In this document: positions 1-64,000 of the stretch, one piece after another | How the letters are laid out: the number at the start of each line of letters is the position of its first letter | How positions within the stretch are numbered: the first letter of the stretch is position 1 | Assembly: GCA_963815095.1 (NCBI GenBank) | Contig: CAWFFH010000004.1 | Coordinates: forward strand, 64,001 to 128,000 | Direction: 5' to 3' | From: Candidatus Bathyarchaeota archaeon | Lineage (GTDB): Archaea; Thermoproteota; Bathyarchaeia; Bathyarchaeales; Bathycorpusculaceae | DNA length: 64,000 nucleotides | Program-made: the position numbers and the translations under genes | Notes under the pieces: generated by a model | Database searches by the model: none | Told to the model about the DNA's origin: nothing | Seen by the model: only the letters and a program-made list of their open reading frames with translations

Positions 1-204
1 CAGCAGGTAAAAGCTTGGAAAGAACTTACCCTCCTTCGCTTTCCCTAAATAAACTCCTGCAGAAAAGAAATTTTCCACAATCATGGGCTTCAAAGCGGAA
101 TTTACTAGGTAAAAACGCCCAGTGTTCTCAACCATCAAATCCAAATTCAATGCAATTTGAACTCCGAATTGGAAGGCAAAGTCTGTAATAGCCCATGTGT
201 TCAT
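1..204 (-). CDS. NIP7-like/PUA-domain RNA-binding protein, N-terminal part (runs off the window)
   Basis: Manual translation from ATG 204: MNTWAITDFAFQFG...FFSAGVYLGKAKEGKFFPSFYLL. ATGA overlap with the upstream methyltransferase stop; AGxYLG pattern and context fit archaeal NIP7 homologues. Confidence 0.55.
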   Translation of the reverse strand, partial: MNTWAITDFAFQFGVQIALNLDLMVENTGRFYLVNSALKPMIVENFFSAGVYLGKAKEGKFFPSFYLL

Positions 205-1091
205 GGTTTTGAACTCCGTTTTTTCAATTTACATACGAAGAAACCTTGATTTTCACCGGGCCAAAGTCGCCTGCAATTTTTAATCGAAGGGTCTAATTGC
301 TTTCCAAAAACGTTAATTAACCCTTTTTCCCCGCTGCAATATATTTCTTCAGTTTGGAGGTTGAGGTTTCTTATTGCCCAATCAATGTTTAACTCATCTT
401 CTTCAGGTTCAAGCGAACAAGTAGAGTAAACTAATTCACCCTCATCACTCAGACATTCAACTACTTCCGTTAGAATTTCCCGTTGTAGGCCAGCGTTACG
501 CTCTACGTCCTTTAGGGTTCGGTTTGAGAACCAGTTTTTGTCTGATGCAAAATTGCCCGAGCAAGGTGCATCAACTAGCACCCGATCAAACTTTAGGTTT
601 AATGTGGAGGCTTGTCTTGCATCCAACATATAAACCACTGTATTGCTAACGCGGCAACGCTCCACATGGTTAACTAACGCATTCAACCGCCACTTATCCA
701 CGTCCAAAGCTACAATCACACCCAAGTTCTCCATCAAATCAGCTAAATGTACGGTTTTGCCACCTGGAGCCGCGGCTGCATCGAGTACTTTTTTTCCTTT
801 TAGATGTGTAAAAACGGAGACTGGGATTTGAGCGGCTGCCTCTTGAATAGAATACATGCCCAGAAGGTATTCGGCTGTTGCGCCAGCGGAAACTTTTGAT
901 TCCTGTACCCAGTAGCCTGAGTCGAGGAATGGGATTTTTTGTAGGTGTACGCCTAAATCTGCAAGCCTTTGAATGAGTTTTTTTCCTTTTGCATTAGTAT
1001 TGTTGATTCTGACCGCTTGCTTTAACGTAACCTCTTGGTATTGCCAACCTAACCGTTCATAGCGGTCTGTAAAGAATTCTTTGCCCGACAT
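201..1091 (-). CDS. RsmB/NOL1/NOP2/Sun family RNA m5C methyltransferase
   Basis: VLDAAAAPGGKT, DRVLVDAPCSG and YSTCS motifs. Confidence 0.93.
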   Translation of the reverse strand: MSGKEFFTDRYERLGWQYQEVTLKQAVRINNTNAKGKKLIQRLADLGVHLQKIPFLDSGYWVQESKVSAGATAEYLLGMYSIQEAAAQIPVSVFTHLKGKKVLDAAAAPGGKTVHLADLMENLGVIVALDVDKWRLNALVNHVERCRVSNTVVYMLDARQASTLNLKFDRVLVDAPCSGNFASDKNWFSNRTLKDVERNAGLQREILTEVVECLSDEGELVYSTCSLEPEEDELNIDWAIRNLNLQTEEIYCSGEKGLINVFGKQLDPSIKNCRRLWPGENQGFFVCKLKKRSSKP

Positions 1092-1143
1092 CAGCCTTAG
1101 ATGGCTAAATCAATGATAAAAACTTTTCAACAGACTTCCTATT

Positions 1144-2214
1144 TTAGGTGGTGTTCATCGGTGGCTGCGATGTTTGGTTAAATGGGTCCAGCTTGTCGTA
1201 TTTTTTGTATCGCCAGTAACCAAGTGAAGCGATCCAAGATAAAATGAAGATGCCGATGATTCCGAAGCCTATGATTTCAAAATCTATGGCGTTTAGCCAG
1301 CTCCAGAATAAGCCGTTGAGGTTTAGTTCTGTGGAGAGAACCTGTAGAAGTTCTATAGTACCTATTGCCCAAGCAACTAGAACTGAGATGACTGTGACCG
1401 TTAGGTTGTAGTATATTTTTCTGATAGGGTTTAGGAATGCCCAGCCGTACGCAACTCTCATGGCAACTCCGTCTGCTGTGTCAACGGTTACCATGCCGCA
1501 GGTGAACAGCAATGGAAGGATAAGGATGTAGTAGAGAGGAATGCTTGTGGAAACTCCTATCCCGACGCTTATGGCTATTAGTGCGACTTCGCTTGCCGTG
1601 TCGAACCCTAAACCAAAGAGAACGCCTACTGGATAGATGTGCCATGGTTTGTTTATGACTTTGAAGAGGGGACGGAAGAAACGGTTCAAGAACCCGCGAT
1701 TTTCAAGCAGGTTGTCGAGCTCTTCTTGATTGAGTTTGCCCCGTTTTAAGGTCTGAAAAATCTTGTAAATACCTATAACGATGACCGCGTTTATGAAGCC
1801 TATGATCCAAAGGAAGCTTCCTGAAACCAAGGTTCCTACAACTGCGCCTGTGCTTTGAAGGGTAGGAATGTCAGCTGCAACAGCTCTTGTTGCAAATATT
1901 AGAGCGATTATTAGTGCAACTACAACTGTAGAATGCCCCAGAGAGAACCATAATCCAACTGTGTAAGGGCGTTTTCCATCTTGCATAAGCTTTCTTGTTG
2001 TATTGTCGATTGCGGCTATGTGATCGGCGTCGACTCCGTGGCGCAAACCGAAGACGTAGGCGACGATGCCCAAACCGCCCAGGACCACGGCGATTTTTCC
2101 GATTACAAAAGCTGCTGAGAATCCAACAGCTGTTATGGTTATGAGTACTGAGAAAATTATTGCTATCTGTATTTTTTCGTTGCGTGAGAGATTGATTGCG
2201 GTTTGATTTCCCAT
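1144..2214 (-). CDS. HoxN/HupN/NixA (NiCoT) nickel/cobalt transporter
   Basis: GLRHGVDADHIAAIDN, FSLGHST and LFGLGFDTASE signatures; multiple TM helices. Confidence 0.95.
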   Translation of the reverse strand: MGNQTAINLSRNEKIQIAIIFSVLITITAVGFSAAFVIGKIAVVLGGLGIVAYVFGLRHGVDADHIAAIDNTTRKLMQDGKRPYTVGLWFSLGHSTVVVALIIALIFATRAVAADIPTLQSTGAVVGTLVSGSFLWIIGFINAVIVIGIYKIFQTLKRGKLNQEELDNLLENRGFLNRFFRPLFKVINKPWHIYPVGVLFGLGFDTASEVALIAISVGIGVSTSIPLYYILILPLLFTCGMVTVDTADGVAMRVAYGWAFLNPIRKIYYNLTVTVISVLVAWAIGTIELLQVLSTELNLNGLFWSWLNAIDFEIIGFGIIGIFILSWIASLGYWRYKKYDKLDPFNQTSQPPMNTT

Positions 2215-2229
2215 CTTTACCTGCCCTCA

Positions 2230-2257
2230 GTAACACTATCAAGAAAAATCGTGTTAC
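2230..2257. promoter_or_regulatory. Candidate NikR operator GTAACAC-N14-GTGTTAC
   Basis: Perfect 7-bp inverted repeat between the minus-strand TATA (TTTTATATGAA, 2260-2270) and the NiCoT start; nikR was adjacent before the transposon inserted. Confidence 0.7.
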
Positions 2258-2386
2258 GATTCATATAAAAGCTTTTAGGCGGTTTTGTGAACTTCTCGTC
2301 ATCCATGTATCTTATTCATAGTTTTTTTGTCCATGTGAAAAATCGTCACCTAACTTTTATTTTTTCTATTTTCAAATTTAGTTTTC

Positions 2387-2998
2387 CTATGGCATTGGAA
2401 CCTTTGCCATAAAATTATCTGAAATAGCATCTTCATTGAAAAACTTGTTATCTCGAAGAAAAGCCTCTTTCAATGCAGTAGGAACATAAACTGGGGTTTT
2501 TTGATGTTCATACGACTGGGTCGTAACCCCATCTTTTACTTCTGCTCTAACCCTCTGAACTACATGGGGTTGTGCTGTTGCTTGATATAATTTATCAAGA
2601 CTATATGCTACCTCATCGAGAGCAAAAACAAATTCTCCAGTGTTTATGTCAAACCCTGCTTCTCCAAAACGCATTTTACCATATGCAAGACTAAGACTCT
2701 CAATAAAAGCCTTCAATCGCTCATCAGTCAACAATAAATCAAAATAACCAATTCTTGCTTTTCCACGTTTCAATAAATCGGGCAAGTAATGAATACCTTT
2801 GCTTTTATTATCTAAATGCAGAATGGCTTTGATAAATAATTCAACCGATTGTTCGGCAAGCAAACAACTCGGATAAATCATTCCTTGCATAAAGGAAACT
2901 CTTGCCATAACATAGTTTTCACGAGCGATATGCCATGCCAACAAGAAAGAAATAGGCTGTTTGACTTCTCGGATGGTTAGAAAATTATTCTTAGACAT
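2387..2998 (-). CDS. HEPN-domain protein (transposon passenger)
   Basis: LLAEQSVELFIKAIL...IHYLPDLL...YGKMRFG resembles the HEPN pattern QQAxEKxLKA...HdLxxL...YxxxRY. Confidence 0.6.
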   Translation of the reverse strand: MSKNNFLTIREVKQPISFLLAWHIARENYVMARVSFMQGMIYPSCLLAEQSVELFIKAILHLDNKSKGIHYLPDLLKRGKARIGYFDLLLTDERLKAFIESLSLAYGKMRFGEAGFDINTGEFVFALDEVAYSLDKLYQATAQPHVVQRVRAEVKDGVTTQSYEHQKTPVYVPTALKEAFLRDNKFFNEDAISDNFMAKVPMP

Positions 2999-3088
2999 AA
3001 TAGAATACCCATTCGTTATTTGTTTGGATAAGGTATTTAAAATAAATGAAAAACTGATTCCTCATTTTTCTTTTGAGGGTGATATTGT

Positions 3089-3289
3089 TTGAGTTATGCT
3101 GAAAGAAGTAGGCATTGTTATGGTGGAAATATCAGAAAAGCAAAACGGGTTCAAGCTAAACGGAGTGATTGGGCTAAACATATAGATTCTAAACTGAAGG
3201 CACCTAAAGCTAGAAGTGTTGACCAATGGTTGAGTGCGCCTAACCGATTTGATTTATCGAATGTTGACATCAATAAAAAACGTCAATAA
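3089..3289 (+). CDS. Small basic hypothetical protein (passenger)
   Basis: 66-aa ORF with SD-like GAGGGTGAT upstream of TTG and a T-tract after the stop. Confidence 0.55.
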   Translation: MSYAERSRHCYGGNIRKAKRVQAKRSDWAKHIDSKLKAPKARSVDQWLSAPNRFDLSNVDINKKRQ

Positions 3290-3308
3290 CTTTCTTTTTT
3301 TCTATTGA

Positions 3309-3557
3309 ATGTCAATCGCTGAGAAACTTGGAATTACTAATTTGGACAACGAAGGAAGATTACTCGCTTATTGGCTTTTAATCGTAATTGCTTCTTTCCT
3401 TTCTTTTGTGACTTTAAACAAATTACATCTTCTAAACGAATTTACATTCATTTTTTTGGTTGTTTCTAGTTTCAGTTCTTCTTTTTGTGTTTATAGAACT
3501 TTACAAACAAGTCCAAATACACCAAACCAGCAAGAGCAGAACCAATTGCGAGATTAA
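3309..3557 (+). CDS. Small membrane protein (passenger)
   Basis: Two hydrophobic segments; 3' end overlaps a convergent ORF. Confidence 0.45.
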   Translation: MSIAEKLGITNLDNEGRLLAYWLLIVIASFLSFVTLNKLHLLNEFTFIFLVVSSFSSSFCVYRTLQTSPNTPNQQEQNQLRD

Positions 3558-3912
3558 CCCAAAAATCTTTACGGTAAATTGACCAAAAGCTTGCAATATT
3601 GTCCGTTAGTTCATTTACTAATAAGGTAAGACCTAAAATAGTTCCAAAAAAAGCTAAAAACCCGTAACCTTGTGGTATTGTTAGATTCCCGTTTGCAGTC
3701 ACTTGACAAATTCCATTTCCCCCTCGCATAAAAAGTGGTGTTAAGAAATCTGAAGCTATGAATGCGATTATTGTAACGATAAATAATGTTGCAATTTGTG
3801 TTCCATGAAACCAAAACAAAAAAGCACCAGATAAGATAGCAATTAAGGGAACAGTAAAAAGTGGAAACTTGAAAATTGCCCAAATAGTCTTTAAAAGCGA
3901 TTTTCTTCTCAA
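3472..3912 (-). CDS. Four-TM membrane protein (passenger)
   Basis: Four hydrophobic helices; downstream of the AbrB-like gene on the same strand. Confidence 0.6.
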   Translation of the reverse strand: MRRKSLLKTIWAIFKFPLFTVPLIAILSGAFLFWFHGTQIATLFIVTIIAFIASDFLTPLFMRGGNGICQVTANGNLTIPQGYGFLAFFGTILGLTLLVNELTDNIASFWSIYRKDFWVNLAIGSALAGLVYLDLFVKFYKHKKKN

Positions 3913-3958
3913 TTACATCAGACCTTAATGTTCTTGTTTTATTGTGAAAAAAGACACT

Positions 3959-4141
3959 TTATCGTACTTCTCCTTTTTGCGGTTTAACGATGATTACTAT
4001 TTCACTGCCTTCTGCTTTCAAAATCCACTCTAATTTATCATATTCAGTTAATCCGAATTGCTGTATTATGCTTCGTGGAACTGTTGTTCTCAGGGATTCT
4101 GTTTTTGGTGAGGCTTTGTTTAGGTATGTTATTTCGCCCAT
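3959..4141 (-). CDS. AbrB/MazE/SpoVT-type DNA-binding protein
   Basis: SLRTTVPRSIIQQFGLTEYDKLEW swapped-hairpin pattern; divergent from the transposase. Confidence 0.8.
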   Translation of the reverse strand: MGEITYLNKASPKTESLRTTVPRSIIQQFGLTEYDKLEWILKAEGSEIVIIVKPQKGEVR

Positions 4142-4256
4142 TTTGATACCTTCGTATAGGCATATTAATGAGTCAAGGGGTATTTCAATATACCTATACT
4201 TATGCCTAAAACCTTATTAGGCAGTATAGCTTTAGGTATAAGCAGAGGTATAAGCA

Positions 4257-5387
4257 ATGATGGCGGCACAAACAACCGAAAGACAAGAAAAAGGTCAAAC
4301 AATCGCACATCTAACCAACCAAATACAAAGATTCGACAACTACCACTATGTAGTCAAATCACAAAGCAGTGAAGCAAGCTATAATGTAAACAAAGAATAT
4401 GGTTCATGGAGATGCAACTGCCCCGATCACTTCTACCGACACGTAAAATGCAAACACATCTATGCCGTTGAATTTTCAAATGAACTAAGACTAAAAGTAG
4501 AAGCCAAAAGAATAGTACCACTCGGCAACCTATCAAGCTGTATCCACTGTGGCTCAAGCAACATCGCAAAAAAGGGCTTACGCAAAAACAAATGTGGCAA
4601 CCTTCAGAAATTCTATTGCCTCGACTGCAATAAATGGTTCACTTTCAACATTGGCTTTGAAAGAATGAAACACAATCCTCAAGCAATCACCTCAGCAATG
4701 CAACTCTACTTCAGCGGAGAATCACTTAGAAATACAGCCGAATCACTCAAACTCTTAGGCGTAGAAGTATCTTATCGAACAATCCTAAACTGGATAACAA
4801 AATACGTCAAACTAATGAAAGAATACACAGAAAAAATAACTCCTGAAGTCAGCGACACATGGAGAGCAGACGAACTCTGGATAAAGGTCAGTGGAAACAT
4901 GAAATACCTCTTCTCAATGATGGATGATGAAACAAGATTTTGGATAAGTCAAGAAGTGGCAGAAACAAAAGACAAACACGATGCACGAAAACTGTTACGC
5001 ATGTCAAAAGAAGTTTGCGGAAAAACACCTAAAACCTTCATAACTGATGGGTTAAAATCCTACCATCAAGCATTCAAAAAAGAATTTCAATCATCCGCAA
5101 ACTCAGAAAACAAACATATCAACGAAATCATGCTCAAAGGTTCAGTTCACAACAATAAAATGGAGCGCATGAACGGAGAAATCAGAGATAGAGAAAAAAC
5201 CATGCGAGGACTAAAAATTAACGAAACATCAATTCTCCAAGGAATGCAACTTTATCACAACTACATTAGACCGCATATGGCATTAGACGGCAAAACCCCA
5301 TCAGAAGCATGTGGAATCACGATTGAAGGCGAAAACAAATGGAAAACCCTAATACAAAACGCAAGCCGAAACAACCCAAAAACTTAA
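4257..5387 (+). CDS. IS6-family DDE transposase with N-terminal SWIM finger and Zn ribbon
   Basis: SWIM CNCPD...CKH; CIHCGS...CLDC; DDE motifs WRADELW, FITDGLKSY, NNKMERMNGEIR. Confidence 0.92.
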   Translation: MMAAQTTERQEKGQTIAHLTNQIQRFDNYHYVVKSQSSEASYNVNKEYGSWRCNCPDHFYRHVKCKHIYAVEFSNELRLKVEAKRIVPLGNLSSCIHCGSSNIAKKGLRKNKCGNLQKFYCLDCNKWFTFNIGFERMKHNPQAITSAMQLYFSGESLRNTAESLKLLGVEVSYRTILNWITKYVKLMKEYTEKITPEVSDTWRADELWIKVSGNMKYLFSMMDDETRFWISQEVAETKDKHDARKLLRMSKEVCGKTPKTFITDGLKSYHQAFKKEFQSSANSENKHINEIMLKGSVHNNKMERMNGEIRDREKTMRGLKINETSILQGMQLYHNYIRPHMALDGKTPSEACGITIEGENKWKTLIQNASRNNPKT

Positions 5388-5421
5388 ACATAGAACGCTT
5401 CTAAAATCAACAAGGATTCGC

Positions 5422-6288
5422 TTGAGGACAAATTACCTCTTCCTAAAATACAGAATTATCAAACACAAGAGAGCCCTAAAGTCGGCTGGTTTTGTTGTTT
5501 TGTTGGCAATAATAATAATTGCTGCTTTTGCAGTTACTGTAAATGTTTTAGAAATAGAAACACCATACTTCAACCCACCACCAGAAACAGTTTGGCGCTA
5601 TTTCACACTTACTTATCCACAAAATAGTCCTAATGGTCAACCTCTCACCGTATCAGTAAACTTGACAACACGAGGCGATTTTGCTGTGGGACAAAAAACA
5701 TACATGTATGTAAGCGGCAGTTTAGCAAACAATCTTTTTCAAAATTTATCATTTGTATATCCTTGGGGTTATCAACCAGACAACAATAGCCTCGCATATC
5801 TTGGAGCTATTTCAAATTTAACTGGTATTATGGTAGGATTTGCTGGTGCACCAATATCGACCAATGCAATAGGGTTGCTGCCCTATTTAGCCAATCTGCC
5901 ACCTGATATTCCTAGTCCCAATTTTAGCACATATAGTCCTGTTGGAACAGCAGTACAGCTTATCGCAAATTACACGAACCCTAATTTGCAACAAGGAAAT
6001 AGCTTCGGTAATAATGGAATGTCTGTGGGGGCTCTTACGCAAGAATTAACTTGGACAGCTCAAGGAGATTATCACCCAGAAATTACCTTTTACACAGGCT
6101 CAACTTGGCAAAATGTGGACACTGTTTACAGCAATATCGACATCCATATTGATTCATCAGACGTATTGACTACAGCACGATATAATCGAATAAGTGAAGT
6201 TCTGACAATAGTTCTAGTTATCTTTGCTTTTGTAGAGGCAATTAAGCTAATTCATGAAAACTTCGTAAAACATTACCCAATGAGTTAA
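5422..6288 (+). CDS. Membrane-anchored hypothetical protein (passenger)
   Basis: N- and C-terminal TM helices around an Asn/Thr-rich domain with NxS/T sequons. Confidence 0.7.
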   Translation: MRTNYLFLKYRIIKHKRALKSAGFVVLLAIIIIAAFAVTVNVLEIETPYFNPPPETVWRYFTLTYPQNSPNGQPLTVSVNLTTRGDFAVGQKTYMYVSGSLANNLFQNLSFVYPWGYQPDNNSLAYLGAISNLTGIMVGFAGAPISTNAIGLLPYLANLPPDIPSPNFSTYSPVGTAVQLIANYTNPNLQQGNSFGNNGMSVGALTQELTWTAQGDYHPEITFYTGSTWQNVDTVYSNIDIHIDSSDVLTTARYNRISEVLTIVLVIFAFVEAIKLIHENFVKHYPMS

Positions 6289-6512
6289 TTGTCGTTCCAA
6301 TACCAATAAGCAATACCTATACAGACACCAGCGGCAATCATAAAGGCAAGGATAATCAAACCGAATATTTCTGGAACAGAATTACCACTGCTTAAAGGAT
6401 GGTAATAGAAAACACAAAGAACTATACAGAGAACAGCTAACACTCCAAAAATTGTTCCGAGCCAAAACCATCCCTCTGCAGCTTGACTATCATACTTTCC
6501 CATCTTATGCAC
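6285..6512 (-). CDS. Small two-TM membrane protein (passenger)
   Basis: Two hydrophobic helices; SD-like GAGGA before GTG. Confidence 0.6.
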   Translation of the reverse strand: MHKMGKYDSQAAEGWFWLGTIFGVLAVLCIVLCVFYYHPLSSGNSVPEIFGLIILAFMIAAGVCIGIAYWYWNDN

Positions 6513-6680
6513 TCCTCATAATAAAAAAGAAAAACCCCTCAGAGCCATACTTTTCTTTTAAAATAAGTTAGCCCGAATGCCTCAGATGACGACTTTTCAC
6601 AACGAGATAAGATTTGAAAGATAAAAGTTCAGATGACGAGAAGTTCACAAAACCTTTTAGGCACAACAAACAAATTCTAC

Positions 6681-7100
6681 ATGGGACCAACAATGGCAAA
6701 AGTAACACGAATAGGCGTAACATTCCCACCCGAACTCCTCAAAGACTTCGACGAAATCACCACAAAAATGGGCTACGAAAGCCGTAGCAAAGCCATCCAA
6801 GACGCCGTTAGACTCTATGTTTCCGAGCGCAAATGGGTTAAAGAAGAGAATGCCCAGCAAACAGGCGTTCTATTGATGGTTTACGACCACGACACAAAAG
6901 GACTAGAAAGCGACCTTACCGAAGCACAGCATCACCATACAGAGATGATTACCTCAAGCATGCACATACACCTCGGCGAGCACGACTGCCTCGAAGTCAT
7001 CGCCGTTAAAGGCAAGGGCTCAGAAATCAGGCACCTAAGCGACCACTTAGCCTCAAGAAGAGGAGTAAAAATCCTCAAATCAATGATAGTTTCCGTTTAA
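6681..7100 (+). CDS. nikR: Nickel-responsive regulator NikR
   Basis: RHH N-terminus (RIGVTFP...SRSKAIQDAVR) and Ni-site residues QH...HIH...C. The track start at 6633 lies inside the TIR, so the real start is 6681 or 6693. Confidence 0.93.
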   Translation: MGPTMAKVTRIGVTFPPELLKDFDEITTKMGYESRSKAIQDAVRLYVSERKWVKEENAQQTGVLLMVYDHDTKGLESDLTEAQHHHTEMITSSMHIHLGEHDCLEVIAVKGKGSEIRHLSDHLASRRGVKILKSMIVSV

Positions 7101-8008
7101 CTCTTCACTTCAAACATTCGTTCCAACGAAGCGCGAGCTTTCTTGGCAACTGCTTCAGAAACATTAACCACATTCTTTTCCTCTTTTAAGGCCGAATAGA
7201 GCCTGTCAAGAGTGGTAAGCTTCATGTTGGGGCAGACGGCGCCTTCGTAGGCGAGATAGAAGTTCTTCTTTGGGTTCTCTTTGCGTAGGCGATGAAGTAT
7301 GCCTTCTTCGGTACCGATGATAAAGTCTTTGGCAGGGGATTCTTTGGCGTAACGGCATATTTTGGAGGTGCTGCCTATGAAGTCGGCTACTTTGCGCATT
7401 TCTGAGCTGCATTCAGGGTGAACTAAGGCTACTGCGTTCGGATGTTGCATCTTTAGAACTTTTACATCTTCAGGTTGAAACAGAAGGTGAGTTGGGCAGA
7501 ACCCGTTGGATGGAATGGGTATTAATTTTTTGCCTGTTTTTTCGCTAACATACTCTGCTAGGTTTTTGTCAGGGCCAAACAAGATTGTGTCGGCATCGAG
7601 GGAATTTATGACTTCAACTGCGTTGGCGCTGGTGCAGCAAACATCGCATTCAGCTTTGCATGAAGCCAACGTGTTAACATAAAGCACTACGGGCGCGTTT
7701 GGGTATTGTTTTTTGGCGCGTTTAATTTCATCGACAGTTAACATCTGTGCCATTGGACAACGTGCGCCTAAACATGGCAAAAGCACTTTTTTGCTGGGGT
7801 TTAAAATTGCTGCGGATTCAGCCATGAAATCTACTGCTGAAAAAACAATTATTTCAGCTTCCTTTTCTTCGGCGGCTTTGCGGCTGAGTTCGATGCTGTC
7901 GCCTACATAATCGGCTATATCTTGGATTTCTGGACGCTGGTAGTTATGAGCCAAGATAATGGCTTTTTTTTCTTTTTTGAGTTTTTGGATTTTATCCGAT
8001 AAATCCAT
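7097..8008 (-). CDS. nadA: Quinolinate synthase NadA
   Basis: ILAHNYQ, GDS, YVNT, CCTSANA and HPEC motifs plus three Fe-S cysteines. Confidence 0.96.
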   Translation of the reverse strand: MDLSDKIQKLKKEKKAIILAHNYQRPEIQDIADYVGDSIELSRKAAEEKEAEIIVFSAVDFMAESAAILNPSKKVLLPCLGARCPMAQMLTVDEIKRAKKQYPNAPVVLYVNTLASCKAECDVCCTSANAVEVINSLDADTILFGPDKNLAEYVSEKTGKKLIPIPSNGFCPTHLLFQPEDVKVLKMQHPNAVALVHPECSSEMRKVADFIGSTSKICRYAKESPAKDFIIGTEEGILHRLRKENPKKNFYLAYEGAVCPNMKLTTLDRLYSALKEEKNVVNVSEAVAKKARASLERMFEVKS

Positions 8009-8426
8009 GTTTTCGCCTTGTTTAGAATTAAACGTGAAAAAATAGAAGGGAGAGTTAAAAGATATATGCTTTTACCCTCTTAGGTGGACTTTGAACCCTA
8101 AAAAGCATAGAAAATTGTTCTGCTAGTCTTTTCTGCGAAAGGGTTTATCAAAAACCTCTGCTAACAAAAAGTGGAGCGCCCATTACCTTATATTTAGAAG
8201 GCATCTTTACTGAATAATAGGTTGATTGGTTTGACTGTTGATGCAACTAGAACAAAAAAGCCAAAGCTGCCTAAGAAACGGTTACTGAAAAAAATTAACC
8301 GCAGATAAGCATCATTGAGAATTTTCATGTTTCATTTGTTTTGAAAATATATTGGCGAGGCTGTCTTCCAAAAAATTTTTGCAATAAGAAAGAAAAAATA
8401 ATAAAAATGGTTTTTGGGTCAGCTTA

Positions 8427-8942
8427 CTATTTGGCAGATGCTAAATACTTTAGGTGGAAAGGTTTAATCACTATTCCGCCCTTCAAATCCGCATTGAAAG
8501 TTTGGCTTTCAACGACCCAATTCGACATTTCTGAATCAAGAGACCTGATAAACCCGGCGAAGTTTTCAAAGTTTTCATGAAGCGAAATGCAAACTGTATC
8601 CCACCCCATGCCTCTGCCGTCTAAAGCTAGAATCACGTTGGATTGTTTCTTGAACCATTCTTTCATACTCTTTAATGCCTCAGTCTTCTCCTCGCCAGTT
8701 GCATACTTTAGTTTGCTTTTCAAAAATGTTATAGCGGCAATTTCAAACCCTATTTGGCCAAATTTGGGGATAACTGTGTACCCTTCGATAAAGTTTTCTT
8801 CCAACATGGCTCTTCTGCGGGTCACTGTGGGCTGAGAAACACCTAAGGCTTTTGCAAGCTGCCTGTCGCTTCTGTGTGAATCCTTCATAAGCTCGAACAG
8901 AATCTTGTAATCTATTGGTTTTAGCTCTTTCATTACAATCAA
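8427..8942 (-). CDS. Lrp/AsnC family transcriptional regulator
   Basis: IDYKILFELMKDSHRSDRQLAKALGVSQPTVTRR wHTH. Confidence 0.88.
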   Translation of the reverse strand: MIVMKELKPIDYKILFELMKDSHRSDRQLAKALGVSQPTVTRRRAMLEENFIEGYTVIPKFGQIGFEIAAITFLKSKLKYATGEEKTEALKSMKEWFKKQSNVILALDGRGMGWDTVCISLHENFENFAGFIRSLDSEMSNWVVESQTFNADLKGGIVIKPFHLKYLASAK

Positions 8943-9094
8943 CTTTAACGATTTTTACTATCCATAGCACTTTTTGACATCATATATAAACATCATTGTT
9001 GAATAACCAAAAAACTATCCAAGTGCAACAGGGAGACAACAACAGGAACTCTTAAGAGAAAAAACCGCTTTTAAGTTGCAGGAGCCCCAAAAAG

Positions 9095-10453
9095 ATGCCA
9101 ATTCAAATGTTAGATGAAGTAGAAAAGGAAATTACCCATTTTCTAAGCGATTTAATTCGGATAAACACAACTAATCCGCCAGGCAATGAGACGGCAGCTG
9201 CCGAATTCATCGCCCAATACTTGGCACAGGAAGGTTTTAAAACGGAAATTATCGAGTCAGCACCAGGCAGGGGCAGTGTAGTAACTCGGCTTAACGGCTC
9301 AGGCGAAAAACCTAACCTTCTTCTTCTTTCACACATCGATGTTGTGGCAGCAAACCCGGCTGAATGGACAGTTGATCCGTTTGCTGGAATAGTAAAGGAC
9401 GGCTACGTTTATGGTAGAGGCGCTTATGACATGAAAGGCATGACCGCCATCGAAGTTTTAACTCTCTTGCTTCTCAAAAGAAACAAAGTTCCGCTTAAGG
9501 GTGACGTTGTTTTAGCGGCGACTGCTGATGAGGAAAAAGGTGGCGAAGAAGGAGCAGGGTACCTTCTTAGGAATCATAGAGAAAAAGTTTGGTGCCCGTT
9601 CATCCTCAATGAAGGCGGAGGACTAGCAATTCCACAGAAAAACGGTAACGTTTACCCAGTTCAGACGGCTGAAAAGGGAATTTTATGGTTTAAAATTAAA
9701 GCCAAAGGCACCCCTGGACACGGATCTACGCCAAATATGGCAGACAACGCCATTTTACGCATGAACAAAGTCATAACTAAACTTGGGGAATACCAGCCTG
9801 AAACATTATACGTGCCCACACTTAAGCGCTATTTAGAAGAAATAGCAAAAATTAACCCTGAGCTTGAACCCTCTTTTTCACGTTTACTAGGAAACCCAAA
9901 GCAAAGCGAACAAATCCTCGATGAATTGGCAAAAACAGACAAAGCGTTAGCTGAAGAAATCAGACCCAGAACCAAAACCACTCTGACTCCAACTATTATT
10001 CACGGCGGAATAAAAGAGAACATTATTCCTTCTGAGTGTGAGGCAGTTTTTGATTGCCGAGTTTTGCCAGGTCAAAGCGTAGATGAAACGCTTAATCAAA
10101 TCAAAGGGTTGCTGAAGGATGTGGGCTTGGACAAATTAAGTTTTGAAATCATCCAAATGCATGACGGTAACGAATCCACTACGCAAACGCCCCTCTACAA
10201 TGTTATTGACGATGTTTTGCGTGAGTTTGAACCTTGCTGTGGGGTGACGCCGACGTTGACAACGGGTGGGACTGATTCTCGCTTCTTTAGGGAAACGGGT
10301 AGCGTATGTTACGGTTTTCATCCGATGCGACCAGATGAGCCTAATAATTTGCTGGAAAAGCGGATGCATGGCATTGACGAACGCATAACTATCGAGAATC
10401 TTGTTTTTGGCACGAGCATCTTCTATGAGACTGTTAAGAGATTCATGACTTAA
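9095..10453 (+). CDS. M20/M25/M40 family metallohydrolase (ArgE/DapE-like)
   Basis: SHIDVV, GRGAYDMKG, ADEEKGG and MHGIDE motifs. Confidence 0.92.
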   Translation: MPIQMLDEVEKEITHFLSDLIRINTTNPPGNETAAAEFIAQYLAQEGFKTEIIESAPGRGSVVTRLNGSGEKPNLLLLSHIDVVAANPAEWTVDPFAGIVKDGYVYGRGAYDMKGMTAIEVLTLLLLKRNKVPLKGDVVLAATADEEKGGEEGAGYLLRNHREKVWCPFILNEGGGLAIPQKNGNVYPVQTAEKGILWFKIKAKGTPGHGSTPNMADNAILRMNKVITKLGEYQPETLYVPTLKRYLEEIAKINPELEPSFSRLLGNPKQSEQILDELAKTDKALAEEIRPRTKTTLTPTIIHGGIKENIIPSECEAVFDCRVLPGQSVDETLNQIKGLLKDVGLDKLSFEIIQMHDGNESTTQTPLYNVIDDVLREFEPCCGVTPTLTTGGTDSRFFRETGSVCYGFHPMRPDEPNNLLEKRMHGIDERITIENLVFGTSIFYETVKRFMT

Positions 10454-10543
10454 CAATTCTCCCATCTTCTTTTGATTTCTTAACAGTTCAATATTTATTC
10501 TCATTCAACATAATACAAGCCTGTTTGAGAGGTAACCCTAACA

Positions 10544-11086
10544 ATGCTCGGTGGACAAGCTTTAGTAAAAAAGGAACTCCCAAACTTAAAAGCCTCTAAA
10601 ACTATCGGTTTAATTTCAGACACTCATGTTCCCAAAAGAGCTTTAGGTATTCCGAAGAAAGTTTTTGAAATCTTTGAAAGCGTAGATTACATTATTCATG
10701 CTGGCGACTTGGTTGAGTTGGCTGTGGTGGATGAGTTGGAGCAGATTGCACCTGTTTTAGCGGTACACGGCAACATGGATGGGTTAGAAACCGCAAATGC
10801 CCTTCCAACGCTTAATTTCCTAAACGTCTTCGATTGGAAAATTGCAGTTTCGCATGACCAGAACGCTTTTCAGGAACTGAATAAAACAAGCCAAACATCT
10901 GGAAAAATTGGGTTTGATGTTTTTGTTTACGGGCATACACATGTTGCGAACATTAGGTGGGAAGGAAGACTCCTCTACATTAATCCGGGTAGCCCAACTG
11001 ACCCCTCCTCTGTTATGGGTAAGCCTTCAGTGGGATTGCTAAAAATAACTAAAGAAGCAATAACGCCGCAAATAATTGACCTTTAA
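10544..11086 (+). CDS. YfcE/MJ0936-type metallophosphoesterase
   Basis: ISDTH, HAGDL, GNMD, GHTH and INPGS motifs. Confidence 0.92.
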   Translation: MLGGQALVKKELPNLKASKTIGLISDTHVPKRALGIPKKVFEIFESVDYIIHAGDLVELAVVDELEQIAPVLAVHGNMDGLETANALPTLNFLNVFDWKIAVSHDQNAFQELNKTSQTSGKIGFDVFVYGHTHVANIRWEGRLLYINPGSPTDPSSVMGKPSVGLLKITKEAITPQIIDL

Positions 11087-11541
11087 CGCAAAAGAGGTCC
11101 AATAAAAAGTGCATAAAGCGTTATTCCAAAGATTAGAGCGGTAACCCAAATTGTGAGGGTTTTTAGCATAAATTTTTTCCTTCTAATGCATCCTTGGATG
11201 TTCTTTTTAAATCGCCAAGAGGCAACTATCCAAATACCCAACGATAAAGCTGAGGCTCCGAGGATTCCATGAATTATCCCAATGATCGACACTGCTCCCA
11301 GGGGGTTTTTAAAAATGTATTGTGGTATCACAGCAAGAACTAAAGAGGGAATCATGATAGCAAAAACCGTTGAAAGATGCAAAATAAGGGCTGTTGCCAT
11401 GGTAAGTCCATGTTGTCTAAACTTTAATTTTTTCTTCAAGAAGTAGCCATAGCTGAGCAAAAATAGAACAATAATTTGAATTATTAAACTTGACGTGATG
11501 ATGAGAGCGGTAGGGTTATTTAAGAGGGTCATTAACGCCAC
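11083..11541 (-). CDS. Four-TM membrane protein (DUF420-like)
   Basis: Four TM helices with His in the FRQHGLTM and IIHGILG contexts. Confidence 0.65.
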   Translation of the reverse strand: MALMTLLNNPTALIITSSLIIQIIVLFLLSYGYFLKKKLKFRQHGLTMATALILHLSTVFAIMIPSLVLAVIPQYIFKNPLGAVSIIGIIHGILGASALSLGIWIVASWRFKKNIQGCIRRKKFMLKTLTIWVTALIFGITLYALFIGPLLR

Positions 11542-11665
11542 AGCGTATCAATAAAAAAATCTATGTATAAAGATTACTTTCACTTACCTCTCCCCAGAAA
11601 CAAACATAAGTTTCGGCAACCACCTTAAAAGCAAAAACAGCAAAAGGGGTGTTGAGGAAAAATAC

Positions 11666-11803
11666 ATGGAACATTGTAAAAACCCCTGGAAAGACACCTG
11701 CACAAGCGAAAACATAAAACTCTACATCCAACTAAAAGGCGAAAACTTGCCCATATGCCAACAATGCTGGAGCAAAATTGCAGAACAAGAAGAGGAATGG
11801 TAA
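11666..11803 (+). CDS. 45-aa zinc-finger-like microprotein (not in the ORF track)
   Basis: MEHCKNPWKDTC...LPICQQCWSKIAEQEEEW; four Cys; SD GAGGA upstream; stop 2 nt before the next ATG. Confidence 0.7.
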   Translation: MEHCKNPWKDTCTSENIKLYIQLKGENLPICQQCWSKIAEQEEEW

Positions 11804-11805
11804 AG

Positions 11806-12045
11806 ATGGAAAACTTCAGCGCCAATAGTGCAAGGTCTTTCATTGGAAGAAATGTGAACCTGCACCTAAAAGATGGGGCGGTTATAATAAACGTACAATT
11901 GACGAAAATTCACAGAGGCGTAGGAAAAAACAATAATGTAATAGAGTACTCTTTATCCGGTAACCACAAAGTTACTCGTGTGCCACTTAGAAACATTGCA
12001 TGGGCAGAAATGCTTAATATGAACTTTATGAAAAACCCCGCCTGA
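11806..12045 (+). CDS. Small hypothetical protein, possible Sm/Lsm-like fold
   Basis: SFIGRNVNLHLKDGAVIINV...VPLRNIAWAE resembles Sm1/Sm2; start reassigned to ATG 11806. Confidence 0.55.
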   Translation: MENFSANSARSFIGRNVNLHLKDGAVIINVQLTKIHRGVGKNNNVIEYSLSGNHKVTRVPLRNIAWAEMLNMNFMKNPA

Positions 12046-12100
12046 AAATTCTCAAATTATAGATAAAAACACAAATACTCGCCATAACATTCATCCGTTT

Positions 12101-12481
12101 ATGCGCTGCTCAAACTGTGGAGTATGCTGCACAGAAACCGAAATGCTGCTCTCCAAAAAAGACATTAAACGCTTAGAAAAGAAGGGTTTTAGCCAAAACC
12201 AATTCGTAAACTACGATGAGCAAGGCTACGCAGTGCTAAAAAATCGTGATGGTCACTGTGTCTTCTATGACCTTAAAAATCGTCAGTGCAGCGTTTACGT
12301 GGACCGACCCGCAGGATGCAGAGTTTATCCAGTGATTGTTCATGAAGAAAAGGGAATAATTTTAGATAATATTTGTCAATCAAGAAAGTCGATAACTCAA
12401 TTGGAGAAAAATTTTAAAGGGAAACGGGTAATTAAGTTACTTGAAGAGATTGATGCTGAAGCATTAGAAAGGCGTTCTTGA
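12101..12481 (+). CDS. YkgJ family cysteine-cluster protein
   Basis: CSNCGVCC...CVFY...CSVYVDRPAGCRVYP. Confidence 0.9.
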   Translation: MRCSNCGVCCTETEMLLSKKDIKRLEKKGFSQNQFVNYDEQGYAVLKNRDGHCVFYDLKNRQCSVYVDRPAGCRVYPVIVHEEKGIILDNICQSRKSITQLEKNFKGKRVIKLLEEIDAEALERRS

Positions 12482-12488
12482 AAGTTTC

Positions 12489-12668
12489 TTATGATCTGTG
12501 GTTTGTAGCGTTTGCTTGTTTGCATTGCCAACATGCTACAATTGTGTGTTTTTGAGCGTCCACGTCATTATTTGGTACCATGCTTGTTCTTACAAGGTTG
12601 CCACAGTAGTCGCAAATGAGTTGTATTTCGGCAACGCGTTCATTGTTTTGAAGAACTTTGATGGGCAA
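12489..12668 (-). CDS. 59-aa zinc-ribbon microprotein (not in the ORF track)
   Basis: MPIKVLQNNERVAEIQLICDYCGN...VACWQCKQ; two CxxC motifs; TTG start 4 nt after the upstream stop. Confidence 0.65.
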   Translation of the reverse strand: MPIKVLQNNERVAEIQLICDYCGNLVRTSMVPNNDVDAQKHTIVACWQCKQANATNHRS

Positions 12669-12672
12669 AAAT

Positions 12673-12819
12673 TTACTTTCCTGATTTGGTGGCTTTTTCG
12701 TTTGCCATTAGGTACTCGATGTATTCTTTTATTGTGCGGTTTGTTTCTTTTGCTTTTCTTCTGATGTCTTCATGGAGTTTATCGGTAACAGTTATGCATT
12801 TGTATCCTTTTCGTGGCAA
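12673..12819 (-). CDS. 48-aa ribbon-helix-helix-like protein (not in the ORF track)
   Basis: MPRKGYKCITVTDKLHEDIRRKAKETNRTIKEYIEYLM; SD AGGAGA upstream of TTG. Confidence 0.7.
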   Translation of the reverse strand: MPRKGYKCITVTDKLHEDIRRKAKETNRTIKEYIEYLMANEKATKSGK

Positions 12820-12998
12820 AAAATATCTCCTCATGTCCTTTTTCTTTGGTGACGGATATTAAGCCGTACTTTACGGTACTTAACCATTCTATAAATATAT
12901 AATTAGCGGTGAGTTAGCGATGTATTGTTGCTACTGTTATTTTGTCAAACTTTAAATAAATGTACGTTCGGTAACTATGATTTAGAGAGGGAACCTGA

Positions 12999-13181
12999 AC
13001 GCCGAAGAAAGGCTATAAAAGCATCACTGTGAAGACCGAGGTTTACGATTACTTTTTTAATGAATGGCTCAAAGTCAAAGATGAATACGCAATAAAAAAG
13101 GGCATACATAGCTTCTCAGCCTATATCACTTACCTTTTGGCTCAGCTGATAAATGAAGACAAAAAATCTTCCAAAGAATAA
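12999..13181 (+). CDS. 60-aa RHH-like protein with an ACG start (or mutated ATG)
   Basis: (M)PKKGYKSITVKTEVYDYFFNEWLK...SFSAYITYLL; purine-rich SD-like GAGAGGG upstream; in-frame TGA immediately before ACG. Confidence 0.6.
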   Translation, partial: TPKKGYKSITVKTEVYDYFFNEWLKVKDEYAIKKGIHSFSAYITYLLAQLINEDKKSSKE

Positions 13182-13243
13182 ACCCCAGAAAATCCCTACA
13201 ACTTTAAATAAGCCTTGAACTGACTTAGCAAAGGTGAAAAGTT

Positions 13244-14248
13244 ATGTCTTGCTCAGTAATTGTTGGCGCCTTCTGGGGAGACGAAGGCAAAGGAAAAATA
13301 ATCTCGTACTTAGCACTAAAAGATAACCTTGATTTCTGTGTTAGAACTGGCTCAGTTAATGCTGCCCATACGGTTTGGTTTGAAGGCAAAAAATATGCGT
13401 TACACATGGTGCCTGCTGCGTTTATAAATCCCAAAACGCGTTTGCTGATTGCTGCAGGTGCAAACGTTGATGTTAAAACATTTTTTGATGAAATGGCGCT
13501 TACCCAAGTCGACGCAAAACGGATGGGCATAGATCAGAACGCTTCCATAATTGAGCAGAAACATTGTGAACAAGACAAGGCGAGTGCTGTTAACAAGGGC
13601 ATTGGAACTACAGGCAGGGGTGTTGGACCTGCGTTGGAGGAGCGGGTTAGGCGCACGGCTAAACTTGCCAAAGATATTCCTGAACTCAAACCCTATCTTG
13701 CCGATGAAATAGGTGAAGTTAATGATGGGTTGGATGCTGGCAAAAGTGTGCTTCTTGAAGGTACTCAAGGCTTTATGTTGTCGCTTTTCTTAGGCGGCGG
13801 CTACCCTTACGTGACTGGACGAGACACAGGTGCATCTGCTATTGCCTCTGAAGCTGGTGTTGGACCAACAAGAGTTGACGACGTCATCATAGTTTACAAG
13901 TCCTTCATGACCCGTGTTGGTGCTGGACCTTTACCCGGCGAAATAACCAAGGAAGAAGCTCTGAAGCGAGGTTGGTTTGAGGTTGCTGCTGGAACAGGCC
14001 GCGACCGACGCAGCGCACCATTTGACTTTGACTTAGCCAAGAAAACTGCAAAAATAAACGGCGCCACCCAAGCTGCTATGACAAAACTCGATTGCATTTA
14101 TCCAAGCTGTAAAGGTGCCCGAAAATACAATGACCTACCCAAAGAGGCAAAGGATTTCATAAAAGAAGCAGAAACCCGAACCGGTGTCCCCATTGTCTTC
14201 ATCGGAACAGGACCAGATGCCCTCGACCTAATAGACCGCAGGCCATAG
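13244..14248 (+). CDS. purA: Adenylosuccinate synthetase, short archaeal type
   Basis: WGDEGKGK, NAAHT, IGTTGRGVGPA, EGTQG, YPYVT and TKLD motifs. Confidence 0.96.
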   Translation: MSCSVIVGAFWGDEGKGKIISYLALKDNLDFCVRTGSVNAAHTVWFEGKKYALHMVPAAFINPKTRLLIAAGANVDVKTFFDEMALTQVDAKRMGIDQNASIIEQKHCEQDKASAVNKGIGTTGRGVGPALEERVRRTAKLAKDIPELKPYLADEIGEVNDGLDAGKSVLLEGTQGFMLSLFLGGGYPYVTGRDTGASAIASEAGVGPTRVDDVIIVYKSFMTRVGAGPLPGEITKEEALKRGWFEVAAGTGRDRRSAPFDFDLAKKTAKINGATQAAMTKLDCIYPSCKGARKYNDLPKEAKDFIKEAETRTGVPIVFIGTGPDALDLIDRRP

Positions 14249-14266
14249 CAACTTTTATTTTCCTAT

Positions 14267-15451
14267 TTGTTAATCCTCTTTCGAGGCAAAGTCATGTTAA
14301 CGTCTAATGGGACCAGCAAAGCCTCAGCCAGCATTCTCATAATGATCTTCGTTGCAGGATTGCTCGCTGGAGGATTATTGTTCTTTTATATTAATTATCA
14401 GCAGGTTTCTACTCTAAACCGTTTGCAAAGTGAGGTTTCAGCTCTGCGAGGTTTCCAAAATGCTACTACTCAAAACATCACCATATTAGAGAATGGAACT
14501 TCGCTATCGGATCTTTACGCTAATTTGCGGTCGTCAGTGGTTTTGGTTCAGGGTGATACAAGTGATGGAGGCGTTCAGGGCTCAGGCTTTGTTTACAACT
14601 TTGCTGGCCAAACCGTTGTTTTAACCAATTACCATGTTGTTCAAGGTACATCCAATTTAAGCGTGACTTTTTCCGATGGTCATGGTTATGGAGCTACTGT
14701 TTTGGGAACTGACTCTTATTCCGATTTTGCAGTTGTTTCCGTAAATGATGCCCCTGCCTCTGAGTTTAAGCCCATCACGATTGTCAGTTCTTCTGGTTTG
14801 CGTGTAGGCGAACCAGTCATTGCTATTGGAAATCCCTATGGACTCGTTGGTTCCTTAACCACAGGCGTTGTGAGTGCAACAGGCAGAACAATCACGGAAA
14901 ATGCTTCGGGCGGATTTGCAATCGCCAACATAATCCAAACTAGTACTCCTATTAATCCTGGAAACTCGGGTGGTCCACTGCTCAACTCCGTTGGAGATGT
15001 CGTAGGTATAACCGCTGCGATTGTTTCTGACTCTCAAGGGTTAGGTTTCGCTATCCCCTCGGATACAATCCTAAGAGAAGTGTCATCTTTGATTACAACA
15101 GGCTCCTATCGTGGGCACTCTTATCTGGGCGTCATTGGAACTGACATGGATTATAGTACTGCTCAAAAACAAGGTGCAAGCGTTACTTATGGTTGGCAAC
15201 TTTCTAGTATAAACAGCGGAGGACCATCAGACGGAAAATTACTCGTGAATGATATCATAATCGCGATGGGCGTCCAAAATGCAAATGGTTCCGTTACAAA
15301 CCAGCAAACCATTAAAAATAACGATGACTTAGCAAGCTACTTAGAACAAAACACCCTTCCGGGCAACACTTTAGTTTTAAAGGTTGTTCGGGGAAACAGC
15401 CAGATCGATGTCACTTTGACATTGGGAACTCGACCTGTACCGGCAAGTTGA
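14267..15451 (+). CDS. HtrA/DegP-like membrane-anchored serine protease with PDZ domain
   Basis: GSGF, LTNYHVV, AIGNPYG and INPGNSGGPL motifs; N-terminal TM. Confidence 0.93.
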   Translation: MLILFRGKVMLTSNGTSKASASILIMIFVAGLLAGGLLFFYINYQQVSTLNRLQSEVSALRGFQNATTQNITILENGTSLSDLYANLRSSVVLVQGDTSDGGVQGSGFVYNFAGQTVVLTNYHVVQGTSNLSVTFSDGHGYGATVLGTDSYSDFAVVSVNDAPASEFKPITIVSSSGLRVGEPVIAIGNPYGLVGSLTTGVVSATGRTITENASGGFAIANIIQTSTPINPGNSGGPLLNSVGDVVGITAAIVSDSQGLGFAIPSDTILREVSSLITTGSYRGHSYLGVIGTDMDYSTAQKQGASVTYGWQLSSINSGGPSDGKLLVNDIIIAMGVQNANGSVTNQQTIKNNDDLASYLEQNTLPGNTLVLKVVRGNSQIDVTLTLGTRPVPAS

Positions 15452-15598
15452 TTTTTTTTATTACTTTCTTTTTAGAAGAAGTATTGATAATCAATATTGA
15501 TGTATGGAAAGATACATTAAGGCTTACCAGTGCAAGGATAGATTTAACACTGCTATGTAAGAGGACACGTTGGCAGCTATAGCGAGGGGGAACATGAG

Positions 15599-17272
15599 AT
15601 GGATGAGTTAGAGGGTGTACTGAAAGGACAGAAAATAGCCTATTTCTCTATGGAAGTGGGCTTAACAAGTGAGATTCCCACATATGCGGGCGGTTTAGGC
15701 ACATTGGCAGGGGATGCTATCCGTTCAAGCGCAGACCTAAAACTTCCCCTCGTTGCGGTTACGTTAATCAGTAAACGAAATTATTTTAAACAAACCCTTG
15801 ACCAAAACGGACGACAATTCGAGCAACCTCGAGAGTGGAATCCTGAAAAATTCATGACTCTTCTTCCAAACGAAGTTTTCGTCCAAGTTGAAGGGCGCAC
15901 AGTTAAGGTTAGAGCATGGCTCTACAAGTACCGAAGCATCATTGGTGGAGTAGTTCCAGTTCTGTTTCTTGATACTGATTGTGAAGGAAACACCCCTGAA
16001 GATAGGGAGATAACCTTTTACCTCTATGGCGGAAATGAGCGGTACCGTCTCAAGCAGGAGGCGATTTTGGGGTTTGGTGGGGTGCGGATGCTTGATGCTT
16101 TGGGTTTTAAGGTAAGAAAATACCACATGAATGAAGGACATTCTAGTCTTCTGTCGGTTGAGCTTTTATGTAAGTGCGGAGGGGACGCAGATAAGGTTCG
16201 AGAACTATGCATTTTCACCACACACACCCCGGTGGAAGCTGGGCATGACAAATTCGGCTACGATTTAGTGGCGGAAGTTCTGCAGACCGCTGATTTAGCT
16301 ATGTTAAAAGAGTATGGCGGTTGCGAGCGGCTGAACATGACCTCCTTAGCGTTGAATTTGAGTAACTATGTTAACGGCGTAGCTAAGCGTCATCAAGAAA
16401 TTTCGAGCAAAATGTTCGCGGGCTACGAAATCCATGCTGTAACCAACGGGGTTCACTCTTTTACTTGGACCGGGGAGAGTTACCGTAAAGTTTTTGATAA
16501 ATACTTGGTTGGTTGGGCAATTGAGCCTGAGTTGCTGGCGAAAGTGGACATTATTCCTGATTGTGAAATTTGGCAAGCCCACGAAGAACAAAAACAAGTC
16601 TTAATTGATTATGCAAACCAAGCTACAAACGCCAATCTGGGCGTAGATGTGTTAACTTTGGGGTTTGCGCGAAGGGCAACTGAGTACAAGAGGCCAACTT
16701 TGCTGTTTTCAAATCTTGACAGGCTACGTGCGATCAGCCGAAAAGGGAAGTTTCAAGTTATATTTGCTGGCAAAGCGCACCCCCGAGATGAAGGTGGAAA
16801 ACGGCTCATCGAACAAATCTACAGTTACGCCAAACAACTCAAAGATGACATTGAAATTGTGTATTTGGAAGATTACAGCATGAACATCGCATCCAAGATG
16901 GTTGGAGGCGTTGATGTTTGGCTTAACACTCCCTTGCGTCCGATGGAGGCTTCTGGAACTAGCGGCATGAAGGCTGCCCACAACGGCGTCATAAACTTCA
17001 GCGTCCTCGATGGCTGGTGGATTGAAGGCTGGATCGAAAACCTCACCGGTTGGGCAATTGGACCCCACTCCACCGAAAACATAGGCAACCAAGACCTCAC
17101 CTCAAAAGAAGCCGAAGACCTCTACAACAAACTAGAATACGTCATCACCCCCATGTTCTACGACCGGCACGACGAATGGATAAAGATGATGAAGAACTCC
17201 ATCGGCAAAATTGCGTATTACTTTAACAGCCATCGAATGATGCGTCGTTACGTAACCGATGCATACCTATAG
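15599..17272 (+). CDS. glgP: Alpha-glucan (glycogen/maltodextrin) phosphorylase
   Basis: AYFSME, GGLGTLAGD, HMNEGH and EASGTSGMKA (PLP Lys) motifs. Confidence 0.95.
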   Translation: MDELEGVLKGQKIAYFSMEVGLTSEIPTYAGGLGTLAGDAIRSSADLKLPLVAVTLISKRNYFKQTLDQNGRQFEQPREWNPEKFMTLLPNEVFVQVEGRTVKVRAWLYKYRSIIGGVVPVLFLDTDCEGNTPEDREITFYLYGGNERYRLKQEAILGFGGVRMLDALGFKVRKYHMNEGHSSLLSVELLCKCGGDADKVRELCIFTTHTPVEAGHDKFGYDLVAEVLQTADLAMLKEYGGCERLNMTSLALNLSNYVNGVAKRHQEISSKMFAGYEIHAVTNGVHSFTWTGESYRKVFDKYLVGWAIEPELLAKVDIIPDCEIWQAHEEQKQVLIDYANQATNANLGVDVLTLGFARRATEYKRPTLLFSNLDRLRAISRKGKFQVIFAGKAHPRDEGGKRLIEQIYSYAKQLKDDIEIVYLEDYSMNIASKMVGGVDVWLNTPLRPMEASGTSGMKAAHNGVINFSVLDGWWIEGWIENLTGWAIGPHSTENIGNQDLTSKEAEDLYNKLEYVITPMFYDRHDEWIKMMKNSIGKIAYYFNSHRMMRRYVTDAYL

Positions 17273-17354
17273 TTTACTATTGGCGACAAAGTTTTTTTTC
17301 CATTTATATGTATATTTTTGACGGTTGTCTTGCAACACTTTTTTTTGTTTTCAA

Positions 17355-17608
17355 TTGTTGTTGCAACTGGCCTGCAGAATGCAGCAGCAACAACAACAAC
17401 AACTTCTCTGGCTCTAAACGGCTCAAATTAATGCTGTAATTTGAATTAGTTTTGATAGATGATGCTGTTGATGTGCAAATCGTTGTTGTATCATCATTAT
17501 CATCATCTTCTCTTAGCTTATATTATTAATTAGCTGTTAAGTCTGAGGTCTAGAAGTTTTTGAAAGAAGAAGGACATTTTCCTGTAGGCACAGCAGTTCT
17601 TCTTCTTT
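17355..17608. repeat. Three regularly spaced inverted repeats built from trinucleotide tracts
   Basis: TTGTTGTTGC/GCAACAACAA (17355-17396), AGATGATG/CATCATCT (17457-17508), AAAGAAGAAG/CTTCTTCTTT (17563-17608). Confidence 0.6.
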
Positions 17609-17671
17609 TAACTAAATAGTCAAAAACCAAATTAGCTCTTTTGTTGTTTGTTTGGGTGTGTTTTGCGAATA

Positions 17672-17704
17672 TTTTAAATAGTTGTAAATCTGATTGTATT
17701 TACA
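17672..17704 (+). promoter_or_regulatory. TATA box plus palindromic operator TGTAAAT-N8-ATTTACA
   Basis: TTTTAAATA at 17672-17680 followed by an inverted repeat at 17683-17704, just upstream of the HTH gene. Confidence 0.6.
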
Positions 17705-17711
17705 GAGCGTT

Positions 17712-18194
17712 ATGGCACCAACTTGTTCCATCTCCTCACCCTTAAGTCAAAGCCAAAGAGACATTTGGCAACTAATCAGTACAGGCCTTTCCGTAACCAA
17801 AATCGCTGAAAAACTCAAAACCACCCGCCAATACGTCAACCAAACCCGAATAGCAACAGAAGCTAAACTAGCAACAACCCTTCTAGACGTCGCACAAGTC
17901 AACGACCTCCAAATAACAAAACTATACCCCAAGCAAGCCATACTCCTTGGCTACCACCCGGAATTAAAAAAGAAAGCCATTATTACCTACACCACCAGCC
18001 ACGGGCTCAAAGTATGGTACTGGCACGACAACCCTCAAGAAGTCACAGACACAACCTTCCTAAACCAAACAAGACAATACCTAATCGATATCGCTAAAGA
18101 ACGAGGAATAGAAATCGACGGCTCTAAGTCAATTCATCCTGCCAAACTAGCACACATGATTTTCTCACAACTTATTCCAGAGTTGAAAACATGA
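17712..18194 (+). CDS. HTH DNA-binding protein (LuxR/sigma70-region-4-like N-terminus)
   Basis: LSQSQRDIWQLISTGLSVTKIAEKLKTTRQYVNQ; ATG 17712 preferred over TTG 17694. Confidence 0.75.
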   Translation: MAPTCSISSPLSQSQRDIWQLISTGLSVTKIAEKLKTTRQYVNQTRIATEAKLATTLLDVAQVNDLQITKLYPKQAILLGYHPELKKKAIITYTTSHGLKVWYWHDNPQEVTDTTFLNQTRQYLIDIAKERGIEIDGSKSIHPAKLAHMIFSQLIPELKT

Positions 18195-18500
18195 CAGTAA
18201 AGAAGAGTTTGGAAAATCGCATTCGAGGTTGGTTTCCCAAAGAGCCCGTCTTTGGCAGCACTCAAACCAAGAGTAACGCACATATTAGCAAAGAAATTAC
18301 GGAAACAAAAAGAATCGGTTTAAGGATTCTTGACGTTATCGGAATTACTCTGTTGGGATTCTCCAATTTACGTTTATTTGGTTGACACTCATGCATGGCG
18401 TCTGGCATGGGTTACGAATGTGTCTTTTGTTGTTATCGGAGTAATTGCAATCGCTTTGACTATTTTCATTTGGGGAAGAGCCCGAAGACAAATGAGTTGA
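18191..18500 (+). pseudogene. Frameshifted two-TM protein with N-terminal IRGWFPKEP motif
   Basis: ORF 18191-18385 continues in the +1 frame from about 18360 (PIYVYLVD...VVIGVIAIALTIFIWGRARRQMS) to TGA 18500; ATGA overlap with the HTH gene. Confidence 0.6.
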
Positions 18501-18504
18501 AAAC

Positions 18505-19482
18505 ATGAACCTGAAGAGCAGCATTATCAATTTTATTCGAGGATGGCTTCCCCAAGAACCAATTTTGCCCGCCCACGCTCTGCCAAACCAAAAGAAAACA
18601 GGCAGAATACGATTAATTTTGCTAAACGTGTTGATATGTTTTCTAGCAATTGCTGGTTTGTTGTCAGCTATGATACTTATTGACTCATGGATAAAACTTG
18701 TCCTTTTAGGCTCAATTTTGGTTGGCGGATTAGTTTGGCGTTTCACTCATGGAAACGTAAAGAAACCCCTAAAATTTTTTGTAATTGTAGTCCTTATTTT
18801 CTCGATAAGTTTTACTGCTGTTGAATTCAATTTGACTTGGAATGCGGGTTATCCGCCTACTTATACATTAGCTCAACCGGGTATCACTATTTCAAAAGCA
18901 AATATTCTAAACACCTCTCTAACCCAGATTGTGCAAGACATCGAAAGAACACCTGCCTACGAGCTTCTAACAATCCAATTTGGAGCTACGACCGCTGAGA
19001 CAATCAAATTGGACACAGCATTTCCTTCTCGTGGTGGATTGGTCCAAGTGGATTTTTACGGAAAGAACTCAGACGCATATTTTTACTTCAGTTCAAGTTC
19101 TGGTAATCCTTACCATGTGAACGTTGGCAGTTCCAAAACTACTTTGACCACTAGATTCCATCCGCAAGCACAGCCAGCCAAAGACTCATTTTCTCAAATT
19201 GATGACTTAGGTCTTCAATGGTTCTATGATCGCTCCTTAGAGATAGCCCAAAACAGAACAGGCAGCATTCCAAAAATCGATGCGCTGTCCTTCACGATGA
19301 CATTTGAAGACAATGGCTACATTGGCTTTGACAGAACACACATAAGCTATGAAGGCATAACAGTACAAATCACCGGAAGTCAACAAACAATCTTGGCAGA
19401 TGGAAGTATAACTGGTCACGGGGTTCTAATTGCAGATTTTGAGCCCAACGGAACCCTAATTTACATGTCACAACCACAATAA
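18505..19482 (+). CDS. Membrane protein with N-terminal IRGWLPQEP motif, three TMs and an extracytoplasmic domain
   Basis: Translation and hydropathy read by eye. Confidence 0.75.
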   Translation: MNLKSSIINFIRGWLPQEPILPAHALPNQKKTGRIRLILLNVLICFLAIAGLLSAMILIDSWIKLVLLGSILVGGLVWRFTHGNVKKPLKFFVIVVLIFSISFTAVEFNLTWNAGYPPTYTLAQPGITISKANILNTSLTQIVQDIERTPAYELLTIQFGATTAETIKLDTAFPSRGGLVQVDFYGKNSDAYFYFSSSSGNPYHVNVGSSKTTLTTRFHPQAQPAKDSFSQIDDLGLQWFYDRSLEIAQNRTGSIPKIDALSFTMTFEDNGYIGFDRTHISYEGITVQITGSQQTILADGSITGHGVLIADFEPNGTLIYMSQPQ

Positions 19483-19640
19483 CCAAATCTTCTTGGGTAT
19501 CAAGGACGATTTTAGAAAGAATTCTTATCTTCATCAGTCAATCCTCACTTTTCCGATTCTCACCATGACTCAATTGTAAAACTTGTTAATGTCCAGTTCC
19601 AAACTCTTTTCTCTATCACTTTTTAGACTATATGAAAGAC

Positions 19641-19775
19641 GAGTGAGAAAGTAACTCTTGCTGGCTAGTCCGGTGCCTTCTTGGCCCTTGCGGCCGATTT
19701 TTAGACTGGGCTTGACCTGAGCTGCTATAGAACTGGGCATTCGCCCGTATGAGAGATTGCAGCCTGAAAGCCAGC
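19641..19775 (+). ncRNA. Predicted bridge/seek RNA of the IS110 element (ends approximate)
   Basis: Two internal loops whose guides match the flanks (CGGTGCCTTCT, TTTTTAG) and the element ends (ATGAGAG, partial TATAGaaCT). Confidence 0.8.
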
Positions 19776-19791
19776 AGGAGAAAGAAAAAAA

Positions 19792-20838
19792 ATGGTGAGA
19801 TATGTAGGAGTAGATGTTGGCAAAGCCAAATGCAGAGCAGCAATAATGAATCAAACCGGCGCCATCGAGAGCGAATTCTTCTTTGAAAACAACACTAAAG
19901 GAATAGAGTCTTTGACGTCTATGCTAACTGTTGAGGATCAGGTTGTTATGGAATCTACAGGGAATTTGTGGCTAAGCATATACGATGCATTGGATAATAG
20001 AAGCATTAAGGTAGTGCTGGCTAATCCATTGAAGACTAAAGTGATAGCTTCAGCGAAAATAAAAACTGATAAGGTGGATGCTAGGATTTTGGCGCATTTG
20101 CTGAGAGCTGATCTTGTTGCTGAAAGCTATGTTCCGCAAGGAAGCATACGTGAAATGCGAGGTTTAGTTAGGCATAGGCTGAGCTTGGTTAGAATGCGCA
20201 CGGCTATAAAGAACAAGGCACATGCAATCGTTGACAAGTATAGTTATCGTTGTGAATTCTCAGATATGTTCGGTAAAGGTGGAATTGCTTGGATGAGGTC
20301 ACTGATACTTAATGAGCTTGATAGACTGATTTTGGAAAACCATCTTTCGCTGATTGAATCTATTAACTTGCAGGTCGGGATGGTGGATAAAGCTATTCGA
20401 AAAATCGCTTGTGAGGATGAGGATGTTCGGTTGCTACTTAGCTTGACTGGTGTTGATGTTTATGGTGCATTGTTGATTCATAGTGAAATTGGTCCGATAA
20501 CGCGGTTTAGTAGTTATAAGAAGTTGATTTCTTGGGCTGGTTTGGCTCCGTCGGTGCATCAATCTGGGAATGTTGAGTATACTGGTAGGATTACTAAGCG
20601 TGGTTCTAGCTTGTTGAGGTGGGTTATGGTTGAGGCTGCGAGGACTGCTGTGCAGTATCATGAGAAATTGGCTGGGTTTTATGAGCGTGTGAGGGCTAGG
20701 CGTGGTGATCAGAAGGCTGCTGTTGCTGTTGCTTGTAAGATGCTTAAGATTGTTTGGTTCATGCTAAGTAGGCGTGAGGTCTATAGCTGTGCTAATACGA
20801 GGCGTTATGGAGAAAAGCTAAAAAAGATTGGTGCGTAG
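19792..20838 (+). CDS. IS110-family DEDD recombinase/transposase
   Basis: YVGVDVGK, VVMEST, KTDKVDA (DEDD) and GLAPSVHQSG (catalytic Ser region); SD AGGAG. Confidence 0.96.
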   Translation: MVRYVGVDVGKAKCRAAIMNQTGAIESEFFFENNTKGIESLTSMLTVEDQVVMESTGNLWLSIYDALDNRSIKVVLANPLKTKVIASAKIKTDKVDARILAHLLRADLVAESYVPQGSIREMRGLVRHRLSLVRMRTAIKNKAHAIVDKYSYRCEFSDMFGKGGIAWMRSLILNELDRLILENHLSLIESINLQVGMVDKAIRKIACEDEDVRLLLSLTGVDVYGALLIHSEIGPITRFSSYKKLISWAGLAPSVHQSGNVEYTGRITKRGSSLLRWVMVEAARTAVQYHEKLAGFYERVRARRGDQKAAVAVACKMLKIVWFMLSRREVYSCANTRRYGEKLKKIGA

Positions 20839-20975
20839 TTTGGTTTACTGGCTTTCAGGATAAGTTGGTCGCTGGCTTAGAGAACCGTCTTTCATGAGAG
20901 AAGGCATCGAAAAAACCGCTGATTAATTCAATGACCTTTTTAACGTAGGCTGTTATAATTCTCTTTTGTCAAGAA

Positions 20976-21778
20976 ATGTTGACTTGGATTAGTCAAGATT
21001 TCTTTACGAATAATCTTTTATGTAATCCAAATTTGTTATTAATTATGAGCAATTTAACTAAGAGTTTCTCGTTGCTAATTATACTAGTTTTAGCAGCGTC
21101 AATAGTGATCATAGTTAAACCTTCAAGTGCTCAAACAGCCACTTCTATGCCTTCAAATATTCCTATACCTGTAAGACCAGAGTTTACCTTACAACTTATT
21201 GGTCCGCCTTTTGTTGAGAATACCACTTATTCATTAGACCCCAATACGGGACAAATTGTTGCAAACATTGGCTACACTAACCCATTCAGCATTGTTGAAA
21301 TAATTATCAAGAATCAACCTTTTACTCCATTTAACGACAATCAAGGTAATCCTATTTCAATGTTCTATAATGTTCAAGTGGCAGTTCATAACCAAACAGA
21401 TAGCTGGATTAGTCTTTATGACCCGATTCTGGCGACCTTGCACCAAGCACTGCTGATTCTGATTACACCAATATATCATTGTGGTTGAATAACGGTCCGC
21501 TTCCTGTCGGAACTACTAATATTGATGTTCAAGTCGAGGCATTCATAGGTTATGTTCATAAAAGTAATGAGGGATATCTTGCGGGTTGGGTATTTACTGG
21601 TGAATCAAACGGTTGGAACACGCAAACAGTAACTGTACCTTCTAACACTCCCTTAAGTGTTAATTCACCAAACACAACTAACTCAATTGGCAACCTAATC
21701 ACTATACCTTTGAGTACATTAATTGCGATTTTTACAATATTCTTAACCATTATCGTTGTTCTGGCACTTGCTTTTTAG
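20976..21778 (+). pseudogene. Frameshifted secreted/surface protein with C-terminal TM anchor
   Basis: ORFs 20976-21488 and 21479-21778 join if one base is added at GACCCGATT (about 21424); signal peptide, PxRPEFT motif, C-terminal TM. Confidence 0.6.
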
Positions 21779-21877
21779 AAAACATCGAAACCCAGATAAA
21801 GTAAATCACCCGACCTTTTCCCATTAGTTCTAAATTCTTTTAAGCAGAATCACGTAATTATTTATTGATTATTCGGG

Positions 21878-22132
21878 GTGCAACTCTTGGACAAAAAAAA
21901 CCTTTTAAACCGTTTAGTTGGAGGTTTGGGTAGTTTAGGAATATCTTTCATGTTTTTTGGTATTTTTTTCTGGTTATTTACAAACCTCAGTTTTTCATAT
22001 TGTATTACATTTGAAATTATCGGCATTAGTCTATTGTTGGTGACTATCGTTCTATACTTTGCAAGACGTGATTTAATAATGTCTGAAACAAAACAGACTC
22101 CTTCCTACAATTCCCCTCCTCCACCCATTTGA
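21878..22132 (+). CDS. Small two-TM membrane protein
   Basis: Two hydrophobic helices and a Pro-rich tail. Confidence 0.55.
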   Translation: MQLLDKKNLLNRLVGGLGSLGISFMFFGIFFWLFTNLSFSYCITFEIIGISLLLVTIVLYFARRDLIMSETKQTPSYNSPPPPI

Positions 22133-22228
22133 GAATTTATCCTTAGAAATATTACCTCAAAAAATATTACCCAATCTGTTACAAGCGGGAGCGCAGCAAG
22201 CAGGTAGATGCACCCTAACTGTACTTGG

Positions 22229-22599
22229 CTAACGACGAGTTTTCTTTAATTCTTCTTCGGCTTTTTTAGCTTGATATTCTACTTCCGTTGCATCCGCAAA
22301 ACGGTACAAGCGGCTATAGAGGTTATAACGTTGATAATCGCGCATCTCTTTTCGGTAATGTTCTCTTTTTCGTTTTTTTATCTTCTGAAAGGGAATGTCC
22401 CAAATTGTGGAGCCACAATAAACGATAGAAGTAATAACCTGCATAACAGGAAAAAACAAAAAAAAACAGCACTTAAAACAATCCCTAAAATCGTATTCAT
22501 CAAAAAGAAAACGACAGCTGTGGGCAGCCAAATCGCTAAACATAAGCCGCTCAGAGCCATGTTCAATTTTTTGTATCCCATAACTTTGTTGATAATCAC
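22229..22599 (-). pseudogene. Membrane protein split by a homopolymer frameshift
   Basis: ORFs 22378-22599 and 22229-22543 fuse if the T9 tract (22458-22466) is T10. Confidence 0.45.
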
Positions 22600-22802
22600 A
22601 ACTTGCTTTTGAAGTTAATCCTGCAGCGACCCTTTAAGTCACTAGTTTGTTGTCTGCTTGGAATCAAAGTTAGTTCGGGTTGATTTTTTATGTACCGACA
22701 CGACCGTACCATGGTCATTGTTAGGACACATACAACCACTAAAATGAGCAATCAAGTTAGTTAGCCAATAAAGCAGCGTATTTTACAGAGTTGTTTCAAG
22801 CT

Positions 22803-23147
22803 TCATGTTGTCCAAAAAGAAAATACTTCCAAATTCTCTTTTTCAAATTGCTTTTTCAGAAATGCCTTAACCTCGTCCTCGTCCAAGTTCAAAATTCCAT
22901 TCTTGTCTTTATGTAAAGGTATACCAGTTTCTCTTAATGTTCCACCCTTTGGAAAATCAAAAAACATAAAATAACGCTTATCATGCAACATTATAATTCT
23001 CAGTGTTGAAAGTTCTCTGTTTGGAGAGAGGCCATTTTGCTCAAGAATAAAAGTTATTGACAGCGGTTTCTTTTCCCTAACTAGTCGTTTGTATTCTTCC
23101 CAATCTCTTATTCTTACATGACCTTCATCCATCTGATTCGCCATCAA
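22803..23147 (-). CDS. Hypothetical protein at the end of the ars operon
   Basis: 114-aa ORF, co-oriented with and close to the arsC genes. Confidence 0.7.
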   Translation of the reverse strand: MMANQMDEGHVRIRDWEEYKRLVREKKPLSITFILEQNGLSPNRELSTLRIIMLHDKRYFMFFDFPKGGTLRETGIPLHKDKNGILNLDEDEVKAFLKKQFEKENLEVFSFWTT

Positions 23148-23155
23148 TAGTCAGC

Positions 23156-23337
23156 TTAACCCTCGCCACAAGCAACACCGCAATCCATGGCGTTCACGTA
23201 TTTTTCAGCGTCTTTTCCTTGTTCTTGAAAGGACCATAAATAATTTCGTATTGAGGGTGCGTTTCCTTGTTAGGCTCTATTTCGCTATCAAATACGGTAG
23301 GTTTAAATTTTTCTTTTAATCCAACGTACAGCTTCAT
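23156..23337 (-). pseudogene. Frameshifted 60-aa protein ending CGVACGEG
   Basis: MKLYVGLKEKFKPTVFDSEIEPNKETHPQYEIIYGPFKNKE then, one frame over, DAEKYVNAMDCGVACGEG*; fills the gap between arsC and the next gene. Confidence 0.55.
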
Positions 23338-23342
23338 GATTG

Positions 23343-23744
23343 TTACTCTTTGAGTTCTGTAATTAGCGCCCGAACTTGGGCCTCGATTTGGTCTCTGATT
23401 TCTCGAACTTTCTCTATCGGCTTTCCTTTTGGGTCTTCAAGGTGCCATTCGATTGTTGGTTTAAAGAAGGGTCCAGGGCAGACTTCTTGGTCGTTGCAGC
23501 CCATTGTTACAACCAGGTCTGCCTCGTTTGCCATTTTTGCGGTTATTAGTTTTGGCTTATTCATTGAGATGTCGATGCCTTTCTCCTTCAAGACCTCTGC
23601 TACTACAAGGTTAACTTTTTCTGCAGGCTTGTTGCCGGCACTGGACGCGATTACTTTTTCGTTTCCGTATTTGGTGGCGAAAGCCTCTGCCATTTGGCTT
23701 CTACCCGCATTCTCCACACAGACGAACAGTATTTTTTTCATCAT
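23343..23744 (-). CDS. arsC: Arsenate reductase ArsC (LMW-PTP/thioredoxin type)
   Basis: ILFVCVENAGRSQMAE, VTMGC...CP and LEDPKG motifs. Confidence 0.9.
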   Translation of the reverse strand: MMKKILFVCVENAGRSQMAEAFATKYGNEKVIASSAGNKPAEKVNLVVAEVLKEKGIDISMNKPKLITAKMANEADLVVTMGCNDQEVCPGPFFKPTIEWHLEDPKGKPIEKVREIRDQIEAQVRALITELKE

Positions 23745-23865
23745 TCATTCTCCTTACCTTTGAAATACTTCTTTCTTGTCCAGAATGCGACGTTCACAAG
23801 CTTATCATGACATGTACTTCTATTAGCAGTCCGATGACTGCTGCGAAGGCGATTTGTGAAGAACG
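23741..23865 (-). pseudogene. acr3: C-terminal remnant of the Acr3 arsenite efflux pump
   Basis: SSQIAFAAVIGLLIEVHVMISL/VNVAFWTRKKYF matches the Acr3 C-terminus (AFAAVIGPLVEVPVMxxLVNVA); frameshifted; stop overlaps the arsC ATG. Confidence 0.75.
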
Positions 23866-23900
23866 ATAGATGCGGCTTAGGTTCAGAAGGTACACACATG

Positions 23901-24194
23901 TCAATTGCCTGAGCGCGTTTCTTTCAGTTTTCTAATTAATTTTCGGGTTTCTATTTTCGAGGGGTGTGTGATTGCTTTTGCAGGGCATATTTCATCGCAA
24001 CCGTTGCAGAGAACTACGCAATTGTTTGGATTTTTCACGACAGGTATTTTTTTGCCTTTGTTTTCTTCAAATGTATATGTGCCTAATTTGCAGTAGTCTA
24101 CACATTTTCCGCAGCTCACACATTTTTCATAGTTTATTGTTGGAAACCAAGGTATCTTGCTTCGAGGGATTCCGTGCCATGTCTTCTCGGGCAT
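23901..24194 (-). CDS. 2x[4Fe-4S] ferredoxin-like protein
   Basis: CVSCGKCVDYC and CVVLCNGCDEICP; start probably MPEKTWHG (24194) or 24209. Confidence 0.88.
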   Translation of the reverse strand: MPEKTWHGIPRSKIPWFPTINYEKCVSCGKCVDYCKLGTYTFEENKGKKIPVVKNPNNCVVLCNGCDEICPAKAITHPSKIETRKLIRKLKETRSGN

Positions 24195-24268
24195 GCTCGT
24201 AACTTCCATTGCTACTTCATTACAATATAGCAACTTTTAAATATTGTTATAGATTATAAATAATAAGC

Positions 24269-24598
24269 ATGCCCAATAACTCGGAAAACAATTACCGATT
24301 TAAATCGACAGTTTTTCATGCCCTTGCCGATCCAGTAAGACTGGAAATACTAGCCTATCTTAGGGATGGAGAAAAATGCGTTTGCGAGATATCCCCTCAC
24401 CTTAACCTTATTCAACCGCTTGCTTCACGTCATCTAAAAATCCTCAAAGACGTTGGAATAGTTAGATGTCGAAAAGAAGGAACAAAACGAATGTATTCAA
24501 TCGTAGACTCCAAAATCTACAATGTAGTGGACGCATTAGAATCTGGTCTTGTTAATACCTTAACCAAGGAAATATTTGAAAAAATAACCTGCACTTAA
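24269..24598 (+). CDS. arsR: ArsR/SmtB family metalloregulator
   Basis: FHALADPVRLEIL, EKCVCEI and SRHLKIL motifs. Confidence 0.9.
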   Translation: MPNNSENNYRFKSTVFHALADPVRLEILAYLRDGEKCVCEISPHLNLIQPLASRHLKILKDVGIVRCRKEGTKRMYSIVDSKIYNVVDALESGLVNTLTKEIFEKITCT

Positions 24599-24610
24599 GA
24601 GGTAAATGAT

Positions 24611-25366
24611 TTGAAAAAAAAAGAAGTTAAGAAAGTCGTTCAAAAGGCATATTCCAAAATAGCCACAAACAGCAATTCTAGCTGCTGCCAATGTGGTTGC
24701 GGAACCTTAGATGAAAAAACTATCAAAAAATTGTCTAAAAGCGTCGGGTACTCTGAAGAAGAAATGAGCGCTGTTCCAGAAGCTAATCTTGGTTTAGGTT
24801 GCGGTAACCCAACTGCTTTTAGCAACATCAAAGAGGGCGATATTGTGCTTGATTTGGGTAGTGGCGCTGGATTTGACTGTTTTCTATCCTCAAAGAAAGT
24901 GGGCAAAACAGGTAAAGTCATAGGATTAGATATGACTGAAGAAATGGTGACTAAAGCAAGGAGTCTTGCAAAAAAACATCAATACTTGAATGTTGAATTC
25001 AAGCTTGGTGACATCGAAAAAATGCCCCTTGATAATGACTCAGTTGACGTAATAATTAGCAATTGTGTCATTAACTTAGCCCCCGACAAGTTAAAGGTGT
25101 TCAAAGAAGCTTATCGTGTCCTTAAAATCGGGGGCAAAATGTACGTTTCCGACATCGTTCTTCTGGGTAAGCTTACTGAAGAGCAATTAAATAATGAAGA
25201 CTTGCTTTCGGGTTGTGTTGCAGGTGCTTTGCAGAAGGAAGATTATCTGAAAAAGATTGAGCTGGCAGGTTTTAAGGTAAACGTTATCTCTGAAGACAAG
25301 GAAATAAGCAAGACCCAGTATAACGGAATAGCTCTTGAGAGTCTAAAAATTGAAGCATTAAAGTAA
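24611..25366 (+). CDS. arsM: Arsenite methyltransferase ArsM
   Basis: [27 protein letters not shown] and SGCVAGA motifs. Confidence 0.93.
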
Positions 25367-25474
25367 TCCAGCCTTTATTTTTATTATAAATAATTGTGCC
25401 CTTGACAATGAAGGTAAAATTCGAAAAAGCGATGCTTCCTCTCGATTAACTAAAAGGAAAACAAAGCTCCTAAA

Positions 25475-25561
25475 TCAGCTAACCCTTTTCCATTGAAACT
25501 GGTTTTGCGAGTTCTTTGAGTAATCTTTTGCATCCAACGAGTAGTTCTTGGAGCTACACAT
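25475..25561 (-). pseudogene. 5' stub of a Tam-like class I methyltransferase
   Basis: MCSSKNYSLDAKDYSKNSQNQFQW then an early stop; resembles WDAxDYxxNSxxQxxW N-termini; start overlaps the endA stop. Confidence 0.45.
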
Positions 25562-26138
25562 CTTCGTCTTCTTCTTTCTCTTGCTTAATTTTGCTGAAGC
25601 TTAACGGGGAAACTGAGTAATGAACGACTTCGCCGCGCCGATTCATCACAGCTAAGATTAGTTCTTTCTTTTGGCTTTTACATTTGGATAGTGCATCTGC
25701 TAGGTCGTTTACAGGGACTGGTTTGCCTTCTTGGGTAATCATGATGAGGTAGGGTGCGGTATCTTTGCCATAGGTTCCTCGTTCGTATATGCGGAAGTCG
25801 ATGGCGCCGCCGAAGCCTTCGCGAACGACGTAGCCGCGGCCTCGGAGGTCACGGTAAACCAGATAGTTAACCCAGGCGTTGTCGTTTTGTGCTTCGTAAC
25901 AGTGCAAAAGGCTTTGAAAATCGGTGGATTTGCCGTTTTCGTCTTTTACTTCAAGCATGGCTTTGTCTAGAAGGTACAGCGACTCGTAGAAGGTGAGTGT
26001 GAAAACTTTATTCTCCAATGTGCCGTAGCCTCTTGAAGAGAGCGCGTCGATGTTGCTTTGTTCGGAAACGATGACGCCTTTCTCAGCGAGGATACCGTTG
26101 GTTCGGAATTCCACTGGAGCCTTCTTGAATTCACTCAT
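25554..26138 (-). CDS. endA: tRNA-splicing endonuclease subunit, probably structural
   Basis: LTFYESLYLL and YLVYRDLRGRGYVVREG...DFRIYERG; catalytic Tyr and His positions look substituted. Confidence 0.85.
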   Translation of the reverse strand: MSEFKKAPVEFRTNGILAEKGVIVSEQSNIDALSSRGYGTLENKVFTLTFYESLYLLDKAMLEVKDENGKSTDFQSLLHCYEAQNDNAWVNYLVYRDLRGRGYVVREGFGGAIDFRIYERGTYGKDTAPYLIMITQEGKPVPVNDLADALSKCKSQKKELILAVMNRRGEVVHYSVSPLSFSKIKQEKEEDEDV

Positions 26139-26166
26139 TGCTTAGTCTCATCTTTACTCTTTTATG

Positions 26167-27189
26167 CTATACTTTTCCTTTTCTAAATTCGCTGAAGTCT
26201 TTGCTATAGATGACGCGGTCCTCTGTTATGATGGCTGTGACGTATTTGAGGGGGGTTGCGTCGAAGGAGGGATTCATGACTGTTACGCCATCGGGGGCGG
26301 TTTGTTGACAGCCTACGTGTGTGACTTCTTCGGCCTTGCGTTCTTCAATTTCGATGTCTGCGGCTTTGCGAGTTAAATCAAAGGTAGATTTGGGCGCGGC
26401 CACATAGAAGGGAATTTTGTGTTCATGCGCCAAAACAGCAACGCTGTAGGTGCCGATTTTGTTGAATACGGCGTCCTGCACAATGCGGTCGGCGCCTACT
26501 ATCACTAAGTTAATGAGTCCTTTACTCATGACGTAGCCCGCCATGTTATCCGTAATCAAAGTGACCGGGATTCCATCGCGTTTAAGCTCGTAAGCCGTGA
26601 GCCTTGCACCTTGCAGAAGCGGCCTTGTTTCGTCAGCTATTACTTTGATTTTTTTGCCCTCTTCACAAGCCGCGCGAACGACCCCTAAAGCGGTTCCGTA
26701 TTCAACGGTTGCAAGCTCGCCTGCGTTGCAATGGGTTAAAATGGTGTCGTCATCTTCAATCAAGATAGATCCGTTTTTGCCGATAGCGCGGTTTTGCGCT
26801 GCGTCTTCGTCGGCAATCTTTTGCGCCTCCGAAATAACCGCCGCTTTGAGCTCTTCAACGGTTCCCGAAACAGCTTTGACTTTGTTAAGAACTCGGTCGA
26901 CGCCCCAAAACAAGTTCACGGCGGTTGGTCTTTGACGTTTAATAACTGTGCCAGCCGTTTCGAGTTCAGCTAAGAATTTTTCTTTGGTTTTTGCATGTGA
27001 ATTGTAAGCTGCTAAAGCCATGCCGAACCCTGCGGCTGCACCCAAAAGTGGTGCACCTCGGACGCGTAGCATTTTTATGGCTTCAGCCATTTGGTCAACC
27101 GTTTTGATTTCGAGGGTGACTTCTTGGAGGGGAAGTTTGGTTTGGTCAGGTGTTATGACTGTTCCGTTTTGCCACTTAATCATCCGCAT
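26167..27189 (-). CDS. mtnA: S-methyl-5-thioribose-1-phosphate isomerase (eIF2B-alpha-like)
   Basis: VRGAP, RPTAVNL, LTHCNAG, ETRPLLQGARLT and NKIGTY motifs. Confidence 0.9.
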   Translation of the reverse strand: MRMIKWQNGTVITPDQTKLPLQEVTLEIKTVDQMAEAIKMLRVRGAPLLGAAAGFGMALAAYNSHAKTKEKFLAELETAGTVIKRQRPTAVNLFWGVDRVLNKVKAVSGTVEELKAAVISEAQKIADEDAAQNRAIGKNGSILIEDDDTILTHCNAGELATVEYGTALGVVRAACEEGKKIKVIADETRPLLQGARLTAYELKRDGIPVTLITDNMAGYVMSKGLINLVIVGADRIVQDAVFNKIGTYSVAVLAHEHKIPFYVAAPKSTFDLTRKAADIEIEERKAEEVTHVGCQQTAPDGVTVMNPSFDATPLKYVTAIITEDRVIYSKDFSEFRKGKV

Positions 27190-27335
27190 GTTAATACCTC
27201 AAACGTGAATGTGATACCGCATAGTTGTGGGCGGTTGTGTTAAAGATTTTCGATCCCTAACCCTTGAATTATAGAAGTAGTCGTCCTAAGGCCCCTACCG
27301 CCTACTACTTCTAAGTACGTTAAAGATTTTCTAGC

Positions 27336-27737
27336 CTAACGCTTGAAGCGCTGCACCAAATCAAACAGGTTCCCATACAAGTCCTCTAAAACCACATCCA
27401 CACCCCACTGTTGCACTTCGGGTTTGCCGTAGAATTTTATACCTTTCGCCTTTAGTGCCTTGTATTCTTTTCTACAATCATCCGTTTCCAAAGTGAGGAA
27501 AACATGGTCTCCCGCCTGCTTACCCACAGCTTTGCGTTTGGGTTCGGTGTTCGCCACAACTAAAGTCAACTCAAGGTCTGCTTGGTCCTTCGGCGAAACA
27601 GTAACCCACCGAACGTTTTCTGCGATGATTTGGTCTTGGCGTTTTTGGAATCCGAGTTTTTCGGTGTAGAATTTTAGTGCTTCGTCTTGGTCTTTTACAA
27701 GCAGGGTTATGTGGCCTATTTTGTTCATGGACTTCAC
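27336..27737 (-). CDS. VOC/glyoxalase family protein
   Basis: HITLLVKDQDEALKFYTEKLGF...DLYGNLFDL. Confidence 0.9.
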   Translation of the reverse strand: MKSMNKIGHITLLVKDQDEALKFYTEKLGFQKRQDQIIAENVRWVTVSPKDQADLELTLVVANTEPKRKAVGKQAGDHVFLTLETDDCRKEYKALKAKGIKFYGKPEVQQWGVDVVLEDLYGNLFDLVQRFKR

Positions 27738-27779
27738 TTTGCTAAGTTAATGAAAAGAAAAGGGTTGCTTAAGTTTTGC

Positions 27780-28532
27780 TTAAGAAGAAGTGTCAAAGGG
27801 GGATTTTAGGTGAGTGACGACTTCAACAGGGGAGTCTTCGCCTGATTTCAGACGTTTCTTCCATTCTTCGCCGACAGCGATGAGCGAGAATATGCCGGAA
27901 ACCTCAGCTTTGGATTTCTTCACCAAGTTGACGAGGGCTTCTTGGGTTTCACCGCTCTTAATCATGTCATCCACCACAAGCACTGAGTCGCGTTTTTTGA
28001 TGGATTCTTTGGGGATATAGAGAGTGACGGTTACTCCTGAATCTCTACCTAAAATATAAGTTTCCTCGAGGAACGCTTTTACACCGACTTCTTTGTTACG
28101 TTTTGCAACAATAAGGTTAACACCCAATGAATTTGCGACCATGGTGGCCAATGGGATACCATCGACGGCTGCAGTCAAAACTTTTGTTACCCGCTTACCC
28201 GCAAAATTTGCCAATGCGTGGTTTGCGGCTTGCTGGAGAATGTTGTAGTCTCCAACGATTTCGGTGTTATCAAAGTAGCCTATATCGTCGAATTTTATTC
28301 TGCTTCGAAGTTCCGCCTCTAAGCCGACGAGTTTGGTTAGAACGCGCCAGAGTTGTTTGGCTCTGGTTGTGTTTGGCAACACGTGACCTTTGGCGTAGCG
28401 GCTTAGAACTGTGACTGGTAAGCCTGTTTTTGTGGCTAATTCCCGATAGGTGATGTTTCGCTTGTACTTTGCTGTACGTAAAAGTTCGATTGTCATTAAG
28501 CGAAGTTTTAAATCTTCTGCGTGAGTGCTCAT
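27780..28532 (-). CDS. HTH-phosphoribosyltransferase fusion (PurR-like)
   Basis: N-terminal TYRELATKTGLPVTVLSRY HTH; VLVVDDMIKSGET PRPP motif. Confidence 0.88.
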   Translation of the reverse strand: MSTHAEDLKLRLMTIELLRTAKYKRNITYRELATKTGLPVTVLSRYAKGHVLPNTTRAKQLWRVLTKLVGLEAELRSRIKFDDIGYFDNTEIVGDYNILQQAANHALANFAGKRVTKVLTAAVDGIPLATMVANSLGVNLIVAKRNKEVGVKAFLEETYILGRDSGVTVTLYIPKESIKKRDSVLVVDDMIKSGETQEALVNLVKKSKAEVSGIFSLIAVGEEWKKRLKSGEDSPVEVVTHLKSPFDTSS

Positions 28533-28780
28533 TTTCCCTTACCCCTTTTTTACATTTATTAGTTAATTATTATATGCTATTGCATATTGTATCTTGCCAA
28601 TTTATAACTTTCCATTAAAATTAAATTGAAACAAACGTTAAAATTAACTGATGGGCGCTTTCAACATTAACCTTTTTAGATGCAACATTAACTGCTATAC
28701 TAAAAGGGGACACTTGGACGCAGAGAATTCAACGACTATTCATAATTGCGCTCTTCGGATCCATAATCTTCGTCACCAAC

Positions 28781-29266
28781 GTGTTTTTGCCGCCCCCACT
28801 AAACTATCTAATCATCGTCGTCCAAGCAGTCCTACTCGCTTTAAGCGGATTATTCATTCCAAAAGTAGGAGCCATGTATGTGGGCGCGGTGGGAGGTCTC
28901 TTAACGGCGCTGGTTAGCCCAGCTTTGGGTCCATTCACGTTCTTCTTCGCATTCCTCTTCGGCGTGTTCGTGGACGTATTCCTGTTCATTTTCAAAATCA
29001 AGGCTTCGCACCAAGGAGTAAACCGCAACCGACTGATAGCGGCAATGGCCCTGGCCACCCTGCTCATTGCCATTTCAAGCTACTCCGCATTCGCCATTTT
29101 CCCAGCCTACATCAAAGCGCAGGGGTTCTCGATTGTTAGTTTGTTTGTTCAAAGAAGCACAATGCTTGACGTGCTAGTGTTGTTTATGGGTCCAGCGACG
29201 GGTGCTGTGGCGGGTTACGCCTCTGCGTACCTTTGGAATAAGTATCTTCGTCACGTTAATGTCTAA
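28781..29266 (+). CDS. Membrane protein, ECF S-component-like (true start probably upstream)
   Basis: Five to six TM helices; the frame stays open and hydrophobic upstream (QRLFIIALFGSIIF) with no in-frame start codon. Confidence 0.55.
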   Translation: MFLPPPLNYLIIVVQAVLLALSGLFIPKVGAMYVGAVGGLLTALVSPALGPFTFFFAFLFGVFVDVFLFIFKIKASHQGVNRNRLIAAMALATLLIAISSYSAFAIFPAYIKAQGFSIVSLFVQRSTMLDVLVLFMGPATGAVAGYASAYLWNKYLRHVNV

Positions 29267-29541
29267 AGCGGCAGTTCTTTGATTTTCTGGTCAACGAGTT
29301 TGGCAATAATCAAATTAGAAATAAACACGCATTTGACTCCTAATAATTCGGCGAGTTCAGCGGGTTTCTGGTCCTGAGTCACCAAAATCAGATTGTTTTT
29401 GCCAGCGTATTCGACGACGTCGCGGTCTTTAGCACTCTTCAAACCTGTTTCTTGAGCTGTTAAAACCTCGTAACCTAATGTTTCCAAATATTCTTTCAAG
29501 CCGGCGTACATTTCGTCAAGAAGAATCTTCATGCTTTCCAA
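29263..29541 (-). CDS. DUF5615/Mut7-C PIN-like protein
   Basis: MKILLDEM...D...ILVTQD. Confidence 0.8.
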   Translation of the reverse strand: MESMKILLDEMYAGLKEYLETLGYEVLTAQETGLKSAKDRDVVEYAGKNNLILVTQDQKPAELAELLGVKCVFISNLIIAKLVDQKIKELPL

Positions 29542-29588
29542 GTTGTGCAGCTAAATTATTTAGCTTTTACCTATTTTGAAAAAATTTC

Positions 29589-30224
29589 TTAGTCGATTAG
29601 GAGTATTGCGAATGATTCTGGGTTTTTGGCGAAGGGAAAAGTAACTGTAATCCCTGCATTTGCGGCTGTTTTCTTGACGTTGACGCCAATTGCATCTTCG
29701 GACCAGCGTGCCAAGTTGGGGTGTGCACAAATTTTGGTTTCAATGTTGCATTTTTCGCAGAGTTGACAGTGACCGGAAACAAACGATATGGCTAAACTGT
29801 AGCCTTTGTTCATAGCTGCTTTTTCCAAATCCACAACGCTTTGGAGCATTTTGCGTTTGTCATCTTTCCAGTCTTGCCAGAACTTAGCGGCTTTTTCTTT
29901 GATTTCTTTGGAGACAGTTTGGTCGGTTTCGGCAACCATGAGTTTAGATAAAACTTCAGGTTCAGCTTGCGCATTTGAGATGAACTTCATAAACATAGCG
30001 TAACTATATTCAGTGACGATTTTGCGGAATTCCTCTGCACTGGGCGTGTAGGGTGGGCAGGCGAGGGTTTTGCCGTAGTGGTTGCAGCCGACTTTGCATT
30101 TGAGTACTACACGGTCTTCCACGACAACTTTGCTCGTGGGAATTATTTTGGCGTCGGTAGCCCCATTTTCAAGAGCTAGTTTGACTAGAAACTGGAATTT
30201 TTCAGCGCCACTTTCAGATGACAT
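29589..30224 (-). CDS. DUF2284 metal-binding protein
   Basis: LKCKVGC...YG...CPP; GHCQLCEKC...C...EDAIGVNV. Confidence 0.85.
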   Translation of the reverse strand: MSSESGAEKFQFLVKLALENGATDAKIIPTSKVVVEDRVVLKCKVGCNHYGKTLACPPYTPSAEEFRKIVTEYSYAMFMKFISNAQAEPEVLSKLMVAETDQTVSKEIKEKAAKFWQDWKDDKRKMLQSVVDLEKAAMNKGYSLAISFVSGHCQLCEKCNIETKICAHPNLARWSEDAIGVNVKKTAANAGITVTFPFAKNPESFAILLID

Positions 30225-30517
30225 TATTTCACTAACCTTCTTGCCCAGTCGTTTTCTTTTGATATAAAGCTTCTTTAGCTAAACGCTGTAACAGCTGATG
30301 GTTTAATTATTTTTGACAAAAGGGATTCTTTGTTTGTGAATGACAAAAATTTGTTCAGAGTTAGTGTATTGATGCATGGGACAGTTAGCAAATCGCAGTA
30401 TAGTAAGCGTAAGAATAATATAGCTAATCCATAAATGATGTTTGCACTGAGGGTGCGGTTGGTATCAAAAGCAAAATCAGTTCTATCGGTTATGTTAATA
30501 AAATCCAAGAAAACATT

Positions 30518-31618
30518 ATGAGTATCCGAAAAAAGGAACTTGCACCCCTCTACGAAGATTTGAAAGCTGCAGATTGCGTTATCTGTGGAGGGTCAGGACG
30601 CTCACTTTATTCACTTAACGCTGCCATGAGCCAGATTGCACTTAGCCAAGCAGGCTGGAGAAATAAAGTTGTTTTAACACCCGACGACCCGGGTTTTCCG
30701 GGCAAAAGCATGTATGACGCTGCAGCCGATCTGGAACGTCGCTACAAAAAAACCTTGCTTCTCATGAATTCAGGCAGCGGCTACAGCGACGACCCACTTG
30801 TCATGGCACAGGACCTAGCAAAGTATATTGAAGAAAAAAAATCGACCCATTTCTCTATGGGACTCTTCACATCAGCACTTTCTTCACCTTTAGCAGATGT
30901 AACCAGCAAATACGGCAATGTAGTTCAACTTAAAGGACGCGGCAAATCCAAACCCGGCACAGAATACGCTGAAACGGGCATGATGGGCGACATCTTCGAA
31001 CTCGGTACCCTTGAACTTTTAAACAGCATGATTGAATCCATCTTCCGAAACCTCGAAGTCGGCGACGTCTTCCGCCTATGCGAAGAAGAATTCGAGAAAG
31101 TCGGCGACATGATAGACAACAACGTTAACTCAGAAACCTACACCCAACTTGTCGATATCATGGAAAAACGAACAAACGTGTTCCTTGGCGGAAAAGGAAC
31201 TGGAAACGAAATCGCAAAGATGACAGGTGTCCGTCTTTTCCACATTAAGAGTTTCCTTGGCGATAACGTTTACATTACAAGAGGGGTCAACACTCCGCAC
31301 CCAAGAGCTGGAGACCTAGAAATTTTGTTGTCATTCTCGGGTGAAACGAGGCCAGTTATCATTTGGGCGGATGTGCTCAAAAAATTCGGCGGAACGGTCT
31401 TCGCGATAACAGGCAACGCAGATTCAACTTTAGCTAAAAAAGCCGACCTCAAAATCATCCTGCCCGAAGAAGTCAAGCCATCCACTCCAAGACGATTCTA
31501 CACCAGAGCAGCCTACGTGCTAAGTCCATTGCCGGTGAAGCTCGCGGAACGTCTCGGCGAGCGAGGACTTAACCTGCCCGAATACATCATCAGCTGGTAC
31601 CACTCCGTTACGCAGTAA
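30518..31618 (+). CDS. Tandem-SIS sugar isomerase-like protein (6-phospho-3-hexuloisomerase-related)
   Basis: GSGRS and NSGSG in domain 1; LSFSGET...FAITGNADSTLAKKADL in domain 2. Confidence 0.7.
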   Translation: MSIRKKELAPLYEDLKAADCVICGGSGRSLYSLNAAMSQIALSQAGWRNKVVLTPDDPGFPGKSMYDAAADLERRYKKTLLLMNSGSGYSDDPLVMAQDLAKYIEEKKSTHFSMGLFTSALSSPLADVTSKYGNVVQLKGRGKSKPGTEYAETGMMGDIFELGTLELLNSMIESIFRNLEVGDVFRLCEEEFEKVGDMIDNNVNSETYTQLVDIMEKRTNVFLGGKGTGNEIAKMTGVRLFHIKSFLGDNVYITRGVNTPHPRAGDLEILLSFSGETRPVIIWADVLKKFGGTVFAITGNADSTLAKKADLKIILPEEVKPSTPRRFYTRAAYVLSPLPVKLAERLGERGLNLPEYIISWYHSVTQ

Positions 31619-31622
31619 GAGG

Positions 31623-32223
31623 TTAATTTTTTCCTCTTTTTTCCAACATAACAATCATTGCATCCATTGAACCTTCAACAGAGAAAAGAGGCATTGGTAG
31701 TACTGGTCCTCTTTTGAAGTTGGCATCAGTAAAATACTTGTCGATGGCTTCCTTAGTTATTGGGTTGAATTGGTCATGAGCCGACGAGGTACTTTTCCCT
31801 CTAATTAAAAGTCTGCCCCCGTTTTTTAGAACCCGAAAAACTTCCAAGGCATATCGCGGTCGGTCATTGTCATCAATAAGATGGAACAATCCCCGATCAG
31901 TAACTAAATCAAAATGATGGTTTTGAATAGGTAGCTCCAAAATGCTCCCTCTTACCCAATTAATTTCAACATGAGCTTTTTTGGCTCTTTTTTCAGCGAT
32001 TCTTAGCGCGGCAATGCTGATGTCAATGCCTGTTACTTTAAATCCGCATCGTGCCAGAAAGATTGTATCTAATCCGCCGCCTGAAGCCAACATCCAGAAC
32101 ACTCGCGTTTTTAGTGATTGCACTGGCGGCTACAAGTGCAGTAAGTTCAGGGGATGAATATTTGAATTCCCAGTGTTTGTATTCCCCATTTGTATAAGCC
32201 GATTCCCAATAATCCTCTGACAT
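31623..32223 (-). pseudogene. Frameshifted class I SAM methyltransferase
   Basis: ORFs 32038-32223 and 31623-32123 give VLDVG+SGGGLD when one extra T (about 32085) is removed; VTDRGLFH motif. Confidence 0.75.
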
Positions 32224-32235
32224 GCTCAGACCTTA

Positions 32236-33651
32236 TTAATTTTTTAGCCAAAAAGGCTTGCCAATCAAGAAAGCGGTTAAAAATTCGGCAAAATCTCCTT
32301 CATAAATTTCAACTACTTCGGTGTTAACGAGGATTTTGAGGTTTTTCTGGATAGCTTTCGCGATTAAATCTGCGACGCCTGCGTTTTTGCCTCCGTCCGC
32401 CAGCTTCTCTTTTAACATCTCTGCTGCGTCTGTGGTTTTGCGTGGTAGCTCAACTATCCATCGTCCATCTTCAATGTATGGTCCAGAAACAACCAGCTCA
32501 TTATCACCATATTTGGTTAGGTATTTCTCGCATTCCACTTCTCTTTCGAGAGGTGGACCCAGATGTTTTTTGATGTTGGGCAAAATTTGCTGTTCAAGCT
32601 CAAATATGAAAACGCTTTGGGATTTTTCGTTGCTCCAAACGCCATCTTTTAGAACTTTAAAATCATTTATTTCAAGCAGTGTTCGCAGTGAACGTTTAGA
32701 ACGGTAGAGTTGGCCCCACAGAACGTCTGGAACTGTATTCAACTCTCCTATAACTAGAAAAATCATAGTTGAACTGCGTTCCCCAAGTTGGTGCCTCATT
32801 GCCCTCGCTGATAAAATTACCGGTTTGGGTGGATAAAAATAGTCTTGGGATGGTTTTTTCAGAAATGCCCTCGTTGCGCAGATAAATTCGTAGAGTTTTT
32901 GAGGTTGAACTGCTGACGCGACGTTTCTTCCTTTATCAACAGGGTCAACAATCACCAAAGGCTCAGGAAAGAGCAACGAGAGTTCGTTTTTTCGGTCCGC
33001 ATAGAAATTTTCGATATCAATAACAACCCGCCGACTATACCTTGCAAAAGCGTATATGGTTCCAGCGAAGGAGCCATATTTCATGATTAGAAGCTCGCAG
33101 AGGTAACCGCTAAAACCGCCAACTTTAATCTCTGCGCCATATACGTCAATTCCCTTCATGAACTTTTTAAGAAGACGAACCTCGCCACGCAGCTCTTTGC
33201 CCAAATGCTCCATGATATAGTCTGTATGGAAAGGCGTTCGATCAGTGGCACTTTGCCATTCACCCCGTTTAGCGTCATAACAGGGCACGATGTCCACGCG
33301 GTAACCCTCCACAAAGATTTGAAGATAAGGATGCTCTGCAAAACGTTCCAGCTGTTCAGCTTTTCCAGCGGCTTTTTTCGCAATTTTCAACCCCACATCG
33401 CCAAGGTTTTTGCGTGGAATAGATGTTGGTAGGCGCATAAAAATGTCTATGTCGGGGTTTTCGCTAAGCCAAGTGTCTTTGGCGATGGAGCCTTCAACTC
33501 GCACAATTGCCGGTATTCCTTCCTGTTGGCAAGCTGCCGTGATTTTCTTTTCCAGCTCGTGGCTTAACGCATCGATCTTGGCGTATTCCTCTTTTTTAGG
33601 CGTAATTTTTTTCAAAATCCGCTTAGTCAAAGCATCTAATTCGTTTTCCAT
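32236..33651 (-). CDS. cca: Archaeal CCA-adding tRNA nucleotidyltransferase
   Basis: GSIAKDTWL...DIDIF, AEHPY, DRTPFHT and GFSGYLCELL motifs. Confidence 0.96.
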   Translation of the reverse strand: MENELDALTKRILKKITPKKEEYAKIDALSHELEKKITAACQQEGIPAIVRVEGSIAKDTWLSENPDIDIFMRLPTSIPRKNLGDVGLKIAKKAAGKAEQLERFAEHPYLQIFVEGYRVDIVPCYDAKRGEWQSATDRTPFHTDYIMEHLGKELRGEVRLLKKFMKGIDVYGAEIKVGGFSGYLCELLIMKYGSFAGTIYAFARYSRRVVIDIENFYADRKNELSLLFPEPLVIVDPVDKGRNVASAVQPQKLYEFICATRAFLKKPSQDYFYPPKPVILSARAMRHQLGERSSTMIFLVIGELNTVPDVLWGQLYRSKRSLRTLLEINDFKVLKDGVWSNEKSQSVFIFELEQQILPNIKKHLGPPLEREVECEKYLTKYGDNELVVSGPYIEDGRWIVELPRKTTDAAEMLKEKLADGGKNAGVADLIAKAIQKNLKILVNTEVVEIYEGDFAEFLTAFLIGKPFWLKN

Positions 33652-33661
33652 GGCTTATCAT

Positions 33662-34234
33662 TTAGGGACAATATTCTTTGAGAGTTGAATAAGCTGGACC
33701 TTTGGGAGACAGCTGGCTTTTTTTCAGCCTCAAACAATCCGCTCTTATAATTCCAAAGTCATAATTAGCCTGCTTAGTAACCAAATCAACTAATCGCTCT
33801 TTATTTGCACCGGATCTAACACGTGCGATGGTTAAATGTGGCGTAAACCCATTGGGGTCGGGCGCAAAACCCAACTCATGGATTTGGGGTTCAAGCTGTT
33901 CAAATATGCTTGTGAGTTCTTGTGCACCATCAGTTATACCTGCCCAAACCACACGCGGATAATTAAGTGTTGGAAACACTCCAAGCCCTGATAGTCGAAT
34001 GTTAAAAGGGCTAAACTTGACGTTTTTCATAGCTAAGTAAACTTTCTCTACCTGTTCAGGACTGATTCCACCCAGAAAACGAAGTGTAATGTGAATGTTT
34101 TTTGGTTCAACAAGTTTTAGATCGGCGTTTGTTTGGATTAACATTTTTTGCGCTGCGGCAAGCCTGTTCAAAACGTTGTCGTTTTTCATGTCGAAAGCGA
34201 TGAAGCTTCTAATTTGTGGTTCTGGTTCTGTCAT
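33662..34234 (-). CDS. thpR: RNA 2',3'-cyclic phosphodiesterase (2H family)
   Basis: HITLRFLG and PHLTIAR motifs. Confidence 0.93.
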   Translation of the reverse strand: MTEPEPQIRSFIAFDMKNDNVLNRLAAAQKMLIQTNADLKLVEPKNIHITLRFLGGISPEQVEKVYLAMKNVKFSPFNIRLSGLGVFPTLNYPRVVWAGITDGAQELTSIFEQLEPQIHELGFAPDPNGFTPHLTIARVRSGANKERLVDLVTKQANYDFGIIRADCLRLKKSQLSPKGPAYSTLKEYCP

Positions 34235-34325
34235 ATTGTATCTTCACTATTTTTAACACATATCACTCATAAATGCTTTTTAATTAAAGATGCTTGCTAT
34301 AGAACCAAAATAAGGGTAAGTTAAC

Positions 34326-34892
34326 GTGAACGCTGACAAACTGGTTATTGGTTTAGCGGGGATGCCTGGTTCAGGGAAATCCTTGGTTGTTGAAACTGCA
34401 CGCGAGATGGGCTACAATATTGTGGTGATGGGCGATGTGGTTAGGCAAGAAACAACCAAACGCGGGTTAGAGTTGACGCCGCAAAACGTTGGAAAAGTCA
34501 TGCTTGAACTGCGACAAGAAGACGGAAACTATGTCATCGCCAAAAAATGCATCCCAAAAATTGAACAACAAACCAGCCCCAAAGTACTAGTTGATGGCTT
34601 AAGAAGCCTCTACGAAGCTGACATCTTCAAAGAACATTTCGCCAAATTCAGCCTTGTCGCAGTTCACGCTTCCCCCGAAATGCGCTTCAATCGTCTCTCT
34701 AACCGCCGCCGAAGCGATGACCCCGCAGAATGGAAAACCTTCAATGAACGGGATATGCGGGAGATTGGTGTTGGTCTGGGAAATGTTGTAGCGATGGCTG
34801 AGCAGATGATAGTGAATGATAATAGTGTCGAGTATGTTAAGGCTAAAGTGAAGGAGTCTTTAGAGAGGATTGAGGGGAAATGGTTGAAGTAA
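34326..34892 (+). CDS. UPF0200 nucleotide kinase (dephospho-CoA kinase-like)
   Basis: GMPGSGKS Walker A; VDGLRS; RDMREIGVG. Confidence 0.85.
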   Translation: MNADKLVIGLAGMPGSGKSLVVETAREMGYNIVVMGDVVRQETTKRGLELTPQNVGKVMLELRQEDGNYVIAKKCIPKIEQQTSPKVLVDGLRSLYEADIFKEHFAKFSLVAVHASPEMRFNRLSNRRRSDDPAEWKTFNERDMREIGVGLGNVVAMAEQMIVNDNSVEYVKAKVKESLERIEGKWLK

Positions 34893-35278
34893 CAGTTTTT
34901 GTTGAAGCAGAAATTAACCCTACTGAAAGCGAGGATAACGTTAAGGTGGCAGTTACTAACTTTTTGGAAAATGCAACCATAACCATAAAACCCGCCATCA
35001 AAGGAAGCACTTTAACCGCAGTAGCTAAAGGACAAGATTCACTCATAAAACTCCGCAATATGTTGCGCAACGACCGAATTCGTGATGCTTCAAGAAGATT
35101 GCTTTTTAAATCGATCCGAGGAACCATGATTAGCTTTTGCTTAAATAAACAGGTGGTTTTTTCAGGCCACATCTCATTTTCTGAACGAACCGCGGAGTCA
35201 CCACTGGGTCCGATTAGAGTCAATATTGAGACAGAAAACGCTGAGCAACTTATTGATTGGCTAGCAGAAAAAACTTAG
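34880..35278 (+). CDS. UPF0201/DUF54 RNA-binding protein
   Basis: INPTESEDNV, IRDASR, LNKQV and SPLGPI motifs. Confidence 0.85.
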   Translation: MVEVTVFVEAEINPTESEDNVKVAVTNFLENATITIKPAIKGSTLTAVAKGQDSLIKLRNMLRNDRIRDASRRLLFKSIRGTMISFCLNKQVVFSGHISFSERTAESPLGPIRVNIETENAEQLIDWLAEKT

Positions 35279-35292
35279 TGGGAAGATAGGGT

Positions 35293-36312
35293 TTGGCTGA
35301 AAGGGCATTGGTGACTAAAAGTGGCGCTGTTTTGCTAGGGGACAATGTCGCCTGTGACGCACACGACGCAAACAGGTCCCTTCGTGTTGTTACCCATGCT
35401 CATGCGGATCACCTCTATGGTTTACGCAGCAGTCTGAAGCGTTGCGAGAAAGTCTTAATGACTAAAGCCACCCGCGACCTCACAGAAACCCTCAACGAAT
35501 CGCTCAAACTCAAAGATTCACCAGCAGTAAAAACCTTAGAGTACGGCAAAGTCCTCAAGTACGGCGACGAAAAAATTAGCCTCATCAAAGCAGACCATAT
35601 TTTGGGTGCTGCGCAGGTTTTGGTCGAGGATGCCGGGGGAATACGGATTGTTTGGACAGGCGATTTCCGATTAGACGGCACACCAGTCGTTGATTGCGAT
35701 GTTTTGGTGGTTGAAGCAACCTATGGAAGTCCATCGTGCAGGCGCAACTTTGACGTTGATGTGCGTGAACTTTTAGTTTCCATGATAGAAAAGCGTCTGA
35801 GAGGAGGCACGGTTTACGTTTTTGGTTATCACGGTAAACTCCAAGAAATCATGCAGATTCTGCGGAAAGCAGATGTTGAAGTTCCTTTTGTTATGCCTGA
35901 ACGGGTTTACGAAGTAACTAAAGTTTGTGAAAAACACGGCATGAAGCTGGGTTGCCTCTCGCTCTCCACTGACCATGATGGTCACGAGCTTTTAGACGGC
36001 AACCTGCCCTGCGTAGCATTCTACCATATGAATCAACGGCAGCACGTGGGGTTACGGAATGCAAGGATTTGCGTAAGCGGCTGGGAGTTTCATAATCCAT
36101 GCCGACAAATTGGAGACCGCGAACATTTGGTGGCACTTAGTGACCACTCCGATTTTGATGGGTTAATCGAGTACGTGAAGCGTTCAAAAGCCAAGCAGGT
36201 TATCACCGACAATTTCCGCAGCAACGGCGACGCATTAGCTAAAGAAATCAATAAGCGCTTAGGCGTCTCCGCTGTCGCTATGCCTCGGGCAAACGGTCAA
36301 ACCACCCTTTAG
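35293..36312 (+). CDS. Metallo-beta-lactamase/beta-CASP nuclease
   Basis: THAHADH, HILGA, TGDF, EATYG and SDHSDF motifs. Confidence 0.88.
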   Translation: MAERALVTKSGAVLLGDNVACDAHDANRSLRVVTHAHADHLYGLRSSLKRCEKVLMTKATRDLTETLNESLKLKDSPAVKTLEYGKVLKYGDEKISLIKADHILGAAQVLVEDAGGIRIVWTGDFRLDGTPVVDCDVLVVEATYGSPSCRRNFDVDVRELLVSMIEKRLRGGTVYVFGYHGKLQEIMQILRKADVEVPFVMPERVYEVTKVCEKHGMKLGCLSLSTDHDGHELLDGNLPCVAFYHMNQRQHVGLRNARICVSGWEFHNPCRQIGDREHLVALSDHSDFDGLIEYVKRSKAKQVITDNFRSNGDALAKEINKRLGVSAVAMPRANGQTTL

Positions 36313-36387
36313 CGACAAGGTTTTGGGTTAAGGGTTGGTTAAAGTTTAAAAGCTAAAAGCCAAACACACACTTGCAAGTGAAATAAA

Positions 36388-37659
36388 ATGGTTAAGTCAT
36401 CTGTAATTTCAGGCTTCTATAAGCTTTCGCCCAAAGAGCGGTTAGCAATCATTAAAGATTTTGCAGGTTTATCCGACGAAGAAGTTCGTTTACTTGAGAA
36501 TACTGGTTCTTTGCCAATGGATGTGGCGGACCACATGGTCGAAAACGTCATCGGAGTCTTTCCTGAACCCATGGGCATCGGCGTTAACTTCCAAATAAAC
36601 GGCAAAGACTACCTCATTCCCATGGCGACTGAAGAACCAAGCGTAATTGCAGCCGCCAGCTACGCCGCAAAAATGGTTCGAGACGGAGGCGGATTCCACA
36701 CCAGCAGCACTGCACCAGTTATGATTGGGCAAATCCAACTTGTCAATCTCAAAGACGCAAAAGTTGCAAAAAAACAGGTTTTAGATGCCAAAACCGAATT
36801 GCTCAAAAAAGCAAACGACCAAGACCCCATCCTCAACTCATTTGGCGGAGGAGCTAAAGACCTCGACGCTCGAGTTATCGATACAACCATGGGGCAAATG
36901 CTCATCATTCACTTGTTTGTAGATTGCCGAGACGCAATGGGTGCGAACGCAGTAAACACGATGGCAGAAGCCGTTTCACCCATGATTGAGCAACTAACTG
37001 GCGGACACGTTTACCTAAGGATAATCTCCAACTTGGCCGTAAAACGCCTCGCAAAAGCTACCTGTAAAGTTCCCAAAGAAGCAGTAGGCGGCGAAGCAGT
37101 TGTAGACGGCATCACATACGCATCCGCATTCGCAGCCGCAGACCCCTACCGCGCAGCAACTCATAACAAAGGCGCCATGAACGGCATAATCGCCGTGGTT
37201 TTAGCCACAGGCAACGACCACCGCGCCATCGAAGCAGGCGGACATGCTTATGCAGCATTCAATGGACCATACACCTCTTTCTCAAAATGGGTAAAAAACA
37301 AAAACGGCGACTTAGAAGGCACAATCGAGCTTCCCATGGCCATTGGCTTAATCGGCGGCGCAGTAAAAACCCACCCAATTGCGCGAATCGCTATGAAAAT
37401 TCTCAACGTTGAATCCGCTAACGAGTTTGGCGAAGTTTTAGCGGCTGTTGGCTTAGCCCAAAACCTCGGCGCCCTCCGCGCATTATCTAGTGAGGGCATC
37501 CAGCGAGGACACATGTCATTGCATGCCCGAAACATAGCTGTTACTGCAGGGGCCAAAGACGCCCAAATCGACGTGGTTGCGGAACGGATGGTTAAGGAAC
37601 GCAAAGTCAGAGTGGACCGTGCCAAAGAAATTCTCGAAGAACTAACAAAAAAACAATAG
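36388..37659 (+). CDS. mvaA: HMG-CoA reductase, class II
   Basis: ENVIG, PMATEEPSV, DAMGAN, THNKG and GIQRGHMSLH motifs. Confidence 0.93.
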   Translation: MVKSSVISGFYKLSPKERLAIIKDFAGLSDEEVRLLENTGSLPMDVADHMVENVIGVFPEPMGIGVNFQINGKDYLIPMATEEPSVIAAASYAAKMVRDGGGFHTSSTAPVMIGQIQLVNLKDAKVAKKQVLDAKTELLKKANDQDPILNSFGGGAKDLDARVIDTTMGQMLIIHLFVDCRDAMGANAVNTMAEAVSPMIEQLTGGHVYLRIISNLAVKRLAKATCKVPKEAVGGEAVVDGITYASAFAAADPYRAATHNKGAMNGIIAVVLATGNDHRAIEAGGHAYAAFNGPYTSFSKWVKNKNGDLEGTIELPMAIGLIGGAVKTHPIARIAMKILNVESANEFGEVLAAVGLAQNLGALRALSSEGIQRGHMSLHARNIAVTAGAKDAQIDVVAERMVKERKVRVDRAKEILEELTKKQ

Positions 37660-37837
37660 ATATTCCCTACTTTTCCCTTTCTTGCTGTATTTTTTACAAA
37701 CATACTAAACTTTCCCCTATCTTTCAAAATCGACCTACAATTTGAATCCTAATAGACCGCAAATAGCGAATAATTAGCCCCAAATGGTAAAGCAAGTTCG
37801 CGGGAAATTAAGCTGAAGATTAATTCACGTTAAATAT

Positions 37838-38353
37838 TTACTGTCTCATTCTTTCCCACTCGGAAAATATTTCCATTTTGGCGATTTCTGCACCCTTCTG
37901 CTTTCTCTTGGAATTAATATCTAAACCAATCATCAATAGGAAAGGTACTGACAAATAAAATCCTGCCAATATGGGATTTTCGAGAACGGTTGCTGCTCCC
38001 AATATCTGCTCAATTCGGATTCCTGCAAGCGTTTGAAGGATATCAGCCATGAAAAAAGCTAACAAAGTTAACGTTAAGACGACAGCATATTGGATGAGAG
38101 TGCTTCTTTGTTTTCCTAATATAGCTGAAGGTATGACTGATGATAGTACGAAAATCCATGTAAAAGCGTAAACAAAAACTATGGTTTGAATATTGGAATT
38201 CAACCATGAACTAACAGTTGGCCAAAACGAAATGATGTTTGATGCAATTGATTTGACAGCGGTGTCAGTGAAAAGTTGGTAGCTGACAGTGAGGACCCAT
38301 GATATAGCAAGGTATGTTGGGGCTAATAATGCAGCTCTCATATTCAATGCCAA
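37838..38353 (-). CDS. Hypothetical membrane protein
   Basis: Four TM helices. Confidence 0.7.
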   Translation of the reverse strand: MALNMRAALLAPTYLAISWVLTVSYQLFTDTAVKSIASNIISFWPTVSSWLNSNIQTIVFVYAFTWIFVLSSVIPSAILGKQRSTLIQYAVVLTLTLLAFFMADILQTLAGIRIEQILGAATVLENPILAGFYLSVPFLLMIGLDINSKRKQKGAEIAKMEIFSEWERMRQ

Positions 38354-38618
38354 GACTTAATATATAGTATAGACTTAATTAAGTCTTTATGCATCAAAGA
38401 AATTTGACAATGATTACGCCTCGAGGTTAACATCATAAATTGCGAATGAACTCTATCCCGCCACACTAATAATCATCAACGAATTTTCAACATTAACTGA
38501 GAATTATATTAGAATTCCCTTGAAAATTATATTAACTCGCGCTTCGCGAGCAGTTCCATTTTGTGGATTCCTCCATTGGAAAACTTTAGCTTGAAAATGA
38601 ATACAAGTAATTATAACC

Positions 38619-39170
38619 TTAGTTTAGTCCATTTATATTTGTGTCTTTAATGTTAAATTCTATGTGGTAGGTTTGATTTTCAATAATTGTCGTATAAACA
38701 ATTCTAACTGGCCACATAAGAACTCTATCTATGTAAAACGTTGCGTTAATTAGATCGTTGGTGTAGTCGTAGGTAATGCAATCTCGGCTTCCTAAGTTTC
38801 TGACGGTTATTTTCGTGTTATAAGTGCCTGCAAGTGTTTCACCTTTAGGCTGAAAGTTGATGTTTGTTTTATTGACCCATAAGGTAGTCTGGTCGGATAA
38901 TGTTGGTGCAAAAGATGTTGCAATTGATGAATTAGTCTTAATTTGCGCGTGAGTGGCGTTTAAGTTAGTAACTTGTATTGTTTCGTTTATGCTAACCGGT
39001 ATAGAGGGGGAGTCTATTTGGCCTTTATATGTTGCGTATGCTCCTTTAAACATCCAAAGCTGAGCCTTGCTTTGCTGGGTATTATCCACAGATTGACATC
39101 CGATTATTAAAACTGAAATTGAAATGACTAAAACGATAATTAATCCAACAATTATCCAACTTTTTCTCAT
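38619..39170 (-). CDS. Secreted/membrane-anchored hypothetical protein
   Basis: N-terminal hydrophobic helix; WMFKGAYATY; many NxT sequons. Confidence 0.7.
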   Translation of the reverse strand: MRKSWIIVGLIIVLVISISVLIIGCQSVDNTQQSKAQLWMFKGAYATYKGQIDSPSIPVSINETIQVTNLNATHAQIKTNSSIATSFAPTLSDQTTLWVNKTNINFQPKGETLAGTYNTKITVRNLGSRDCITYDYTNDLINATFYIDRVLMWPVRIVYTTIIENQTYHIEFNIKDTNINGLN

Positions 39171-39345
39171 ACTTAGCTAAGGAATGAATTGTGTAAAAAA
39201 GGGTTATCATGTTAGACAACTTTTCCTAACCTCAGCGCACGGTGCAGATCCAGAAACCTCACAAACCAACTAACGCATCAATTTCTATGTGTCTTCAAAA
39301 AATTATTTTGTAAAAATAAGGGATAATTATTGGTTTTGCTGCCCA

Positions 39346-39981
39346 CTAAGCAAGTGGCTTTTGGTCTTTGACTCTTCTTTTTTCCCATAGGTGGCGAATT
39401 GATCGCTGAAATAATGGAATTAACCAAATTACGAAGGTTAGATGAAAGTAAGCGTTGTTTCCAATGGGAATAACTATGCTCCAAAAGATTGGTATTACTG
39501 AGATAACGAAGATAGCGGCACCAATTAAAAGCGAATTTCGCTTTAGCTTATAATGTCGTTGAATATCCAGCGTCTTGCTCTTCGATACAATGTTCGATAG
39601 GTATGCTTGAACCAAGAATAACCCTCCAAGGTCAAAAGCGTACAGTACTGAAACATACTGAGTATTGATTACGCCGTTAAATAATTGGTTGAATAGATAT
39701 GGCTCAATAGAAACCAAAAAGAGAAGCATTATGTTGAGATAAAGTGTAGTTTTTGTTTCAATGTGCAGATTTGCCATTAGGCCAGTATATCCGAACCAGA
39801 CGTTTATGATAATGAGGAAACTAAACGCATAATATAGAATGGATAGAATCAGGCTGAGCACATTGGTTGGGGGCTGTCCAATTAACGTTAGGGCACCTAT
39901 GGAGAGGGCTAAACCGAAAATTAAATCTGAGAGCGATTCTACGCGGGATTTTGGTGTTAGCCGCTCTTTCACTTCAGCCAT
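39346..39981 (-). CDS. TMEM175-family potassium channel-like protein
   Basis: RVESLSDLIFGLALSI (variant of RxxxFSD); six TM helices. Confidence 0.8.
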   Translation of the reverse strand: MAEVKERLTPKSRVESLSDLIFGLALSIGALTLIGQPPTNVLSLILSILYYAFSFLIIINVWFGYTGLMANLHIETKTTLYLNIMLLFLVSIEPYLFNQLFNGVINTQYVSVLYAFDLGGLFLVQAYLSNIVSKSKTLDIQRHYKLKRNSLLIGAAIFVISVIPIFWSIVIPIGNNAYFHLTFVIWLIPLFQRSIRHLWEKRRVKDQKPLA

Positions 39982-40491
39982 AGTATGCTCAGCAATTATC
40001 TTTTAGCCGGTCAAACCTTATATTATTAGTGTTTACTGGATTTTTCGCTATTAAGGAGCCTTCTTATAATTCAAATCCAGAATTCGTTAAAGAATTGATT
40101 TAAAGTAGGTTATTTTTGGTTTATTCTTACGTTGTTTTCTTTTTGGCATAATTAGTTTGTCGGTTTTTTTAATTTTTTTTGTAGCAATTTATTAGATCTG
40201 TCCAGATGTAGCATTCGTTAGGCGTGTTTGCGCCTTTGGGTAGGGTTGATAGATATCCAAAGTAATGTTTACATTCTTCAGTCTGGTTGTTCTGGGGGTC
40301 TGGTTTTTTTTGGTACGTCATTTCTTTTCACCCGAAATCTTTATTTGCACTTCGCTATCTTCTATATTAAACATTACGATTTAATAATGTACAGGGCTGA
40401 TTGTACAACTGCAGGACATACATCAACAAAAAAGATTTTAGACACAAATTCCCCAAGAAATACAGCCCAAAAGAAAAAAAATTATGAAAAA

Positions 40492-41187
40492 TTATTCCAG
40501 TATTATGCGTGCATCAACTGTTTTTGCGCCATTGGGGTAAGCCAATACTGGGTTTAAGTCGAGTTCTTTAATTTCTGGATTATCCATAACCATGCTTGAG
40601 ACGCTGCAAAGTATGTTGACCAATGCATCAATGTCTGCTAGAGGTGTGTTCCTATAACCATTCAACAACGGAAAAGCTTTGAGTTGCGTAATCATCTCTT
40701 TTGCATCATCAGCAGTTACGGGTGCAACACGGAAGTTTACATCCTTTAGCAGCTCAACAAATATGCCGCCTAAACCGAACATTACGGTTTGCCCGAATTG
40801 GGGATCTTTGATTGCGCCCACTATGACTTCGGTTGATTGAGGCGCCATCTCCTGCACCAATACTCCAACGATTTTTGCGTCAGCTTTGTACTTCTTTACG
40901 TTTTCGATTATTTTACTGTAACCAGCAGCTACATCGGCTGCATTTTTGAGGTTAACTAGCACTCCTCCAGCGTCGGATTTGTGAATGATGTCTGGGGAGA
41001 CAATTTTTAAGACGATGGGGTAGCCTATTTGATCCGCGTATTTTGCCGCTTCTTTTTCGGTTTTTGCGAGGTTAAACTTTGTAATTGGGATGCCGTATTC
41101 TGCGCAAATGGTTTTGGCTTCGGTTTCAAGAAGCGCCTTTCTGTTTTCTTTTTTGGCTTGGTTGATGATTTTTGCGGTTTGGTTCAA
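40492..41187 (-). CDS. ADP-forming acyl-CoA synthetase beta subunit (ATP-grasp)
   Basis: GYPIVLKIVSPDIIHKSDAGGV, FGLGGIFVE and LDLNPV motifs. Confidence 0.93.
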   Translation of the reverse strand: MNQTAKIINQAKKENRKALLETEAKTICAEYGIPITKFNLAKTEKEAAKYADQIGYPIVLKIVSPDIIHKSDAGGVLVNLKNAADVAAGYSKIIENVKKYKADAKIVGVLVQEMAPQSTEVIVGAIKDPQFGQTVMFGLGGIFVELLKDVNFRVAPVTADDAKEMITQLKAFPLLNGYRNTPLADIDALVNILCSVSSMVMDNPEIKELDLNPVLAYPNGAKTVDARIILE

Positions 41188-41306
41188 GTTTTATTCTTCC
41201 GTTAGCGTGTGTTAATGTCATGTTCCTTTGGTTTAAAAATCGTTTTGTTGTTTGTGGGGTGTTTTGTTGTGTTTTTGGTTGTTTGTAGTTGTGTTGAACA
41301 CACTAA

Positions 41307-41340
41307 CACTACGATGTAGTGAGACATAATACTTAATAGG
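41307..41340 (+). promoter_or_regulatory. Palindrome CACTAC-N3-GTAGTG next to the TATA-like box of the pilus operon
   Basis: Inverted repeat 41307-41321; AATACTTAATAGG at 41328-41340. Confidence 0.45.
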
Positions 41341-41374
41341 GCTGTCTTGTCAAAATTAGTTCAAGCGACCACAA

Positions 41375-43132
41375 ATGACAAAACTAAACCTCAAAGAAAA
41401 AATCGCGACAACAGCCGCCAAACTCCACAATTCCAGCAACACAATAAAACAAAGCCTCAAAAAAACCAAACCGCAACAAAACAACAAATCAAAAATCAAT
41501 GTGGGAAAAAACAAAAAAATTAAACTACCTAAACTTCTAAAATTTAAATTCAAAATCAACTTAAACCCCAAAAAGGAAAAACTCGAATCTGAAGCACCTT
41601 CAATACCCAAAAACTTGGGAAAAGATGCTAAAATAATTGATAAATATCCACTGTACGAACCTTTCGCTCAAGTGGCAATAATTCAAGACCCCAAAACAGG
41701 CGAACACAAATATGTCCTCGACGAGCTCCAACTTGACTCGATGGAACGCGGCATATACCACCGCATCCTTGAAATATTGCTCGCTGAAATCGAATCTCCC
41801 AAAGAAGAAATAACTGACCCCAGAAAGTTCTTTGCTCAAGAAGCCAAAAAAATCGTAGACAAATACCGAATCAGTCTAGGTTGGCTTCCTGATGTGTCAT
41901 GGTACAAAATCCTCTATCATGCCGAACGCGATTTGGTTGGGTTTGGAAAAATTGACCCCTTAATGCGGGATCCAAACATAGAAGACATTTCTTGCGATGG
42001 AGTAAACAAGCCAGTTTACATTTGGCATCGAAATTTTGAAAGCATAGAAACGAACTTGCAATTTGAAAGCGACGAAGACCTTGACAATCTTGTCGTAAAA
42101 CTTGTCCACATGGCAGGCAAACACGTCAGCAGCGCCTTCCCAATTGTAGACGCGTCTCTTCCAGGAAAACACCGACTTGCAGTAGCTTACAGAAGAGAAA
42201 TCACCCCATTCGGCACAGCCTTCACTATCCGAAAATTCCGCGAAGACCCATACTCGATTATTGACCTCATCAACATCGGCACATTCACTGAAGAAATGGC
42301 GGCGTACCTTTGGGTTTGCCTTGAAAACCGCGCCTCTGTCATGGTTCTAGGTGGTACAGCAGCAGGCAAAACCACCGCGCTAAACGCTTTAGGTTGCCTC
42401 ATCAAACCCGGCAGCAAAATCATGACTATCGAAGAAACCGCCGAACTTAACTTGTCACATGAAAACTGGGTTTCACTCATCTCCAGACAAAGTTATGGAT
42501 TGGGTGGCAGCACAGTAGGCGAAGTCGCCCTCTTTGACTTGGTGAAGACCTGCATGAGACATCGCCCCGACTTGATGATTGTGGGAGAGGTTCGAGGCCA
42601 AGAAGCATATGTTCTGTTCCAGGCTTTGGCAACGGGTCACGGTGGCATGTGCACAATGCACGCCGAAAACGTGCAATCAGCAGTTAGACGTCTCACCCAA
42701 AAACCCATGGATATTTCACCAGCCTACATTCCACTCATGAACATTGTTATGTCCGTACAGCGTGTACACTTAGTAAAGAACGGCGAAAAGAGAGCCTACC
42801 GCCGCGTCCTCTCAGTCAACGAAATTATCGATTCCGAAAAATTCGTAGAATCCTTCAAATGGGATCCCATTAAAGACCTGCAAATCAAAGACATGGAATC
42901 AAGCTTTCTACTCACCAACTTTTCAGAGCGCCTCGGCATAACACGTGACCAACTCATTGAAGAAATGAATCGGCGAACAGAAGTACTGCGCTGGATGCGC
43001 AAAGGCAATATTCGAAGCTACAAAGAAGTTGCTTCAATAATTGCAGAATACTACGCTAGACCCAAAGAATTCTACCGTAAAATAGCTGAAAGTGAGGAGG
43101 CTAAACCAGTTGCCGCTTCTAGAAAAATTTGA
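41375..43132 (+). CDS. Type IV pilus assembly ATPase (VirB11/ArlI-like)
   Basis: IEDISCDG, TIRKF, GGTAAGKTT, IEETAEL, GEVRG and TGHG motifs. Confidence 0.94.
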   Translation: MTKLNLKEKIATTAAKLHNSSNTIKQSLKKTKPQQNNKSKINVGKNKKIKLPKLLKFKFKINLNPKKEKLESEAPSIPKNLGKDAKIIDKYPLYEPFAQVAIIQDPKTGEHKYVLDELQLDSMERGIYHRILEILLAEIESPKEEITDPRKFFAQEAKKIVDKYRISLGWLPDVSWYKILYHAERDLVGFGKIDPLMRDPNIEDISCDGVNKPVYIWHRNFESIETNLQFESDEDLDNLVVKLVHMAGKHVSSAFPIVDASLPGKHRLAVAYRREITPFGTAFTIRKFREDPYSIIDLINIGTFTEEMAAYLWVCLENRASVMVLGGTAAGKTTALNALGCLIKPGSKIMTIEETAELNLSHENWVSLISRQSYGLGGSTVGEVALFDLVKTCMRHRPDLMIVGEVRGQEAYVLFQALATGHGGMCTMHAENVQSAVRRLTQKPMDISPAYIPLMNIVMSVQRVHLVKNGEKRAYRRVLSVNEIIDSEKFVESFKWDPIKDLQIKDMESSFLLTNFSERLGITRDQLIEEMNRRTEVLRWMRKGNIRSYKEVASIIAEYYARPKEFYRKIAESEEAKPVAASRKI

Positions 43133-44831
43133 AGCTCTGTCGTTTCGCCTCTTCGGACGCGCGGCACCTTATTTACTGAAAAACGTCTTTCCAAAAACCA
43201 AAGGTGCCCTTGAAAAGGGAAGGGTGAGGATTTACCCCGAAACTTACGTTTCATTGATGTTTTTTGTTTCGTTGTTGACTGTTCCAGTTTCCGTTTTGGC
43301 AGGGGTAGTGGCTTTACTCTATGGTATTTTGCCTCTGTTGATCTTAGTTCCTCTTCCCTTGTTCATAATGGCCGGTTTCCTGGTGATTCCAATGAACAAT
43401 GCCAGTGAAAGATCTTCAGGCGTGGAACGCGAAATGCCTTTTGCGGCGGCCTACATCAGCGTTATGTCTTCTGGAGGCATAGCGCCCTACACCAGCTTCA
43501 AACGTTTAACTCAAGTGGATCTTATGCCGGCGATGAGTAAAGAGGCAAGGGACATAATCAAAGATGTAGAAATCTTCGGGACTGACCCTCTTACTGCTCT
43601 TGATAATGCCGCAAAAAGGACGCCGTTAGATATATTCAAGGACTTCTTGGGCGGCTACGCTTCAACTGTCATCATAGGCGGAGACATTGGCCACTACCTT
43701 GAACGTAAAGCAGAAGATATTTTCAGAACTCGTGCTTTGCGTGTTAAAGCAGCTGCTGAACGATTAGGTATGTTGCTGGAAACTTTCATAATCGTCATGG
43801 TTATGATGTCACTTTGTTTCTACATTCTGTTCGCTGTAAACGGCATCCAAAGCGGCGCCAACGCGAGCTCAGACATATCCCAGTATTCGGGTATCCTCAT
43901 GTATACCTACATCTTCACACCTATGCTCTCAATGCTTTTTGTTTACCTAGCACATAGTATGCAGCCTAAAACCCCGTTAGTAGATATGCGCCCCTACAAG
44001 GTTTTCGCTGTCTCAAGCGCAATAGCCATAGTAGTGTTCATGTTGCTTACCAATTTCATGGGCACAATGCAACTGCCGCTCTTCACAAGCTTGATAGCTT
44101 GGGGAGTCGATTTGCCGGTAGCCATAGCTGCTGCATTGTTCATTTCTGCAGCTCCCGCTGCGGTCGTACACATAAGATTAGCAAAAGCTAGAGCCAGCAT
44201 GGAAGAAGGCGTCGCAAATTTCCTGCGAGATCTGACTGAAGTCAGAAAAACAGGGCTCTCACCTGAAAAATGCATTGAAAACCTTTCTAAACGTGACTAC
44301 GGAACTTTCACTAAACAACTTAGAAAAATTAGCTCCGAAATTTCCTGGGGCATTCCAATAAAAAAAGTAATGTTCGATTTCCTACACCGTACAAGAAGTT
44401 GGATGGTGCAGATAGTCATGTTCCTGCTGGTTGAAACCATAGATGTTGGTGGCGGTACGATTCCCATGATCGAATCCTTAGCGCGCTTCAACAATTTGAC
44501 GCAAGAAGTTGAGAAAGAAAAGAAGATGTCGGTTCGCCCCTACGTTTTCATGCCGTACTTGGCCTCGATTTTGCTGGTGGCAACCACTATCATGATGATG
44601 GGCTTAACCACGGGAATAACCGTGCCGGGTGCAGCGCCAGCGGCGACAGATAATGGATTGATGACTACAGTATTCATGTCATCTGTTATCTTCAACAGCT
44701 TCCTAATTGGAATTGTTGCGGGAAAAATAAGCGAAGAATCCGTTGGAGCAGGTTTCAAGCATGCAGCCATCTTGGTGCTTATCTCGATAATAGCTGCCAA
44801 GGTAATTCCGATATTCGTTAAACTCGGATAA
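43092..44831 (+). CDS. Type IV pilus membrane platform protein (TadC/ArlJ-like)
   Basis: Two T2SSF-like repeats (EREMPFAAAYI; FLRDLTEVRKTGLSPE); KHA motif. Confidence 0.9.
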   Translation: MRRLNQLPLLEKFEALSFRLFGRAAPYLLKNVFPKTKGALEKGRVRIYPETYVSLMFFVSLLTVPVSVLAGVVALLYGILPLLILVPLPLFIMAGFLVIPMNNASERSSGVEREMPFAAAYISVMSSGGIAPYTSFKRLTQVDLMPAMSKEARDIIKDVEIFGTDPLTALDNAAKRTPLDIFKDFLGGYASTVIIGGDIGHYLERKAEDIFRTRALRVKAAAERLGMLLETFIIVMVMMSLCFYILFAVNGIQSGANASSDISQYSGILMYTYIFTPMLSMLFVYLAHSMQPKTPLVDMRPYKVFAVSSAIAIVVFMLLTNFMGTMQLPLFTSLIAWGVDLPVAIAAALFISAAPAAVVHIRLAKARASMEEGVANFLRDLTEVRKTGLSPEKCIENLSKRDYGTFTKQLRKISSEISWGIPIKKVMFDFLHRTRSWMVQIVMFLLVETIDVGGGTIPMIESLARFNNLTQEVEKEKKMSVRPYVFMPYLASILLVATTIMMMGLTTGITVPGAAPAATDNGLMTTVFMSSVIFNSFLIGIVAGKISEESVGAGFKHAAILVLISIIAAKVIPIFVKLG

Positions 44832-44837
44832 GGAGCG

Positions 44838-45716
44838 ATGAAGATGCGAAATAGTCACACAAGTTTACGGAAGGATAAGAGGGCAGCTAGCCCAGCTATC
44901 TCAACAGTCATATTGATGGCCGCTGCAGTCGTTATGATTCTGGTTGCGATGAGTTACGCGAACAATATCTTAAGCGCGAAAGTAGCCCAGAACGAGTACA
45001 ATGCAAACAAACAATTCCTTCAAACAACTGGGCAACAGATCGACGATATTGCTTGGACAGTTGGCCGTACACAAACAGTCAGTTTCTCAAGCAGGTATGG
45101 CTATGTAAAGTTCCAAGAAGTGGCGCTCGACTACAATTTCAGTGTCCACACTAGTTCAGGATGGAAATACCTAATATTATCTGGAAAAACGGGAATTATC
45201 CTCTATAACATGCCAGTAAGCTCTTATTCAATTGGTAACAATTACTTCGAACGCCTTCCCTCCAACGTCAATAGCTCATTTCTGCTGCCTGATTCCACCG
45301 CGCCAATAAGTCAAGTAGTATGTGAAGAAAAACTACCGATGAGCGATGGCAGCTTTACCCGAATCGCCCTAATCCCAACCATGAGAGTGCTTACTTCAAC
45401 GATAACTTCAACAACGGGAACAACAAATTACTTCAAATTTTATTTGCCTGACCTTGAAAATGGCACGAACCTTTACAGGTCCCAATCCATTACATTAACG
45501 GGGGATGGCATATCAAAAGTTACTGCAATTGGCGTCGACCAAGTACGTATAAGCGTTAGTTTTCCTAAGGCTGCGTCTCTTGGCTTTGACTCATCATTTT
45601 TCAATTTCAAAAGCAACACTGTAAATCTCAACAGCACTTCTACTCCGCAGATGACTCCAAACTCAGTTGTTGAATTTTACGTCGGAAAAGTGGTTGTTGC
45701 AATTGGACAGGTGTAA
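44838..45716 (+). CDS. Pilin-like protein with class III signal peptide
   Basis: RKDKRA/ASPAISTVIL followed by a hydrophobic helix. Confidence 0.8.
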   Translation: MKMRNSHTSLRKDKRAASPAISTVILMAAAVVMILVAMSYANNILSAKVAQNEYNANKQFLQTTGQQIDDIAWTVGRTQTVSFSSRYGYVKFQEVALDYNFSVHTSSGWKYLILSGKTGIILYNMPVSSYSIGNNYFERLPSNVNSSFLLPDSTAPISQVVCEEKLPMSDGSFTRIALIPTMRVLTSTITSTTGTTNYFKFYLPDLENGTNLYRSQSITLTGDGISKVTAIGVDQVRISVSFPKAASLGFDSSFFNFKSNTVNLNSTSTPQMTPNSVVEFYVGKVVVAIGQV

Positions 45717-45734
45717 TCTTAAGGAGGTTAAAGT

Positions 45735-46211
45735 ATGCCGCAGGTAGCACTCGAATACATGATTTTTGTTCCTGTCTTAATCTTGCAGATCTTCCTTTTT
45801 CCATTAACTGCTTCAATAATCATGAATACTTACGTAGATTCCCGTATGACAATTGAAATTCAGGAAGTAGCAGGGCACATGGCCAGTTCAATTCAGCAGC
45901 TTTACTATACCATTGACCATGGGTCAATATCTAACGGTTCTATGAAGATCATCTTAGATACTCCGCCCTTAATAGAAGGTTACGCCTATACAACGACACT
46001 TAGCCATGTAACGCAACAGGACACTTCTTACCAAATCATGAATGTTACACTCAAGCTTGTTGGCGCGAAAGATCAAGCTTCATCGATAGTGACACTTGGA
46101 AAAGATATTGATTGGCAAGAAAACCTGGCATTCAATAGTACCGCCCACTCACTCAGCATGGTGGCCACTAAAACAGCAAATTCCATTTGGCTGTCTTTTG
46201 GAGGAACATAG
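45735..46211 (+). CDS. Pilin-like protein without a basic leader
   Basis: MPQVALEY followed by a hydrophobic helix; SD AAGGAGG. Confidence 0.7.
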   Translation: MPQVALEYMIFVPVLILQIFLFPLTASIIMNTYVDSRMTIEIQEVAGHMASSIQQLYYTIDHGSISNGSMKIILDTPPLIEGYAYTTTLSHVTQQDTSYQIMNVTLKLVGAKDQASSIVTLGKDIDWQENLAFNSTAHSLSMVATKTANSIWLSFGGT

Positions 46212-46212
46212 G

Positions 46213-47436
46213 ATGGCAAGCGGCGGAATAGACCATATGATGTCCATGATAATTTTCATAACTGCCTTCCTAATTTTTATCGGGTTCTTTAGCCAGACCA
46301 TGCAAACAGGAATCGCTTATGCACAACACAATGCGTTGTCAACGAAAACAAGTGACCTCTTAGATAACATACTGCTGAATCCTGGTATACCCAACAATTG
46401 GGGGCAGAACGATAATTCAATCGTGGGCTTCGGGTTGCAGGATCCAGATTATTCACAGTACCAGTTGAGTTCTTCATCTCTTATGCGTTTAACTTCCACT
46501 CAATCGCCAGTTTATTATAATGGCACATACTACAGCAACATAACAGCAGGGTTTGGCGGTTATCTACTTGCTCCATCTGCAAAGAGCATAAATTACTCTA
46601 CCGCATCTAAACTCTTGGGAATAAACGGCACCTACGGGTTCCTACTGTTAATAACACCAACAATAACTGTGTCAATCCAAAAACTATCCGTCGCGCCGCT
46701 TGAATTCTCCGTTAATGTTGATGGAACAGGATACCCGCTTGCAAACGCACCCCTAAGCTACAGCCTCTTGCTGGTTAACCAAGACGCAAACAACTATCCT
46801 TCTTACACAATTCTAAGCGGCACAACCACAGCTGACCCGGCAGGAGCTGTACGACTGACTTTTCCACAAGTCACAAGTGAGGACCAATCATACGCGCTCA
46901 TTGTTTGTTCTTATCTTGATGGACTTAAAGGAATGGGGTATTTCGTTCATGATTCTCAATCCTTTGCCAAAACAGTGGTTCCTTTAGTAGATAGTTTTAA
47001 GCAGAGTACAATCATTCTCGCACATGGAGATTCTGTCGGTCAACCTCCGCAGCCGCCAGCTCCTTCACATCTGAGTTATAATGCTACATTTGCCATTTTA
47101 ACCGAAGATTATGCGCTGCGTCAAGTACAATTAGACCCGTTCGCTGCAATTGGAGTTGTAACGTATGGTTCAGGAAGTGGACAAGAAAACGCTTCTATAA
47201 AAGTTCCTAACACAGATGGAATTTTAATTGTAACTTACAAAAATAATGCAGGTCAATATGGAATTGTTTTGATGCCTTGGGGTTTAAGCGCCCTGTCTTT
47301 TCCCTTAACGTTTGGCAGCAACTATCCTGGGAAAGATTGGGTAACAACTGACATTCGCCAAGTAATTATCGGCGGCATTTCTTACCAAGCAACACTTGAA
47401 CTGTGGAACATTCAAGGAAATTCGGTGATTAGCTAA
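46213..47436 (+). CDS. Minor pilin-like protein
   Basis: Start reassigned to ATG 46213 (SD GGAGGA); MASGGIDH plus TM; PGIPNNW...FGL motif. Confidence 0.7.
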   Translation: MASGGIDHMMSMIIFITAFLIFIGFFSQTMQTGIAYAQHNALSTKTSDLLDNILLNPGIPNNWGQNDNSIVGFGLQDPDYSQYQLSSSSLMRLTSTQSPVYYNGTYYSNITAGFGGYLLAPSAKSINYSTASKLLGINGTYGFLLLITPTITVSIQKLSVAPLEFSVNVDGTGYPLANAPLSYSLLLVNQDANNYPSYTILSGTTTADPAGAVRLTFPQVTSEDQSYALIVCSYLDGLKGMGYFVHDSQSFAKTVVPLVDSFKQSTIILAHGDSVGQPPQPPAPSHLSYNATFAILTEDYALRQVQLDPFAAIGVVTYGSGSGQENASIKVPNTDGILIVTYKNNAGQYGIVLMPWGLSALSFPLTFGSNYPGKDWVTTDIRQVIIGGISYQATLELWNIQGNSVIS

Positions 47437-48797
47437 TGATTCGCACAATAGAGGTACTATTTGTAATCATAATTCTTGCAGGCGCGTTCATAACTGTCTC
47501 TTACTTTACAGTTTTGCCTTCGTCAAGGCAAATTTCGCCTATAAACCTCAGAATGCTATCATTCACGACTTTGCAGACGCTTGATTCAAACTATGACTTA
47601 AGCAGAGCTGCTTTCGAAACTGGCAATGTCACTGTTTGGAGTGGCGTCCAAGTTGCGCTTTCAGCTTCCTTGCCGCCCAATGTAGTATATAACCTTACAG
47701 TCTATGATGTGAACGACCAACAAGGGCAAGTCTATAACTACATTACCTCCATTTCAAATGCTGCGAGCCAAAGCTCAATCTCAGATGTTGCCACGTATGC
47801 AGTGGCTTCTTCAAATGTAACTTTCAACTTTACACCCGAGAAGATCGGGGAAAGCTCAGGTGGAACAACACTTTACATTCTTAATTGCAGCGATGCAAAC
47901 GGCTGGTGGATTACCGGTTACACAGCCCAGAGTTTAGCTCAGGATTTGTACAACTTGTTGTCGCCCTATTTCACTAATACAGTAATGGTTCAGAACACAG
48001 TTCAGCTTAGACAACTAATCGATAACCAAACAATTTCCGGTTCACCAACCGAGCGAGTTCAAAACGCTGTCGTAATCAACACCTTAGGCGAAAGCGTTCC
48101 AATGCCTTCGGAGTATTATCAAGGTAATTCCCGGGGGTATCTAGGTTACGATGCAGGTGCTCCAAGCGGTTACAACTATGTTAAGTATTGTTGGACTTTA
48201 GGAAATACTGTACGAATGTACAATTGGACCTGGGCCAGTATCGTTGGTTACCCATTCTACTATGTTAGTAACAATGCCGTTTTCTCAGGCAGCCAGAACA
48301 ACTGGGGGATTTATGGAATGAAAATGAACAGTCAAGGTGGCTCAAGAGCTTTTCTTCAGGGCTTAGATAATCAATCGTACGCTTACGATTCCAGCAGCGT
48401 TGTCAGCGATGTTGGGGGCGTCACACTTACAAACCAAGCCATTGAATATACCAACTATTATGGTATTTATCCTTCGGCATACCAGACATCTACCAGAGCA
48501 CTCGCTAACTCAATACTGGCAAGTTACCATCTTAGCATTGGATTTAACGTTTTCAATCCTGTTATTTTTTCTGGGCAGACTTATAATCCAGGTGCAATAT
48601 ACAATCATAAAGCATCAGGTTCCTCGAACATTACCGGGTCGCTGTTAGCTTTAGGGTTAACCCGAACACCTGACGTTCGAGTCACAGGTTTGAGCCTTCT
48701 ATCATATTATCAGCCAAGGCTTTACGCTTCTCAGTATACAACTTCAGGTACTACAAGATTAGTCACTCTACAATTGGGTTTAGTGGGGAGTGGATAA
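47436..48797 (+). CDS. Minor pilin-like protein
   Basis: MIRTIE followed by a hydrophobic helix; translationally coupled. Confidence 0.7.
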   Translation: MIRTIEVLFVIIILAGAFITVSYFTVLPSSRQISPINLRMLSFTTLQTLDSNYDLSRAAFETGNVTVWSGVQVALSASLPPNVVYNLTVYDVNDQQGQVYNYITSISNAASQSSISDVATYAVASSNVTFNFTPEKIGESSGGTTLYILNCSDANGWWITGYTAQSLAQDLYNLLSPYFTNTVMVQNTVQLRQLIDNQTISGSPTERVQNAVVINTLGESVPMPSEYYQGNSRGYLGYDAGAPSGYNYVKYCWTLGNTVRMYNWTWASIVGYPFYYVSNNAVFSGSQNNWGIYGMKMNSQGGSRAFLQGLDNQSYAYDSSSVVSDVGGVTLTNQAIEYTNYYGIYPSAYQTSTRALANSILASYHLSIGFNVFNPVIFSGQTYNPGAIYNHKASGSSNITGSLLALGLTRTPDVRVTGLSLLSYYQPRLYASQYTTSGTTRLVTLQLGLVGSG

Positions 48798-51700
48798 ATG
48801 AACAATAAAGGCGCATTTTCGATAATAGCTGCATTGCTTGTCGCAGTGGTTTTAATCGGTTCAGTTATAACGTTTTACTCTGCAATTCGCTACAGCCCAA
48901 TTCAAGGGCAGCCTCAAATTTTAAGTTCTGTAAATGAAAGCAATCAGGCGCTAAAACAGATTTTAGGCTTCACAGTGGGCTATTACGGTTCAGTTTTAAA
49001 AGTAACAGGTAACGTAACTTACGCTCGACAATTAGCCCAAAATTATTTCGACAGCGGGCTGACAAATGTGGGCTCTTTTAAGCCAGAATGGGCTCTATCG
49101 CTAAACGAAACTGATTTGGAGCTTAAAGCTAACTGGTTTACCAATAACAGCTACAGTCAAGGCAACATGAACATCACTTATAATTTGAACGGTTTAGGCA
49201 TTTCCGGCGTTAGTTATTCTGCCTCAACTCGCCTAGAGGTACAAGTATCAGACTCAAACTCACCCACACAAGCACAGTTTAAAATTCTAACCGACAACGG
49301 TGAACCACTAATCAACCTTGGAGTTAACAACATTAAGTTTTACCATTATGAGTATGGGAATTTATCCTGGGACTTTTCAGTGCCAACCAACATCATCTCC
49401 CATGGAGACGGAACGTACATCGTTGACCTTCCATCAGATGTGCCCAGCAACTCTTATGTGGTTCAAGTGGAAGACACCCGCGGACTTTCAGTTTTAGCTT
49501 CATCATTTAGCCAATTTACAACGTCACTTGCCTGGAACACAACTGGGTTTAAAACCGACTTAGCTTACGTGGACAGTGCCAACTTGGATGTTTTGGGAGC
49601 TCACAGCAACTTCGCTTCCCAACAAAGCGGGCCAGACAGCATATATGATGCCTTGACCGAAGCACCGTCAGGATCCACCTATGTTCCAAGTTACTCAACA
49701 AACTACAATACCTATGGTTCAACAAAATTGGCAAGTGGGTCAACAGGCAGCTTGCAAGTTAACGATGGAGTTTACATGAGTTTTCACTCGTATGCTTCTT
49801 CGTTTTCCGGTTCGACAAACTTTGGAAACACTAACATTGAGGCAAACACCCAAAGTATTGAGAATTCAGTACGAGGTTCAATATTTAGCCCTGTTGATAA
49901 CAGCCAAGCTCAAAGCATATCTGTCTATTTAGATTTGCAGAATGGCGCTGCAAACCGAAAAGTCAAAGCAGCAATCTACTCCGAAACACACAACTTTATC
50001 GCATCAACAGAAGAATTAATAATTTCAACGACAGGTTGGTACACCTTCAACTTTAACGACCCGAAGCCAATTCTGGCGGCAAACACAAACTACGTACTCG
50101 CAGCCTGGTCCGACTCGACGACCGGCGACGTTTTAGTGCATTTTAATCAAGGTTCAAACAATCAGGGTCATGGATTAAATCAGAATTACAGCAATTGGCC
50201 AGGTTCACCCAGTTTCAACCATGACAAAAATAGGTACAGCATCTACTGTACATACTCAAAAGTAAGCCAATATTCTGCGCAGGTTGAGTTAACTGGGAAT
50301 TCAGCTGCATCTCTTCCATGGGCTAATCTTGTTTGGACCATTGATTGTTCCTCTTCCCAAAGCAGTGTATCCGCTACCTTCCAGGTCTACAACTCGGCAA
50401 CAGGACAGTACCCAAGCAGCGGAGATGGGTATATGACTGCCACGTTGGGACCAGGTGACCAAACCAAGCTACAAACAATAGTCACAAATCCTGAAAGCTT
50501 TCTAAACAGCAGCGGATACTGGAGATTCAACATAACCGCTATAAAATCAACTGCGACGCCTTTTGACCTTATCATGGACTTTGTACAGTACAATCCCGAT
50601 GCCCCCAACTATGCGCTTGATCTTCAAGAGCAATGGACAAACATTAACGCCACAAACCTCCGCCAAGACCTATGCATAAAAACAGGCACCATGGGCACAG
50701 AGCCTTTGTTGGTGCAGATTTTGCATGGGGGCAACTGGCAGAACCTAATGACGTTGACTCCGAATTACTTCAACAATGTTTCCCTTGCGCCGTATATAGA
50801 TTCAACAACACTTGCCATCCGCTTTGTAGGTAGCAATGACGCAACAGATCCAACTCAAGACAGCTGGAACATCGACTCGGTCTACCTGCAAGATGAAACA
50901 GACATTAATTTCCTTGTTAACCAGCAACAATCTACGTTCACGCTGGAATTATTGCAGAACGGCACGATGCGGTGGCTTGGCCAAAACATGCAATCAACGA
51001 GTCAAACTCTGCCGATTCCGCCAATTCCAGTGAAGGCAATCCACGTAAACCAAACCATAAACGGAGTAAACCAAGAAGTTCCCTTCCAAATTGAAGATTG
51101 GGCATCTAACTACCAAATCCCACTGGGTTTAACCAGCAATACAACACTCTTTGGCAACAGGCAAATGATTGTTTTCCTCTTAAGCGGCAAAGTCACCGAT
51201 TTCACAGTTTGGTGGGATGGAAGTGACGCTGCAACCCAGACGCCGCTGGCTTTCACCAACCGGTACTTTACCAACGATAATACTGTTACCTCAACGCTTA
51301 CGAATGGTTACGTAACCTTGCAAATTGGCGGCTTCAACGTTAAAGCAACCGCTGGGAGCACTTCCAGCACAGCGAATTTCATGCGCATCAACACAAACCC
51401 CAGTACTTACGGTGCAGGAGCAGCATTTGTGATCCACCATGGCGTAGTCAGAGATATTGTTCAACAAGAAGCAGAATGGAACAATGGTCCAACCGGCTGC
51501 CCCAACCTCTACGCAAACATCGTTCTTACGCTTCCAGCAAACACAACGTACTATACCTATCAGCTTAGAATCATGTTCCTTAACTCTTCTCAAGCACGTT
51601 CAATCACAGATTTATCTCCAATCCAACTTACAACATCTCTTGGCTCACCACAGTTACAGACCGAAAACGGCATCCTCGCCGGCTCCCCAATCCTTCAAAA

Positions 51701-52076
51701 CGGAACAGGCACATTCATCAACTCTACAGCTGGCAGTTGGACACCCCGACACTTTAGCCAATTTATGTCGACTGATGGAAAAGGTGCTGGAATAATGTTT
51801 AGAGACGTTGCTAACAGGAATCTTTACGCATTTGATTCTTTCGCTGGAAGCACCTCTAAAGGTGGTTTTAAAGCCAGTGCTGCATCTATCGAGATGAATC
51901 CTGTAGTTTCAGGGCAAGTTTCATTCAATTACGCCTACGATATCACTTGGCAGGGTGCAGTGGAAACATTTGATGGAACAACGCCTATATGTAACCTGTA
52001 TGATGGAACAACGCCGATGGGTCTTTGGATATTGGCAGAGTATCCGCCTACGTTAACTGTAATTCCAAGTAGCTAA
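48798..52076 (+). CDS. Large pilin/adhesin-like protein (1092 aa) with class III signal peptide
   Basis: MNNKG/AFSIIAALLVAVVL; long beta-rich body with many N-glycosylation sequons. Confidence 0.78.
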   Translation: MNNKGAFSIIAALLVAVVLIGSVITFYSAIRYSPIQGQPQILSSVNESNQALKQILGFTVGYYGSVLKVTGNVTYARQLAQNYFDSGLTNVGSFKPEWALSLNETDLELKANWFTNNSYSQGNMNITYNLNGLGISGVSYSASTRLEVQVSDSNSPTQAQFKILTDNGEPLINLGVNNIKFYHYEYGNLSWDFSVPTNIISHGDGTYIVDLPSDVPSNSYVVQVEDTRGLSVLASSFSQFTTSLAWNTTGFKTDLAYVDSANLDVLGAHSNFASQQSGPDSIYDALTEAPSGSTYVPSYSTNYNTYGSTKLASGSTGSLQVNDGVYMSFHSYASSFSGSTNFGNTNIEANTQSIENSVRGSIFSPVDNSQAQSISVYLDLQNGAANRKVKAAIYSETHNFIASTEELIISTTGWYTFNFNDPKPILAANTNYVLAAWSDSTTGDVLVHFNQGSNNQGHGLNQNYSNWPGSPSFNHDKNRYSIYCTYSKVSQYSAQVELTGNSAASLPWANLVWTIDCSSSQSSVSATFQVYNSATGQYPSSGDGYMTATLGPGDQTKLQTIVTNPESFLNSSGYWRFNITAIKSTATPFDLIMDFVQYNPDAPNYALDLQEQWTNINATNLRQDLCIKTGTMGTEPLLVQILHGGNWQNLMTLTPNYFNNVSLAPYIDSTTLAIRFVGSNDATDPTQDSWNIDSVYLQDETDINFLVNQQQSTFTLELLQNGTMRWLGQNMQSTSQTLPIPPIPVKAIHVNQTINGVNQEVPFQIEDWASNYQIPLGLTSNTTLFGNRQMIVFLLSGKVTDFTVWWDGSDAATQTPLAFTNRYFTNDNTVTSTLTNGYVTLQIGGFNVKATAGSTSSTANFMRINTNPSTYGAGAAFVIHHGVVRDIVQQEAEWNNGPTGCPNLYANIVLTLPANTTYYTYQLRIMFLNSSQARSITDLSPIQLTTSLGSPQLQTENGILAGSPILQNGTGTFINSTAGSWTPRHFSQFMSTDGKGAGIMFRDVANRNLYAFDSFAGSTSKGGFKASAASIEMNPVVSGQVSFNYAYDITWQGAVETFDGTTPICNLYDGTTPMGLWILAEYPPTLTVIPSS

Positions 52077-52169
52077 TCCTGCAAAACTTGGCTTTATTGT
52101 ACGATTCAATAGTTACCGACAAAATCTTATTAGCCTAAGCCACCAACAAACTATCAAAGAGGTATCAGC

Positions 52170-52991
52170 ATTCAGACATTACAAGCAACCCTGATATGTG
52201 CAAACATTGCAGTTTCCTTAGGCGTCTTATTCTACGCATCATGGAGCGACTATAAAACACGCGAAGTCAGCAACCGCGTCTGGGCAATCTATGCGCCCAT
52301 CGCGCTCAGTTTGTCTTTGCCTGAGTTGCTTTTGTTTGAGCCTTCGCAGCTGCCTCTCTATGGTTTGAGTGTGGGCATAACTGTGGGCTTAGCGTTTTTG
52401 TTGTTTTACGCTGGCGGTTTCGGCGGCGCAGACTCTAAAGCCTTAATGTGCATTGCCCTTGCCCTGCCTTTTGCTCCCTTAACATTATTCACGCCCATAT
52501 TAGCGGGGGCAGTATCGCCGACTTCAAGAATCATATTCCCAATAACAATATTTGGCAATGCAGTTCTCTTCGCAGCAGCAAGCGGAATATACATGATATT
52601 ACGCAACGTGAACTGGCATAAAAAAACCAAAACCAAAATGTTCCCTGGCACTCTTGCATCCGAGTCTATTGGAAAAAAGTTTCTTGTGCTAATTACTGGT
52701 TATAAGATGAGTGTTTCCAAGCTGAAGGCGAAATGGCATATTTTTCCTTTAGAGGACGTTGATGACCAAGTCGTTAACTTAAAACGTAAGCTGATGATTG
52801 TGCCAAATGATGAAGGGCGTGAAAAAATTGTGGAACGTTTATCCAAAGCTGCGGAAGAAGGCAAAATTGACGATTACGTTTGGGCGTCGCCTGGGTTGCC
52901 TATGTTAATTTTTGTTACTTTAGGCTTGATTGTTGCTTTGTTTCTGGGTGATTTTGTATGGTTGCTGGTTAGGTTTGTTTTGGGTGCTTAA
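52170..52991 (+). CDS. A24 prepilin peptidase (PibD/ArlK-like)
   Basis: GGFGGADSKA and PGLPM motifs. The first catalytic Asp (ASWSDYKTREV) lies upstream of the track start 52311, so the start is placed at ATT 52170 after SD GAGGT. Confidence 0.85.
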   Translation: MQTLQATLICANIAVSLGVLFYASWSDYKTREVSNRVWAIYAPIALSLSLPELLLFEPSQLPLYGLSVGITVGLAFLLFYAGGFGGADSKALMCIALALPFAPLTLFTPILAGAVSPTSRIIFPITIFGNAVLFAAASGIYMILRNVNWHKKTKTKMFPGTLASESIGKKFLVLITGYKMSVSKLKAKWHIFPLEDVDDQVVNLKRKLMIVPNDEGREKIVERLSKAAEEGKIDDYVWASPGLPMLIFVTLGLIVALFLGDFVWLLVRFVLGA

Positions 52992-53000
52992 ACCTAAAAT

Positions 53001-53228
53001 TTATTGAATTAAATTTTTGCTTCGTTTTTGATAAGAAATTGATGCGGTAACCATAGAAAGTGAGCCAACACCGACAAACGCAAGTGCAATTCCGCGATAT
53101 GGGTAAGCTAAACTTAGGTTTAAAGCGGTGCTGTCTCCAATGCCGGTTTGGTATGAATAGAAAAACATTGCTACAGCGAACAATGTAATCGATGCCACTA
53201 ATAGACTAACCTCTGTTTTGAACTTCAA
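53001..53228 (-). CDS. Small two-TM membrane protein
   Basis: Two TM helices flanking YPYR. Confidence 0.6.
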   Translation of the reverse strand: MKFKTEVSLLVASITLFAVAMFFYSYQTGIGDSTALNLSLAYPYRGIALAFVGVGSLSMVTASISYQKRSKNLIQ

Positions 53229-53323
53229 ACTCCCCTATCTCCCCGTCTATGTATTATGAATTCATACTTTAAATCAAAAGGTTATTTTAGCTTTTTGGAA
53301 AATACATCTTAAGGATTCAACTT

Positions 53324-54406
53324 ATGACTTTAACTGAATGCATAAAAGAACTTCAAAGTTTTCTGGAAAGAAACCAAGAGGAATGCAGAGTTGTTGTCTT
53401 GCCTGATTTTTTTCTGGACAGAATCGTAAACCTGGAATGGGATGCTGCTGAGTTTTCGGGTCGAGTTGCTGAGGTGGCGAAGCGGAAAGGAGGCAGCTTA
53501 GATGGAATCTCCCAAACTGATCAGCTAGGAGGAAACGCACTCAACGTCGCGTCAGCGCTATCCCAATTAGGCGCCAAGGTAACGCCCATAGTTTGCACAA
53601 GCGAATTTGGTCTCCAACAAATCAAATACCACTTCAAAAACATAACACTCGATACCTCACATATAAAGACGCATGAGAAAGCCTCAGTAACGACCGCTCT
53701 GGAATTCAAAAACCAAAATGAGAAAACAAACGTAATGCTTCGGGATTTAGGAGCATTGGCTGATTTTGGGCCCTCAAATCTCAACGAAAGCGATTACGAT
53801 TTAATTGAAGCAGCGAATTATGTATGTCTTTTCAATTGGGCTGGAACTTTGAAGTTCGGTACAGACCTAGCTCAAGCCGTTTTTGAGCGGGCAAAACGGA
53901 ACGGCAAGGGCAAAACTTACTGCGATACTGCCGACCCAACTCCAAACACTGAAGTTATTCCCGATTTGATGGAGAAGGTTTTGAAAACTGATAAAGTGGA
54001 CATTTTGAGTTTGAACGAGAATGAAGCGATAACTTATGCGAGCTTGCTTGATTTAAGTTTGAAGGAGAATCAGGCGCATTTGGTGTTTACAGAATTAGCG
54101 ATGAATGCTGCACGTGTCTTAGCTAAGCATTTGCCTGCTAGAATCGATTTGCACACGAGGGCTTTTTCTGCTAGTTTGAAGGGAAAACATGAGATTGTGG
54201 TTCCAGCGTTCAAAGTTAAGACTTTGCGTGCAACCGGCGCTGGCGATGCATGGTGTGCAGGCAACATCTTAGGCAACCATAATGGATTCTCCGACGAATG
54301 CCGTCTAATGTTAGCAAACTCTGTTGCCGCATGCTACCTATCGGATCCAAATGGGCAACATCCAACCAAACAAAAACTTGCAGATTTCCTTAGAACACAT
54401 CTTTAG
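53324..54406 (+). CDS. PfkB/ribokinase family carbohydrate kinase
   Basis: GGNALNVASALSQLG, LNENEA and ATGAGDAW motifs. Confidence 0.9.
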   Translation: MTLTECIKELQSFLERNQEECRVVVLPDFFLDRIVNLEWDAAEFSGRVAEVAKRKGGSLDGISQTDQLGGNALNVASALSQLGAKVTPIVCTSEFGLQQIKYHFKNITLDTSHIKTHEKASVTTALEFKNQNEKTNVMLRDLGALADFGPSNLNESDYDLIEAANYVCLFNWAGTLKFGTDLAQAVFERAKRNGKGKTYCDTADPTPNTEVIPDLMEKVLKTDKVDILSLNENEAITYASLLDLSLKENQAHLVFTELAMNAARVLAKHLPARIDLHTRAFSASLKGKHEIVVPAFKVKTLRATGAGDAWCAGNILGNHNGFSDECRLMLANSVAACYLSDPNGQHPTKQKLADFLRTHL

Positions 54407-54471
54407 CAATGTGCCAAATTCTTTTTTAAGTCAACCCCACACACTACCATGCTATAACAGGTGTAGATTTA

Positions 54472-55833
54472 ATGGGTAAGCTGTTCGGAAGCTCAGGTGT
54501 TAGAGGGCTGGCAAATGTTGACTTAACCCCCATCTTAGCGTATAAGGTTGCATCAGCAGTTGCAACGCATGCGCAAGCCAAACGGGCTTTGATTGCCCGA
54601 GATACGCGAGTTTCAGGCGGCATGCTTGAAGACGCCTTGGTTTCAGGTTTAGTTTCATGTGGCGTAGATGTTTTGCTTTTGGGTATGGTGCCGACGCCTG
54701 TTTTGGCTTATGTCACTAGAGTATTGGGTGCGGATGTTGGTTTTATGCTTACTGCTTCCCATAACCCGCCCCAGTACAACGGAATAAAAGTTTTCAAAGC
54801 TGACCTATCGTATACCGATGAGAACCAGGATTCGGTGGAAAGAATCGTTGCTAATGGAAATTTTGCATTGGCAAATTGGCGAAGCCTCGGCAAAGCTTCG
54901 TCTGCCGATGCGGGACAGATTTACCTCAATATGGCACAACAAGCCGTTTCACTAAAAAAACACTGGAAAGTCGTTGTCGACCCCGGATGCGGCGCCGCAT
55001 TCAACATTGCCCCACAAATGCTCCAAGTTTTAGGCTGCAAAGTAACCGCCCTAAACGCCCAACCTGACGGCTATTTTCCAGCTAGAAAATCTGAACCAAC
55101 AGCTGAATCACTACAGGTTCTCACAAAAACAGTTAAAGCCCTCGGAGCCGACATTGGCATAGCTTTTGATGGAGATGCTGATCGAGTTGCATTTGTGGAC
55201 GAAAACGGAGTTTTTGTGAATTTTGATCGTTCATTAGCTGCTTATGGAGCTTTGGCTCTCAAGCGCAATGGCGGCGGAACAGTAGTTACCAATGTTGAGG
55301 CTTCAATGTGCGTTGAAACGATGGCGGAAAAGTACGGCGGCAAAGTCATCCGAACAAGAGTTGGAGACATTTACGTTTCTGAAGCCATCAAACGGGACCA
55401 TGCAGTTTTCGGAGGTGAGCCATGCGGCGCATGGGTACATCCACAGCTGCATTTGTGTCCCGATGGACCTATTTCTGCAGCCTTGTTCCTTACGGCGTTA
55501 GAGGAAGAAGACAAAAGCGTCTCTGAATTCATCGGAGAAGTGCCTGAATACATTACAATTCGGGAAAACATCGCCTGCAAGGACGTACAAAAATACAGCT
55601 TGGTGGAACAACTTGGTAATGCCCTAAAAACCGCATTTCCAGAGCACACAGATTTCAGTGCAGTCGACGGCGCAAGATTAGCGCTCAAAAATGGCTGGCT
55701 CCTTGTCCGCGCTTCAGGCACGGAACCCCTAATCCGCTTAACAGTCGAAGGCGAATCGGTGCAAGCGGCAAAAGATATAACCCAAAAGGCAACAGCACTA
55801 ATACACAAACAAATCGAGGCACACTTGAAATGA
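54472..55833 (+). CDS. glmM: Phosphoglucosamine mutase / phosphohexomutase
   Basis: FGSSGVRG, TASHNP, DGDADR and RASGTEP motifs. Confidence 0.9.
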   Translation: MGKLFGSSGVRGLANVDLTPILAYKVASAVATHAQAKRALIARDTRVSGGMLEDALVSGLVSCGVDVLLLGMVPTPVLAYVTRVLGADVGFMLTASHNPPQYNGIKVFKADLSYTDENQDSVERIVANGNFALANWRSLGKASSADAGQIYLNMAQQAVSLKKHWKVVVDPGCGAAFNIAPQMLQVLGCKVTALNAQPDGYFPARKSEPTAESLQVLTKTVKALGADIGIAFDGDADRVAFVDENGVFVNFDRSLAAYGALALKRNGGGTVVTNVEASMCVETMAEKYGGKVIRTRVGDIYVSEAIKRDHAVFGGEPCGAWVHPQLHLCPDGPISAALFLTALEEEDKSVSEFIGEVPEYITIRENIACKDVQKYSLVEQLGNALKTAFPEHTDFSAVDGARLALKNGWLLVRASGTEPLIRLTVEGESVQAAKDITQKATALIHKQIEAHLK

Positions 55834-57107
55834 AAGCTGTTCTTTTAGCGGCCGGTGCGGGCGAAAGACTTATGCCTATAACGGCAACTCGCCCCAAGCA
55901 CCTCATTAAAGTCGCCGGAAAACCGATTTTGCAGTTCTGTTTGGAAGCCGTTAAAAATGCGGGAATTACTGAAGCGATAATTGTTACTCATTATATGGGT
56001 GAGGCTATCCATGGTTACTTTGGAAATGGCGAAAAGCTCGGGTTAAAAATAAGCTATGTGGAGCAAAAAGCGATTTTGGGCACTGGCAACGCAGCAGAAG
56101 TTGCTGAGCCATATGTCGATGGCGATTTCGTTTTAATCTATGGCGATTTGCTTTTTGGTCAAGACGCAGTAAAAGATGTAGTATCTTCGTTTAGGAAAGG
56201 AAAAACAGCGGCAGTCATGGCAGTGGTTCCAGTTGAAAGACCGGAAAACTATGGTATAATTGAGCACGACACAGAAGGAAAAGTTAAGCGTATAGTGGAA
56301 AAACCAGCCGCTGGAAAAGCGTCTTCGAATCTTGCAAATGCGGGAATTTACGCTTTCTCAAAAGATGTCTTCGATAAAATTAAACAAACTACAACATCAA
56401 TCCGCGGCGAATGGGAGCTAACCGACGCTATAACATTGCTTGCCCAAGACGGTAAGACAGTTTTGGCAGCCCAACTTAGCAAAGACGACTGGTTTGATGT
56501 GGGCAGACCTTGGGATTTGCTTGACGCTAACGTTTGGGCGCTTAAACGCATGGACCACAAAGTTCTGGGAACAGTGGAGCAGGGGGCGCATTTGATTGGT
56601 CCAGTATCTATTGCTGAATCTGCCCGGGTTCGCTCGGGCGCTTACATCGAAGGACCAGTTTTTATAGACGAAGAAGCCGACATTGGACCAAATTGTTACA
56701 TCCGCTCAGGCACAAGTCTTGGGAAAAAAACCCGCGTTGGAAATAGTTGTGAAATCAAAAACAGTATCTTAATGGATGGTACCCACGCGGGACACTTATC
56801 CTATGTTGGAGATAGCATTCTGGGCGAAAAATGCAACCTTGGTGCAGGCACTATAATTGCTAACTTGCGCTTCGACGACGGCTGCATCAAGATGATGGTT
56901 AAAGACAAACTGGTGGACACGGGTCGACGAAAACTCGGTGCAATTCTCGGAGACAATGTGAAGACTGGGATAAAGTCGCTGTTTATGCCCGGAGTAAAAG
57001 TAGGCGCAAACACTTGGGTCGGAGCCAACTTCATGGTTGAACGTGACCTCCCAGCAAACACAATAGCATTACTAAAACAAAACAATGAAATAAAACATAA
57101 GAAGTAG
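55830..57107 (+). CDS. glmU: Bifunctional sugar-1-phosphate nucleotidylyltransferase/acetyltransferase
   Basis: LAAGAGERL...PK; hexapeptide repeats; HLSYVGDS. Confidence 0.88.
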   Translation: MKAVLLAAGAGERLMPITATRPKHLIKVAGKPILQFCLEAVKNAGITEAIIVTHYMGEAIHGYFGNGEKLGLKISYVEQKAILGTGNAAEVAEPYVDGDFVLIYGDLLFGQDAVKDVVSSFRKGKTAAVMAVVPVERPENYGIIEHDTEGKVKRIVEKPAAGKASSNLANAGIYAFSKDVFDKIKQTTTSIRGEWELTDAITLLAQDGKTVLAAQLSKDDWFDVGRPWDLLDANVWALKRMDHKVLGTVEQGAHLIGPVSIAESARVRSGAYIEGPVFIDEEADIGPNCYIRSGTSLGKKTRVGNSCEIKNSILMDGTHAGHLSYVGDSILGEKCNLGAGTIIANLRFDDGCIKMMVKDKLVDTGRRKLGAILGDNVKTGIKSLFMPGVKVGANTWVGANFMVERDLPANTIALLKQNNEIKHKK

Positions 57108-57168
57108 ACTAATCTTAGTTCAAATATCTTTACTGACTCCGGAAAGTCGGCTATTTTGTCTGTTTAGG

Positions 57169-58464
57169 CTATCCAATGTTGGTGCTGGTGCTTAGCAATT
57201 GTACATCTGATACTTCTCCTGTGTCAGCGTAAATTCCAATTGCAACTTGATTGTAGCCCCCCGCATAGGTTTGGGTAAGGGTCATTTCAATGTACCAGTA
57301 TGGAATGAGTGCAAGTGAATTGCCTCTTGGGTGAGGAGTTAATTGAACCGACGATGGGGGGTCTATAACGCTAAAGCCAGAGGTTGGTGTGTTCCCAATG
57401 GTGTAGGTTAATGTTTTTACGTAGTTTTCGGCTGTCTCTATTGCTTGTTGTTGACTAACAGCCATGTCAGTGCTTCCGACGGTAAATAGGAAATAGCCGT
57501 CTGACATAAGGGTTAATACATTGTTTTGAAAGGTCATCTGTAATCCTTTGGCTTGATAATCGATGCCATTTTGAGTGTACATCCAAAGAAATGTATCAGT
57601 GTCCCCTGAAGCAGTAATCTGCAACTTCACGTTGCCCTGAGTTACGTTCATGTTACTTATCGTGCTAACGGTTGCTAAAAGGTTAGTCATATTGGTTAAG
57701 TATGAATCGCCAAAATATGTCCAGTACCGAGAGAGGACATATTTCGCGTTCTGCAAAACATCGTTGGGCTGAGCCTGAGTATAGATTGGAGAGCTTTCAA
57801 TCAAGTTAAGTTCATACCTTGAGAAATGATTATTTCTGTAACGCAAATATGCGTTCAGGTCGCTTATGCTACTCTTTAGCGAGTACTGTATGACTTCTTC
57901 AGCGACACCCCCAAAATCCGTTCGCCACTGCCAAGTATCACCCATTAGTGAAATTGTGTAGTTTTTCGTATCGATTTGCGTTAGATTTGTAAGAAAATTA
58001 GCTACTTTATCTGACCCTATACCCCAAGAAAGTAATTGCTGGTTTTCGGCAATAGCCGCGTTCTGAGTGCTCGAGATATTATTTATTGCGTTATTCTGAT
58101 ATACGGATAAGCTGGATAGAAGAATCACTGCTATCAGCAGTACTCCGAAAATAGTTTTCCATCTAAAAGTCATCAACCTACGTTTAGGTTCTTTTTCACG
58201 TACTTCTTCTATACCCTTCATAGCATTTATTGTGGCCACTCCAAAAGCGGAGAGTCTGTATTGCTCGTTATCCATTTTAGAAATCAGTTCGCCGAGACTT
58301 TCCAAATGATAAGTCAAATTTGGACTTGAAACCCCGAGTTCCTCAACCATCTCCATAAAACTCATGGGCTTGTTTGCAAGCATCCGAAGAATTTTACGTC
58401 TAATAGGATGTTTTAGAGAGGCAAACATTACTGAGTAGATTTCGTCTTCGTGAGAGCCAGCCAT
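57169..58464 (-). CDS. Membrane-anchored ArsR-like wHTH protein with extracellular domain
   Basis: FASLKHPIRRKILRML...LTYHLESL; one TM (IFGVLLIAVILLSSL); N/T-rich C-terminal domain. Confidence 0.8.
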   Translation of the reverse strand: MAGSHEDEIYSVMFASLKHPIRRKILRMLANKPMSFMEMVEELGVSSPNLTYHLESLGELISKMDNEQYRLSAFGVATINAMKGIEEVREKEPKRRLMTFRWKTIFGVLLIAVILLSSLSVYQNNAINNISSTQNAAIAENQQLLSWGIGSDKVANFLTNLTQIDTKNYTISLMGDTWQWRTDFGGVAEEVIQYSLKSSISDLNAYLRYRNNHFSRYELNLIESSPIYTQAQPNDVLQNAKYVLSRYWTYFGDSYLTNMTNLLATVSTISNMNVTQGNVKLQITASGDTDTFLWMYTQNGIDYQAKGLQMTFQNNVLTLMSDGYFLFTVGSTDMAVSQQQAIETAENYVKTLTYTIGNTPTSGFSVIDPPSSVQLTPHPRGNSLALIPYWYIEMTLTQTYAGGYNQVAIGIYADTGEVSDVQLLSTSTNIG

Positions 58465-59291
58465 ACCATTTTATTGTTTGGGTTGCATAAAAAATTATGC
58501 ACTTTTCGCTAGACCTGATCAATTAAAAAATGCGAGCAGTTTAGATTTCAAGTGCATAGCATAGATAAAACATTGTAGAAGCCAAAAAAGAACTAAATTA
58601 TTTCAGGAGTATGTAGGTTAACCCTTGGCGCTAAGTTTTTGGTTTCTATTTAAATCAAAGATAAATAATCCGTTCCACCGATTAACCTAATTCATGTTTT
58701 CATCGGTTATTACCACCCTGCTATATGATGTTAAGAGCTTAAACGCTCTTCGATGATAGGTTGATTCATAAACAATTTTATGCAACGATCTAAAATAGGT
58801 TGTCAAAGTGAATTTTGGCATTGTTAATCTTGTGCTATGCCTGAACGAAATAATGCTATTTTAGAAAGCGTAAATAGACGGTTACTTTGTGGGTTAGAAA
58901 AATAGGCTGATATGTTGATTGTAATTCCACACTAATGCCCAGTTACCTCCCGCACAACATCCCTTTTTCCAATAAGCTTGTTAGGAAAAAAATGATTAGA
59001 GGTCTTTTCCGGTTTTCCTATTGCACAGAGAAAAATAGAAGGAATGAAAACTTATTTTCTTGATTGCGTAACATGTTGCAGTTATTATTCTTCCATTATT
59101 TTTTCAAGATCGCCTATCTCTCGGCATTAATTTTATCCTAAGTCGGTGGAACTCAATGTCATATAGTTCCTTCTCGAGCCGTTTGAGGTCAAAGTCGGTA
59201 TCTGCCTTTAGGTTTAGAAAAATTGTTAGAAAATTACAACAGAGCTTTAATAGTTCTTCATCACAACAAGAATAGACGGTGTGTTCAACGT

Positions 59292-61073
59292 ATGAACAGG
59301 TTACGACTGGTAGCAGTAATTGTTTGCACAACTTTTATTCTTGGCTCAGTTTTGATTCCTTTAGCCAGTTCTGACTGGATAATGTTCCATTCCGATCTGT
59401 CCCGCATCGGCGTTGGGACAGGCAATCCAGTGATTACTTCCACGCTTTTCTGGAAATATACCTCTTTCTCTGATGGCAATGGTCGAGTGTATTCATCTCC
59501 TGCTGTTGTCAACGGTGTAGTCTACGTGGGAGCAGAGTACTTGAAAACAATTAATAGATATAATACCATAGATTTCGGCAGCGTTTTTGCTTTGAACGCT
59601 GCAAACGGTGAAAAACTCTGGAATTACACTATTGGAGCAGTTGGTCAATCTTCTCCTGCAGTTGTTAACGGCGTTGTCTATATAGGCTCCATCGATCGTA
59701 ACGTTTATGCTTTGAATGCAACAACCGGAAACCAACTCTGGAATTACACAACCGGCGGCGCCCTTTATTCGTCTCCTGCTGTTGCCAACGGCATCGTTTA
59801 CATTGGCTGTACTGATGGGAACGTTTATGCTTTAGATGGTGCAACTGGAATAAAACTGTGGATTTCTCCAGCAGGACCCATAAGTTCAGTTACCAATCCC
59901 TTTCCAGGAAGCATGGTGTATTCGTCTCCTGCTGTTGTCAACGGCGTGGTATACATAGGAGCAGCAACATTCACCGATGGATCAGGAACACATTATTATG
60001 GTGGTGTTTATGCTTTGAACGCTGCAAACGGAAATATGATATGGAACTATACCACTATCAGTTATATTCACTCGTCTCCTGCAGTTGTTGGGGGCGTCGT
60101 CTACATAGCCTCCATGGACGGCATTGTTTATGCTTTAAACGCTGCAACTGGAACAAAGCTATGGAGCTATCAGACAGGTAGCGGAATCGAATCTTCACCT
60201 GCCGTTGCATACGGCATAGTTTACTTAGGCGCCTATGACGGAAATGTTTATGCAGTAAACGCACACGATGGCAATCTACTCTGGAAATACGACTCTGGAG
60301 ATCCTACAAGCCAGATTTTTTGGTCATCTCCCGCTGTAGTGGATGGTGTAGTTTACATTGGTTATGGGTTTAACGCTACGCCGGAAACAAGGGATGGCAG
60401 CATTTGCGCTTTAGATGCCTATAGCGGATCAAAACTTTGGAATTACACAACTAGTGATATTCTATATTCTTCCCCCGCTGTTGACAACGGTGTGGTTTAC
60501 GTAGGCTCTATAGATGGCAATGTTTACGCTTTTGGAAGTTCTCCGGCTCCAACACCTACGTCCACTGCGTCACCAACGCCATCTCCTTCCCCACAACCAA
60601 CTTCAACTCCAACATCGACTCCTAGTCCCAACCCAACTCCAACTCCTACCCCAACCCCTTCTCCTTCTCCTTCTCCAACTTCAACTATAAACCCAACAGC
60701 CACTCCTTCACCAACAGCAAACCCAACACCTACAACAACTCCAACTTCCAACCCAACCACAACCCAAACACCAACCCCAACTCCGACACCCCCTCCAACT
60801 CCTACAATCAGCCCAAATGAAACTCCAATAACCACCTCAACTCCCATACTCAGCCCAACCCCAACATTTATGGCGACCCCCTCACCAACTCCAACAAACC
60901 CGGCGCCTACCCCGAGTCAGATTGTTACGGATACACCAACTTTAACCGAAACGGAATCTACAATTTCCCTGATGTACGTCAGCGTGGCAGTGACAGTTAT
61001 TGCAGTAGCGACAATCGGAATATTGCTTGGACTGACAATTCTTCGGAAGCGAAAAAGACTTAATGAGACGTAA
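59292..61073 (+). CDS. PQQ-like beta-propeller surface protein with Pro/Thr linker and C-terminal TM anchor
   Basis: Eight SSPAVxxGVVY...VYALxAxxGxxLW repeats; signal peptide from ATG 59292; TM followed by RKRKR. Confidence 0.9.
60540..60915 (+). repeat. Coding Pro/Thr/Ser low-complexity linker
   Basis: (PT/PS)n encoded by CCN/ACN-rich degenerate repeats. Confidence 0.9.
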
Positions 61074-61193
61074 TGCTAATTGGTCAGTCTTTTGCCTGCA
61101 GTTTGCTACTAAAAGAAAATAACTATAATCGCAAAACGAGCATTCTCGCAGAAACACTGGCTAAATACTAAATGGAAAAGTTCTGATTAGTGT

Positions 61194-61433
61194 CTATATT
61201 ATTGACCGGATCAATCGTTGATAGATGTAAATGAAGTAAATTAGTGCGAAAACTGTGAGAACTATTTCAAATGATAATACTGTTGGGTTTGTCTCCACTG
61301 CTTTAAAGTACCCTTGGTAGAGTATGCTTGAAAAAGTTAATATTTGAAGGAATATTGCTCCGCTTATACAGCTTAAGCCTAAGCAGTGAAAGGCAATGTG
61401 GATTCTTCTGGTAAGGGTTGCATCAGTCGTCAT
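61194..61433 (-). CDS. Small two-TM membrane protein
   Basis: Two hydrophobic helices; SD-like AGGA. Confidence 0.6.
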   Translation of the reverse strand: MTTDATLTRRIHIAFHCLGLSCISGAIFLQILTFSSILYQGYFKAVETNPTVLSFEIVLTVFALIYFIYIYQRLIRSII

Positions 61434-61894
61434 TAGTGTTCCTGTGAAATTCGGTTTTTTGAGGCTTATGCTTTATGAATTTCTAATCATTATTTCAGCT
61501 AACTCAAGAATTTTTATAGAAGAATGTGTTTTAGAGGACTTCAAACTTTATGGGACTAATAATATGCTCTCGAGTATTATTTTAGTTACAAATGTTTTTT
61601 TGCCTTTGATATGTATTTGTGTTGTTCTGTAGATATATTTCATATTTTATGGCTCAACTTGTTCATCTTTTGAGATGGCAGATTTTCCAATTGTTTGGAC
61701 TGCTCATCCAATTCCTTCAGCTTCTGATTCTTGTATTTACTTTCTTCCCAAATGTTTCAGAACTTGCGTTTTTTAGAAGAGTTGACAGTCGTTCTATTTT
61801 TTTGGCTCGTTTTTCTTTCAGTAGTTTCGGTGCGGCGTGCTAAAGATAAATAGTTGTAATGCAATTTCATGTACCAACCAAGGAGAAATAAAAG

Positions 61895-62320
61895 TTGTCT
61901 GTAGCGCAAAGAAAATATTTTACTGAAGTGGCTGCCTTAGCCGACAAAAACGTAGCCATCGTGACTAACAACGGAAAAATCTTCAACGGCACACTAGTCG
62001 GTATTAACCCCGACAACCTAAATTTAGTCTTAGCGGACGTAAAAGATGAAACCGGAAAACTCCTAATTCGCTTAGTAATCAACGGTTCAGCCGTCATCTC
62101 AGTATCAAGCGCAGAAAAACCATTCGATCTCAAATCCCTCGCAAACAGACTGGAGAAGGTTTTCCCAACTCTGGTAGAACTAAATGAGCAAGCTGGCTAC
62201 ATCGTAGTTATGCGCAAAGTAAAACTAACAGAAAAAGGTGTCGTCGAAGGTTCAGGTAGCCCAGCAGCTGACCGTGTCCAAAAAGTCTATGACACCTTCA
62301 TGAGCGAACCTAAAGCTTAA
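61895..62320 (+). CDS. Lsm family RNA-binding protein (SmAP3-type with C-terminal domain)
   Basis: GKIFNGTLVGINPDNLNLVL...INGSAV Sm motifs plus an extension. Confidence 0.85.
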   Translation: MSVAQRKYFTEVAALADKNVAIVTNNGKIFNGTLVGINPDNLNLVLADVKDETGKLLIRLVINGSAVISVSSAEKPFDLKSLANRLEKVFPTLVELNEQAGYIVVMRKVKLTEKGVVEGSGSPAADRVQKVYDTFMSEPKA

Positions 62321-62327
62321 AACTGCT

Positions 62328-63077
62328 TTAAATAAACCAGCGCAGTTGCTGCTCCTCTTTCTTCTTTTCTTCTGTTATACTCCGAATTACTCCAAATGAC
62401 TCTAACATGTTTTTGATTTCGTCACCGCTTACTTCCAGCCCTGACAAATCAACATCCAAATACAAGTATTTTCCCAATGTTAACAGTGCGTACCGTGCAG
62501 CATTCACATCTGGGTTCATTCCAGGTGTATCAACCAGAAGAGAGAAACCTTTCATGTCTCGAATCCCCGCCAGCCCAATCGATAACCCTGCTATCCCAAA
62601 TACATGTCCAACCATAACTTTTGTGCCTAAATCAAGCGCCTGTTGCATCGTTTCTAAATCCGTTGCTGTGCTATAAATGCCCGGCACTGCTTGCACTTCG
62701 TCTTTTTTGAAGCCGCCTATGGAAATTACGAATCGGCAGCCAAACTCTTGCGCTATATCTAGTACTTTTCCAACTAACTCGTATTGCCCAACTGTGGTTA
62801 ATGCCTGAGTGTTTCCATACCAAATGATGAGGTCGCGTTCGCCGTCCCGCTTTGCATAGTAGAGTTCGTTTATGGGTGTTCGGGCTCCGCCATCACCAGT
62901 GGTTATAGCAAAATCCTGGAATGATGAAGAAAATATCTGGGCAAACCGCGTCGCTTTGAGTTCTTTAATCAAATGTAGAGCTGCGATGTTAGCTACGTAT
63001 CCGATTCCTGGTAATCCTTCGATTAGGATGGGGTCGTTTAAGGTTGGTTTTTCGCTTATGTCAATTGAACAAACCAT
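62328..63077 (-). CDS. PAC2-family proteasome assembly chaperone
   Basis: LIEGLPGIGYVA and ISIGG motifs. Confidence 0.88.
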   Translation of the reverse strand: MVCSIDISEKPTLNDPILIEGLPGIGYVANIAALHLIKELKATRFAQIFSSSFQDFAITTGDGGARTPINELYYAKRDGERDLIIWYGNTQALTTVGQYELVGKVLDIAQEFGCRFVISIGGFKKDEVQAVPGIYSTATDLETMQQALDLGTKVMVGHVFGIAGLSIGLAGIRDMKGFSLLVDTPGMNPDVNAARYALLTLGKYLYLDVDLSGLEVSGDEIKNMLESFGVIRSITEEKKKEEQQLRWFI

Positions 63078-63183
63078 GACTTTGCACTTCAGTGGAGTAT
63101 TTAGAGAAACATAGCGATATAAGGTTGCCTAACAAACGCTATGTTTTTTATAACCGAGCAGCGTTTCTTGTTTAGGTTTCACC

Positions 63184-64000
63184 TTGAGCTTTGAAATTAA
63201 AGAAAAAGATTTGCTGGCCAGAATAGGTAAACTAAAAACTAAAAGCGGCACAATAGAAACACCGCTTTTATTCCCAGTTATTAATCCCAGCATCCAACCT
63301 ATCCCGCCGCAAAAACTCAAGGATACCTTCGGGTTCCAAGCAGTTATAACAAACTCTTACATCATCAAAAAACGGTACGACAACAAGCCCATAGAACTTG
63401 GCTTACACAAGTTTCTGGATTATGACGGTGCCATCATGACCGATTCAGGCGCCTACCAAATTCTGGTCTACGGGGACATTGATGTTTCCCAAAAAGAAAT
63501 CGTGGCTTACCAAGAGGGCATCGGAAGTGACATCGCTACCATTCTTGACATTCCTACAGGCTGGAAAGTAACCAAAGAACAAGCGGAAGTCACGGTGGCA
63601 GAGACCCTTCGGCGAGCCAAGGCCTTTTTCGAGGAAAAAACTCGTGACGACATCTTGTGGGTTGGTCCTGTGCAGGGTGGAAAACACCTTGATTTGGTGG
63701 CTAATTCGGCGGTTGAAATGGGAAAGTTGCCCTTCCAAATTCACGCGTTGGGTAGTCCAACCGAAGTTATGGAAAGCTACCGCTACGACGTATTAGCTGA
63801 TATGATATTAACTTGCAAAAAGGGAATCCCAATTGAGCGTCCGTTGCACCTTTTTGGCGCTGGACACCCCTCCATGTTCGCGTTGGCAGTTGCATTGGGT
63901 TGTGACCTCTTCGACTCAGCAGCTTATGCACTGTATGCTCGGGAAAATCGTTACATGACCGCGGAAGGCACATGGCGCTTAAATGAAATGGATTATTTTC
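63184..64000 (+). CDS. tgtA: Archaeosine tRNA-guanine(15) transglycosylase, partial
   Basis: Manual translation: MSFEIKEKDLLARIGKLKT...ETPLLFPVINP...IMTDSGAYQ...PVQGG...HLFGAGHP...GCDLFDSAAY; runs off the window. Confidence 0.95.
   Translation, partial: MSFEIKEKDLLARIGKLKTKSGTIETPLLFPVINPSIQPIPPQKLKDTFGFQAVITNSYIIKKRYDNKPIELGLHKFLDYDGAIMTDSGAYQILVYGDIDVSQKEIVAYQEGIGSDIATILDIPTGWKVTKEQAEVTVAETLRRAKAFFEEKTRDDILWVGPVQGGKHLDLVANSAVEMGKLPFQIHALGSPTEVMESYRYDVLADMILTCKKGIPIERPLHLFGAGHPSMFALAVALGCDLFDSAAYALYARENRYMTAEGTWRLNEMDYF

Follow-up and report, generated by a model that had tools for sequence, protein, structure and literature searches.

A candidate docking tag that may connect membrane proteins to a Tfx/EnfR-like regulator in Bathyarchaeia

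Why should two membrane proteins with little else in common begin with the same short sequence, immediately behind the gene of a putative DNA-binding regulator? The question arises from an operon in a Bathyarchaeia genome, located in a 64,000-nt stretch of DNA that we analyzed as a whole and refer to as the window. As read from the sequence, the operon consists of a TATA-like box, a palindrome, a gene for a 160-aa regulator, and two membrane-protein genes. A first, sequence-only reading had proposed that the common N-terminus is a docking peptide that tethers the regulator to interchangeable membrane sensors, in analogy to ECF sigma/anti-sigma pairs. From comparative sequence evidence and a structure model, we now consider it fairly probable that the regulator represses its own operon and, through its C-terminal domain, docks the tags on the membrane proteins co-transcribed with it.

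The first membrane-protein gene, ORF2 (18191–18500, + strand), begins with an ATG that overlaps the regulator stop (ATGA). Its first frame (18191–18385) encodes a 19-residue tag (MTVKKSLENRIRGWFPKEP, 18191–18247, + strand) and then TM1, and reaches a stop (18383–18385) after 64 aa; TM2 lies in the +1 frame, which runs to a TGA at 18498–18500. Compared with intact two-TM homologs of ~100 aa in two other loci (L027:3927–4232 and L018:4480–4797), the gene contains one extra C near 18363, and a 418-nt contig from a DNA run, covering 18123–18540, is identical to the window across this site. The earlier picture of two coupled membrane proteins thus holds for the presence of both genes and both tags, but ORF2 itself is broken by a one-base frameshift. 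The second gene, ORF3 (18505–19482, + strand), encodes a 325-aa membrane protein with ~3 TM segments, which belongs to a nine-member body cluster found in arrays of tagged genes. Its tag (MNLKSSIINFIRGWLPQEP, residues 1–19; 18505–18561, + strand) is followed by hydrophobic windows at residues ~31–63 and ~85–94 and a C-terminal part of ~215 aa; no Pfam family scores above its cut-off. Both starts fit MxxKxxLxxRIRGW[FL]PxEP, and, as first noticed, the two proteins resemble each other at the N-terminus only, with the BLASTP alignment confined to that region (37% over 60 residues, E 3e-8).

Both tags also fit the 19-residue consensus of 72 tags, M-N-V-K-K-S-L-E-N-R-I-R-G-W-[FL]-P-[KQ]-E-P. At the codons of the invariant Gly13, Pro16, and Pro19, third positions carry 0.06–0.22 bits, and Arg12 is encoded by both AGA and CGN; because third positions are free, the tag is conserved as protein. 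TM1 of the tagged proteins starts at a median residue of 46, and K+R is higher on its N-side in 64/73 of them (3 opposite, 6 ties). These basic residues point to an N-in topology with a cytoplasmic tag, and the C-terminal ~215 aa of ORF3 should then lie outside the cell, in line with the large extracytoplasmic domain first assigned to one of the two proteins. As to the shape of the tag, the helical hydrophobic moment of residues 2–15 is 0.45 versus 0.33 for shuffled sequences, and only 3% of tags exceed the 95th percentile. The moment at 180 degrees is higher (0.66), and the tag may be either helix or strand.

How tightly is the tag tied to the regulator? In the six-frame translation of the window's own 2.69-Mb genome, the pattern RGW.P..P occurs three times, in 3/3 cases directly after one of two regulator paralogs, which excludes chance. 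Among 42 loci of ~8.5 kb scanned on both strands, 92/92 RGW.P matches lie downstream on the regulator's strand. RGW.P tags are present in 39/40 public loci, and the remaining locus carries an NGWLP variant at offset −3. Across five other whole genomes, one of which had no pattern match, 14/14 matches fall 0–6 kb downstream of a regulator, with 0 matches for the reversed-pattern control. The first tag begins no more than 12 nt from the regulator stop in 36/41 loci, and a regulator is accompanied by up to five tagged proteins in the loci analyzed, with eight tag matches in one genome. Together with the charge bias, these counts bear out the expectation that proteins with the motif carry it at the N-terminus, sit in the membrane, and are encoded strictly downstream of this HTH family. 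As a query, ORF3 residues 1–40 returned five close ORF3 relatives only, as the tool needs shared words and is unfit for tag counting. The regulator is present in 91/301 sampled Bathyarchaeia genomes, and its C-terminal domain in 22/401 Thermoproteota genomes, including 7 that lie outside the class. The locus is one example of a widespread module.

Such linkage may also be viewed from another angle, in which another component reads the tag as a signal for sorting, processing, or quality control and the tag's match to regulator clades arose because operons duplicated and diverged as units. Consistent with this, some regulators stand alone, lacking a tagged neighbor (L053, L055, L056, L080, L081, L094, and L095). 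However, no gene besides the regulator and the tagged proteins is conserved across the loci, whose downstream neighbors vary, and on this and the evidence given below we judge a signal of that kind quite unlikely.

The proteins that carry the tag are diverse. The bodies of 90 tagged proteins form 34 clusters, with 19 singletons, and the Pfam cut-off is reached by 1/75 tagged proteins. ORF3-family members inside arrays are tagged in 9/9 cases, whereas the homologs outside arrays are untagged (8/8) and none adjoins a regulator of this kind, which again speaks against a sorting signal. One beta-helix protein has a type-A tag where its neighbor is a type-A regulator, but a WCQQP tag where the neighbor is of type C. 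Tags of the same array resemble each other as protein no more than tags of different genomes do (0.577 versus 0.578), and they share hardly more codons (0.46 versus 0.41). Simple duplication, raised at the outset as a possible cause of the common N-terminus, is contradicted by the 34 body clusters, the equal likeness, and the free synonymous sites. Gene conversion between the tags of one array is likewise unsupported by the likeness within versus between genomes. The best explanation of these sequence comparisons is that the tag is modular and portable, such that unrelated membrane proteins may join the system by acquiring it.

Portability raises the matter of how cassettes move. Several later cassettes keep a relic of the regulator-gene 3′ end just upstream of their ATG (tt-att-cc-GAGTTGAAAAC-ATG; examples at L009:5427, L012:5103, and L038:5873), so cassettes have moved by recombination at that junction. 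If the common 5′ ends were themselves recombination sites for cassette shuffling, they would be conserved as DNA. That account is hardly credible, given that synonymous sites in the tag are nearly free, that codon sharing within an array hardly exceeds that between genomes while protein likeness is equal, and that no recombinase is linked to the loci.

Beyond the RGW.P type, distant regulators are followed by membrane genes with other tag types (17/20, 15/19 evaluable, and 6/6 out-of-class loci). Type-B tags have the core GWCPG, and type-D tags ACPFPPG. On the regulator tree, in which 10/39 rows were labeled type A by clade alone with their genomic context unseen, seven tag labels need six changes, the minimum, compared with a shuffled mean of 17.9 and 0/200 shuffles as low. 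Two genomes contain two tag types, each beside its own regulator (A and E in G157; A′ and B in G231). Each regulator clade may therefore read its own tag type, and the strict pairing within one genome argues against the single general reader that a sorting signal would imply. On the other side, each tag type is monophyletic with its regulator clade, so the co-variation rests on few independent events, a point in favor of the sorting explanation, and it could partly reflect shared descent of whole operons.

The same distribution bears on whether the conserved N-terminus works in cis while still nascent on the ribosome, for example as a translation-arrest or attenuation leader, and not as a docking site. 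Its extreme N-terminal position and conserved W-x-P..P core invite comparison with proline-containing arrest peptides. Yet every array member is tagged, not the first gene alone, and quite different tag types exist that follow the regulator clade. A ribosome mechanism predicts no such co-variation with a DNA-binding protein, and we regard a role in cis as highly improbable.

What kind of protein heads these arrays? The regulator gene occupies 17712–18194 on the + strand. We assign its start to ATG 17712 and not to TTG 17694, which gives 160 aa, the length of P0001 and of the best relatives (159–183 aa, most 160). At E ≤ 0.001 there are 1378 homologous proteins, of which the best 120 show 79–100% identity. 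The protein consists of an HTH and stem (residues ~8–63) and a C-terminal domain (~65–160). Its N-terminal part matches 8hno_A both in a profile search (E 1.3e-6, residues 4–57) and in a fold search (Z 8.5, rmsd 0.9, 51 aa), with the HTH and long stem helix corresponding to those of the Tfx family (EnfR = TON_1525, PDB 8hno; Tfx, PDB 1nr3). Fold matches to LuxR-type domains reach Z 7–8. The LuxR/GerE-type HTH family PF00196 gives the window's regulator 16 bits against a gathering cut-off of 23.5, and 20/39 relatives match it at E ≤ 0.05 (best E 1.3e-6). Whole-protein likeness to Tfx remains far below the family threshold, as TIGR00721 yields 16 bits against a cut-off of 60.25 and covers residues 10–44 only. 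On the EnfR model, a relative scores 17 against 260, and Pfam TFX_C is matched in 0/39 members at E ≤ 0.05.

The C-terminal domain had been described as unrecognized, and our searches agree. Pfam matches the HTH only, the best fold-search hit for the domain has Z 3.8 with no chain at Z ≥ 5, and Foldseek against the PDB found nothing at E ≤ 0.001 with either the full-length regulator or the domain as query. A protein atlas offered nothing usable for this domain, nor for ORF3 (best 0.77). PH/EVH1-like rows (Homer3 2p8v, Z 3.5; Dcp1 5j3q, Z 3.3; RanBP3 2y8f, Z 3.3) were set aside as too weak to use. No Tfx/EnfR chain was listed in the fold search with the domain alone, although a missing row does not exclude the family. 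In an AF2 model (pLDDT 87), the domain is predicted to have four strands followed by two helices (beta4-alpha2, i.e., beta-beta-beta-beta-alpha-alpha), in contrast to the beta-alpha-alpha-beta-beta order described for EnfR. Taken together, the regulator is best explained as a dimeric-type, Tfx/EnfR-like protein with predicted DNA binding. EnfR, a repressor that forms dimers, binds a pseudo-palindromic promoter site (PMC10570040), and its authors point out that it lacks an effector domain and suggest an unidentified antirepressor. Unlike the regulator here, Tfx and EnfR have no tagged membrane partners described.

The promoter suggests where such a protein would bind. The TATA-like box TTTTAAATA was read from the sequence at 17672–17680 on the + strand, and the operator-like palindrome GTAAAT-N8-ATTTAC (17684–17703, no strand assigned) lies downstream of this box and ahead of the ATG, covering the expected start of transcription. 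Both elements of the earlier reading are present, and its palindrome at 17683–17704 agrees with ours. A strict operator, GTAAAY-N8-RTTTAC, precedes the regulator gene in 36/42 loci, mostly 7–12 nt before the ATG, and in 31/36 of the loci with this operator a TTAAAT-type box begins exactly 10 nt ahead of the palindrome. From this position and conservation we infer that the regulator most likely represses its own operon, sitting on the palindrome over the transcription start. The window's own genome contains only four strict matches, with ~1.5 expected from base composition, and two of them are at the two regulator promoters. A wider regulon was considered and dropped, as the remaining two (C3:235735 and C3:1307287) are without TATA context and fit the chance expectation. 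Downstream, a secreted protein and an ArsR-like membrane protein beside the second own locus were examined as a conserved partner and found to recur in few loci only. Short contigs of close relatives (~95–98% identity) appear in two RNA libraries, which constitutes weak RNA evidence; none of the sequencing runs holds more than a quarter of the window's words, and the uncovered parts say nothing.

Does the C-terminal domain bind the tag? Three modeling runs of the regulator with a tagged partner gave ipSAE values of 0.67, 0.61, and 0.65 (median 0.65), against 0.00 for the best of three controls. The 0.65 mark is reached by 116/157 solved complexes and 2/215 mismatched pairs, counts that apply only approximately here because our own alignments were the input, and the score measures the model's confidence in its own prediction. 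Between runs, contacts agree to at least 63%; the partner has a pLDDT of 47–50, and its own fold is uncertain. The predicted interface sets tag residues 10–17 against regulator residues 90, 100–109, 111, 120, 123, 142–145, 147–148, and 151, among them the family-invariant W102 and F151 and the near-invariant P143. The complex-model check proposed with the docking idea thus places the tag core on invariant residues of the C-terminal domain, and the comparative evidence agrees with the model in suggesting that this domain grips R-I-R-G-W-[FL]-P. Such a placement, with controls at 0.00, is a further argument against a signal read by another component. The docking peptide of the sequence-only reading is therefore sustained in part: linkage, the agreement of tag type with regulator clade, the untagged bodies elsewhere, and the modeled complex are all consistent with a tag that would tether the regulator.

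The interface also offers a clue to the divergent tag types. The three cysteines of the Cys-bearing regulator clades correspond in the alignment to V111, T114, and T120 in the protein encoded in the window. Positions 111 and 120 fall within the modeled interface, where residue 120 is predicted to touch tag residue 15, which is the Cys position in GW-C-P tags. We put forward, as a tentative possibility, that Thermoproteota possess a family of orthogonal tag readers, each clade with its own peptide, and that any membrane protein could enter the circuit once it gains this peptide. The older Cys clades may dock via a shared metal or Fe-S site of three regulator cysteines and one tag cysteine; in the clade of the window, an aromatic W-[FL]-P contact would have taken the place of this site. 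If this is true, the shared site would make docking redox- or metal-sensitive.

In the favored autorepressor reading, a tag would head every membrane protein translated from the same mRNA and, once bound, would hold the regulator at the membrane or keep it occupied there. Transcription of the operon may in this way respond to how much of the tagged proteins is present, or to their state. With one regulator and one to five tags per mRNA, simple sequestration would leave little free repressor, and an extra control of tag exposure would thus be needed. The regulator might instead be mainly a dedicated escort or chaperone that accompanies the tagged N-termini up to or through membrane insertion, with only the client-free form acting as repressor, resembling the chaperone-coupled regulators of bacterial secretion systems. 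Linkage, co-variation, and the complex model serve an escort equally well. The ATGA overlap, which implies translational coupling between the regulator and its first client, is in keeping with it, and an escort would explain how one regulator serves many unrelated membrane proteins. Against this, untagged homologs of the ORF3 body exist in regulator-free genomes, implying that the body needs no escort, and the C-terminal domain resembles no known chaperone fold. Our data do not tell escort and sequestration apart, and we consider a predominantly escorting role unlikely.

How does the candidate system compare with known ones? Like an ECF sigma factor, the regulator is a small factor with a sigma-region-4-like HTH (fold matches to region 4 at Z 7–8), co-transcribed with a membrane protein whose N-terminus is predicted to be cytoplasmic and is proposed, from the model, to hold the factor; the outside parts of the partners are variable. 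The differences are substantial. The regulator has no sigma-2 domain and only region-4-type matches (Sigma70_r4 in 6/39, Sigma70_r4_2 in 2/39), and its partner carries a 19-residue tag, with 0/75 tagged proteins matching an anti-sigma family. The regulator's partners are several, unrelated, and often polytopic, and tags are portable between protein families. Of the original comparison, co-transcription with a cytoplasmic-N partner stands; lacking sigma-2 and anti-sigma domains, the rest is analogy only. To our knowledge, archaea lack sigma factors as well as sigma/anti-sigma systems and have few two-component systems. Another functional parallel may be the E. coli Mlc repressor, which is held at the membrane by PtsG: here, too, a soluble repressor would be inactivated by docking at the cytoplasmic face of a membrane protein. 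The families are unrelated, and Mlc docks on a folded domain of one specific partner, whereas the surface proposed here is a short tag common to arrays of unrelated proteins. We found no description of this regulator/tag system in the literature searched.

Little is known about how archaea couple membrane events to transcription, and the module would do so by linking a short portable peptide to a DNA-binding protein. If docking is real, it would represent a previously undescribed mechanism by which membrane proteins are wired into gene control and provide a first point of access to dozens of functionally uncharacterized membrane protein families. It would also give Tfx-type repressors a protein partner of the sort proposed by the authors of the EnfR study. 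Finally, a small pair of peptide and reader would become available, in several apparently separate specificities, for direct tests with synthetic peptides.

The window holds a compact forward-strand operon. A TATA-like box read from the sequence (TTTTAAATA, 17672–17680) precedes a perfect 6-8-6 palindrome (GTAAAT-N8-ATTTAC, 17684–17703) and the regulator gene (17712–18194, + strand), whose true start is the ATG at 17712 and whose product, P0001, has 160 aa. Two genes for membrane proteins follow on the same strand: ORF2 (18191–18385), whose ATG overlaps the regulator stop as ATGA, and ORF3 (18505–19482; 325 aa). Likeness between their products is confined to the N-terminus, which bears a 19-residue tag. 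Compared with intact homologs of ~100 aa and two membrane segments at loci L027 and L018, ORF2 carries one extra C near 18363, because of which its second membrane segment runs on in the +1 frame to 18500 and only the tag and first transmembrane segment (TM1) remain in frame. An error of assembly is an unlikely cause of this frameshift, since a 418-nt DNA-run contig spanning 18123–18540 is identical across it; the run itself may derive from the same sample as the window. Genes on either side have ordinary housekeeping functions. An IS110-type transposase gene (19792–20838; DEDD_Tnp_IS110 and Transposase_20) lies ~300 nt past ORF3 and may have shortened the array of tagged genes. Farther along, at 20976–21778, a secreted or anchored protein is apparently split into two overlapping frames (170 and 99 aa), as another frameshift here might produce; L001 (5338–6183), the second locus in this genome, encodes an intact protein of 281 aa with a comparable build, and tblastn returned no similarity between the two at E ≤ 1e-4.

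The sequence-only reading had expected proteins with this motif to sit downstream of this HTH family, and they do: among the RGW.P matches in 42 loci, counted on either strand and to either side of the regulator, all 92 fall downstream on the regulator strand. Names attached to close relatives place the organism in the Bathyarchaeia. Six-frame translation of the 2.69-Mb own genome yields three occurrences of RGW.P..P, two in the window genes and one on contig C5, all directly behind two regulator paralogs (100% and 77% identical to P0001). The C5 copy (L001, 4026–4951) has the same TATA box and palindrome (GTAAATATAGAGTTATTTAC), and its regulator is followed by a single tagged protein of 149 aa with several predicted membrane segments. 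A large protein collection contains 1378 relatives of P0001 at E ≤ 0.001, the best 120 of which are 79–100% identical. RGW.P-tagged open frames lie downstream in 39 of 40 public regulator loci, and in the 40th the tag is an NGWLP variant, at offset −3. The first tag begins within 12 nt of the regulator stop in 36/41 loci; three of the five exceptions have an interrupted regulator frame. Across the 42 loci, arrays hold one tag in 15 cases, two in 10, three in 10, four in 3, five in 3 and none in 1. When five other whole genomes were scanned with a degenerate DNA pattern for the tag core, four of them yielded 14 matches in total (reversed control, 0), every one 0–6 kb downstream of a regulator match and eight in succession in genome G157; the fifth genome, G098, had zero matches to the strict pattern. 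The association of tag and regulator is genuine and holds widely.

The tag is constrained as a peptide. The 72 tags whose start codon lies exactly 11 codons before RGW give the consensus M-N-V-K-K-S-L-E-N-R-I-R-G-W-[FL]-P-[KQ]-E-P. At its invariant residues, third codon positions are almost free (0.06–0.22 bits), and Arg12 is encoded by both AGA and CGN; selection therefore acts on the peptide and not on DNA or RNA. Amino-acid identity between tags is 0.577 within one array versus 0.578 between genomes, and codon sharing is slightly higher within an array (0.46 versus 0.41 between genomes, a difference reached by 16 of 1000 permutations). The tags are old and maintained by purifying selection. 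TM1 of tagged proteins starts at a median of residue 46, and basic residues favour its N side in 64/73 proteins, an indication that the tag lies in the cytoplasm. The carriers are diverse: 90 tag-stripped bodies form 34 clusters, 19 of them singletons, and only 1 of 75 tagged proteins (NosD) reaches a Pfam cut-off.

The same bodies also occur apart from the tag. Among 301 Bathyarchaeia genomes, the ORF3 body is present in seven, including its own. For the eight homologs in other genomes, the match begins only at residue 27–41 and the N-termini are short and untagged; none of the eight lies downstream of this regulator family, and three of the genomes with such untagged homologs lack a regulator match altogether. 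Within arrays, all 9 members of the ORF3-body family are tagged. A β-helix membrane protein carries an RIRGWLPEEP tag beside a type-A regulator (the window's class), and its homolog has an RFVEWCQQP tag beside a type-C regulator, the two bodies matching at E 3e-14. By these sequence comparisons, the tag is a module that travels with the regulator. Because several later cassettes retain a relic of the regulator-gene 3′ end, up to ~25 nt, just before their ATG (L009:5427, L012:5103, L038:5873 and L035:5142), cassettes may enter or move via recombination at the regulator–tag junction. Separately, untagged ORF3-body homologs at L065 (G032) and L068 (G090) stand behind an ArsR-like HTH protein with membrane segments, which resembles a 226-aa protein at L001 (6232–6912); this arrangement may be a second, different regulator pairing of the body.

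Pfam and NCBIfam models match P0001 weakly and only in the HTH (GerE, 16 bits, cut-off 23.5; Tfx, TIGR00721, 16 bits, cut-off 60.25), and a family profile search likewise found EnfR (8hno_A, E 1.3e-6) and Tfx (1nr3, E 0.004) through the HTH alone. The AlphaFold 2 model (pLDDT 87, pTM 0.77) opens with three helices, of which the third is long (39–63), and continues with four strands and two helices. Residues 8–58 superpose on EnfR with Z 8.5 and an rmsd of 0.9 over 51 aa; the next fold matches are sigma region 4 and LuxR-type domains (Z 7–8). The C-terminal domain modelled alone also reaches pLDDT 87, and against the PDB its best Z was 3.8, with zero chains at Z ≥ 5 and zero Foldseek matches at E ≤ 0.001. 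The C-terminal "note-head" of EnfR is described as having the order β-α-α-β-β (PMC10570040), which differs from the P0001 model. Given the HTH-only matches and the differing C-terminal domain, we regard P0001 as Tfx-like in its DNA-binding half and as probably outside the Tfx family. In 36/42 loci the regulator gene is preceded by a strict palindrome, GTAAAY-N8-RTTTAC, which lies 10 nt past the TATA-box start in 31 of these 36 and mostly 7–12 nt ahead of the regulator ATG. Four strict matches occur in the own genome, where ~1.5 are expected, and two of the four lie at the promoters of the two regulator genes. A position past the TATA box and ahead of the start codon is the usual site of action of archaeal repressors, and because the palindrome sits there we infer that the regulator is autorepressing.

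The regulator family occurs in 91 of the 301 sampled Bathyarchaeia genomes (21/107 genera), with several paralogs in some; a collection of 1.84 billion proteins contains only 98 representative clusters of it at E ≤ 0.001. Distant regulators have tags of other types: B (Y-L-G-W-C-P-G), C (W-C-x-Q-P-x-R), D (A-C-P-F-P-P-G), E (I-x-P-P....T-x-G..F-x-P-S) or A′ (R-G-Y-L-P). A membrane gene with one of these is immediately downstream in 17/20 distant loci and in 15 of 19 evaluable loci of a second batch, where tag type again agrees with the regulator's own features. A C-terminal-domain profile matched 22 of 401 Thermoproteota genomes, seven of them outside the class, and six out-of-class loci are arranged in the same way, their tags being RGWLP, [FI]CRIPP, FCRL or AWCPK. 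On a maximum-likelihood tree of 39 regulators, 10 of them called type A by clade with context unseen, seven tag labels require six changes, the minimum; shuffled labels averaged 17.9 changes and none of 200 shuffles was as low as six, though relatives share labels and independent switches are therefore few. More telling are single genomes with two types of tag, each lying next to a regulator of its own (A and E in G157; A′ and B in G231), which are hard to reconcile with one general cellular reader. Seven regulators have no tagged neighbour (L053, L055, L056, L080, L081, L094 and L095); L055 and L056 (in G002 and G063) represent one solitary clade beside metabolic genes, the tagged membrane gene being absent.

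The proposal that the tag is a docking peptide for the regulator gained support from structure prediction. We folded the regulator (39-row alignment) with ORF2 residues 1–40 (62 tag N-termini in the alignment) and obtained a confident predicted interface, with complex scores of 0.67, 0.61 and 0.65 in three runs versus 0.00 for the best of three controls. The same mark is reached by 116/157 solved complexes and 2/215 mismatched pairs, a calibration that is only rough here as our own alignments were used. Runs agree on at least 63% of contacts, and partner pLDDT is at least 47, so the fold of the partner is uncertain. The confident interface joins tag residues 10–17 (R-I-R-G-W-F-P-K) to regulator residues 90, 100–109, 111, 120, 123, 142–145, 147–148 and 151, a surface formed by the final strand (K-V-W-Y-W-H-D-N-P-Q) together with the C-terminal helix. 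It takes in W102 and F151, invariant in all clades, and the nearly invariant P143. The model thus supports docking of the tag core on a conserved face of the C-terminal domain. To our knowledge there is no similar solved complex, and the score therefore seems unlikely to reflect memorization by the predictor.

The interface also touches a pattern of cysteines. Every non-A regulator has C-x-x-C...C in its C-terminal domain; those of type A, type A′ and L073 have no such cysteines. Cys is present in type-B, type-C and type-D tags and in those of the out-of-class Cys-type loci, in many directly after the Trp, where type-A tags have F or L; type-E tags are without Cys. The three regulator cysteines align with V111, T114 and T120 of P0001, of which residues 111 and 120 fall within the modelled interface and 120 contacts tag residue 15. 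On the basis of one evolutionary transition and a model, we hypothesize that in the Cys clades three regulator cysteines and one tag cysteine could share a metal site, with an aromatic contact instead in type A. The pattern was noticed at the distant regulator loci (L044–L062 and L075–L099), where regulators outside type A have the three cysteines and tags that mostly contain one; type A has neither.

Full-text literature searches found no description of such a regulator–tag system. Short contigs with ~95–98% identity to the regulator and ORF3 in two RNA libraries (peat and wetland) are a weak hint that close relatives of both are transcribed. Sequence comparison establishes strict linkage, constraint on the peptide, a cytoplasmic tag, modularity, tag types that are specific to clades and conservation of the promoter palindrome. 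In the proposed working, the regulator would repress the operon that encodes it and would be tethered or occupied when it docks on tagged membrane proteins, such that the amount or state of these proteins would feed back on operon transcription.

What the first reader, a model, noticed from the sequence alone, without database searches (positions are those of the whole stretch)
19620..20909. Archaeal IS110/IS1111 element with a readable bridge RNA
Seen, target loop: CGGTGCCTTCT (19671-19681) is the reverse complement of the right flank AGAAGGCATCG (20899-20909, one mismatch), then inner stem TGGCC/GGCCG, then TTTTTAG (19698-19704), identical to the left flank plus core (19620-19626). Seen, donor loop: stem GCTGC/GCAGC encloses TATAGAACT (partial match to bottom-strand left end TATAGTCT), inner stem GGGC/GCCC, and ATGAGAG (19749-19755), identical to the right end plus core. 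Known: IS110 bridge RNAs program recombination through these two loops, with a CT core in IS621. Here the CT core is on the strand opposite the transposase, and the RNA lies upstream despite IS1111-type sub-terminal IRs. Inference: an intact archaeal programmable recombinase.
Basis: partly seen in the sequence, partly recalled or inferred. Interest (0 to 1): 0.85.

Follow-up and report, generated by a model that had tools for sequence, protein, structure and literature searches.

The report
Archaeal IS110-family element with bridge RNA
This is a small jumping gene in an uncultured archaeon that carries its own guide RNA, whose two loops spell out both the element's ends and the DNA site where its copies landed; it is a new archaeal example of the known bridge-RNA recombinases, not a new kind of system.

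Summary
Window 19627-20898 is a 1272-bp IS110-family insertion sequence. The genome holds 4 copies that differ by 0-1 bases. It encodes a 348-aa DEDD/Ser transposase. Upstream lies a 124-nt RNA, 19656-19779, that folds into an outer stem enclosing two internal-loop hairpins.

They covary with them across about 30 distinct homologous RNAs from the same archaeal genus: own guide against own flank gives 6.2 and 7.2 contiguous nt, other elements' guides 1.7 and 1.4, and 0 of 20,000 permutations reach the observed value. The donor loop behaves the same way. Uninterrupted target sites exist in sister genomes.

The host is archaeal, and the closest relatives lie in Bathyarchaeia MAGs.

The "core on the opposite strand" is the guide order already published for IS1111-type seekRNAs, and IS1111-type elements with an upstream non-coding region are a published exception. 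A haloarchaeal plasmid element has the same architecture.

No circle junction was found, and the only RNA support is one metatranscriptome contig.

Verdict: a real, probably active bridge-RNA element; a new member of a known kind; moderate interest.

The parts
19620..19626 (+). Left half of the target (TTTTT) plus core dinucleotide AG
   Evidence: All 4 copies share CTTTTTAG and differ further upstream. It is identical to the 3' strand of the target loop.
19627..19631 (+). Left terminal extension ACTAT (5 nt; 7 nt if the core is counted)
   Evidence: Positions 2-6 after the core (CTATA) are complementary to the donor-loop 5' strand, and this covaries in homologues.
19632..19641 (+). Left sub-terminal inverted repeat ATGAAAGACG. 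It may also act as a TATA-like element for the RNA (inference).
   Evidence: Reverse complement of 20886-20895. TATGAAAG is invariant in 14 of 14 homologues and lies 26-30 nt upstream of the outer stem.
19656..19779 (+). Bridge RNA (covariance-model match, 124 nt): an outer stem enclosing a target-binding hairpin and a donor-binding hairpin
   Evidence: Fold; consensus structure; model R1 scores 122 bits; pair counts.
19675..19681 (+). Target loop, 5' strand GCCUUCU: complementary to the top strand of core + right flank (AGAAGGC)
   Evidence: The same relation holds in 12 of 13 dereplicated homologues that have a right end.
19698..19704 (+). Target loop, 3' strand UUUUUAG: identical to left flank + core, so complementary to the bottom strand
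   Evidence: Of 24 dereplicated homologues, 20 match at least 5 contiguous nt, with a median of 7.
19726..19733 (+). Donor loop, 5' strand UAUAGAAC: UAUAG is complementary to left-end CTATA
   Evidence: five left-end variants, each with its matching guide.
19748..19758 (+). Donor loop, 3' strand UAUGAGAGAUU: AUGAGAG is identical to right end + core
   Evidence: The core letters AG or TG follow the flank core in 10 of 11 distinct homologues.
19792..20838 (+). Transposase/recombinase, 348 aa; DEDD = D8, E54, D93, D96; Ser258-Gly259
   Evidence: PF01548 4.6e-28 and PF02371 1.2e-21; NF033542 at 243 bits. The alignment to IS621 was read against the catalytic residues named in PMC11208158.
20847..20853 (+). 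Conserved word ACTGGCT (GCTGG(C/T) in homologues) just after the stop codon; role unknown
   Evidence: Alignment of 12 right ends.
20886..20895 (+). Right sub-terminal inverted repeat CGTCTTTCAT
   Evidence: 9-13 bp repeats in homologues.
20896..20898 (+). Right terminal extension GAG (3 nt)
   Evidence: CATGAG is invariant in 12 of 12 right ends.
20899..20905 (+). Second copy of core AG plus right half of the target (AAGGC)
   Evidence: All 4 copies share AGAAGGC. One copy then lacks ATC in frame, so this stretch is target, not element.

Best explanation
Window 19627-20898 is an autonomous, probably still mobile, RNA-guided insertion sequence of the IS110 family in a Bathyarchaeia-type archaeon.

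Components. The left end encodes a roughly 124-nt bridge RNA and the rest encodes the DEDD/Ser recombinase.

Proposed mechanism.
- After excision to a circle, the right and left ends abut as ...CATGAG-AG-ACTATA... (inferred).
- The donor loop reads this junction. [quoted passage not shown] - The target loop reads the 12-bp site TTTTT-AG-AAGGC in the same way. [quoted passage not shown] - Strand exchange at the 2-nt core inserts the element with the core on both sides. The junction anatomy is shown; the chemistry is inferred from IS621.

Target. In this genome the site is the coding sequence for ...LLFRRH... at the end of C-terminal membrane anchors of surface proteins. All four exact sites are occupied.

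Architecture. It is a mixture. The ends (10-bp sub-terminal repeats with 7/3-nt extensions) and the guide order (top-strand complement first) are IS1111-like. The position of the RNA (upstream) and its two simple internal loops are IS621-like.
For: Element and copies
- There are 4 copies with 0-1 differences over 1272 bp and unrelated flanks beyond the 12-13-bp site.
- The flanking words are target, not element. One copy has an in-frame 3-nt difference in its right flank.
- The uninterrupted word CTTTTTAGAAGGC occurs at 67 places in 47 of 120 same-genus genomes. Of the 20 places I fetched, 8 sit in intact ORF ends reading TM helix-LFRRH(R/Q)(K/R)...stop.
- G000 itself has no exact empty site: 8 hits at 1 mismatch against 8 for the control. 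Its 27 other anchor-type tails found by my regex are at least 2 mismatches away.

Protein
- PF01548 + PF02371 and NF033542.
- D8, E54, D93, D96 and S258-G259 align with D11, E60, D102, D105 and S241-G242 of IS621.

RNA structure
- 28 consensus pairs, 8 of them with compensatory changes, in 14 sequences.
- In 30 distinct sequences, 94.4% of cells pair against 88.5% in shuffles. 15 pairs change on both sides against 5.9 (0 of 500 shuffles reach it). Slid controls pair at most 43.3%.

Guide-flank covariation
- Left: 24 dereplicated pairs; own mean 6.17 contiguous nt against 1.74 in 526 cross pairs; 0 of 20,000 within-core permutations reach the observed sum.
- Right: 13 pairs; own mean 7.23 against 1.38 in 150 cross pairs; 0 of 20,000.
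- About 13 different 3' guides are seen.

Donor side
- Left ends CTATA, CCTTA, CTTTA, GTTTA and TTTTA are paired with guides UAUAG, UAAGG, UAAAG, UAAAC and UAAAA.
- The core in the donor 3' strand follows the flank core in 10 of 11.

Same architecture elsewhere
- A Halanaeroarchaeum plasmid element (46.5% identity) has the same layout, with 9-nt and 7-nt guide matches in the same order.

Weak hint of expression
- One 151-nt contig of an RNA library covers 19676-19825 with 2 other letters and 1 inserted letter. No other part of the element is covered in that run.
Against: - No direct evidence of the RNA's ends or abundance. The RNA-library contig may be DNA carry-over, and it runs into the coding sequence.
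- No circle junction and no empty-site joint in the 4 runs laid. All four are contigs, which cannot show rare forms.
- Misses in the covariation set. The right flank of L048 matches its guide by 0 nt at the junction. L130, L133, L134 and L147 match their left guide by only 2-3 contiguous nt (2, 5, 6 and 7 of 8 positions respectively). Several of these are broken copies.
- The donor 5' strand needs a 1-2-nt bulge, and its core letters do not follow the core in TG-core elements.
- The elements are kin, so the permutation figures overstate independence. Distinct specificities number about 13 on the left and 7 on the right.
- Alignment A3 was fitted to the model's structure, which biases its pair counts towards that structure.
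- The 13-mer target occurs only about twice as often as its reversed control in the genus (67 against 32 by my count of the table).
- Rfam has no matching family, so the RNA is named by anatomy only.
Confidence: 0.88

Rival explanations
1. Site choice is made by the protein alone, through the sub-terminal repeats and a protein-read target. The upstream structured RNA would only be a 5' leader that regulates transposase expression.
For: The outer stem's 3' strand overlaps a GGAG 12 nt before the ATG in the window copy. The sub-terminal repeats and CATGAG are highly conserved. There is no direct RNA-protein or RNA-DNA evidence here.
Against: Loop strands change together with both flanks and with the left end across about 13 specificities, while the stems stay constant. 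A leader has no reason to copy its insertion site. The GGAG overlap is not kept in homologues.
Confidence: 0.04
2. The shared flanking words belong to a longer element. The 'guides' would then be internal repeats of the element's own ends rather than a read-out of a target.
For: All 4 copies share 8 nt on the left and 7-15 nt on the right beyond the proposed ends. G000 has no empty exact site.
Against: The joined word is found uninterrupted inside intact ORF ends in sister genomes: 8 of the 20 places examined. One copy's right flank differs by an in-frame 3-nt gap while the element itself is identical. Homologues with other guides sit in other words.
Confidence: 0.02
3. The element is a recent but now immobile passenger. 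The copies would have spread by duplication or by a helper, and the RNA or protein is no longer functional.
For: No circle junction or polymorphic empty site was seen. Many same-genus relatives are broken or are solo RNA remnants.
Against: Four copies lie at four unrelated loci with 0-1 differences. The 348-aa frame is intact and all five catalytic residues are present. The guides still match their flanks perfectly over 7 nt on each side. A biofilm metagenome holds a roughly 97% variant at yet another site with the same right flank.
Confidence: 0.1
4. [quoted passage not shown]
For: The RNA is upstream and has two simple internal loops, as in IS621 (PMC11208160, passages).
Against: [quoted passage not shown] This holds in all homologues where both sides could be read. 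The 10-bp sub-terminal repeats are far longer than the 2-3 bp reported for the IS110 group.
Confidence: 0.03

Closest known systems
IS621 / IS110-group bridge recombinases (Durrant et al. 2024, PMC11208160; Hiraizumi et al. 2024, PMC11208158)
   Same: Both have a DEDD RuvC-like domain plus a Tnp domain with a catalytic Ser-Gly. Both encode the RNA in the left end, upstream of the recombinase. Both RNAs have two internal loops, one for the target and one for the donor, and a 2-nt core is included in the pairing and duplicated at both junctions. The targets are repeated host sequences.
   Different: The proteins are only distantly related (E = 7.5e-15, 58 bits). The strand order in each loop is reversed. 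The sub-terminal repeats are 10 bp, not 2-3 bp. The core is AG or TG on the transposase strand (CT or CA on the other strand). The two hairpins are closed by a common outer stem. The host is an archaeon.
IS1111-family elements and their seekRNAs (ISEc11, ISKpn4, ISPa11, IS4321/IS5075; Siddiquee et al. 2024, PMC11187229)
   Same: Sub-terminal inverted repeats with 7-nt left and 3-nt right extensions. A transposase of 330-350 aa with the motif GL-P----SG (GLAPSVHQSG here). The top-strand complement lies 5' of the bottom-strand complement in the RNA.
   Different: The non-coding region and RNA are upstream (165 nt) rather than downstream (60 nt). The transposase is only 27% identical to that of IS4321, over residues 118-331. 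The donor guides sit in a simple internal loop. According to the Durrant passages, many IS1111 RNAs hold them in a multiloop.
Published exceptions: ISMtsp17 (IS1111-type with an upstream non-coding region), ISHvo10 and ISAcp5 (long regions at both ends) (PMC11187229, section 6)
   Same: They combine IS1111-type ends with an upstream non-coding region. ISHvo10 carries a haloarchaeal name.
   Different: I could not compare sequences. None of these elements is in the collections at hand, and the supplements were not open. The section I read does not describe their RNAs.
IS110-family element on Halanaeroarchaeum sulfurireducens plasmid pHSR2-01 (NZ_CP008875.1, CDS WP_050049435.1)
   Same: It is the closest named relative in the plasmid collection (46.5% identity). 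It has the same layout: core TG, a 5-nt left and a 3-nt right extension, sub-terminal repeats and an upstream RNA. Its 5' strand GUCUAAACA is complementary to the right flank, and its 3' strand GGCCUUG is identical to the left flank.
   Different: Only a single copy was examined. The upstream region is longer (198 nt). The RNA matches model R1 only weakly (7 bits, E = 1.2). It is annotated only as 'IS110 family transposase'.

Membership tests
IS110 family (bridge-RNA-guided DEDD recombinases) | N-terminal DEDD RuvC-like domain and C-terminal Tnp domain | tested here: met
   PF01548 at 98.4 bits (cut-off 29), PF02371 at 77.3 bits (cut-off 21.3). NF033542 at 243 bits (cut-off 140).
IS110 family (bridge-RNA-guided DEDD recombinases) | Catalytic D, E, D, D and Ser(-Gly) present | tested here: met
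   D8, E54, D93, D96 and S258-G259 align with the IS621 residues. The residues are named in PMC11208158 (passages).
IS110 family (bridge-RNA-guided DEDD recombinases) | Site-specific insertion with a 2-nt core at both junctions and no longer duplication | tested here: met
   Four copies lie in the same 12-bp word with AG on both sides. The uninterrupted word holds one AG.
IS110 family (bridge-RNA-guided DEDD recombinases) | Non-coding RNA with one loop complementary to the target and one to the donor, covarying with them | tested here: met
   (structure). (covariation; the misses are listed in the Against line).
IS110 family (bridge-RNA-guided DEDD recombinases) | The RNA is made and bound by the recombinase; a circular intermediate forms | not testable with these tools
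   Only contigs of public runs were available. One RNA-library contig covers 19676-19825 and no joints were found.
IS1111 group | Sub-terminal inverted repeats of 7-17 bp with about 7-nt left and 3-nt right extensions | tested here: met
   A 10-bp repeat, with 5 nt + the 2-nt core on the left and 3 nt on the right. Homologues have 9-13 bp repeats.
IS1111 group | Top-strand complement 5' of bottom-strand complement in the RNA | tested here: met
   The criterion comes from PMC11187229.
IS1111 group | Transposase of 330-350 aa with GL-P----S(t)G | tested here: met
   348 aa, with GLAPSVHQSG at residues 250-259.
IS1111 group | Long non-coding region and RNA downstream of the transposase gene | tested here: not met
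   The left non-coding part is 165 nt and holds the RNA. The right part is 60 nt.
IS1111 group | Transposase related over its full length to that of IS1111 | tested here: inconclusive
   Only IS4321 was available as a stand-in. It is 27% identical over residues 118-331 and the N-terminus was not aligned by BLASTP. No tree was made.
IS110 group in the narrow sense (IS621-like) | Bottom-strand complement first, and no or only 2-3-bp sub-terminal repeats | tested here: not met
   The order is reversed and the repeat is 10 bp.

The most novel reading that the evidence does not exclude
An archaeal lineage of bridge recombinases, in Bathyarchaeia and haloarchaea, with a hybrid architecture: IS1111-type ends and strand order combined with a compact IS621-like two-loop RNA upstream.

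The RNA would be driven by an archaeal promoter that lies inside the element, with the left sub-terminal repeat doubling as the TATA box. It would not depend on a promoter rebuilt across the circle junction.

The lineage has been naturally reprogrammed to a dozen or more targets within one genus. In this genome it has adapted to the conserved coding sequence of C-terminal membrane anchors, and it supplies a substitute basic tail (…LFR-LYERRVRK-stop), so insertion costs the host gene little.

Solo RNA remnants in sister genomes might still guide recombinases in trans.
Probability: 0.25. Interest if true: 0.6.

Novelty: new member of a known kind. Interest (0 to 1): 0.4.

Why it matters
It gives a clean natural series of reprogrammed guides in archaea: about 13 left and 7 right specificities on one conserved scaffold. 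The scaffold is short (124 nt) and the recombinase small (348 aa).

It shows that RNA position and guide order are separable characters within the IS110 family. That bears on how the IS110 and IS1111 groups diverged.

It is also a candidate tool for archaeal genetics, and one more orthologue for bridge-recombinase engineering.

It does not change the known mechanism.

Tried and rejected
- Rfam, all families at E up to 10 over 19000-21500, gave only three chance-level snoRNA/miRNA matches and none over the RNA.
- Public runs: 20 runs were listed and all that I laid were contigs. There were no joints, no circle junction and no empty-site bridge. Parts without cover say nothing.
- An exact-repeat scan for sub-terminal repeats in 33 distant loci gave mostly chance pairs. 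I did not use it to class them.
- I tried to fix the ends of multi-copy bacterial relatives (Acidobacteriaceae, Gemmataceae and Bryobacterales sets). Their ends are longer and more complex and I did not resolve their guide geometry. I therefore claim only that model R1 finds a similarly placed upstream RNA in them: 22 matches at E up to 1, all on the transposase strand and all upstream.
- L053 (Halobacteria MAG): the RNA is found (E = 7.5e-7) but its ends could not be fixed from a single copy.
- I made no transposase tree with IS110 and IS1111 references, because no IS621 sequence was at hand as a usable record. Group placement rests on anatomy and on pairwise scores.
- A sigma-70 promoter scan was not run, since it does not apply to archaea. 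The TATA reading is inference only.
- A possible RBS occlusion by the outer stem was considered and dropped, because it is not conserved.
- Supplementary files were not opened. The ISfinder-wide tables and trees of PMC11187229 and PMC11208160 may already list relatives of this element or archaeal bridge RNAs.
- Literature searches were (listings and abstract starts only). 'Bathyarchae' has 0 occurrences in bioRxiv 10.1101/2024.06.21.599552. In these I saw no description of bridge RNAs of Bathyarchaeia elements, but this is a narrow search.
Full report
**What is there.**

The only long frame is 19792-20838 (+), 348 aa. It carries the two Pfam domains of IS110-family transposases: PF01548 at 4.6e-28 and PF02371 at 1.2e-21. 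It also passes NCBIfam NF033542, 'IS110 family RNA-guided transposase', at 243 bits against a cut-off of 140.

Aligned to the solved IS621 recombinase (E = 7.5e-15), D8, E54, D93, D96 and S258-G259 fall on the DEDD residues and the catalytic Ser-Gly. Hiraizumi et al. name these as D11, E60, D102, D105 and S241-G242 (PMC11208158, passages).

**Copies and ends.** The window's genome (2.69 Mb, 9 contigs) holds four copies. Over 19627-20898 (1272 bp) they differ by 0, 1 and 1 bases from the window copy.

- To the left they share only CTTTTTAG.
- To the right they share AGAAGGC(ATC)GAAAA. One copy lacks ATC.
- Beyond these words the flanks are unrelated.

In three of the four copies the left flank is the end of a long ORF. 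Read across the joined flanks, it encodes a hydrophobic helix followed by LLLFRR(H)RK and a short tail. The missing ATC is therefore an in-frame His codon of a paralogue, not part of the element.

The three interrupted proteins have different ectodomains. One has a NosD-type beta-helix (9.3e-17), one a sub-threshold Ig-like match, and one has no match.

**Empty sites.**
- G000 has no uninterrupted exact site: 8 hits at one mismatch against 8 for the reversed control.
- 27 other anchor-like tails found by my regex are 2-7 mismatches away from the 12-nt site.
- In the genus, the uninterrupted 13-mer occurs at 67 places in 47 of 120 genomes. By my count of the table the reversed control occurs 32 times.
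- Of the 20 places fetched, 8 lie in intact ORF ends of the same kind (for example ...VLLFRRHRKTAMLSK-stop). Another 7 lie in a different conserved locus, and 5 are miscellaneous.

This fixes the ends at 19627 and 20898, with the dinucleotide AG present once in the empty site and on both sides of the element.

**The RNA.** The left non-coding part (19627-19791) folds into three parts:
- a 12-bp outer stem, 19655-19666 with 19769-19780;
- a first hairpin with an internal loop, GCCUUC(U) opposite UUUUUAG;
- a second hairpin with an internal loop, UAUAGAAC opposite UAUGAGAGAUU.

The z-score is only -2.6. The case for the structure rests on relatives.

Protein search found relatives in 14 of 36 other genomes of the same genus, and in 0 of 24 genomes of the eleven other families of the order.

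A scan of species-representative genomes kept 80 of 130 relatives. The ten loci at 57-75% identity all come from MAGs titled Bathyarchaeia, Bathyarchaeota, Bathycorpusculum or, in the NCBI wording, Nitrososphaerota.

Fourteen upstream regions align well. RNAalifold gives the same five helices: 28 pairs, 8 of them with compensatory changes.

A covariance model built from them (R1) finds the RNA in 17 of 120 genomes of the genus. On the 32 matches (30 distinct rows) the counts are as follows:
- 94.4% of cells pair, against 88.5% in shuffles;
- 15 of 28 pairs change on both sides, against 5.9 in shuffles, and 0 of 500 shuffles reach this;
- slid controls pair at most 43.3% of cells.

That alignment was fitted to the model, which favours the structure somewhat.

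**Guides and flanks.** In the window copy:
- The 5' strand of the first loop is the reverse complement of core + right flank (AGAAGGC).
- The 3' strand is identical to left flank + core (TTTTTAG).
- In the second loop, the 3' strand AUGAGAG is identical to right end + core.
- The 5' strand UAUAG is complementary to left-end CTATA.

I read the same four relations in every relative whose ends lie in the locus. Examples of left flank | right flank, with the 3' guide and 5' guide:
- GAAGTAG | AGTAGTC, with GAAGUAG and GACUACU (L014, L044, L045);
- TTGCTG | TGCTGGAA, with UUGCUG and UUCCAGCA (L046, L051; L047's 5' guide differs by one letter);
- GTTGTTG | TGTTCTACCAC, with GUUGUUG and GUGGUAGAACA (L124);
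- GATACTG | TGTTAAGT, with GAUACUG and ACUUAACA (L049);
- GGATGTG | TGCATAAGGA, with GGAUGUG and UCCUUAUGC (L054).

Scored as contiguous identity from the core outward:
- Left: 24 dereplicated left pairs give a mean of 6.17 (median 7), against 1.74 for 526 cross pairs. 0 of 20,000 shuffles within core classes reach the observed sum.
- Right: 13 right pairs give 7.23, against 1.38 for 150 cross pairs. Again 0 of 20,000.

Rows dropped:
- For the left test, 4 rows whose guide my pattern could not parse and 4 duplicates.
- For the right test, every row without a recognisable right end in the locus and 2 duplicates.

Misses:
- The right flank of L048 scores 0.
- On the left, L130, L133, L134 and L147 score 2-3 contiguous.
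- Several of the new loci are broken or solo remnants.

On the donor side, five left-end variants carry the matching guide. The core letters in the donor 3' strand follow the flank core in 10 of 11 distinct rows. Mean pairing of the 5-nt donor guide is 4.0 of 5, or 4.4 with G-U.

The elements are kin, so these figures overstate independence. The number of distinct specificities, about 13 on the left and 7 on the right, is the fairer measure.

**Mechanism.**

Shown here:
- the anatomy of the junctions;
- the conserved structure;
- the four complementarities and their covariation;
- the intact catalytic residues;
- near-identical copies at unrelated loci.

Inferred from IS621 and the seekRNA work:
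- a circle with the junction ...CATGAG-AG-ACTATA...;
- a recombinase tetramer holding the RNA;
- strand exchange at the core.

Inferred from spacing only:
- The invariant TATGAAAG of the left repeat lies 26-30 nt upstream of the outer stem in all 14 aligned elements.
- This is where an archaeal TATA box would sit for a transcript starting at the stem.

One RNA-library contig (151 nt; 2 other letters, 1 inserted) covers 19676-19825 and nothing else of the element. This is a hint at most.

**Comparison with what is known.**

Durrant et al. (PMC11208160, passages) state three things:
- IS110-group elements have the RNA in a long left end and only 2-3-bp sub-terminal repeats.
- IS1111-group elements have it in the right end, with 7-17-bp repeats.

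Siddiquee et al. (PMC11187229, passages and section 6) state:
- The terminal extensions are 7 and 3 bp.
- The transposases are 330-350 aa and carry GL-P----S(t)G.
- A few IS1111-type elements have the non-coding region upstream (ISMtsp17) or at both ends (ISHvo10, ISAcp5).

The present element has IS1111-type ends, motif, length and strand order. It has an IS110-type position of the RNA and two simple internal loops.

The protein is about equally far from both references:
- IS4321: 27% identity over residues 118-331, E = 6e-15;
- IS621: 58 bits.

Its nearest named relative in the plasmid collection is a haloarchaeal element (46.5% identity). On inspection that element has the same layout and the same strand order, with 9-nt and 7-nt matches to its flanks.

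R1 also finds full-length matches upstream of the gene, on its strand, in 22 loci of 33-40% relatives. These are mostly bacterial, plus one Halobacteria MAG. I could not fix their ends, so their geometry is open.

Archaeal IS110 recombinases as such are known: 662 in 2,835 archaeal genomes, in several clades mixed with bacterial ones (bioRxiv 10.1101/2024.06.21.599552, passages).

**Host.** The genome's SSU rRNA is best matched by the archaeal model within its Rfam clan (1486 bits). It lies on contig C3, which also carries two copies of the element. The association with an archaeon therefore does not rest on binning alone.

**Verdict.** The element is a new archaeal member of the bridge-RNA/seekRNA-guided IS110 family. 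Its combination of characters is already hinted at in print. It is well suited as a natural reprogramming series, but it is not a new mechanism. Activity and RNA production remain to be shown.

Noticed in passing
window 19618-19653, and the same place in the copies on G000 C3 and C4: In 3 of 4 copies the interrupted ORF runs on in frame into the left end and stops at a TAA inside it. The protein now ends ...LLLFR-LYERRVRK in place of the native basic tail ...LLLFRR(H)RK.... The element thus supplies a substitute positively charged tail.
   Followed up: partly
window 19483-19626: The window copy is the only one of the four that is not at the end of a long ORF. The frame that reads ...SLSLFRRHRKNR-stop across the joined flanks is open for only 24 codons and follows the stop of ORF 18505-19482. 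It looks like a remnant of an anchor-coding end.
   Followed up: no
window 20847-20853; right ends of L014, L015, L044-L050, L054, L124: A conserved GCTGG(C/T) lies just after the transposase stop codon. It is the same word as the 5' strand of the RNA's outer stem. Its role is unknown; it could be a protein-binding site or an alternative pairing partner.
   Followed up: no
L135-L138, L142-L144 (same-genus genomes): These are solo or decayed copies of the RNA, scoring 29-71 bits with R1, with no intact transposase frame behind them. L137 carries the same guides and the same left flank as the window element, in another species.
   Followed up: partly
L014 1690-1740; L044, L045 right flanks: The target of the GAAGTAG|TAGTC elements is one arm of an inverted repeat (GAAGTAGTCG ... 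CGACTACTTC). This is a hairpin-type repeated sequence, reminiscent of the REP and attC targets of bacterial relatives.
   Followed up: no
L152, L154, L163, L165, L167, L168, L171: Seven of the 20 uninterrupted 13-mers examined lie in one other conserved locus (...GGGGAATCCAA-site-TACATTAC...). It is not an anchor-coding end. I did not look at what it is or whether the element ever lands there.
   Followed up: no
G022, G025, G004, G015, G026 (loci L017-L021, L029): The same genus holds a second, only 32-38% identical lineage of IS110-family transposases. Model R1 does not match its loci at E up to 1.
   Followed up: no
window 19100-21400 in run X5: A biofilm metagenome holds a roughly 97% variant of the element, with 20 base differences listed. 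It shares the right flank up to 20915 and then diverges into different DNA, so it is a further insertion site of the same specificity.
   Followed up: no
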